From: Octopus sinensis
Taxonomy: Eukaryota
Assembly (NCBI RefSeq): GCF_006345805.1
Contig: NW_021835959.1
Coordinates: forward strand, 1-64,000
DNA length: 64,000 nt
Direction of reading: 5' to 3'
Shown here: in pieces, positions 1 to 64,000 of the stretch
How the letters are laid out: every line of letters starts with the position of its first letter
How positions within the stretch are numbered: position 1 is the first letter of the stretch
The notes under the pieces: model-generated
Told to the model about the DNA's origin: nothing
The model's input: only the letters and a program-made list of their open reading frames with translations
The model's database searches: none
Position numbers and translations under genes: made by a program

Positions 1-11785: not shown

Positions 11786-13598
11786 ACATTCAAATTTGTA
11801 GAATGAATTCAAAAGAAAAGGCAACCCGTCTGCTTAGAAAAACTTACTAGCACACTACAACACCATCCTACTGACATGATGTGTTCTTCTGTATCATCTA
11901 CAGCTATCACTTCGGTTCCGGCTCTTTTAAACTAGTTATCTGTGTACCATCATCACCCTACAAGTATCCTGTTCTCCCATCTCTCGCTCTCCATTCTTTT
12001 CTGTTCTTTCATTTCCAAAACCAGACAGTAAACACTTCTCTAAACCCTAATCCCCAGAAATGCAACTTCTTGAACTCCCTTCCTGTCCCACGATTTTTCC
12101 CCCACAGAGGGGACGAACAAGGACAGACAAACGGATTAAGTCGATTATATCGACCCCCCAGTGCGTAACTGGCACTTATTTAAGTCGAAATTGCAGCTGA
12201 GTATCAAACTTGACCTCACCAGTCTGGATATAATGTCTCCTAGGAATAAATGCAGAAAAGAAAATCTCCAGTTATTGCAGTACTTACTTCAGTTCTTTGT
12301 GACCTCATTCAATTATGGTTTCGCTCACGTTATAATGGCATCGACTGAAGCAGAAAAGGTGCAATGATTAAGCAAAATTCAATGAATTCGATTATAAGCA
12401 GTTTGAAATGACGCAATGATACGAACAAATAAGCAAACTTTACGGTTCAGTACTTCACTATAAGCCGTACTATCAACTTAGATATATGGTCGGCTAACGT
12501 ACCTAATACCTCTCACTTGCAATGTCTGTCTTCTTTTTTTACGTTTTAATTTTTTAATAAAACAAAAAATATACTGTTAATTTTCAGCATGGCCTGACCG
12601 GTGTGGAAGAAAGACCAGGAGGTGTAATCAATATACATTCTTGTCATGAAAATGGCACAAACGATTCCAGTGACCCGTCAATGTTAATAATTTCTTTTTA
12701 AATCACCTCAGAGCTCTAATTCACATTCCGTAACTAACAAGATTCTAACATTGCAACGCAGGTTAAACATTTTAATATGAATATACACGAGGTGGGTATA
12801 TATTGCTAAAAATATCAAGCTTAATAGCTAAAATTATATATAATCTACGTGAAAAATCTACACCCCGCATATATTCACACGCATATATACACATAGACAC
12901 ACATACACGAAAAAGAAAGAAACAAAAACTTTTGGCTTTCTCCATTAAAGTAGGAAACAGTTTAAAATAGAGGAAAATCGATTCCTTTGATTCCGTTTAA
13001 ATATAAAATCAATAATTGCTGGAATCTTCGTGAAAACTTGAAATATTTCGTGTTTATCACTTGATTGTTCTATAGTAAACAATGCAGGTTTGGTAATGTT
13101 GTGCTGTGACCTTACTGAGGACGCCGTAGCGTAACAGTCACACACTTGGGAAAGCTAAGACGGCCTCACAGTTTCAAAGCATTTCGCTTCTTCGCTTACA
13201 CTAGTGGTTCACAACCTGGAATCACATACTACATATGAGTATGAGAAAGGAAAAAGATGGGAAGAGGGAGAGATTCAAAGTACCAATACTGAGTAAGTTA
13301 TGAATGAATATAAGGAGTCTTTCAATGACGTATCTACTCACCCTTAATGTAATTAATGCTTAATGCTTCGAGCGTGAATATTTTATTGAGGTTGTATTTC
13401 ATCATCTCCCCACTTTTGGTTATTCGCCAGTACTCAGCTGGTATTATCTTTATCGATCCCGAAAGGACAAAATAAAAAAAAAAGAAAAGCCTTGTTGACA
13501 TGTGCAGAATTTGAACCCAGAACGCAGAAGACCAAACAAATACGTATCGCATTTTACGTGACGCTTTAACGTATAGAAGGTATACACTTATCGTAATT

Positions 13599-13820
13599 GA
13601 AGGCGGTGAGCTGGCAGAAACGTTAGCGCGCCGGGCAGAAACGTTAGCGCGCCGTTACGCTCTGAGTTCAAATTCCGCCGAGGTCGACTTTACCTTTCAT
13701 CCTTTCGGGGTCGATTAAATAAGTACAGTTACGCACTGGGGTCGATATGATCGACTTAATCCGTTTTTCTGTCCTTGTTCGTCCTCTCTGTGCTTAGCCC
13801 CTTGTGGGTAGTAAAGAAAT
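13599..13820 (+). mobile_element. SINE family B with 21-bp TSD
   Basis: aggtatacacttatcgtaatt at 13578 and 13821; head carries a duplicated gcagaaacgttagcgcgccg. Confidence 0.92.
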
Positions 13821-15646
13821 AGGTATACACTTATCGTAATTATTCTGTGACGAATATTTTTTGATGATTACGAAACTGAGAACATTCAGAAGATAAAGCG
13901 TTTAGGATTTAATAATTCTGATAACAATAACCGGTTACAACATTATCTCTGATTATATTAAGCGGTTTCTACTGCATTCTTTCTGCTGTGGCCTGACACA
14001 AGCATGCTAAGGAACCATGTGCTCACGTGAACAGCCATCCGCCTACACACACACACATACACACACACATTCATAAATATGCAAACACAGTGTTTAGGAG
14101 ATACACATACATCTAACGATATGAAGTGATAACAGGCGAACCAATGGGTACGCTTCTACATGGCCGCTCAGTCTATTAGAAATCGCATCTAAATTTCCTT
14201 CAAATCATACCCCTAAAGTCTTAAAAAAAAGGACTCGTTGGACAATGAGGTCATTGGTTCCTTGCACATTGGTGAAAAAAGCAGGGCCTCGATTAGAATA
14301 CCTTTAATCATAAGTTTTTTTCATCGGAGCGGACCTAGTGCTAGACCACAAAAACAATAACAGCAACTGATAACACTCTAGCGTATATCTATTATGACGT
14401 CATGGAGCAGGATTCAGAGACTGCCTAGTTATCGGTGCATGGATAACACATAGGCTTTCTCACGCATATACAGATAGATGTGTGGTAAGAAGCTTACTTC
14501 CCAAATAACTGGGTTCCGGGTTCGGTCCCACTGCGTGGCACCTCGATACTTTCCTGGGGTGATGGGGGTTCTTCTCTGAAGAACTCAAACAAAAGTGGCT
14601 ACCCAAGGACAAAAACCGTGTTACACTGTGTTATAATAGTATTTCATCATGCAGGCTTTTCAATAAACCAAAAAGCCCAACACCAACGCCATCCCACTTT
14701 CTTCATCTTAAGTCCAGTGATGAAAGAGAAAGAGGTGACGAAGACAGGTAGAAGATGTTCCTGGAAGTCTTCATCTTGGACCCTAGACACAGGCGGTCAT
14801 AGACTTATGACTTACTTGGAGTTGTGTCTTGCTGAACCTTTATTCGTCGAAGCGACGAGAAACTCCAGATAAGTAGCTTAGTTATTACGTTAAACACTCA
14901 CAAAGCAATCCTCGTGGAGAATCAAAGTGATAATCTGGGGGATAACTCTGACACTTTGAACTGAAAATAAAACCCATTACACAAGCTTCTACACAGTTGT
15001 CGTCTCCCCAGTTTTACTCACAGTTTTACTCGAACCAAGGCCATGAAAAAAAAAAGACATTTGGCTAAGACGAGATGCCACCTAGTGGGATAAAGATCAC
15101 GTGATTGCGAAGCAAACTTCTTACCTTTTCCTTTGCTGCATCCATTTTCGTATAGAAGCACATGCATACACACACACACACACACACACATACATACATA
15201 CATACATACATACATACATACATACATACATACAAACAAACATACATACATACATACATACATACATACATACATACATACATACAAACAAACAAACATA
15301 CATACATACATACATACATACATACATACAAACATACATACATACATACATATACACTCACACATACCCAACATATACTTTCACTCCATTTACACATAAA
15401 GGCACTTTACATCAACATTCGCATACATATGATATACGTATATATATGCACAACCAAATAAACATTTGTATATGTTTGCAAAACACCTGCAAACACAAAC
15501 GTGTATATACATACAGTGGGCCTTAAAATGAACCGCATGAAAACGAAATGTATGCTGTCTGAAAACGTAGCAAAAAGCCGAATGGTGGTAGGGAAGCGAA
15601 GAAAGCGAGGAGATAAAAGAGAACATCAATTTGGGAACACTGTGAG

Positions 15647-16007
15647 TGGAAGCACGCCGTCGGTTACGACGATGAGGGTTCCGGTTGATCCGAATCAACG
15701 GAACAGCCTGCTCGTGAAATTAACGTGTAAGTGGCTGAGCACTCCACAGACACGTGCACCCTTAACGTAGTTCTCGGGGATATTCAGCGTGACACAGAGA
15801 GTGACTAGGTCGGCCCCTTGAAATACAGGTACAACAAAACAGGAAGTAAGAGTGAGAGAAAGTTGTGGTGAAAGAGCACAGCAGGGATCACCACCATCCC
15901 CTGCCGGAGCCTCGTGGAGCTTTTAGGTGTTTTCGCTCAATAAACACTCACAACGCCCGGTCTGGGAATCGAAACCGCGATCCTAACCACTGGGCCATTG
16001 CGCCTCC
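15647..16007 (-). mobile_element. SINE family C head with tail type a
   Basis: Near-identical to 27000-27374 and 32608-32994. Confidence 0.9.
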
Positions 16008-16009
16008 TG

Positions 16010-16395
16010 GGAACACTACGAATATATACTGAGACATGGATGCTGAAATCTCGAGGAGAATAAAATTAGGATGGAAGGCTTTACCTCAATGCAAGGCCAG
16101 AACAAGAATCTACGTGCCAGTCTCTTTAATAGCATTGTCTCTCCTGGGCTCTTATACATCAGTGTTACGTGGGATACTACAAAGAAAGAAGAAAACTAAC
16201 TGGCTACGAAGAAAAGGGCCATGGAAAGATCCATGCTAGGAGTAGCATTGTTGAAGCTTATATGAAATGAGGTAATTTGAGAAGGGGGTGAAATGAACGA
16301 CGTGATCGCAAAACATCAAAAGCACTAATTCTGCTGGGCGGACATAAGGAAAGGTTTACAGACAACAGGTGGGCCCGTGCAGTTGCTGAGTAGTA
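16010..16395 (+). mobile_element. RTE-clade LINE ORF fragment
   Basis: MDAEISRRIKLGWKA, LFNSIV..LLYISVTW, RAMERSMLG, TDNRW motifs; stops and frameshifts. Confidence 0.75.
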
Positions 16396-16396
16396 T

Positions 16397-16630
16397 ACCT
16401 ATTTCTTTACTACCCACAAGGGGCTAAACACAGAGGGGACAAACAAGGACAGACAAACGGATTAAGTCGATTTTATCGACCCCAGTGCGTAACTGGTACT
16501 TAATTTATCGACCCCGAAAGGATGAAAGGCAAAGTTGACCTCGGCGGAATTTGAACTCAGAACGTAAGAGCAGACGAAATACGGCTACGCATTTCACCCT
16601 GCGTGCTAATGTTTCTGCCAGCTCACCAAG
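16397..16630 (-). mobile_element. SINE family B monomer
   Basis: Reverse complement of the family B consensus. Confidence 0.9.
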
Positions 16631-16950
16631 GTTTAATACTTTTGTTTTTTTTGTTTTTTTCTTGTGTAAAAAAAAAAAGAATAATGTTTTTAGAGAAGCA
16701 AATACTCGGCGAGCGTTTTTTGTCTTCTATCAATATCATCCTTTTTTCATCTTTCATCTCATCAATGTTTTTGTCCAGCCCGCAAGCTACTCTGTGTCAC
16801 GCTCTTTATGGCAAAATTTTTAAATAGAGTAGTATATAAGAGGTCGGATAAGATCCCTCGGAAAGCCTCCACAACGTTGAGAAGATGATTTTTGTAAAAG
16901 TATTTGGGCCAAGATGGAAAAGAATGGCGCGATCAAGAAAGAATTGAAAA

Positions 16951-17240
16951 GGCGGCGGGCTGGCCGAAACGTTAGCACGCCGGGCGAAATGCTTAGCGGT
17001 ATTTCGTCTGCCTTTACGTTCTGAGTTCAAATTCCGCCGAGGTCGACTTTGCCTTTCATTCTTTCTGGGATCGATATAATCGACTTAATCCGTCTGTCTG
17101 TCCTTGTTTGTCTCCTCTGTGTTTAGCCCCTTGTGGGTCGTAAAGAAATAGGTATTTCATCTGTCTTTACGTTCTGAGTTCAAATTCTGCCGAGGTCGAC
17201 TTTGCCTTTCATCCTTTCGGGGTCGATAAATTAAGTACCC
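16951..17240 (+). mobile_element. SINE family B dimer (partial)
   Basis: Head plus two bodies; a minus-strand B head follows at about 17250-17352. Confidence 0.85.
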
Positions 17241-17459
17241 CCAGAGTTCAACTGGTACTTATTTTATTGGCGGAATTTGAACTCAGAAGACAGGCGAAAT
17301 GGTGCTAAGCATTTTGCCCTGCGTGCTAACGATTCTGCCAGCTCGCTGCCTTCCGTATCTATTACAATATTAAGTAATAAACTGTGATAGATGATGGTTT
17401 TTAAGTGTTATTTCTAGCAAATGGAACAACCATGAAGGGTCTCTCTCTTAAACAGTGAG

Positions 17460-17689
17460 CCACAGAACATACTCCTCAAACTTCATAACTCCTCACTCTC
17501 AACGGGGATATACCATGACATTTGGAAGCAGCTTCAGAGTGTGTCCTGTTTAAAGGAAAGCAGTCCCTCCGACCAAGCGAGCTAATGTCCCATTGCTCCA
17601 GCTTTTCCATATTAATGAAGACAGCCGCTAACAACAATGTCTCCCATCACTTTAAATCTCTGTCTGTATGCTTGTCTGTCCGTCCGTCC

Positions 17690-17729
<40 letters not shown>

Positions 17730-17750
17730 CTCTCTCTCTCTCTCTCTCTC
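17460..17750 (+). mobile_element. CR1-group RT N-terminal fragment, paralog of 7576-7775
   Basis: LHNSSLSTGIYHDIWK...CPIA...FSILMKTAANNNVSHHFKS, followed by a (TCTG)/(TC)n run. Confidence 0.6.
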
Positions 17751-18834
17751 GTTGGCTCAGCTGGAGCTGGTGTTTGTCTCTGTGATAGTTAATGTTTCTT
17801 AGCAACTGTGTAATTCCCTGTTGCTTCAAGTATTTGTTCACATCTTAACTGGTGAAGAATTGTAGCATAGTAGGTTTCCATACTATTATGAAATTACTTT
17901 CCAATGACCTTATTTTGCTTTCCAGGGTTTCCCTTGAGATCAGACATTATAAGTTTTACATCAGGTAGCTTAGTATCCTCACTGATAAGAATTTCGCTGC
18001 ACAATCCTCGTTTTCTGTTAGTCGTTCCTTTCAAAACAGATGTAAGGTTTTTCAGTAATCCTCATAGAACAATGTACGGTAAATTTTCACGTCGGAGGCT
18101 CCAAAACAAAATTTCCTCTCACATTGAGTTGTATGACTTTATCATGGTTATTGTTCTTGCTTTTTTTTATATTATGATTAGCGATTTTGAAATATTTCAT
18201 TAATTTTCGTTTTCCTTTGGGGGAGGGGGTTCTTTCTTTCTTCCTTTGTTTTTGTTTTTTTGCGGTACGGTAGCTTTAAATTTCTTATCAAAAGGTCAAA
18301 TGTTTTTTGGGGGTTTTTTTGCTTCGTTTTCGCACCGGCACTGAAATTGGCTTTTAATATCAGATTCAAATTTTGGCTCAAGGCCTGCAATTTCGGGGGA
18401 GGGGCTAAGTCGATTACATCGACTCCAGTACCCAACTGGTTCTTATTTTATCGACCCCAAGAAGATGAAAAACAAAGTCGACCTCGGAGAAATAAATCGG
18501 ATTCTTTAATATTCATTTGACATTTCCATTTAGCTTCCGCCCAGACTATCTGTCTTTGTCTGTCGGTGGTGTGTGCGCATTCAGCTGTATAGTATCTTGG
18601 TATATTGGTATGTATGTGTACATATATGTGTAGGAGTCGCATATAAATGTTTACGTATGTGAATCCCAATATGTGTGTTGTTTCAGTGTCTGCCTGCGCG
18701 TGTAAATGTGTACAGTACTTGAGTGTGCATGTGGCGTGTGTATATGTGAGATATGTGAATGTCTATATCGGAACATGCATAGGTATGATTGAGTGTGTGT
18801 GTATACGTGTGTGTGTGTGTATGCGTATGTGTGT

Positions 18835-18870
<36 letters not shown>

Positions 18871-19174
18871 ATCTGGTGTTAATGACTTGATATTGAGAAA
18901 AATAAGTGTTTGAGAAAACAAAAAATTGTGAGAAAAATTACGTGTTAGAGATATTTATATGAAATATATTTACATAAAAGTTACGTTTGAGAAAAATTTA
19001 CTTAGCAAATTGTGGAACACATGAATTCATTTACTCTATTTAAGTATGTATACTTAGTCTAGCTTTGCGCTAAAACGATTTTACATCGCCTGACCAACTT
19101 GAAATAGCAGCAAAATCGTGAAAAAATGGGAAGGACTAACCGGATCATGTAGCCTTAATTATATTCTTTACAGT

Positions 19175-19523
19175 CAAAGGCGGCGAGCTGGCAGAAACGT
19201 TAGCGCGCTGGGTGAAATGCTTAGCAGTATTTCGTCTGTCGTTACGTTGTGAGTTCAAATTCTGCCGAGGTCGACTTTGCCTTTCATCCTTTCGGGGTCG
19301 ATAAATTAAGTACCAGTTAAGCACTGGAGTCGATGTAGTCGACTTAATCCCTTTGTCTGTCCTTGTTTGTCCCCTCTGTGTTTAGCCCTTGTGTACCCAC
19401 AAGGGGCTAGAGGGGACAAACAAGGACAGACAAGGGATTAAGTCGACTACATCGACTCCAGTGCTTAACTGGTACTTAATTTATCGACCCCGAAAGGATG
19501 AAAGGCAAAGTCTGTAAGAAATA
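19175..19523 (+). mobile_element. SINE family B with internal fold-back inversion
   Basis: Body 19273-19393 is mirrored by 19395-19512; 15-bp TSD tatattctttacagt at 19160 and 19524. Confidence 0.9.
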
Positions 19524-19588
19524 TATATTCTTTACAGTTTGAATGCTTTTGACCATAGGTCTGATAAATCAGACAGCTTAGGCTAAAC

Positions 19589-20095
19589 CAGTGGTTCTCA
19601 ACCGAGGTCCGTATGGGCCTTGAGGGTCCGTATAAGATTTTTGGGTGTCTACGCCACAAAACAGTAAATTGGGGATCCACAATAGCATTTTAAGGATCCC
19701 TGAAAAAGATTATGCTTTAGATGTATGTATTCGTATGTATTTCAAGAAACAACTTGCTTTCTTTCTTGAACATTTTACATAGACTAACCTACACAAGTTA
19801 ATGTGTGAAAAACAAAATAGGAACTCTGTAAAAAGTTTCCATAAAACTAGTTTTATAGAGATACAACACGTAATTTTGTCAGTGAACGGGTCGCGGTCTC
19901 AAAGCGACGAAAATATTTTGGCAAATTAAATTTAAATGTTGAAGTGAATCTAATGGTTTTTGTGTGTTTCTTAAATGGCTTATAAACACCTTCCACGCTG
20001 CAATAGTTTTTAAACATCGAATGTTTATGGGGTCAACAATAATAAAATTGTAATCAAAGGGGTTCATAAATTTAAAAAATGGTTGAGAAACCCTG
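19589..20095. mobile_element. hAT (Charlie-like) MITE
   Basis: TIRs cagtggttctcaacc / ggttgagaaaccctg; exact 8-bp TSD ggctaaac at 19581 and 20096. Confidence 0.9.
19872..20008 (+). mobile_element. copy of the G3:C8-HHR repeat nested in the MITE
   Basis: Same sequence as the right arm of the 26.4-kb palindrome; core reads gtgaacg (A9G). Confidence 0.8.
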
Positions 20096-20770
20096 GGCTA
20101 AACAATATATATACTTTATAGTAAGTCTTTTCATAGATCTGACCGTGGAAAGGCATTAATAGATGACGAGTATTCAACAACCGCGGTATAGTTACTTCAG
20201 CTCATTGAAACATACGTTAGGATTTCATATGTTATGTTATTTTCTTCATATATTGGCACAAGGCCAGCATTTTCGTGGAAGAGTGTAAGTCGACCCCCAA
20301 TGCTCAGCTGGTACTTATTTTATCGATCCGCAAAGATGAAAAGCAAACTCGAACTCTAAGGAATTTGAACTCAGAACGTAAAGACAAACGAAACACCGCT
20401 ACGCATTTTGCTCGGTACGCTAACGATTCTGCCATCTCGTTACCTATTATTATCTTTATTTTGATTTCAAATTTTGGCACAAGGCTAGTATTTTCGGTGG
20501 GGGGTGGAAAGTAATGTAATCGACATCCCCCCCACTATGCGCAACTGGTGCTTATTTTATCGACCTGCAAGGATGAAAGGCAAAGTCGAACTCCGTGGAA
20601 TTTGAACTCTGAACGTAAAGACAGATGAAATGCCGTTAAACATCTTGCTCGGCACACTAACAGTTCACCCATCTTACTAACTTTATTTTATTTATATTAG
20701 AAAGGGAATTCTCAGCTAGACCGAAGCAGTTTAGAAATTTATTTTCCTCGCCCATTAATATATCAATAAC

Positions 20771-20837
<67 letters not shown>

Positions 20838-21149
20838 GTGTGTGCGTGCGTGTGTGTACGTTTCGATCAGATAAAGAACGTCTCTCGAGCATTACAATGT
20901 ACAGTTATATTAAGACAATCAACAGTCCATGGCTAATGGCAATGAAATAATTTACTTCCGTTTACTTGGCTGATGACCAACTCTTATATTAAAACAATAA
21001 CTAAGAACACATAACTAACGAATGACAAACAGGTAGGCGTACTGACGTATTGTTAAAGTGAGCTACGGAGAATCCGAGGATGCCTCCCAATTTCCTCATT
21101 ACAAATGTTTTATTTCACTGACCCAGATAAAAAGAACTTCAGGATACTA

Positions 21150-22398
21150 TTAGTTCGTCAAGTATGAATTTTGTAGAAAAGAATAAAAAAAGTTTGCTAA
21201 TGTTTTATAAATGCAAAGAATAGTTTTATTCATCAAAGTAGGCGTCCATATTGTCAATACACTTTAGCCATTTCAGCGGTAGCTTGTCCAGCCTGGAACT
21301 GTAAAAGCCTGACAATCTAGAGTCAATAAAATCTTGGAAGGCCTGTTTTACAACATCGTCGGAATTAAAAATTTTTCCCATCAAAAAGTTATCCAAATTC
21401 TGGAAGAATTTGAGTCAGTGGGGGCAAGATCAGGTGAGTATGATGGATGATGGGGAACTTCCAACTCCAGCTACTGTAGTTTCGCCAATGTCATTTTTGC
21501 TATATGTGGTCTGGCGTTGTCTTGCAATAAAATAGGGCTGGATCTGTTGACTAATCTAGGCTGGGTTTTTTTTTTGTAAGTTTCTGCATCATTTGGTCCA
21601 GTTGGCTGCAGTATACTTCGGTCGTGATTGATGAGTCAGGTTTAATAAAATAATAGTGGATTACACCTGCGCGAGACCACCAAACACACACTGTCAGTTT
21701 CTTTTGATAAATTTTGCTTTTTGGAATGTGTTTTGGTGGCTCGTCTTAGTCCAATCATTGTTGTATTGGATCCATTTCTCATCACATTACAATTCGATTC
21801 AAAAATTATTCATTTTTGTGACGAGAAAGTAGCATAATTTGCTGTTTCTGATTTTCATTGAGTTCATGTGGAACCCACTTATCCAACTTTTTCACTTTAC
21901 CGATTTGAACTAGGTGAGTCAATATTGTTTGCTTGCTAACACCAAATAACAACGATAATTCACGGGCACTTTGAAATGGATCTGACACGACGGTGGCTTT
22001 CAGTTCGTCATTATCCACGTTTGTTTCTGGTCGACCGCGTTGCTCATTTGTGAGGTCAAAGTTACCAGAACGAAATTTTGCAAGCAATTTGTGTAATAAC
22101 ACTAGAATGAAATACTATATTAATATTCCGAGCTGTCTGAGATGCTGTATTTCCAAGAAAGAACTCATATTTCAAAATTGTACGAATTTCCAACTTGGAT
22201 AAGTTGGAAATTCGTACAAAAATAGCAAAAAATGATTTATAAATACTTTATAAAGCGAAAATGAGTTAGAATAAAGAAATAGATGTGTCAGTTTTCTAAC
22301 AAAAAATAAAGATTGTCAAAATATAATAATGGCACGAAATGAGCAGCTGTCAAAATTTACCATATACTTTACAACAAATTTCATACTTGACGACCTAA
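21150..22398 (-). mobile_element. full-length decayed mariner element (DD34D transposase pseudogene)
   Basis: TIRs ttag(t/g)tcgtcaagtatgaa(t/a)tttgt with TA TSDs; motifs WVPHEL, DEKWI, LQDNARPH, HPSYSPDLAPTD; frameshifts. Confidence 0.95.
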
Positions 22399-22906
22399 TA
22401 CAACTTTAATGATTGATGATATTTCATCATTGACACTGGCACATTATTTCTAACAAAGATATTTCTCTAATTAAACCATTTTTTAGATTGTAATTAGGCA
22501 TCGTGAAGTAATTGCGGTCCGTTGATATAAAGATAGCATTCATAATATTGTGTTATTTTACTATTAACAACACAATATTAGTATCGAGTTATTTTTCAGT
22601 GCTGGGTTTAAATTTTGTATTTCAGTTGCAAATCTTCGACAAACCTCAGATGCAGCTAATATTTATGTAATGTTCACGTTTCTGTGATTGTAGAGTTCTT
22701 ACACATAGAAGAATCTAAGACCACGTTCAAAAGAAAGCCATCTCTCAACAGACATTAGCTAAAAACTTAATGTTCCTTATTTCTACCATTCTTACCATAA
22801 CTACAATATCCTCTCTTCTGCTCGTTATTTCTACTGCCTTACTCAAATCAGATCCGAAGCTAAACACATTAGCACCTACGACCCTTATTTCTTCATAGCC
22901 TCCAAA

Positions 22907-23169
22907 GGTGCGTGGCTTAGTGGTCAGGATGTTGGACTCATGATCGTAAGATTGTGGTTTCGATTCCTGGACCGGGCGATGCGCTGTGCTTTTGGGCAAA
23001 ACAATCCATTTCAAGTTGCTCCAGTCCACTCAGCTGACAAAAATTAGTAATCTTGAGACGCGACGGACCGGTGTCCTGACCGGGTGAGGAATATATATAC
23101 GCCATAGAAACCAGGAAACTGGCTCTTATGAGTCGGTATGACTCGAGAAAGAAACTTTACCTTTTTTAC
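22907..23169 (+). mobile_element. SINE family D head with V-like domain
   Basis: tRNA-like head, gcgacggaccggtgtcctgacc segment; TSD catag(c/t)ctccaaa. Confidence 0.8.
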
Positions 23170-23689
23170 CATAGTCTCCAAAACGGATGGGATGAAGGGA
23201 GAAAAGTTATCCCCAAACCAAAGACCTGGCCCGATTGCTTGCAACAGAGTGGACTCTAATAAAGTTGCCCATAGATCATACAGTGATGTCAAACTGTGGA
23301 CTAAACAAACAGAGCAAGACATCCTGTCGGACGATCTAACAATTCAGCCAATCAACCGACCCCATCTATTTTATCAATTCTGAAAAGTTAAAAATGAAAG
23401 TTTACCCGACAACATTTGAAACTCAGCGCAGAGAGACGAGAGAAACACTGCAATATGTTTTTGTCCTTAGCTTTAATGACTCTGCCACTGGATCACCTAA
23501 TCATTCTCCATTGGAACTGAAACTATCTAGAAATATTATCTTTGTCCATATTTTTCCAGCAGGCACCAACCAACAGAAATTCAAACTAAAGACCAAGCTA
23601 ATATCACTTGCGACTCTAAAGATCAAAGATCAAATCCTCTTCCGATTTAACAATTTTTAAAATTTATACATTAAACCCATCAAATACAG

Positions 23690-24450
23690 ATAAAGAATTT
23701 TTATACACATTATTTACATTTGAGAGATATTTGTCCTCATCTTGTTTGTTGTTAACACAACCTTTCGGCTGATATACCCTCCAGCCTTCATCAGGTGTCT
23801 TGGGGAAATTTCAAACCTGGGTTCTCATTCCTAAGGTATTTTCCGATGTTGTTGTTATTATTATTAACTCGGAATCTTGGGGTAAGTAGCTCGCGCTCTT
23901 AACCACTACGCCATATGCCCATGGGCATTTATTGAGTGAATTTTAGGGCTTATAAGTCTAATATTTTTCTATCCTTCCTTAATACCAGTTCCCATATGCT
24001 GCTTATATCTGCACTCAGTCTGCTTAGGAGGTTGTTGTGTCCTAGCATATGTGCTGCTTTTTTTAGTTTTCATATTTTCCAGTGGTGTTCTCTGTCTATT
24101 ATTTTAACTTCATCCTACAGGATTCCATCTTTCCATATATGATCATCTATACCCGATTTATCAATATCTCCTCGTGTCACAGCTTTGCGATGTTCGTCTA
24201 CCCTTATTTTGAGGGGGCGGCATGTCTTGCCTTTGTATAATCTACCACAGCTACATGGGATGGAGTACACACAGTCTTTGGTCATATTCTCTTCTGTTGG
24301 TGGTTTTACTAGAAGGAGATATTTGCAAAGTGTTGTATTACTCTTGAATACTGTCCTGATGTCATATGGGCCGCATATCTTTTGTATCTTTTCGGAGAGG
24401 CCTTTCACATAGGGTAGACAGAATTTGGACAGTTTATTGGTCTTATCCTC
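23690..24450 (-). mobile_element. Penelope-like element 3' end: GIY-YIG endonuclease, tRNA-like segment and HHR
   Basis: LPYVKGLSEKIQKI...VYSIPCSCGRLYKGKT.RPL..RVDEH...SGIDDHIW is a PLE-type GIY-YIG domain; premature stops. Confidence 0.9.
23754..23799 (-). ncRNA. minimal type-I hammerhead ribozyme (canonical CUGAUGA core)
   Basis: gacac-CTGATGA-a-ggctg[gagggtatat]cagcc-GAAA-gg-TT-gtgtt. Confidence 0.75.
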
Positions 24451-25132
24451 TCTCTTCTTCATAATTGGGTTAGGGTTATGTAACGAAATGAAAAAGTAAA
24501 TAAAACAAAACATATTTTCTGCCAAGATGATTTACGATTGGGTAAATAATGATATTTAGAAATTTTCATGTTTCTAAAATGGAGGGGTTAGATATTAATT
24601 TTCATTAATATTTTCGTAATTTTTTAATCGAAAAATATAAAATATAATTAATCGGCAATACGTTCACAGATTATTTTGTGATTGAAAGAAGATATTAAAA
24701 ATAAGGGGGAAAATAAAATTTAGCAATATTATTTTGCTATATAAATTCATAGCAATGCCAGCATGTATTCAACTACACTAAACATATATGTACGCAAACA
24801 TCTATTTTTCGATAAATAAACGGAATTTAATAATTTCATTTATTACTCATTTCTTCTTCGTCTCTCACTTTCACCCTCTCATGTTCAATGACACGTTCTT
24901 AAATTAATTAATATGTGTATAAGAAGCACTTGTGTTTATTGCCTGTACTACACTCATAAATCCGTTTAAATTATATTTAATTTCTTAGTCACTCCGTCCA
25001 ACATTCTAAAGGCTTCCATAGTTTTTACACAGAGAAATTTGTGTCCACACTATTTTACTTCCGTTTCGGCCCTCCCTTGACCTCGATCGTTTTCTGCTGA
25101 CCCTACTTTAAAATTATATATATATACAGGAA

Positions 25133-25710
25133 GGCAGCGAGCTGGCAGACACGTTAGCGCGCAGGGCGAAATGCTTAGCGGTATTTCGTCTGCCGCCACG
25201 TTCTGAGTTCAAATTCCGCCGAGGTCGACTTTGCCTTTCATCCTTTCGGGGTCGATTAAATAAGTACCAGTTACGCACTGGGGTTGATGTAATCGACTTA
25301 ATCCGTTTGTCTGTCCTTGTTTATCCCCTCTGTGTTTAGCCCCTTGTGGGTAGTAAAGAAATAGGTATTTCGTCTGTCGCTACGTTCTGAGTTCAAATTC
25401 CGCCGAGGTCGACTTTGCCTTTCATCCTTTCGGGGTCGATTAAATAAGTACCAGTTACGCACTGGGGTCGATATAATCGACTTAATCCGTCTGTCTGTCC
25501 TTGTTTATCTCTCTGTGTTTAGCCCCTTGTGGGTAGTAAAGAAATAGGTATTTCATCTGTCATTATGTTCTGAGTTCAAATTCAGCCGAGGTCGACTTTG
25601 CCTTTCATTCTTTCGGGGTCGATAAATTAAGTACCAGTTGCGTACTGGTGTCGATCTGATTGACTGGCCCTCTCCCCAAAAATTTCAAGCCTTGTGCGTA
25701 AAATAGAATA
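25133..25710 (+). mobile_element. SINE family B trimer
   Basis: Body start ggtatttc(g/a)tctg at 25180, 25364 and 25547 (period about 184 bp). Confidence 0.92.
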
Positions 25711-25744
25711 TATGCAGGAGTCACTTTGGCATTTAAATGATATT

Positions 25745-25947
25745 CTTTTATTTGTTTCAGTCATTTGACTGCGGCCATGCTGGAGCTTCGCATTTAGTCG
25801 AAGAAAGCGACCCCAGGACTTATTCTTTGTAAGCCTAGTACTTATTCTATCGGGTCTTTTGCCGAACCGCTAAGTTACGGGGACGTAAACACAACAGCAT
25901 TAGTTGTCAAGCGATGGTAGTAGGACAAATACACATGCAAACACTCA

Positions 25948-26024
<77 letters not shown>

Positions 26025-26152
26025 GTACGAAGGGCTTCTTTCGGTTTCCGTCTACCAAATCCACTCACAAGGCTTTGGTCAACCCGAGGCTATAGCAGAA
26101 GGCACTTGCCCAAGGTGCCACGCAGTAGGACTGAACCCGGAACCATGTGGTT
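25745..26152 (-). mobile_element. SINE family A
   Basis: Reverse complement of family A with internal (CA)n(TA)n. Confidence 0.88.
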
Positions 26153-26501
26153 GCATAATTTTTTTTTATTATTATTGATTTTGCTACAACTTTTTTTTCA
26201 TATATTTGTAATACTGTCTTCATAATATGACACAGTAATGAAAGAAGACAATGTATCATCTACAGCAATCCCTCACCATATCGCGGTTTACCTATCGCCG
26301 TTTAGTACTTAAGCTTACGCCGATTCCTCTGTGGTGTTGTTTTGCATTTATAATAAAATATTACGGAGATGTACTCGCATAGCAAGTAATTTGATCTGAG
26401 ATCGTGTGCTGAAACGAAAACAATTGCAGCGTGGAAGGTGTTTATAAGCCATTTAAGAAACACACAAAAGCCGTTCGATTCACTTCAACATTTAAGTTTA
26501 A

Positions 26502-26551
26502 TTTGTCAAAATATTTTCGTCGCTAAAATCCGCGACCTGTTCACTGACAAA
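26502..26551 (-). ncRNA. type-I HHR fold, G3:C8 core (GUGAACA)
   Basis: Mirror image of 26585-26634. Confidence 0.65.
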
Positions 26552-26584
26552 GTCCGTGCTGCATCTCTGAGATGCAGCACGGAC

Positions 26585-26634
26585 TTTGTCAGTGATCAGG
26601 TCGCGGATTTTAGCGACGAAAATATTTTGACAAA
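26585..26634 (+). ncRNA. type-I HHR fold, G3:C8 core (GUGAUCA)
   Basis: tttgtca-GTGATCA-g-gtcgc[ggatttta]gcgac-GAAA-atat-TT-tgacaaa. Confidence 0.65.
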
Positions 26635-26999
26635 TTAAACTTAAATGTTGAAGTGAATCGAACGGCTTTTGTGTGTTTCTTAAATGGCTTATAAACACCT
26701 TCCACGCTGCAATTGTTATAATAAAATAAATATATACAAATTATAAAAACAATTTTAAAACATACATAGTTCAGTACCGCTTCTACTTCGCGGATTTTCA
26801 CCTATCGCGGGGGTGGTTTTAGAACGTAAAACCCTCGATAGTCGAGGGATCACTGTATTTTCAATATAATAAAAAAGAAAAACAAGCTTAACCGCCAACA
26901 AGACAATTTAAAAAAAAAAACTCATCGTATACCTGCAAAGAACGTAATCTAAAAACCAACAGCGCATATCCAAACACACTTAATTTCCTTGATGGGAAT

Positions 27000-27374
27000 G
27001 GAAGCACTCCGACGATGAGGGTTCCGGTTGATCCGAATCAACGGAACAGCCTGCTCGTGAAATTAACGTGTAAGTGGCTGAGCACTCCACAGACACGTGC
27101 ACCCTTAACGTAGTTCTCGGGGATATTCAGCGTGACACAGAGAGTGACAAGGCCGGCCCCTTGAAATACAGGTACAACAGAAACAGGAAGTAAGAGTGAG
27201 AGAAAGTTGTGGTGAAAGAGTACAGCAGGGATCACCACCATCCCCTGCCGGAGCCTCGTGGAGCTTTTAGGTGTTTTCGCTCAATAAACACTCACAACGC
27301 CCGGTCTGGGAATCGAAACCGCGATCCTATGACCACGAGTCCGCTGCCCTAACCACTGGGCCATTGCGTCTCCA
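27000..27374 (-). mobile_element. SINE family C with tail a
   Basis: Near-identical reverse complement of 32608-32994. Confidence 0.92.
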
Positions 27375-27764
27375 CTGATATTACACTATGTTAGCAGTGA
27401 CAACCTCTACCCCTTCATACGATCCAACTAAAGCCCATTATACATTAAGACGAAGTTCTAATTACTTACCTTCCTTTATTAAGATTCTGGATGAGAGAAT
27501 CAGTATACGCTTGACAAAAATAGCCTTAGATGAGGCCATTTTTACAAGATCCCCGCAATGATATGCTGATACTTAAAAGGCATGTAGCTTAGTGACGAAA
27601 CTGTTGAACTCAGAAGTGTAAAGTTGTAGGTTCGAATCCAGGATCCAGTTGTACATTGCATCCTTAAACAAGACATTTCACTTTATGTTGCCCTTGTTTA
27701 TTCAGTAGCATCTACTTGTCTGTCTATCTGCCTGTCTCTCAGTTTATCTATCTATCTATCTATA

Positions 27765-28250
27765 TTAAAGCCTTAAAACTCTACTCTCTCCAGCGCCGCC
27801 GCGAGCGGTACATCATTTTTACGATGTGGAGAATATACCGCCAGCATTACCCAAACGACCTGTACATTAGTTACAAGGTTCATCCAAAGCTGGGACCACG
27901 GGCCATACGCCCCCTGCCCAATTCAATATCACAACATATAGGTACACTGCGGCATAATTTCTTTTCCTCAACAGGTCCTGCCCTGTTTAACATTGTCCCA
28001 AAACTGATTAAAGAGGAAAAGGATCCCATCACCTTTAAACGGAGTCTGGACAGATTTCTTCAAGGAATACTAGATAAGCCACCCATACCTGGATACAACT
28101 CACTCAACAAGAACTCACTACTTGAATGGACCATAAACAAAACTTAACTTTAAAAGGATTTAGATAATCCTATCAGGCGGTGTTATTAAGTTAGACATGG
28201 CCTGGACCAATCTTTGGTGGAAACATATCTAAGTTTTTAAGTTTTTTTAA
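27765..28250 (+). mobile_element. CR1-group LINE 3' end (ORF2 C-terminus plus 3' UTR)
   Basis: LKLYSLQRRRERYII..WRI...GPALFNIVP...FKRSLDRFL..I.DKP..PGY...NSLLEW; open frame to the stop at 28147. Confidence 0.85.
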
Positions 28251-28280
28251 TCTGTTTATCTATTTGTCTGTCTCTAACTG

Positions 28281-28343
<63 letters not shown>

Positions 28344-28522
28344 GTATCTATCTATCTATTTGTTTGTCTGTCTCTAAGTTTATCTATCTATCTACCTGTC
28401 TATCGACCAGCCATAAATCTTGTATATATATATTCTTAGTTTCATACATCCATGAACCGTCAAAATTATATTAATAAATCTGTTACGGATAATTAAACCT
28501 CCTCATACCTCCTATATATTTA

Positions 28523-28761
28523 AGGCGGCGAGCTGGCAGAAACATTAGCAAGCCGGGCGAAAAGCGTAGCCGTATTTCGTCTGCCGTTACGTTCTGAATT
28601 CAAATTCCGCCGAGGTCGACTTTCATCCTTTCATCCTTTCATCCTTTCGGGGTCGATAAATTAAGTACCTGTTCACTGGGGTCGATGTAATCAACTTAAT
28701 CCGTTTGTCTGTCCTTGTTTGTCCCCTCTGTGTTTAGCCCCTTGTGGGTAGTAAAGAAATA
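28523..28761 (+). mobile_element. SINE family B monomer
   Basis: Consensus match; internal tttcatcc triplicated. Confidence 0.9.
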
Positions 28762-28869
28762 TATATATTTGATATACACAGCAGTATGCAATGTTTTACC
28801 AAAAAAGGAAAACTATAATTGTCACTAAATATGAGCATACATTTGCCACAGCATGACCGTTACTCTCGA

Positions 28870-29019
28870 GCTGTGTGATAAGTAGCTTGCTTACCAAGTA
28901 CATGGTTCCGTGTTCAGTCCCACTGCGTGGCACCTAGGGCAAGTGTCTTCTAATATAGCCTCGGGCTGACCAAAGCCTTGTGAGTGGATTTGGTAGGCGG
29001 AAACTGAAAGAAGCCCGTC

Positions 29020-29073
<54 letters not shown>

Positions 29074-29090
29074 GTGTGTATATATATATG

Positions 29091-29187
<97 letters not shown>

Positions 29188-29415
29188 GTATGTATATGTG
29201 TGTGTGTATATCTGTGTTTGTTCGCTCACCATCGCTGGACAACCGATGCTGGTATGTTTACGTCCCCGTCACTTAGCGGTTCGGCAAAGAGGCCGATAGA
29301 ATAAGTACTAGGCTTAAAAGAATAACTCCTGGGGGCGATTTGCTCAACTAAAGGCGGTGCTCCAGCATGGCCGCAGTCAAATGACTGAAACAAGTAAAAG
29401 AGTAAAATAGTAAAA
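28870..29415 (+). mobile_element. SINE family A
   Basis: Full architecture with an expanded internal microsatellite. Confidence 0.88.
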
Positions 29416-29573
29416 TATGAGATAGTTAGGTGAGATGAATGTGTCCTGCACGCCACGAAATTTTAACTCACATGGCCCTGTTTCAAACTATCTTTAAATG
29501 TCTAAATATTTAAATGGATGTGAGTGCGCGCAGGCGTGTGTGTATGTATGTGTCTGTGTGTTTATCTATGTAT

Positions 29574-29731
29574 CAGTGTCGGACTGAGAGTATTAAGGGC
29601 CCTCGGGTATAACTGTTTACCGGGCCCCTTTGAATGTGTGTTTTAGTAGAGTTAATATGTAGAGTGCGGACCCCTGAAAGCTCCGGGCCCTCGGGCAGTG
29701 CTCGATTGACCGACGGCTCAGTCCGACCCTG
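29574..29731. mobile_element. 158-bp hAT-type MITE
   Basis: TIRs cagtgtcggactgag / ctcagtccgaccctg; exact 8-bp TSD ctatgtat. Confidence 0.9.
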
Positions 29732-30004
29732 CTATGTATATATGGTTCAAAGTTGGTGAATTTATGTACGTAAAACATAATAACCAAACGAAGTCCAGTA
29801 ACCAGATTTTCTTATATTTTTTTCACTGTATTTTTCTCATTATATTTCGTGGTATTGAAACCACTGTGTTTCATTTGGATAACATTGATTTTCTTTATCT
29901 TATCTCACAAAGACAACAATAGAGAATTCGTTATAGGTTAATTTTTAAGTGGTTAATTATTAAGTGCTAAGCCTCTACGCGAATAAGAGCAATCAAAAAA
30001 TCCT

Positions 30005-30398
30005 TTCTGCTATAGGCACAAGGTCTGAAATTTGGGGGGAGAGGATGAGTCGATTACGTCGATCCTCAGTGTGCAACTGGTGCTTAATTTATCGACCCCG
30101 AAAGAATGAAAGGCAAAGTCGACCTCGGCGGAATTTGAACTCAGAACGTGAGGACAGAGGAAATACCTATTTCTTACTTCCCACAAGGGGCTAAATACAG
30201 AGAGGACAACAAAGACAGACAAACGGATTAAGTCGATTATATCGACCCCAGTGCGTAACTGGTACTTATTTAATCGACCCCGAAAGGATGAAAGGCAAAG
30301 TCGACCTCGGCTGAATTTGATCTCAGAACGTAGTGGCAGACGAAATGCCACGAAGCATTTCGCCCGGCGTGCTAACGATTCTGCCAGCTCGCTGCCTT
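30005..30398 (-). mobile_element. SINE family B dimer
   Basis: Two bodies and both tail types. Confidence 0.9.
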
Positions 30399-30510
30399 AG
30401 AGTAATCTAATAATGAATGGGAAAAGCATACAGAGGTGTTTGTAATTTCAGTAGATTTATTCAAGACTTCATATATGAATCTGTAAGTTATATTCTTAGG
30501 ATAATTTTAG

Positions 30511-30605
30511 CGCAAATTTGTGATGCGAAAATTTGTGATACGAAGCAAATTTGTGATACTAAGTAAATTTGTGATGCGCAAATTTGTGATACGAAGCAAA
30601 TTTGC
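30511..30605. repeat. 15-18-bp minisatellite (aaatttgtgat core, about 5.5 copies)
   Basis: Repeated aaatttgtgat(a/g)c. Confidence 0.85.
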
Positions 30606-31169
30606 TCCAAAATACACAAGTTAAGTAATGGAATACTTTTAACAAAAGCTGTATCAAAAATAAGTAGTCCGCTAAGTTATGGGGACGTGAACACACCAAC
30701 ACCGGTTGTCAAGCAGTAGTGGAACACACGCACACACACACCCACACACACACACACACTTACACACACATACACGTGCTCCGAGGTAGATTCCGTCCAC
30801 CTTATTTATGGTAGTGTCATAGTATTAGTTACTTGGCCAAGGTGCCGTGCAGGTGGGGGAAAACTAGAATCACTCAACTGAAACGTGACTTTCTTGAGCA
30901 CACAACTACACCTGTCTGTGTCCTGTAATGAGTTTTCATATCCGGATACACAAGTAGTATGAATAATCTATTTTTTACTTTCTTATTAAGATACATTTCC
31001 AAGAAGACGATATACTCGCTGAAGATCAGTTTTGACTTAAATTATAACTATATACAGAGAGAAAGAGATGGTTCAAGAAAAAGATTTTTTGACCACTGTT
31101 TGTACATCACGTGGGTACTTTGGCTATGTAGTTGCTGCATAGCCAAAGTGCCAACGTAGACTGAAGTAA

Positions 31170-31349
31170 CAGTGAACAGGTCGCGGTCTCAAAGCGAAAA
31201 TATTTTGACAAATTAAATTTAAATGTTGAAGTGAATCTATCGGTTTTGTGTGTTTCTTAAATGGCTTATAAACACCTTCCACGCTGCAATTGTTTTCGTT
31301 CCAGCACACGATCTCAGATCAAGTTACTCGCTATGCAAGTACATCTCTC
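31170..31349 (+). mobile_element. third locus of the G3:C8-HHR repeat
   Basis: Reverse complement of 26367-26546; core gtgaaca kept, 3 nt lost at the stem II/GAAA junction. Confidence 0.8.
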
Positions 31350-31514
31350 AACACTGCCTCCGTACAATTAAAACTGTGGCTGCGCACTGCGCCAAAGAAA
31401 CTTGAATTAACGTGGAACTGAGTCAGACATTTTGGTTGGGAAGAGCTAAGTTTGATTACATCGCTTCCCGTACTCAACTGATACTTATTTTATCAAACCC
31501 GAAGGAATGAAAGG

Positions 31515-31550
<36 letters not shown>

Positions 31551-31750
31551 TGTGTTTGTGTGTCTGTGTTTGTCCCCACCATCGTTTGACAACCAATACT
31601 GGTGTGTTTACATCTCCGTAACTTAGCGGTTCGGCAAAAGAGGCCGATAGAATAAGTACTAGGCTTACAAAGAATAAGTCCTGAGGTCAGTTTGTTCGAC
31701 TAGAGGTGGTGCTCCAACATGACTGCCGTCAAATGAGTGAAACAGATAAA

Positions 31751-31791
<41 letters not shown>

Positions 31792-31863
31792 AGAGTGAGT
31801 GAGTGAGAGACAGACAGACAGACAGACAGACGGACGGACGGACGGAAAGACAGACAGACAGAC

Positions 31864-31953
<90 letters not shown>

Positions 31954-31978
31954 GAGATAGAGATAGATAGATAGATAG

Positions 31979-32054
<76 letters not shown>

Positions 32055-32070
32055 GTGTATGTATGTATGT

Positions 32071-32527
32071 CTCTTCGATGTTTTAATTATTATGAATCTT
32101 CCCCTGAGGAGTGAGCCGGTTTCCAGCAAATATACAAGGCTCTATCTTTGGAATGTAGTTAACACAAACAAATTCACATTTGGAACTTGAGAAAAGCCTT
32201 GCATATTTTTACTGCTCCACTCACAGATTGCACATGTAATGTACGAATCAGCCGATCAATTTCTCTTTCCGAAAATCACAGTTTATCCAGATTCTCTTTT
32301 AAGCATTTACTAATAAAAACCTAATGCTCAAATTATTCGTAATCTGGATATAGAAGCTGGAGCTTTCGAAGCAGTTGCCCATGGATATCCTCTTTTTCTT
32401 TGATTTTCAGAAATATTTATATCTGCAGGGCAGCTAAACTCTATGATGTTACATACCTTCACCCCACTGTCCCAAGCAACAATATCCGGTCTATTATGCT
32501 TACATTCCACCAGTATTCCTTGAGTTA
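32071..32527 (-). mobile_element. R4/Dong-like non-LTR 3' end (restriction-like endonuclease)
   Basis: KHNRPDIVAWD...IIEFSCPAD and C-terminus LHVQSVSGAVKICKAFLKF*; flanked by (TATG)n. Confidence 0.8.
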
Positions 32528-32607
32528 GTATGTATGTATGTATGTATGTATGTATGTATGTATGTATGTATGTATGTATGTATGTATGTATGTATGTATG
32601 TATGTGT

Positions 32608-32994
32608 GGAGGCGCAATGGCCCAGTGGTTAGGGCAGCGGACTCGCGGTCATAGGATCGCGGTTTCGATTCCCAGACCGGGCGTTGTGAGTGTTTATTGA
32701 GCGAAAAACACCTAAAAAGCTCCACGAGGCTCCGGCATGGGGATGGTGGTGATCCCTGCTGTACTCTTTCACCACAACTTTCTCTCACTCTTACTTCCTG
32801 TTTCTGTTGTACCTGTATTTCAAGGGGCCGGCCTTGTCACTCTCTGTGTCACGCTGAATATCCCCGAGAACTACGTTAAGGGTGCACGTGTCTGTGGAGT
32901 GCTCAGCCACTTACACGTTAATTTCACGAGCAGGCTGTTCCGTTGATTCGGATCAACCGGAACCCTCGTCGTCGTAACCGACGGAGTGCTTCCA
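32608..32994 (+). mobile_element. SINE family C with tail a (reference copy)
   Basis: A-box tggcccagtgg, B-box gtttcgattcc; inserted in (TATG)n. Confidence 0.92.
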
Positions 32995-33029
32995 TCCATG
33001 TATGTATGTATGTATGTATTATCACTGGC

Positions 33030-33300
33030 AATTTTATAAGTACCCTTGCGGATATTGAATTTTAGTGCGATGCTGTTTACAGATCTTCCTTTATCATTCT
33101 GACATCTTCCAGTGTGTCCTTTACAGCGAGTATATCGTCTACATATCTAGCGTATATCGTATGCTTATGTCTTAGAACTATGTTGTTTTCAGTTACAGAC
33201 ACATATAATGCTGCTACATTGAACCTTATTAGTGAACCTATGGCAACTATTCTCGTGTTTATAATTTGCCGTGTGGCGGACACAATGATAAAGTCTCCAA
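33030..33300 (-). mobile_element. Penelope-like reverse transcriptase fragment
   Basis: VAIGS...YARYVDDIL, resembling PLE RT motifs G.AMGS and RYVDD. Confidence 0.7.
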
Positions 33301-35419
33301 TATACAAAAAGCAGGATGGTCTTGGCCTGTATGCCTTTTTATCACAGGTCTGCTCGATCAAATTTAATCAAGGCTAACACAGCTCAAACAGCCTCTATGC
33401 AGTAGGTGTATCTGCTAGATGTTTCAGCCAGAACTCTCGAAATCACAGCCTATCAGAATGTAGTTCCTAATATATAAAAAGATACATGGTCACGACTGAA
33501 AGTTTTTCATCACAGATGCCAAAATTTGAAACTGATATTGCTAATGACACACATCAATAGTAATCTATTGAGTAAATGGCTGCAACACAACGACATATAA
33601 ATGAAAATATCTTAACATCAACAAATGTCATGACAGAAAAAGCAAGATTGGGAGAGAAAGTAATAAAATATGAAATTTGCAAACATTATTCTCTTCACAC
33701 TAAATTAACACTCTTTTCAAAATTCTCTTTTCAAAATATATTGACGTAATAATTGTGCTGAAGCATAATGTATAATCTAGAAACCTCCTTCAAGTTATGA
33801 ATGAAGGAAACTGAAGTTACAATTATCTCGCTTCATTTGTTTGAAAACGCCCAGTATTTCTGAAAAAGAATGTTTTTACCCAGTAACGAATAAGTAGGAC
33901 ACGTTTCGTAACGCTCTAATCTTATACTAGAACTAATCAAAAATATATATGAAACTAGAAAAACCATTCAGCTTTGATATTTGAAGTTGTGTGAAACACT
34001 AGATATTACACCACTAATTAACATCTGATTATTTGTTAATAAGTTTTTATTTATTTATTCATTACCCTTTGTAAATACTTTGACTTTTTATTCATAAATC
34101 GATGTCAACATGGAAAGGACAGAAAAACTAATCGAGTAATTTCGTAATTAAGCTTTGGTCAGGAAATGTTTACAATTCGTTGTGTATTGAATTAGTTAAT
34201 TATTATGTACGTTTATGAATGTTTAACATGCAACTGTTGATTAACCCCCAGGTGAGCCCTGGCCGAACAAATCTATAATCAAAGATTCAAGCAGTGACAA
34301 TCCCGATATATTTTAACAAATAAATACCAACAGTCATTTTTTACCTATTTTAGCTTTCAATTTGCTATTACCCCAAGCACAGAAATGTTAACATGTTGGA
34401 TTTGCATGACTTTTCATGAATTTTGATGTTTTATACCCTATGGTAATTTCCTTACGTCATATGTTTTTCCAAAATCTTGCGCAACCACCTAGAAATATAC
34501 TAAAAGATCTATATCAATCAACTCTCAAATAAAAAAAAACTGACGATCAAATTAAAACAACATAACTTCAAATTAAACAATGTAATCTCAAATTAAAATA
34601 AACGAATTTCAAATTAATACAAATTAATCTCGACTTGAAACAACTGAACTGTGATCTAAATCATATTAACTTTAATTTAAATCCGATGTTACTTTTTATT
34701 TAAAACAAATAAATAACAACTTAAATACAATGAAATTCTTATTAAAATAACTACACTAACATCGATGAAAAATATACACAGGCTCTGAGATAGATTCCGT
34801 CCACCATATTTCTATGGTAGGATATAGTATTGGTTATTTGACCAAGGTGCCATGCAGGCGGGGGGGGGACCGGAATCACACGACTGAAAAGTGAATTTCT
34901 TGAAGGCATAGCAACACATGCTTGTCACAAAGTCTGTGTCCTGAAATGGGCTTTCAGTTTAACAGTATAACATGAATATCTATTTATATTTTACTTTCTC
35001 ATTAACATTTCCTAGTTGCATTTCCAAGTATTTCCATACCGAAACGAAACGCAAAAGAAGCTATTTTCGCTATAAAAATTGTAAGCAGAAATAGACGGTC
35101 GATTAGGTTGCAGTAATTTAATGCTACTTATTTTAAAACCTCGCTTTTACAACATATAACAAACCTCGCTATAACAACCCTGAATGGATCTGCACACAGA
35201 CTTGAAAGGGTACTAGACTTAGATACAGCCAAGCCTTTGTGACAGATTTCAAATACAAGCAACAGCAAACAATCCTCAATAAATAGCTAGGCTTTTTTTA
35301 AAGGTTTGTTTGCCCATATTTTTGTTTCCACTAAGAATACGACAACTTCTAAGTACAATCAATAAAACTGAACTCTGTATATGGGTGGGGTGGGGTGGGT
35401 TTTTTCTTATGGTGCTCTT

Positions 35420-36016
35420 TTATCTTTTACTTCCTTAGGTCCTTAGACTACGGCCATGCTGGAGCACCACCTTGAAACGATTAATTTTTAGTCCAATGAA
35501 TCGACCCTAATACTTGCTTTTGTTTAGCCCGGTACTTATCCTATCGGTCTTATTTTTGCCGAACCGCTAGGCTATGGGAACGTGAACACACCAACACCGG
35601 TTGTCAAGCAGTAGTGACGCATACACACACACACACACCTATATACATATACATATGTGTGTGTATGCATATATATATGTATATATATGTATATATATGT
35701 GTGTGTTGTGTGTATGTGTGTGTGTGTGTGTGTGTTGTGCGTGTGCGTGTAGAGGGGCGTGGTTTAGCGTTTAGAGTGTCAGCATCATGATCGTAAGATT
35801 GTGGTTTCAATTCCTGGATCGGGCGACGCGTTGTGTTCTTGAGCAAAACACTTCATTTCACATTGCTTCAGTCCACTCAGCTGGCAAAAATGAGTAACGC
35901 TGCGATGGACTGGCGATCACATACGCCACGGAAACCGGGAAACCGGACCCATGAGCGTGGCTAGGCTTTAAAAGGGCGCGTTTATTTATTTATACATATA
36001 TATCTGTATGTATATA

Positions 36017-36090
<74 letters not shown>

Positions 36091-36102
36091 ATGTGATATA
36101 TA

Positions 36103-36138
<36 letters not shown>

Positions 36139-36229
36139 TGTATGATATATATATATATATATATGTGTGTGTGGTATGTATGTGCATGTATATATATATA
36201 TATATATATTATATATATGTATGTGTATG

Positions 36230-36262
<33 letters not shown>

Positions 36263-36458
36263 GTAATGTATATATATATATATATATCTATATATATATA
36301 TATACGACGGGCTCCTGTCATTTCCGTCTACCACATCCACTTTTATATTATAGCCCGAGGCTATAGTATAAGACACTTGGGCCAAGGTGCCACACAATGC
36401 GACTGAACTCTGAATCATGTAGTTTGGAAGCAAGCTCTTACCACACAGCCACGCCTGC
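35420..36458 (-). mobile_element. SINE family A with a nested D-head/V-like SINE (35756-35985, +)
   Basis: A tail at 35420-35610 and A head at 36305-36458; the second SINE lies inside the internal microsatellite. Confidence 0.8.
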
Positions 36459-37246
36459 GCTTTTCGTCGGCCTCTGTTTTTTTTTTTACCTCGAACTAAC
36501 AGTGGGAAAAGGCAAAAAGGGCGCATCTAAGAAATTGGGGTCAACATTCAAACAGGAGTGCCGAGTATTTAACCACAATTCAAAGCTTATTATTCAATAA
36601 GCAAAATGTCAGTTAACTTCCTGCATTATGGCGCTCACCACAACTTTGTTCTATATTGTTTATCGCGTGTATATAGTTTTCATTTACTAAGTTTATTCTG
36701 TAACAAGGATGTCACTGCAGTATGTTGGCTGCTATATATGTGTATGTGGTGTCTTGCGTGTGTATGTGTGTGTGTGCGCGCTCATGTATGAAAGTCGTCA
36801 CATTTAATCTTAACTTGATAAACGACATAAGTTCCGAGAAAAGAATAAAATAATAAGGTTACAATCCTTTTCTGTACGACACAATGCAAGCATATAAATA
36901 AATACGTCAATGTATTTATTTATATGCTAGCATATAAGGCCGCAATCTACTCTCACACGCAGCATCTTTCAGAGCTTGTCGCTAATTCACTTATTAACCA
37001 AATTGAAAACTGTTAACATTTTGAAGAGGACTGATCCCTAGTTACATTTGGCATTAAAAAAATTGTGATTTGATCCAATAGAAAAAAGTTTACATTAAAA
37101 TTTGTAGTAACGTGTAGGAGAGTAAGACATTTTGGGGACCTTTGGTTTGTGCTAGGGATCACGGTGGTCTCACATCCTGGACCTGCGACTCATTTTGGCA
37201 CCAGACATCTTGTCCTGACTTGTCTCTGGATAATATCATATATATA

Positions 37247-37318
<72 letters not shown>

Positions 37319-37489
37319 TACATACATATACATATGCATATATACACATATAGTATATACATATATATATGTATACATATATATATAGATACATGTGTGT
37401 ATGTGTGTGTCTTTTGTCTTTGTGTACCCCAACCGCTGTTTCACAAACCGCTGTTTCACAACCGCGTGTGGATTGTTTCGTTCTAGTAA

Positions 37490-37527
<38 letters not shown>

Positions 37528-37552
37528 TATATACATACATACATACATACAT

Positions 37553-37628
<76 letters not shown>

Positions 37629-37796
37629 CTGAGTATCCCGTCGTTGCCGGGACTTTCGGACTAGCACACCCACGTAAATTGTATTTTCTCATTTTGACAG
37701 GGATTTTTCAAATATTTTTTACACCACACCCTTGCAAAAGATGGGTGAATGAGAAGCTTCTGTATGAAAAGCATTTTTTGAAATGTTATGAATCGT

Positions 37797-51150: not shown

Positions 51151-51392
51151 GTTAACTTTACAATTAACAAAAATGTTTTTTTCATTTTTTTTTTAAGCTA
51201 ATTAGTATATAGAAGTTAAATTTTTACAAAATTAAGTAGATTTTGAAGAATATCTAATTAAAATTTCTTAAATGCGGCCTTATTAGATTACAACTAACTT
51301 AATGCGGCCATCCAACGTGAAACGGTTCCCCACCTCAGGACTGAATCACTTAAGGTGGTGTCTCAGCATGACTAATGGCTGAAGCAAAATAA

Positions 51393-51491
<99 letters not shown>

Positions 51492-51719
51492 CGTGTGTGT
51501 ATCAATACCTGTATGCATGATTCTGTACACACATGTGTAGAGAAATAAGATACGCATGTGTGTATATATGTGGGTGTCTGTTTTTATCTTTCTGAACGTG
51601 TATATATGTACACGTGCATGTGTTTGTTCTGGTTTTTCAATATATATATATAAGAATTTTTGGCGTAGTAAGATAAAAAACCAAGGTTGTGTAGATATTA
51701 GAACATTTATTGATAGAAG

Positions 51720-51771
51720 GTCTTACAGGTGTTTCTAGGATATATATTAGTTATATCCCTTCATCGGAGAC
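51720..51771 (-). ncRNA. type-I HHR fold, CCGAUGA core
   Basis: Mirror of 51869-51920; stem III palindrome mutated to cacctg. Confidence 0.6.
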
Positions 51772-51868
51772 GGTGTGAGAGGATAGTTAAGTCATAGTTG
51801 GTTTAGATGTGATGCAAAATATAGAGTGCACATCTAAACTAACTATGACTTAATTTTCCTCTCACATC

Positions 51869-51920
51869 GTCTCCGATGAAGGGATATCATTAATAAATAT
51901 CCTAGAAACAGCTGTAAGAC
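51869..51920 (+). ncRNA. type-I HHR fold, CCGAUGA core (U4C)
   Basis: gtct-CCGATGA-a-gggatat[cattaataa]atatcct-a-GAAA-cagctg-TA-agac. Confidence 0.7.
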
Positions 51921-52129
51921 CTTCTATCTATAAATGCTCTAATATCTACACAGCCTTGGTTCTTTTTAACTTATTACGCAAAAAATTCTTATATACACAC
52001 GCTGACATAGAACCAACGTTGAACCCCTTATACGCAAAATTACCGAATCTGGAACTTAACTATGGTCTGTCTATAGCATTTATTCAGCATTACCTGACAC
52101 CTTTGGGTCTCAACGACACCATTATCACT

Positions 52130-52166
<37 letters not shown>

Positions 52167-52169
52167 GTG

Positions 52170-52215
<46 letters not shown>

Positions 52216-53381
52216 GTTGTTATGTTAAACTGTCGTATCACAAAATTTGGCCAAATGCGTTTTTAAAATATTTATTTTTGCTTGCAATAGCCGGTTCTTT
52301 TGGTCAAACTATCGTATCTGCAGCTGCTTCAGATGCCAAAGTATCAAAAATTGTCAAAGTGTAGTACAACGGTTTTGCTGAGGAATGGTTAAACTATTTT
52401 TTTCGTTTTCTGAAAAACCAACGTTTTGGACTTACGTCACTTTTATATAATAGCAACAATATATATAATCCCTATTTGGGGATTTTCACTCTTATATATC
52501 ATCGCTCTGCATATAACCAGGTCGATGTATTTAAATACTTTCCTCAGTAAACGTACACTCTATTTAAAAGGCTCCGAGGAAGTTGTACAGATGTTGTACG
52601 GACATATTCATAGCTTCCTCGGAGTTCTGAATGCGATACTCCTTATAGTAGAAACATCCGTAAGCTTATGAATGATTACATGATGACATAACTCCTGCTT
52701 TTTTATCATTGGTTAATTGATATAATGCTCTCTACTCGCCTGCTGCTCCACTCTAAAACATAATTATATTGAATTGTAACAACTGGTTATTAATATTGCT
52801 GTGCCCAAGCGAAATATATATTTATATTTATATATATATATATATATGACTACTACATTCGCAAAGACTAAACGGGCTTATACTGTCTTTCCATAAGCTC
52901 GTCTCCTTAAACGTTCAGAATAATTTTTCCATCGTCTTGACTTAACAGCCCTCATCGTTTGTTTTTACTGTTTTGTTCTCATTGTTCTGTCTTTTTCTGT
53001 TTTTACTTTTTCATTGTTTTTACTGTTTTGTTACCACTTTTACCCTCCACCAAATTTTATTTAATTTGCTTTGCGGGAAGAATTGTTTCAATGAAGTCGC
53101 GTCATGTCCTTGCCTACGTTACGTGGAGTAGTTGAAACAGGGACAACTGAAGAAGGGGAATATTCTTTAAGTTGTATGTCTCGTTTCTCTGTTTGTTTGT
53201 TTTGTTTTTTTTCGTTCTCCGAAAAAAAAGTTCGTTTCTGTCTTTGTTTTTATGTTTTCGTTTTTCATTGTGTTCAATGCTTTTTGATGTCCTGTACCCA
53301 TATATGCATGTATATGTACATATATATGTAGGTATGTACATATATGTATGTATGTATGCATATGTTTATATATTATTTATA

Positions 53382-53898
53382 TCTATATATATAAAACTGT
53401 AGTTGTGTGAGTGTCTGTCCCCTTCGATTTAGATTCCTAACTCCTCCCACATTTTGCGGTGCAGTTTAACCAAATTCGGGTATCTTATAGTCGTGATTAA
53501 TATCGAGCCCGTCTAGCTATTAGCGCGCGTCTACGATGAGTCTACGATTTTAAAAATAATTTAACATCATTTTTTATTCCATTTCAATGCATAATATTTC
53601 GTGTGTCGATGGCGGCGGAGTTGGCGTCCACGCTCAAACACCTGCACCTGTGTTTGCTTCTCCCCCTTCTTCCCTCCCTCGTGAAGCTGTGGGGAAGGGA
53701 GTGTAATGAAATCAACGTCGTAATGCGTTGTCAAGGAGACCAGCGTTCTTTTAGAACAACGACTTCATGGCTTGAAGACGCCAAAACAGAAATGGCTCAG
53801 AAAGCCCGAATTGGCATCTATAAGGGAAGTAACTCTCTAAAAATGCTTATATAGTTATTTCCCTTACAAACCCGAGCAACGCCGGGCGATACTGCTAG
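53382..53898 (+). mobile_element. non-autonomous Helitron
   Basis: Highly similar to 40163-40666; A|TC...CTAG|T. Confidence 0.92.
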
Positions 53899-53916
53899 TT
53901 TTATATATATATATAT

Positions 53917-54303
53917 ATTCTTTTATTTGTTTCAGTCATTTGACTGCGGCCATGCTGGAGCACCGCTTTTAGTCGAACAAATCAACCCCAGGACTTATTC
54001 TTTGTAAGCCTAGAACTTATTCTATAGATCTCTTTTGTCGAACCGCTAAGTTACGGGGACGTAAACACACCAACATCGGTTGTTGAGCGATGGTGGGGTG
54101 ACAAACACAGACACACAAACATATATATATATGACGGGCTTCTTTCAGTTTCCGTCTACTAAATCCATTCACAATGCTTTGGTCTATCAAATCCACTCAC
54201 AAAACTTCTATAGTAGAAGACACTTGCCGAAGATGCCACGCAGTGGGACTGAACCCGGAACCATGTGGTTGGGAAGCAAGTTTCTTACCACACAGCCACG
54301 CCT
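53917..54303 (-). mobile_element. SINE family A
   Basis: Reverse-complement consensus match. Confidence 0.88.
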
Positions 54304-54309
54304 GTATTC

Positions 54310-54900
54310 TTTCACCCACACTTATTGGTAATCTCTCAATCACTCTCTTCTTTTCAGCATCATTGCACTGTGCATCCGCTGAGTCTAAGAATGGCAGCAG
54401 ATCTCTTCTCTTCGCTACACATTGCTCCAAGTGTAAACTAAGGATGCTACAGCACCGATTCTGACTCTCTAACCAACACCTCTTCTCTCCATTCATCGGC
54501 ACAGTATCCACCTGCTTTCCATTCGCCCTGTCTCCATCCCCATCAGTCTCAACCAATCTCGAAGTGGTTACGTAGGACCAATTGTGTCCAGTACACTCTA
54601 CTTTGATCCACCCTTTCTGTATTACCAGTCATCACTCCGTTTCACTGTCCACCGATATACTTTCGCTATTTTCCTCCCTACACATCCAGAGTCGTTGTCA
54701 TCAGTCTCATGGGTCACAAAGCCTTTTTGTTCTAGACCTGATGTCTCGATCGTCTCACCTCAAATATGTGTGTCTCAGAATACTGAGTACACTAATTACT
54801 CACAGACACCCCCCCCCCTCACACATCCCTTCCATCACTATCTCTCAAGCTTCTCACTCTGTAAAAAGCTACCGTGCAGACTGAAACGGCTCCTTCGGGT
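54310..54900 (-). mobile_element. possible decayed RTE-like LINE 3' fragment
   Basis: Broken frames DRDIRSRTKRL and WREEV resemble the RTE ORF C-terminal region. Confidence 0.35.
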
Positions 54901-55035
54901 CCCTTTATCGAGGATTGTCTCATAAGTGTTAGCAGCAAAAAAAATGTACCTATTACACTCGGTAAAGTGTGAGATTGTGAGTACACTTTAAAACACACAC
55001 ACATACATACATTAATATTTGTTTTTATATTGTTA

Positions 55036-57048
55036 CTAGCCTAAGTACCCGGTGTTGCTCGGAAATTTAAAGAAGGCTAAAGGAATTACGTTCGTGTTAG
55101 ATTGGCAGTATACAACCATTCTATCGCCCCACCACCGTACATGTCTCTACGAGAGATTTAGAAACTTAGTATTTCGGAATTATATTCATTCTGATAAAAA
55201 AGATATTTGCTAAAAAATTCTATCAGATGACATGTGTATAAACAAAGTTATTAAAACAAATCCTGAAAACAATCACAGTTTAATTTTGTAGAACTTCTAA
55301 ATATACAATGTTTTCAGTGTGTCCTTTAATTGGTGTACAAAGAAAAATAGTTTGGGGACTTCCAACTCGCGAACATCTTACATATAATTGTCAATGAGAG
55401 AAGCAAGGAGAAGCAAGGTTAAGTCCAACAACGTTGAGAGATTGTGCTTGAGATTTATTCATGGACATGGGAACTGGAGCCGTTTAGATTCATAGAAGTC
55501 AGATGGGATTAATGTGATCTGTGGAATGAAGACATCGTAACTTTTGTTTCCCAAGAAAAATAATTTTGGCGATAAGGACTAAACCTCATTTCATTATCGC
55601 AATTAAAAAGCGTTTTTCTTTATTAAAAAAAAAAAAAAGAGGTGCGGTGGTAGACGTTTGACGAAAAATTATTCAATATCGTATTTCCTTCTACCAGAAT
55701 CGTTTACCTTTAAAGCGAAAAAACAAAACCGACCTATACGACAGGTATGTAAAACATATTTCTGTTTTTGAAAAAAAGTTTAAAATTTAGTGAACTCCCC
55801 GGACCCGAATCTTCCCCGAGTAATGAAAAACCTCCATTGATCCAGCGGTTTGGACGTGCAGAGCAATAGGCCGTATGACTAGGGGAAATTGTAGATTCGA
55901 TTTCTGAGGTAGGACCAATATCCAAGTAGAAATAGTCACATCGGATTCAAATATGAAATATCGAAACTCTAGCTAATGTTATTAGGTCCATTCCACGAAT
56001 TATTTGAATAACTCGTGTCGATATCTCTACCTTATGTCACGGGAATATTGAACTTTAAATTTTATAAAGTTTATCGTATAAATCGAAAGATATCCTATAG
56101 TGTATAAGCGCGTGTCCGTATGAACACCTTTCGTTATTTAGAAACCTTACTGCTTCTTTTTCTTTAAACCTCATGTTTCATTATCACAATTAAAAAGGTG
56201 TTTCAGAATCGTTTACCTTCAAAGCGAAAAAACAAAATCGACGAATTTCCTGACAGCCAAATTTGGTACAGGTTGATCCAACGGTTTGGTCGTGCATAGA
56301 GGAAACACACACACACACACAGTAAGAATAAAAGTGTAACAATAAAAGTGAAACCATACACTTGCGTCAGAAATTAATTAGCACTTCTCAAATTTCTACA
56401 TTAAATAGGTTAAATCAATTAACCTATGAGCTGTTCAAAACGTCTTACGCGATGAGAAAACTTAGTATGGTGTGATTTCGGTCCTTGCAGGCGCTACCTA
56501 TATCTATTAAACAAAGGAAGATTTGTCTGCATCCGCACTCCAAGTTGTTGCACTGCTATGTCAACATCATAAGGCTGTAGACTCTCAAACTGCTCGGCAA
56601 ACAAGTTACGTCATCGTTCTGCGCAACAGTGAACTCGCAACAAAGCAATAGTTCGATATATGGCCACTAGGTGACAGCACATACCTTGAGTGAAGAGCAA
56701 ATCATGGGTGCTAATTAATTTCTGACGGTAGTGTAGGGTTATGAAAAGTGAAACTATTATACCGCTGAAAAAAATGAGAAGGATCGTATGAACAAGGACC
56801 AAAATTTGACCCCACCCCCACAACCTTCTTCGAGTAATGAAAAACCTTCATGCCAAATTTGGTATTATAACATTGAAAAAGAAAAATTTGAAAGGTCATA
56901 GGGGGGGCGGCTACAGCCCTCTATATGGGCAAGGGCCAAAATTTGACAGCCCTAGAACCTTCCCTGAGTAATGCCAAATTTGGTACAGGTTGATCCAGCG
57001 GTTGGGCCGTGCACAGAGGAAACACATACACAGGGTTTTATATATAGA
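55036..57048 (-). mobile_element. about 2-kb Helitron-like non-autonomous element
   Basis: 3' hairpin plus CTAG at 55036-55062; 5' tctatatataaaa at 57048; subterminal gatcca(g/a)cggtt motif repeated at about 55840, 56275 and 56992. Confidence 0.65.
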
Positions 57049-57313
57049 GTCAAAACTATTGAAAAGGTTGCCAGACGCAAAGAAAATTTTAGGAAAATAA
57101 AAATGAGAAATAAGTGGAAATTTTACCGGTGAGTGTGTTAAATTATAAGGCACAAAAAGAAAATTATTCTCCCCAGACACAACAGAATAATGAAAGCAAT
57201 TTTACATTAATCTGATGGATTACTCTATACTTTTGTACAATACAAATTTATCGTTCTTAAACAAGAATGTCGTTGACAGTAATTTCAAAGTTTCAGCTAG
57301 CTAAGCCGTTGTT

Positions 57314-57362
57314 GGACTGTCCGACGATGGGTGAGTTGGCCGAAACTTCGAAGTCACTGTTT
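57314..57362 (+). ncRNA. type-I HHR fold, CCGACGA core
   Basis: ggactgt-CCGACGA-t-gg...cc-GAAA-cttcgaag-TC-actgttt; weak stem II. Confidence 0.5.
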
Positions 57363-57829
57363 AAGAATGTGTGAGTGTGTATGTTAAAAAAATATAAATG
57401 ATGCTTCCTAGCTACATGGTTTCGGGTTCAGTCCCACTGCGTGGCACTTTGGGTGGGTGTCTTCCGCTATAGCCCCGAGCCGACCGAAGCTTTGTGATTG
57501 AATTCGGCAGGTGGAAGTTACTGCCGTGTGTGTATATGTGCGTGTAGGTGCTTGTGCCTCTCCGAAAGAGAGAGAGGGATGAAGTGTTGTATAATATCAA
57601 CTTCTGTTGAATTAAAATAAATTGATTAGTCTAGGGGACATGTGAATTCCTCCTAGGGGACATGTGAATTCCTCCTCCTACTCCTTTTGTGCAAAATACA
57701 GTGAAGGGTGTTTGTAAGATGACATTCCATGAAGTGGGGTACAGAGTACCATAAAGTTGAGTATGAGTACCACTCATGTTGAGTAACACTTGAAAATGAG
57801 AAAGTGTGTTTGTGTACATTATGTTATAT

Positions 57830-58048
57830 ATTTCTTTATTACCCACAAGGGGCTAAATACAGGAGACAAACAAGGACAGACAAACGGATTAAGTCGATTA
57901 CATCGACCCCAGTGCGTAACTGGTACTTAATTTATCGACCCCGGAAGGATGAAAGGCAAAGTCGACCTCGGCGGAATTTGAACTCGGAACGTAACGGCAG
58001 ACGAAGTACGGCAACGCATTTCGCCCGGCGTGCTAACGTTTCTGCCAG
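57830..58048 (-). mobile_element. SINE family B monomer, CpG-intact
   Basis: Consensus match. Confidence 0.9.
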
Positions 58049-58124
58049 ACAAGAAACTTAACATTCAACAGATACAAAACAAACGTAGTTATTTTTTCAT
58101 TAAAAAGACTTTTTTTTCAATTTC

Positions 58125-58130
58125 TTTATT
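58125..58130 (-). terminator. candidate AATAAA polyadenylation signal of the minus-strand gene
   Basis: tttatt on +, at the edge of the CpG-decayed domain; further candidates at about 58222 and 58314. Confidence 0.25.
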
Positions 58131-58584
58131 TCCCATACAAGCATTTAAATAAACCTCACACCTATCAGACTTCATGTTTCTCCATATATAATTACATACA
58201 TTGTTTCATTTTACAATACTTTTACAAGACAATGTTTTTCATTTATTCATTTTTTTTTTATTTTTTCTTTCTTTTTTTTTTTTTGTCAGTTGGTAATAGT
58301 GGGTGCTTATCATTTATTTTCATTCTTTGCCAAGAAATGTAAAAAAAATAACTGCTTCTACCCTGAGATCTAACTAGAATTTTAAAACAGTTTTAGAGAA
58401 GAGCTAATTGGTATTACTGTCAAAAATCAAACACACGTTAATGTAAAGGCCATTCTTCTACACCATGGGAAATAGGTAATCAGTCCAATGAGTTTGAAGA
58501 CTTGAAGCGGTAAAATCCAGGAGTTGATAATGATAATGATGATGTTGATGATTCCTCAGGAACACTACAGTACTAATATTGGTT

Positions 58585-59800
58585 TTAAATTTTGGCACAA
58601 GGTCAGCAAGTTTCGAGGAGGGAGTAAGTAGATTACATTGACCCCAGTGCACAACTGGTACCTATTTTATCAACACCAAAAGGATAAAATACAAAGTCAA
58701 CCTCAGTGGAATTTGAACTCAGAACGTGCAGATAGAGAAAATGCCACTAAGCATTTGGCCCAGATTGCTAATGATTCTGCCAGCTTGCCACCTTACTACA
58801 AGCACTAATATTGATTTGTACTATGAGCTTCAGATTTCAGGAGTAGGGTCTAGTCAAGTGAGATCGGCTTCAGTACCTGTCTGATATATGGAAATATTTT
58901 ATCAACCCCTGAATATGAATGCAAGAGCTAACCTTGGTAGGATTTGAAACTACAACATTAAGAAGCACAACAAAATACAGTATGGTCTTTTGTACAACTT
59001 TCTATCAACTCTGTTAAACTGCTGCCTAAATATTTATTTTTTTCATTGTCCTCAAGAGACAACCAAGGACAGACAAAGGAATTAAGTGCATAACTGGTAC
59101 TTATTTAATCGGTCCTGAAAGGTTGAAAGGCAAAGTCGACCTCGGCGGAATTTGAACTCAGAACGTAGCAGCAGACAAAATACCACTGAGCATTTCGCCC
59201 AGCATGCTAACGATTCAGCCAGAGTACCAGGACTTAAAATTTTAGGAGTAAGGTACAGTTAATGAAGATCAACCCCAGATCTCGACTGGTCCTTATTTCA
59301 TTGACCTAGGAACAATGAAAGTAAAGATGACTCTGGGAAGTATTAAAATTACCACCAAAGGGACATTTTGTACAGTGATGTACCAATTCTGTTAAAACCT
59401 CAACTTTAGGAAATAGGTATCATTGATGACATCAACCCCCAATTCTTGACTGATATTTCTTTTGAAGAATGAAAAACAAAGTTTAAAACTGTGAAACTAA
59501 ATATCACAAGGCTTTCAGCCTGTCATTTTAATAATTCTGCCAATCCACTGCCTCAATATTGTTCAAATTTTGGTACAAGGCCAGTAATTTTAGAGGAGTT
59601 GGGAAGGAGGGGCTAATCAATTACACTGACAGTCTCACTCCACCGTACTTGACTGGTCCTTTATTATATCAATCCTAATCCTGAAAGGATTCAGGCAAAG
59701 TTGATCTTGGTAGGATTTGAACTAGGGATGTAAAGAACCAGCAGAAATACCATTAAGCATTTTGCATGATGTTCTAACAATTCTGCAAGCACACTGCCTC
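58585..59800 (-). mobile_element. cluster of CpG-decayed family B SINEs
   Basis: Five or six same-orientation diverged copies (about 58585, 58830, 59060, 59235, 59410, 59570). Confidence 0.75.
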
Positions 59801-60832
59801 AATATTAGTAACAGTATAGGGATTTAATAGGACTTTGCTTCTTAGGAGGGCTTCTTTTTTTTTTCAACTTTCCAACTGAAATGAAACCACAATTGGATGG
59901 CATAGTAATACTATCAAACGGCTGGCAGATGCTTTACTCCTGACTGGCTCTGGGTAAGAACAATAAATCAGTGCAGATTTTGTTTTCCAAAGATAGCACA
60001 GACTTCCAACAATGACCTACGCTGTTCAAGAATTTGGACCTGGAGATCTCCATTTCCAGCGACTTCAAGGGCCACCTCCTAGTGGTGTCGGGCGTCAACA
60101 AAGAGCCCTTGACTACAACAAGACAACCAAAGTTTTTTTTCCCAAGGTCTGGGGTCTTCCACCCCTAAGCCCTAGACCATCACCTAATCACCCTTACCCG
60201 TCTTGTTGCTTAACAACAACAACAATAATAATGACCTGCTGCAAACATGCTGTATCAAAGACTCAGTTCAGCTGGACACCCCAATATGTTTGAGGCCCTC
60301 ATATATTACAAAAAGCTGAAATGCTGGACACCCTAATATGTTTGAGCCCCTCATATATAAGAAGAAGCTGAAATGCTGACCACTTATTTTATTAATGCTG
60401 AGAGGATGACAAGTTAAACTAGCCCAGTTAAAATAGATCTGTAGGCCTGCAGACTTGATACTTGTAACCAGCAAGAATCATTCTTAGTGCTTTTATATTT
60501 GTGTCAATTTGCAATACAACAGAAAAATGTAAACTATTTCATAGACAACATAACTGTGAATTCTAACTCATCTCAATAACAAAGTTGAACCGATTCAGGA
60601 TTGTAAAGAAGATAGAGTAAGCAGATACAATTACATCAATCTGATCTTTGTGTACAGAATTGAAGAGAACAGTTCAGTACTATGCAATAACAACGAAGGA
60701 GAGAAAATTGTGAAAATTCTTTTAAATAAAAACTCCTGTTTTGGGGTGTTTTTCCTCAAGTCTTTAGAGAATTTAGAATTGAAATTTTACCAAAAGCTAG
60801 AGATTAAATTATTCATGGAATCATCATCTATT

Positions 60833-61850
60833 TTAATGAAATGTAAAATCATCTAGTGATGGAGAGTCAATTTCAGATTGGCTCTGAGAGAGATACAGAC
60901 TGTCGGAATCCAAACTCATTGGATCGTTTTTCAATGACAAACTATCTTCCAGAAGAACAAGAGAAGAGACAGGCTCTGAAGTAAGTCTTTCAGCATCATC
61001 AAAGTCAAATGTTAGATTGACATCAGAAGAACAACTTTCGTCTTGGGTAGATGTTAAAAATAAAGTCATTGAACTTTTGGAATCAATAAAGGGTGAAAAA
61101 ACTAATGAATTGGAATCTTCAGTGTAATCACCACGACCAACACAGACACCATTCATAACATCACAGCTGTCATCGATATTGTCATTGTAATCTTCACCAA
61201 TGACAATATCAGCCCCATCATCTTCGCTATCATCATCACTACCACAAGTAGTGACATTGGTACCCACAGCATTTACAGTGACCTTGTGATCTTCAGGAAG
61301 CAGTGACAAGTATAAATCTGCATTGTCTGGTAGTTTGGTAATTTCTCGGGGCCTTCTTGGTAAAAGAGTACTTGTATTTTTGGTATGGCAATCCTTAAGT
61401 CCATATTTATTATTTTCCGAGTTTATTTGTTGAAGAACTCTGCGGTTCTGACTGTGATCAGCAACTTTATTGATGGTATGGTCAACAGAATGGTCAGTGG
61501 CGTTACAATCTTGCACTTGATTCAAACTTCTTTCTTGTCCTTCTGATAAAACATTGATTCTTTCACGAAGCGGTGTAACATTTTGATGCAAATCAAGCCT
61601 TTCATAAGAACTGCGACGTGGTGATGCCAAAAGTGATTGTTTCGTTGACTTGTACTGATCGTTTCTGGTAAAATTAGACTCTTTCTTTGGTACTAGAATG
61701 TGATCATAGAATGAAATACCTTTACAATCCACAGAAAGATCGGGTTTGAAGTGTTGGCTGTTATTTATTCCATAACTGCAACAGGATCAGGTTTCAATTC
61801 CATCTCTATCTCAGACCCTCCTCTCACATGCGATGGCTTCACTATACCTC
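60833..61850 (-). CDS. large Ser/Asp-rich, probably terminal, coding exon of an unidentified host gene
   Basis: More than 310 open codons (60833-61786) in unique, non-microsatellite sequence; ttgcag acceptors before 61850 and 61775; no recognisable domain. Confidence 0.65.
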
Positions 61851-62087
61851 CTGCAATGTAGACAACAAGGTTCTGTTAATAACTTGATAATCAAAGAAGG
61901 ACCTGAAATATACGACTGTATTAAAAACAACAACTATAACAACAACTGTGCCAACATGCAAATGGCTATAGAGATGTACAGGCAAAAAGAGCAATTTTGT
62001 GGAGGCTGTAGCAGATGAAGCAGTACTACTGAAGACTATGAATGGAGTGGTGGCTGTACAAGTAATCAGTTATTTACTGACATTCCA

Positions 62088-62637
62088 TCAGTTACGAAGG
62101 GCAAGAGTTCCAGCTGATCCGATCAATGAAACAGCCTGTGAAAGTGGCTGAGCACTCCACAGATTCATGTACCCTTAATGTAATTCTCAAGGAGATTCAG
62201 CGTGACACCGAATGTGACAAGACTGGCTCTCTGAAATATGAAGGCAGCGAGATGGCAGAAACGTTAGCACACCGGGCGAAATGCTTAGCAGTATTTCTTC
62301 TGTCATTATGTTCTGAGTTCAAATTCCGCTGAGGTCAACTTTGCCTTTCATCCTTTCAGGGTCGATTAAATATGTACCAGTTACGCACTGGGGTCGATAT
62401 AATCGACTTAGTCCATTTGTCTGTCCTTATTTGTCCCCTCTGTGTGTAGCCCCATGTGGGCAGTAAAGAAATAAGACTGGCTCTTTGAAATATAGGTACA
62501 ACTCACTTTTGCCAGCTGAGTGGACTGGAGCAATGTGAAATAAAGTGTCTTGCTCAAGGACACAACACACTGCCAGGAATTGAACCCATGACTTTATGAT
62601 CATGAGATGAATGCCTAACCACTGAGCCATGTGCCTT
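62088..62637 (-). mobile_element. SINE family D head with tail a, interrupted by a family B copy
   Basis: D head at 62500-62637; the tail seen on C/a copies lies at 62088-62239. Confidence 0.85.
62240..62472 (+). mobile_element. SINE family B with 21-bp TSD
   Basis: aagactggctct(c/t)tgaaatat at 62219 and 62473. Confidence 0.92.
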
Positions 62638-62936
62638 CAGTCAATCATGTTATTTAGAAGGTAGGTGGTCCTAATTATTATAGTGATGTAGTAGCTATAA
62701 TGATAAGGTGGAGCCACATAGGAGTGGTTATAGTAATGTAAAAGTCTGATTCTTACAAGACTTTATTCAGAAATAACAATGAAAAAAAAATTACAATACT
62801 TCAAATAAAGCACAAGGTTTTTCTCACAGCCCACGCACATAGTGGTAACTAGTACATGTTGTTTCTAGTAACAATATAGTAACAATATAGTAACAATATA
62901 CATGACAACTAGTACTGCTCCTAATAATTGAGGATT

Positions 62937-63245
62937 ATCATCATCATTGTTTAACGTCCGCTTTCCATGCTAGCATCGGTTGGATGATTTGACTGAGGTC
63001 TGGCGAACTAAATGGCTGCACCAGGCTCCATTCTGATCTATCAGAGTTTCTACAGCTGGATGCCCTTCCTAACACCAACCACTCTGAGAGTGTAGTGGGA
63101 GCGTTTATGTGCTACTGGCATGAGGGCCAGTCAGGCGGTACTGGCAACGGCCACACTCAAATGGTGTTGTTTGTATGCCAACTGCACAGGAGCCAGTCCA
63201 GCGGCACTGGCAACAACCTCACTCGAATGTTTTGGCCACAGAGAG
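62937..63245 (-). mobile_element. SINE family E (RTE-like tail ending in (GAT)n)
   Basis: gttaggaagggcatccagc and catggaaagcggacgttaaa; related copies at about 63390-63727 (+) and 63944-64000 (-). Confidence 0.8.
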
Positions 63246-64000
63246 CAACAGGAGACTGGGGACAGTACAAGGATGAAATGCAAAAATATTGCGGGTTCAA
63301 AATGGATAAAAAGGGTAAAAATCACAATAACATATATGAAAATGAAGGAAAATATTAAAGAAAAAATAATGATATTAATAACAACAGACAAAAACATGAG
63401 TGCATGGTTAAGAAATCATTTTTGAAGTCGCACAATTTCAGGTTCAATCTCACAGCATAGCAGCTAGGACTTTTACTATACGTAAATCTGATATAAATAA
63501 ATTAAGCAGAATCTACCATATGCGTATATCAATATGCTGTGCTTGAGAAGACTTGTCCAGCCTAGTGAAAGTGTAGTCGTGGCCAATGCTGGTGTCACTA
63601 AAAAGCACGCATTACTCTTGGAATGGATGGCGTTAGGAAGGGCATCCAGCTTACCAGTTTCGGTCAAACCGTCTAACCCATGCCAGCATGGAAAGCAGAC
63701 GCTAAATGATGATGATGATGATGATGTATATATTGTGTGTGCATATGTGCATGCACACGCATGTATTTATGTGTTTGCGTTAATCTCTCTTCCCAGCTTC
63801 TCTTACCGTGATATCACTTGACAACCAATGATTGATTGTGTCCTCATAATTTAACATCTTGGAAAAACAGAGAGCAACAAAATAAACACCAGACATTAAT
63901 AATAAACACTGTGTAACAAAATTGTGCTATTTTCTATTTGCTTCATCATCATCATTTAACGTCCGCTTTCCATGCTGGCATGGGTTGGACGGTTTGACTG

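Follow-up and report, generated by a model that had tools for sequence, protein, structure and literature searches.

That positions 3 and 8 pair in the active hammerhead ribozyme has its textbook proof in engineered constructs with the two bases exchanged. Hammerheads also occur naturally in the terminal repeats (pLTRs) of Penelope-like elements (PLEs), and folds of this kind are described, in the parts of the report available, as having no activity as monomers and low activity as dimers (PMC4209133). For a PLE of Anolis, the accessible text describes two RT start sites that bound a tail, both strands being cut and extended, with uncut RNA as the main template and a ribozyme that needs protein (PMC11167929). 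In print, as far as the available portions go, a G3:C8 core is an engineered and partly active mutant (PMC11167929; PMC3884650; PMC8495972). No natural G3:C8 hammerhead was found in the literature searched, whose coverage was partial and without Lunse et al. 2017 (PLE hammerhead variants). The accessible parts of PMC6765202, PMC6155905, PMC10085705, PMC11014351, PMC7229834, PMC2377424 and 10.64898/2026.07.22.740005 hold nothing on G3:C8.

Here we describe a near-perfect palindrome with a G3:C8 fold in each arm from Octopus sinensis. It lies in a window of 64,000 nucleotides, the whole stretch of DNA that was analysed (contig NW_021835959.1, positions 1 to 64,000). The features are listed below in window coordinates, and unit positions are counted outward from the centre of the palindrome.

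26263–26855, no strand: MITE-like host element, about 225 bp without the insert, with TIRs that begin CAG and TA on either side (from paralogue comparison)
26348–26360, plus strand: left copy of the TSD, 13 bp (exact repeat)
26361–26418, minus strand: 58-nt tail (unit positions 150–207), present on the left arm only; in coding copies it runs from the pLTR into the ORF
26419–26567, minus strand: left arm, read as a pLTR copy (unit positions 1–149)
26452, minus strand: mirror copy of the pLTR ATG
26502–26551, minus strand: hammerhead fold 1, with G3 at 26544, N7 (A) at 26540 and C8 at 26539; predicted cut between 26509 and 26508
26566–26570, no strand: junction, where G-AGATG opens both arms with one extra T between them
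26569–26717, plus strand: right arm, read as a tailless pLTR copy (unit positions 1–149), its final 2 nt overlapping the TSD
26585–26634, plus strand: hammerhead fold 2, with G3 at 26592, N7 (T) at 26596 and C8 at 26597; predicted cut after 26627
26585–26591/26628–26634 and 26600–26604/26613–26617, plus strand: stem I and stem II of fold 2
26599, 26618 and 26621–26626, plus strand: extra G, G12 and palindromic stem III of fold 2
26684–26686, plus strand: ATG within the pLTR (unit position 116), which opens the ORF in coding copies and is cut short here
26716–26728, plus strand: right copy of the TSD, 13 bp (exact repeat)

The inverted arms measure 149 nt each and are 99% complementary around a single central T (26568), which reproduces the geometry of the original prediction, and their sole mismatch (26596/26540) falls on core position N7. 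The insert is asymmetric, as the left arm extends a further 58 nt, so that the unit, read outward, measures 207 nt in the left arm and 149 nt in the right. The 13-bp sequence TTATAATAAAATA is duplicated exactly at the two edges. Ten paralogous host elements all lack the insert and have the TTATAATAAAATA site once, so the duplication is a true TSD, as had been proposed, and contigs from four public runs join across it (loose ends). The host had been called a Tigger-like MITE; a TA-flanked element with 12-nt TIRs (10/12 alike) is indeed present, with 41 matches from the 40 scored of 1,255 candidates, and it is putatively Tigger-like. A fold-back artefact, the danger named at the outset, is ruled out: the flanks show no mirror symmetry, the host element resumes past the insert, a second contig has the same insert, and the geometry recurs at 39 other sampled loci. 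That second contig (L002, G000:C8903:24704-27863) repeats the whole region at 99.4%, the N7 change included, and is probably a haplotig or a recent duplication. Upstream of the palindrome, 25180–25692 holds three tandem copies of a repeat of about 184 bp. Two older solo pLTR copies with G3:C8 also lie in the window, both on the plus strand, one at 19858–20008 with G at position 9 and the other at 31170–31347 with a broken stem II.

The arms are almost certainly pLTR copies of a PLE. Across the 2.72 Gb of genome searched, the arm is a high-copy repeat; an 18-nt core pattern has 6,011 exact matches and its control 0. Some copies run upstream into common sequence leading to an ORF. One locus (L044) contains a whole element, in which an inverted 3' UTR, pLTR and tail are followed by a partial 5' pLTR whose tail enters the ORF. 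This frame of 715 aa has the RT motifs SMDVVSLYPSI and YVDD, a C-x3-C-x2-C linker and a GIY-YIG-type end, and it is followed by 3' UTR sequence of about 1 kb and then by a 3' pLTR that ends at unit position 149 in (TA)n. Another locus (L294) has a 3' UTR and a full 5' pLTR with G3:C8, and its frame, opening at the ATG inside the pLTR, stays open for 534 aa to the end of the locus. Unit positions 2–207 of the palindrome differ from this coding copy at 2 of 206 positions (99% identity). The genome also has a 1,042-aa open frame of the element, and the best named protein relative is from Octopus vulgaris (58%). At five of the seven loci with at least 82% RT identity, the G3:C8 fold follows the ORF. 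Pfam gave nothing above cut-off for the ORF (RVT_1 at E 0.14; a relative gives GIY-YIG at E 0.003), and the PLE label therefore rests on directly read motifs and on architecture; a search of solved structures with the ORF returned no match. The architecture comprises a repeat flanking a single ORF that reads RT then GIY-YIG by its motifs, an inverted 5'-truncated copy, a one-sided tail, TSDs of variable length and AT-rich or (TA)n targets. Four public runs, whose RNA nature is a guess, have contigs over parts of the element; these contigs were not used as evidence. The unit had been predicted to be non-coding and PLE-mobilised. Its link to PLEs is borne out; 'non-coding' is not supported, as the unit serves as pLTR to an element that codes for protein and whose first ATG lies within the unit.

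Both arms can be parsed as stem I (7 bp), GUGANCA, G, stem II (5 bp), GAA, AAUAUU and U17. The topology is that of type I, in which stems I and II meet a short, palindromic stem III at a three-way junction, and stems I and II form the minimum-energy structure of the 50-nt folds (z −3.2 and −3.4). The conserved residues U4, G5, A6, A9, G12, A13, A14, A15.1, U16.1 and H17 (here U) are all present, and in place of the literal consensus C3 and G8 the arms carry G3 and C8. Parse and folding thus agree with the minimal type I hammerhead with a compensatory G3:C8 core claimed for each strand. As foreseen, the fold escapes the CTGANGA pattern, and it escapes Rfam too: a scan of the region gave no hammerhead model match at E up to 10, and all that it returned were miRNA-hairpin matches that fall short of the gathering scores and are put down to chance. 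The stem III duplex is predicted to be near neutral (−0.2 kcal/mol), and free cofolding of two 50-mers did not yield the stem III dimer. The construct proposed earlier (26570–26660) is predicted to keep stem I only about half the time. For 26585–26634 or unit positions 1–80, most stem I pairs have a predicted probability higher than 0.9. Read-through RNA of the palindrome is predicted to form one long hairpin in which the probability of either fold is zero, and the supposed design of one ribozyme on each strand gives way to the usual by-product of PLE insertion.

The mismatch at N7 had been offered as evidence, being at the one free position of the core. Genome-wide, N7 is A in 5,116 of 5,251 matches (97.4%; 135 differ) and is no more changeable than other core positions, so that the variable N7 expected across copies is not found; the T in the right arm is a private substitution with no evidential weight. 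In 98 copies, counted by eye after two inverted rows were dropped, positions 3 to 9 carry 2, 2, 2, 1, 3, 4 and 1 changes. Excess conservation of the core, which had also been anticipated, was not seen in these 98 copies, as is expected for decay after insertion.

The swapped core is a family state, common to the focal family and an older one. The conservation of G3 and C8 across copies that had been put up for testing is seen in the 6,011 exact matches and in two families. Only 64 genomic matches have positions 3 and 8 both changed, many of them from sister families. A search with position 3 not G and positions 7–9 free gave 329 hits; among the 100 listed and counted by eye, G8 occurs in 51 of 55 sister-family hits, and C8 remains in 38 of the 41 single mutants of the focal family and in all 4 hits of the older family. 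Matches with position 8 changed and G3 kept number 406 in the genome, and the 100 of these that were listed have G in 40 and T in 41 (by eye). Among these 100 the C8-to-G transversion is as frequent as C8 to T, which is an excess of this transversion. G3·G8 is found in two of nine ORF-linked 5' pLTRs. A G3·G8 subfamily is not supported, as copies of this kind occur across subfamilies and, in two palindromes, C8 persists in the partner arm.

Sister families carry C3:G8 or U3·G8 in a homologous fold, which has the same stem II start, a related downstream pLTR and, in one family, an RT 54% identical over 814 aa. The older family (30 among 100 matches listed) has G3:C8, mostly C at N7, a varied loop II and a shorter stem III with a 4-nt palindrome; no RT remnant was found within 1.5–3 kb of 27 of its G3:C8 copies. 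Across five families, U4, G5, A6, G12, A13, A14 and the 3:8 pairing are kept against a background of diverging loops and flanks. In 32 rows chosen by hand from five groups, GC makes up 16 of the 3:8 pairs, CG 11, UG 4 and other 1; the patterns behind this choice already specified parts of stem II and, in the older family's case, G3 and C8 as well. Two pairs of stem I, one of stem II and 15.2:16.2 also change on both sides (comparisons of 32 and of 16 rows). Stems I, II and III therefore covary, as had been expected of a conserved fold, through few independent events, because about five families underlie all rows. In a tree with positions 3 and 8 masked, both G3:C8 families fall on one side of a branch (95/96), subject to a long-branch warning. 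The swap is read as derived because published PLE hammerheads have C3:G8, and it was likely one event that persisted.

Two sister families show further core states. An old one has a U3·G8 wobble core (L080, L087, L089 and L154). A young one with frames above 1,000 aa has C for A9 together with C3:G8 (L121:5863-5914, plus strand, and at least 20 further hits in L121–L134), and older copies of it (L155, L159) keep A9. C9 in an active sister family, with no visible compensation, suggests a loose constraint on catalysis in the clade.

The arrangement of the palindrome is common in the genome. Seventy successive loci of the first contig yielded 76 core-matched arms, 48 of which have a head-to-head partner within 150 bp. 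The 3' ends of the arms lie at about unit position 149 in 28, at 207 in 35 and elsewhere in 13. Among 39 resolved head-to-head pairs, 34 combine 149 with 207 and five have one arm ending elsewhere; symmetric pairs (149+149 or 207+207) are absent from these 39. PLEs are already known for inverted copies and for tails on one side only, so two of their terminal repeats inserted head to head, as in this palindrome, are nothing out of the ordinary. At five loci (L260, L261 and three more), the head-to-head junctions were joined via the self-complementary stem I (7-nt microhomology), at the predicted cut site.

The starts of the copies inform on their template. Copying of the 5' cap as an extra G is part of retrotransposon biology. 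In a set of 190 loci chosen without regard to the first base, with one duplicated locus counted twice, G precedes AGATG in 19 of 25 starts without parental UTR (p 1e-7 against 0.25), whereas all 21 parental contexts have C or T there. Because the G is missing from the parental 3' UTR context, we infer that it is a copied cap and that transcription starts at the A (26570 on the plus strand, 26566 on the minus strand). No clear pile-up of copy 5' ends is seen at the predicted cut site (position 60), either among 100 ends listed or among 30 examined by script. By eye, 12 of the 100 lie there (neighbours, 3 to 15), five of these 12 being explained by stem I microhomology; the scripted count is 6 of 30. 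The extra 5' G in 19 of 25 starts and the lack of a clear pile-up indicate that copies are made from uncut RNA.

An insertion mechanism can be proposed on this basis. The element protein would cut both target strands 13 bp apart, and each of the two opposite strands would prime a cDNA on capped, uncut leader RNA, at RT start sites 58 nt apart (unit positions 149 and 207). Both cDNAs would extend to the cap and would then be joined at the centre of the palindrome. Because RT starts downstream of the cut and the copies include upstream sequence, the ribozyme would have to be mostly off on the template, which would fit a slowed core. In the 207-nt leader (26361–26567, minus strand), unit positions 1–6 are predicted to pair with 197–202, just before the tail end, a pairing that would close the leader beside the second RT start site.

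From the sequence evidence, the locus is probably a 5'-truncated head-to-head pLTR insertion of an autonomous PLE whose lineage-wide G3:C8 fold likely still cleaves slowly, in a dimer- or protein-dependent manner. That self-cleavage would be measurable in some form is, on its own, a somewhat better than even prospect. The uncut templates, the C9 core of an active sister family, the changes at position 8 and the almost neutral stem III duplex weigh against a simple active ribozyme. A fuller reading, to which we give slightly less than an even chance, is that the lineage is active, that its working G3:C8 hammerhead has been selected to be slow and so spares uncut leader RNA, and that the insertions record two-primer RT of one capped RNA. 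The fold could instead have been kept as a structural, protein-binding or promoter element of the pLTR, with catalysis dead or irrelevant and G3:C8 maintained for folding only. The uncut templates fit such a role, as does a sister family that transposes with C9 instead of A9. Also in keeping with it, the accessible text on the Anolis PLE describes ribozyme mutants without effect on insertion and no reads ending at the cut site (PMC11167929), and Naiad PLEs are described as proliferating without hammerheads (10.1101/2021.04.23.441226, in the parts available). Yet the core residues and the 3:8 pairing are kept in five families despite diverged loops and flanks, and the 3:8 pairing belongs, according to the available part of the report, to the active conformation (PMC8495972). 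We therefore regard a purely structural role as unlikely, though a serious contender, and still favour a fold that cleaves slowly.

The unit might also be an independent, non-autonomous and retrozyme-like one that replicates via ribozyme-processed, possibly circular RNA, the palindrome then being a functional design of two ribozymes. Solo units with fixed ends 1–207 are common and far outnumber the 34 tail-to-ORF junctions, and solo or paired copies could be transcribed from an internal start and re-mobilised. The unit, however, is bounded by the inferred cap site and by the two RT start sites, and not by the cut site, and its near identity (99%) to the pLTR of a coding copy, together with the ORF's ATG and first codons inside it, ties it to the autonomous element. 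The predicted loss of both folds in read-through RNA speaks against a two-ribozyme design. The sampled copies are solo or head-to-head, with no head-to-tail arrays of the bare unit in the 70 loci; one 484-bp tandem was found, but it included host flanks. A non-LTR retrozyme was rejected on these grounds, the retrozyme-like part of the original prediction falls with it, and independent replication of this kind is improbable. Least probable of all, and by our estimate very much so, is that the two core changes arose by chance in a founder and spread with the success of that source element. Their placement on one branch implies one event, as a founder effect would; against this, two specific transversions restore a known pair, which has been kept through two families with changed loop II, stem III, N7 and flanks.

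A natural lineage that keeps the swap would widen the core consensus of the hammerhead, and surveys based on CUGANGA would undercount ribozymes; in this one genome, over 6,000 copies go unseen by the pattern and by Rfam alike. The natural C3:G8, U3·G8, G3:C8 and C9 cores of the clade, with their open ORFs, form a ready series on catalysis versus transposition. If a slow working G3:C8 hammerhead is present, PLE ribozyme function and the insertion mechanism become directly testable.

Compared with known systems, as described in the accessible parts of the sources, the octopus folds are closest to the minimal type I hammerheads of PLE pLTRs. They share the topology, the extra base between 9 and 10.1, G10.1-C11.1, the short palindromic stem III, the pLTR location, many solo copies, and opposite-strand pairs, there 100–700 bp apart (PMC4209133). 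The rows of Fig. S3 in that study contain only C3:G8, U3:A8 and U3·G8 and no cephalopod, whereas the octopus core is G3:C8. The element itself resembles canonical EN+ PLEs of the Neptune or Nematis type in having RT followed by a GIY-YIG-type domain, a CX2-5CxxC linker, pLTRs, an inverted 5'-truncated copy, a tail at one end and (TA)n targets (10.1101/2021.04.23.441226). Its linker motif fits Neptune and Nematis both, the likeness being drawn from the published description, and its tail measures 58 nt as against 30–40 in canonical EN+ PLEs (10.1101/2021.04.23.441226). Non-LTR retrozymes are likewise short repeats of animals that bear type I hammerheads and are related to PLE pLTRs, but they are head-to-tail repeats with circular RNA, whereas the octopus unit is solo or head-to-head and lies within a coding element (PMC7229834; 10.64898/2026.07.22.740005). 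Natural covariation at 3:8 has a precedent in the U3:A8 variants (PMC3088659; PMC4209133). These retain the pyrimidine-purine order, whereas G3:C8 reverses it by two transversions. The Poseidon element PAc of Anolis is similar in its two RT start sites that bound the tail, the use of both strands, AT-rich targets, a hammerhead near the ORF start and uncut RNA as template (PMC11167929). It differs from the octopus element, in which the ATG lies downstream of the fold. In PAc, C3G/G8C is an engineered mutant in which cleavage is partly restored (PMC11167929), whereas in the octopus G3:C8 is the natural state.
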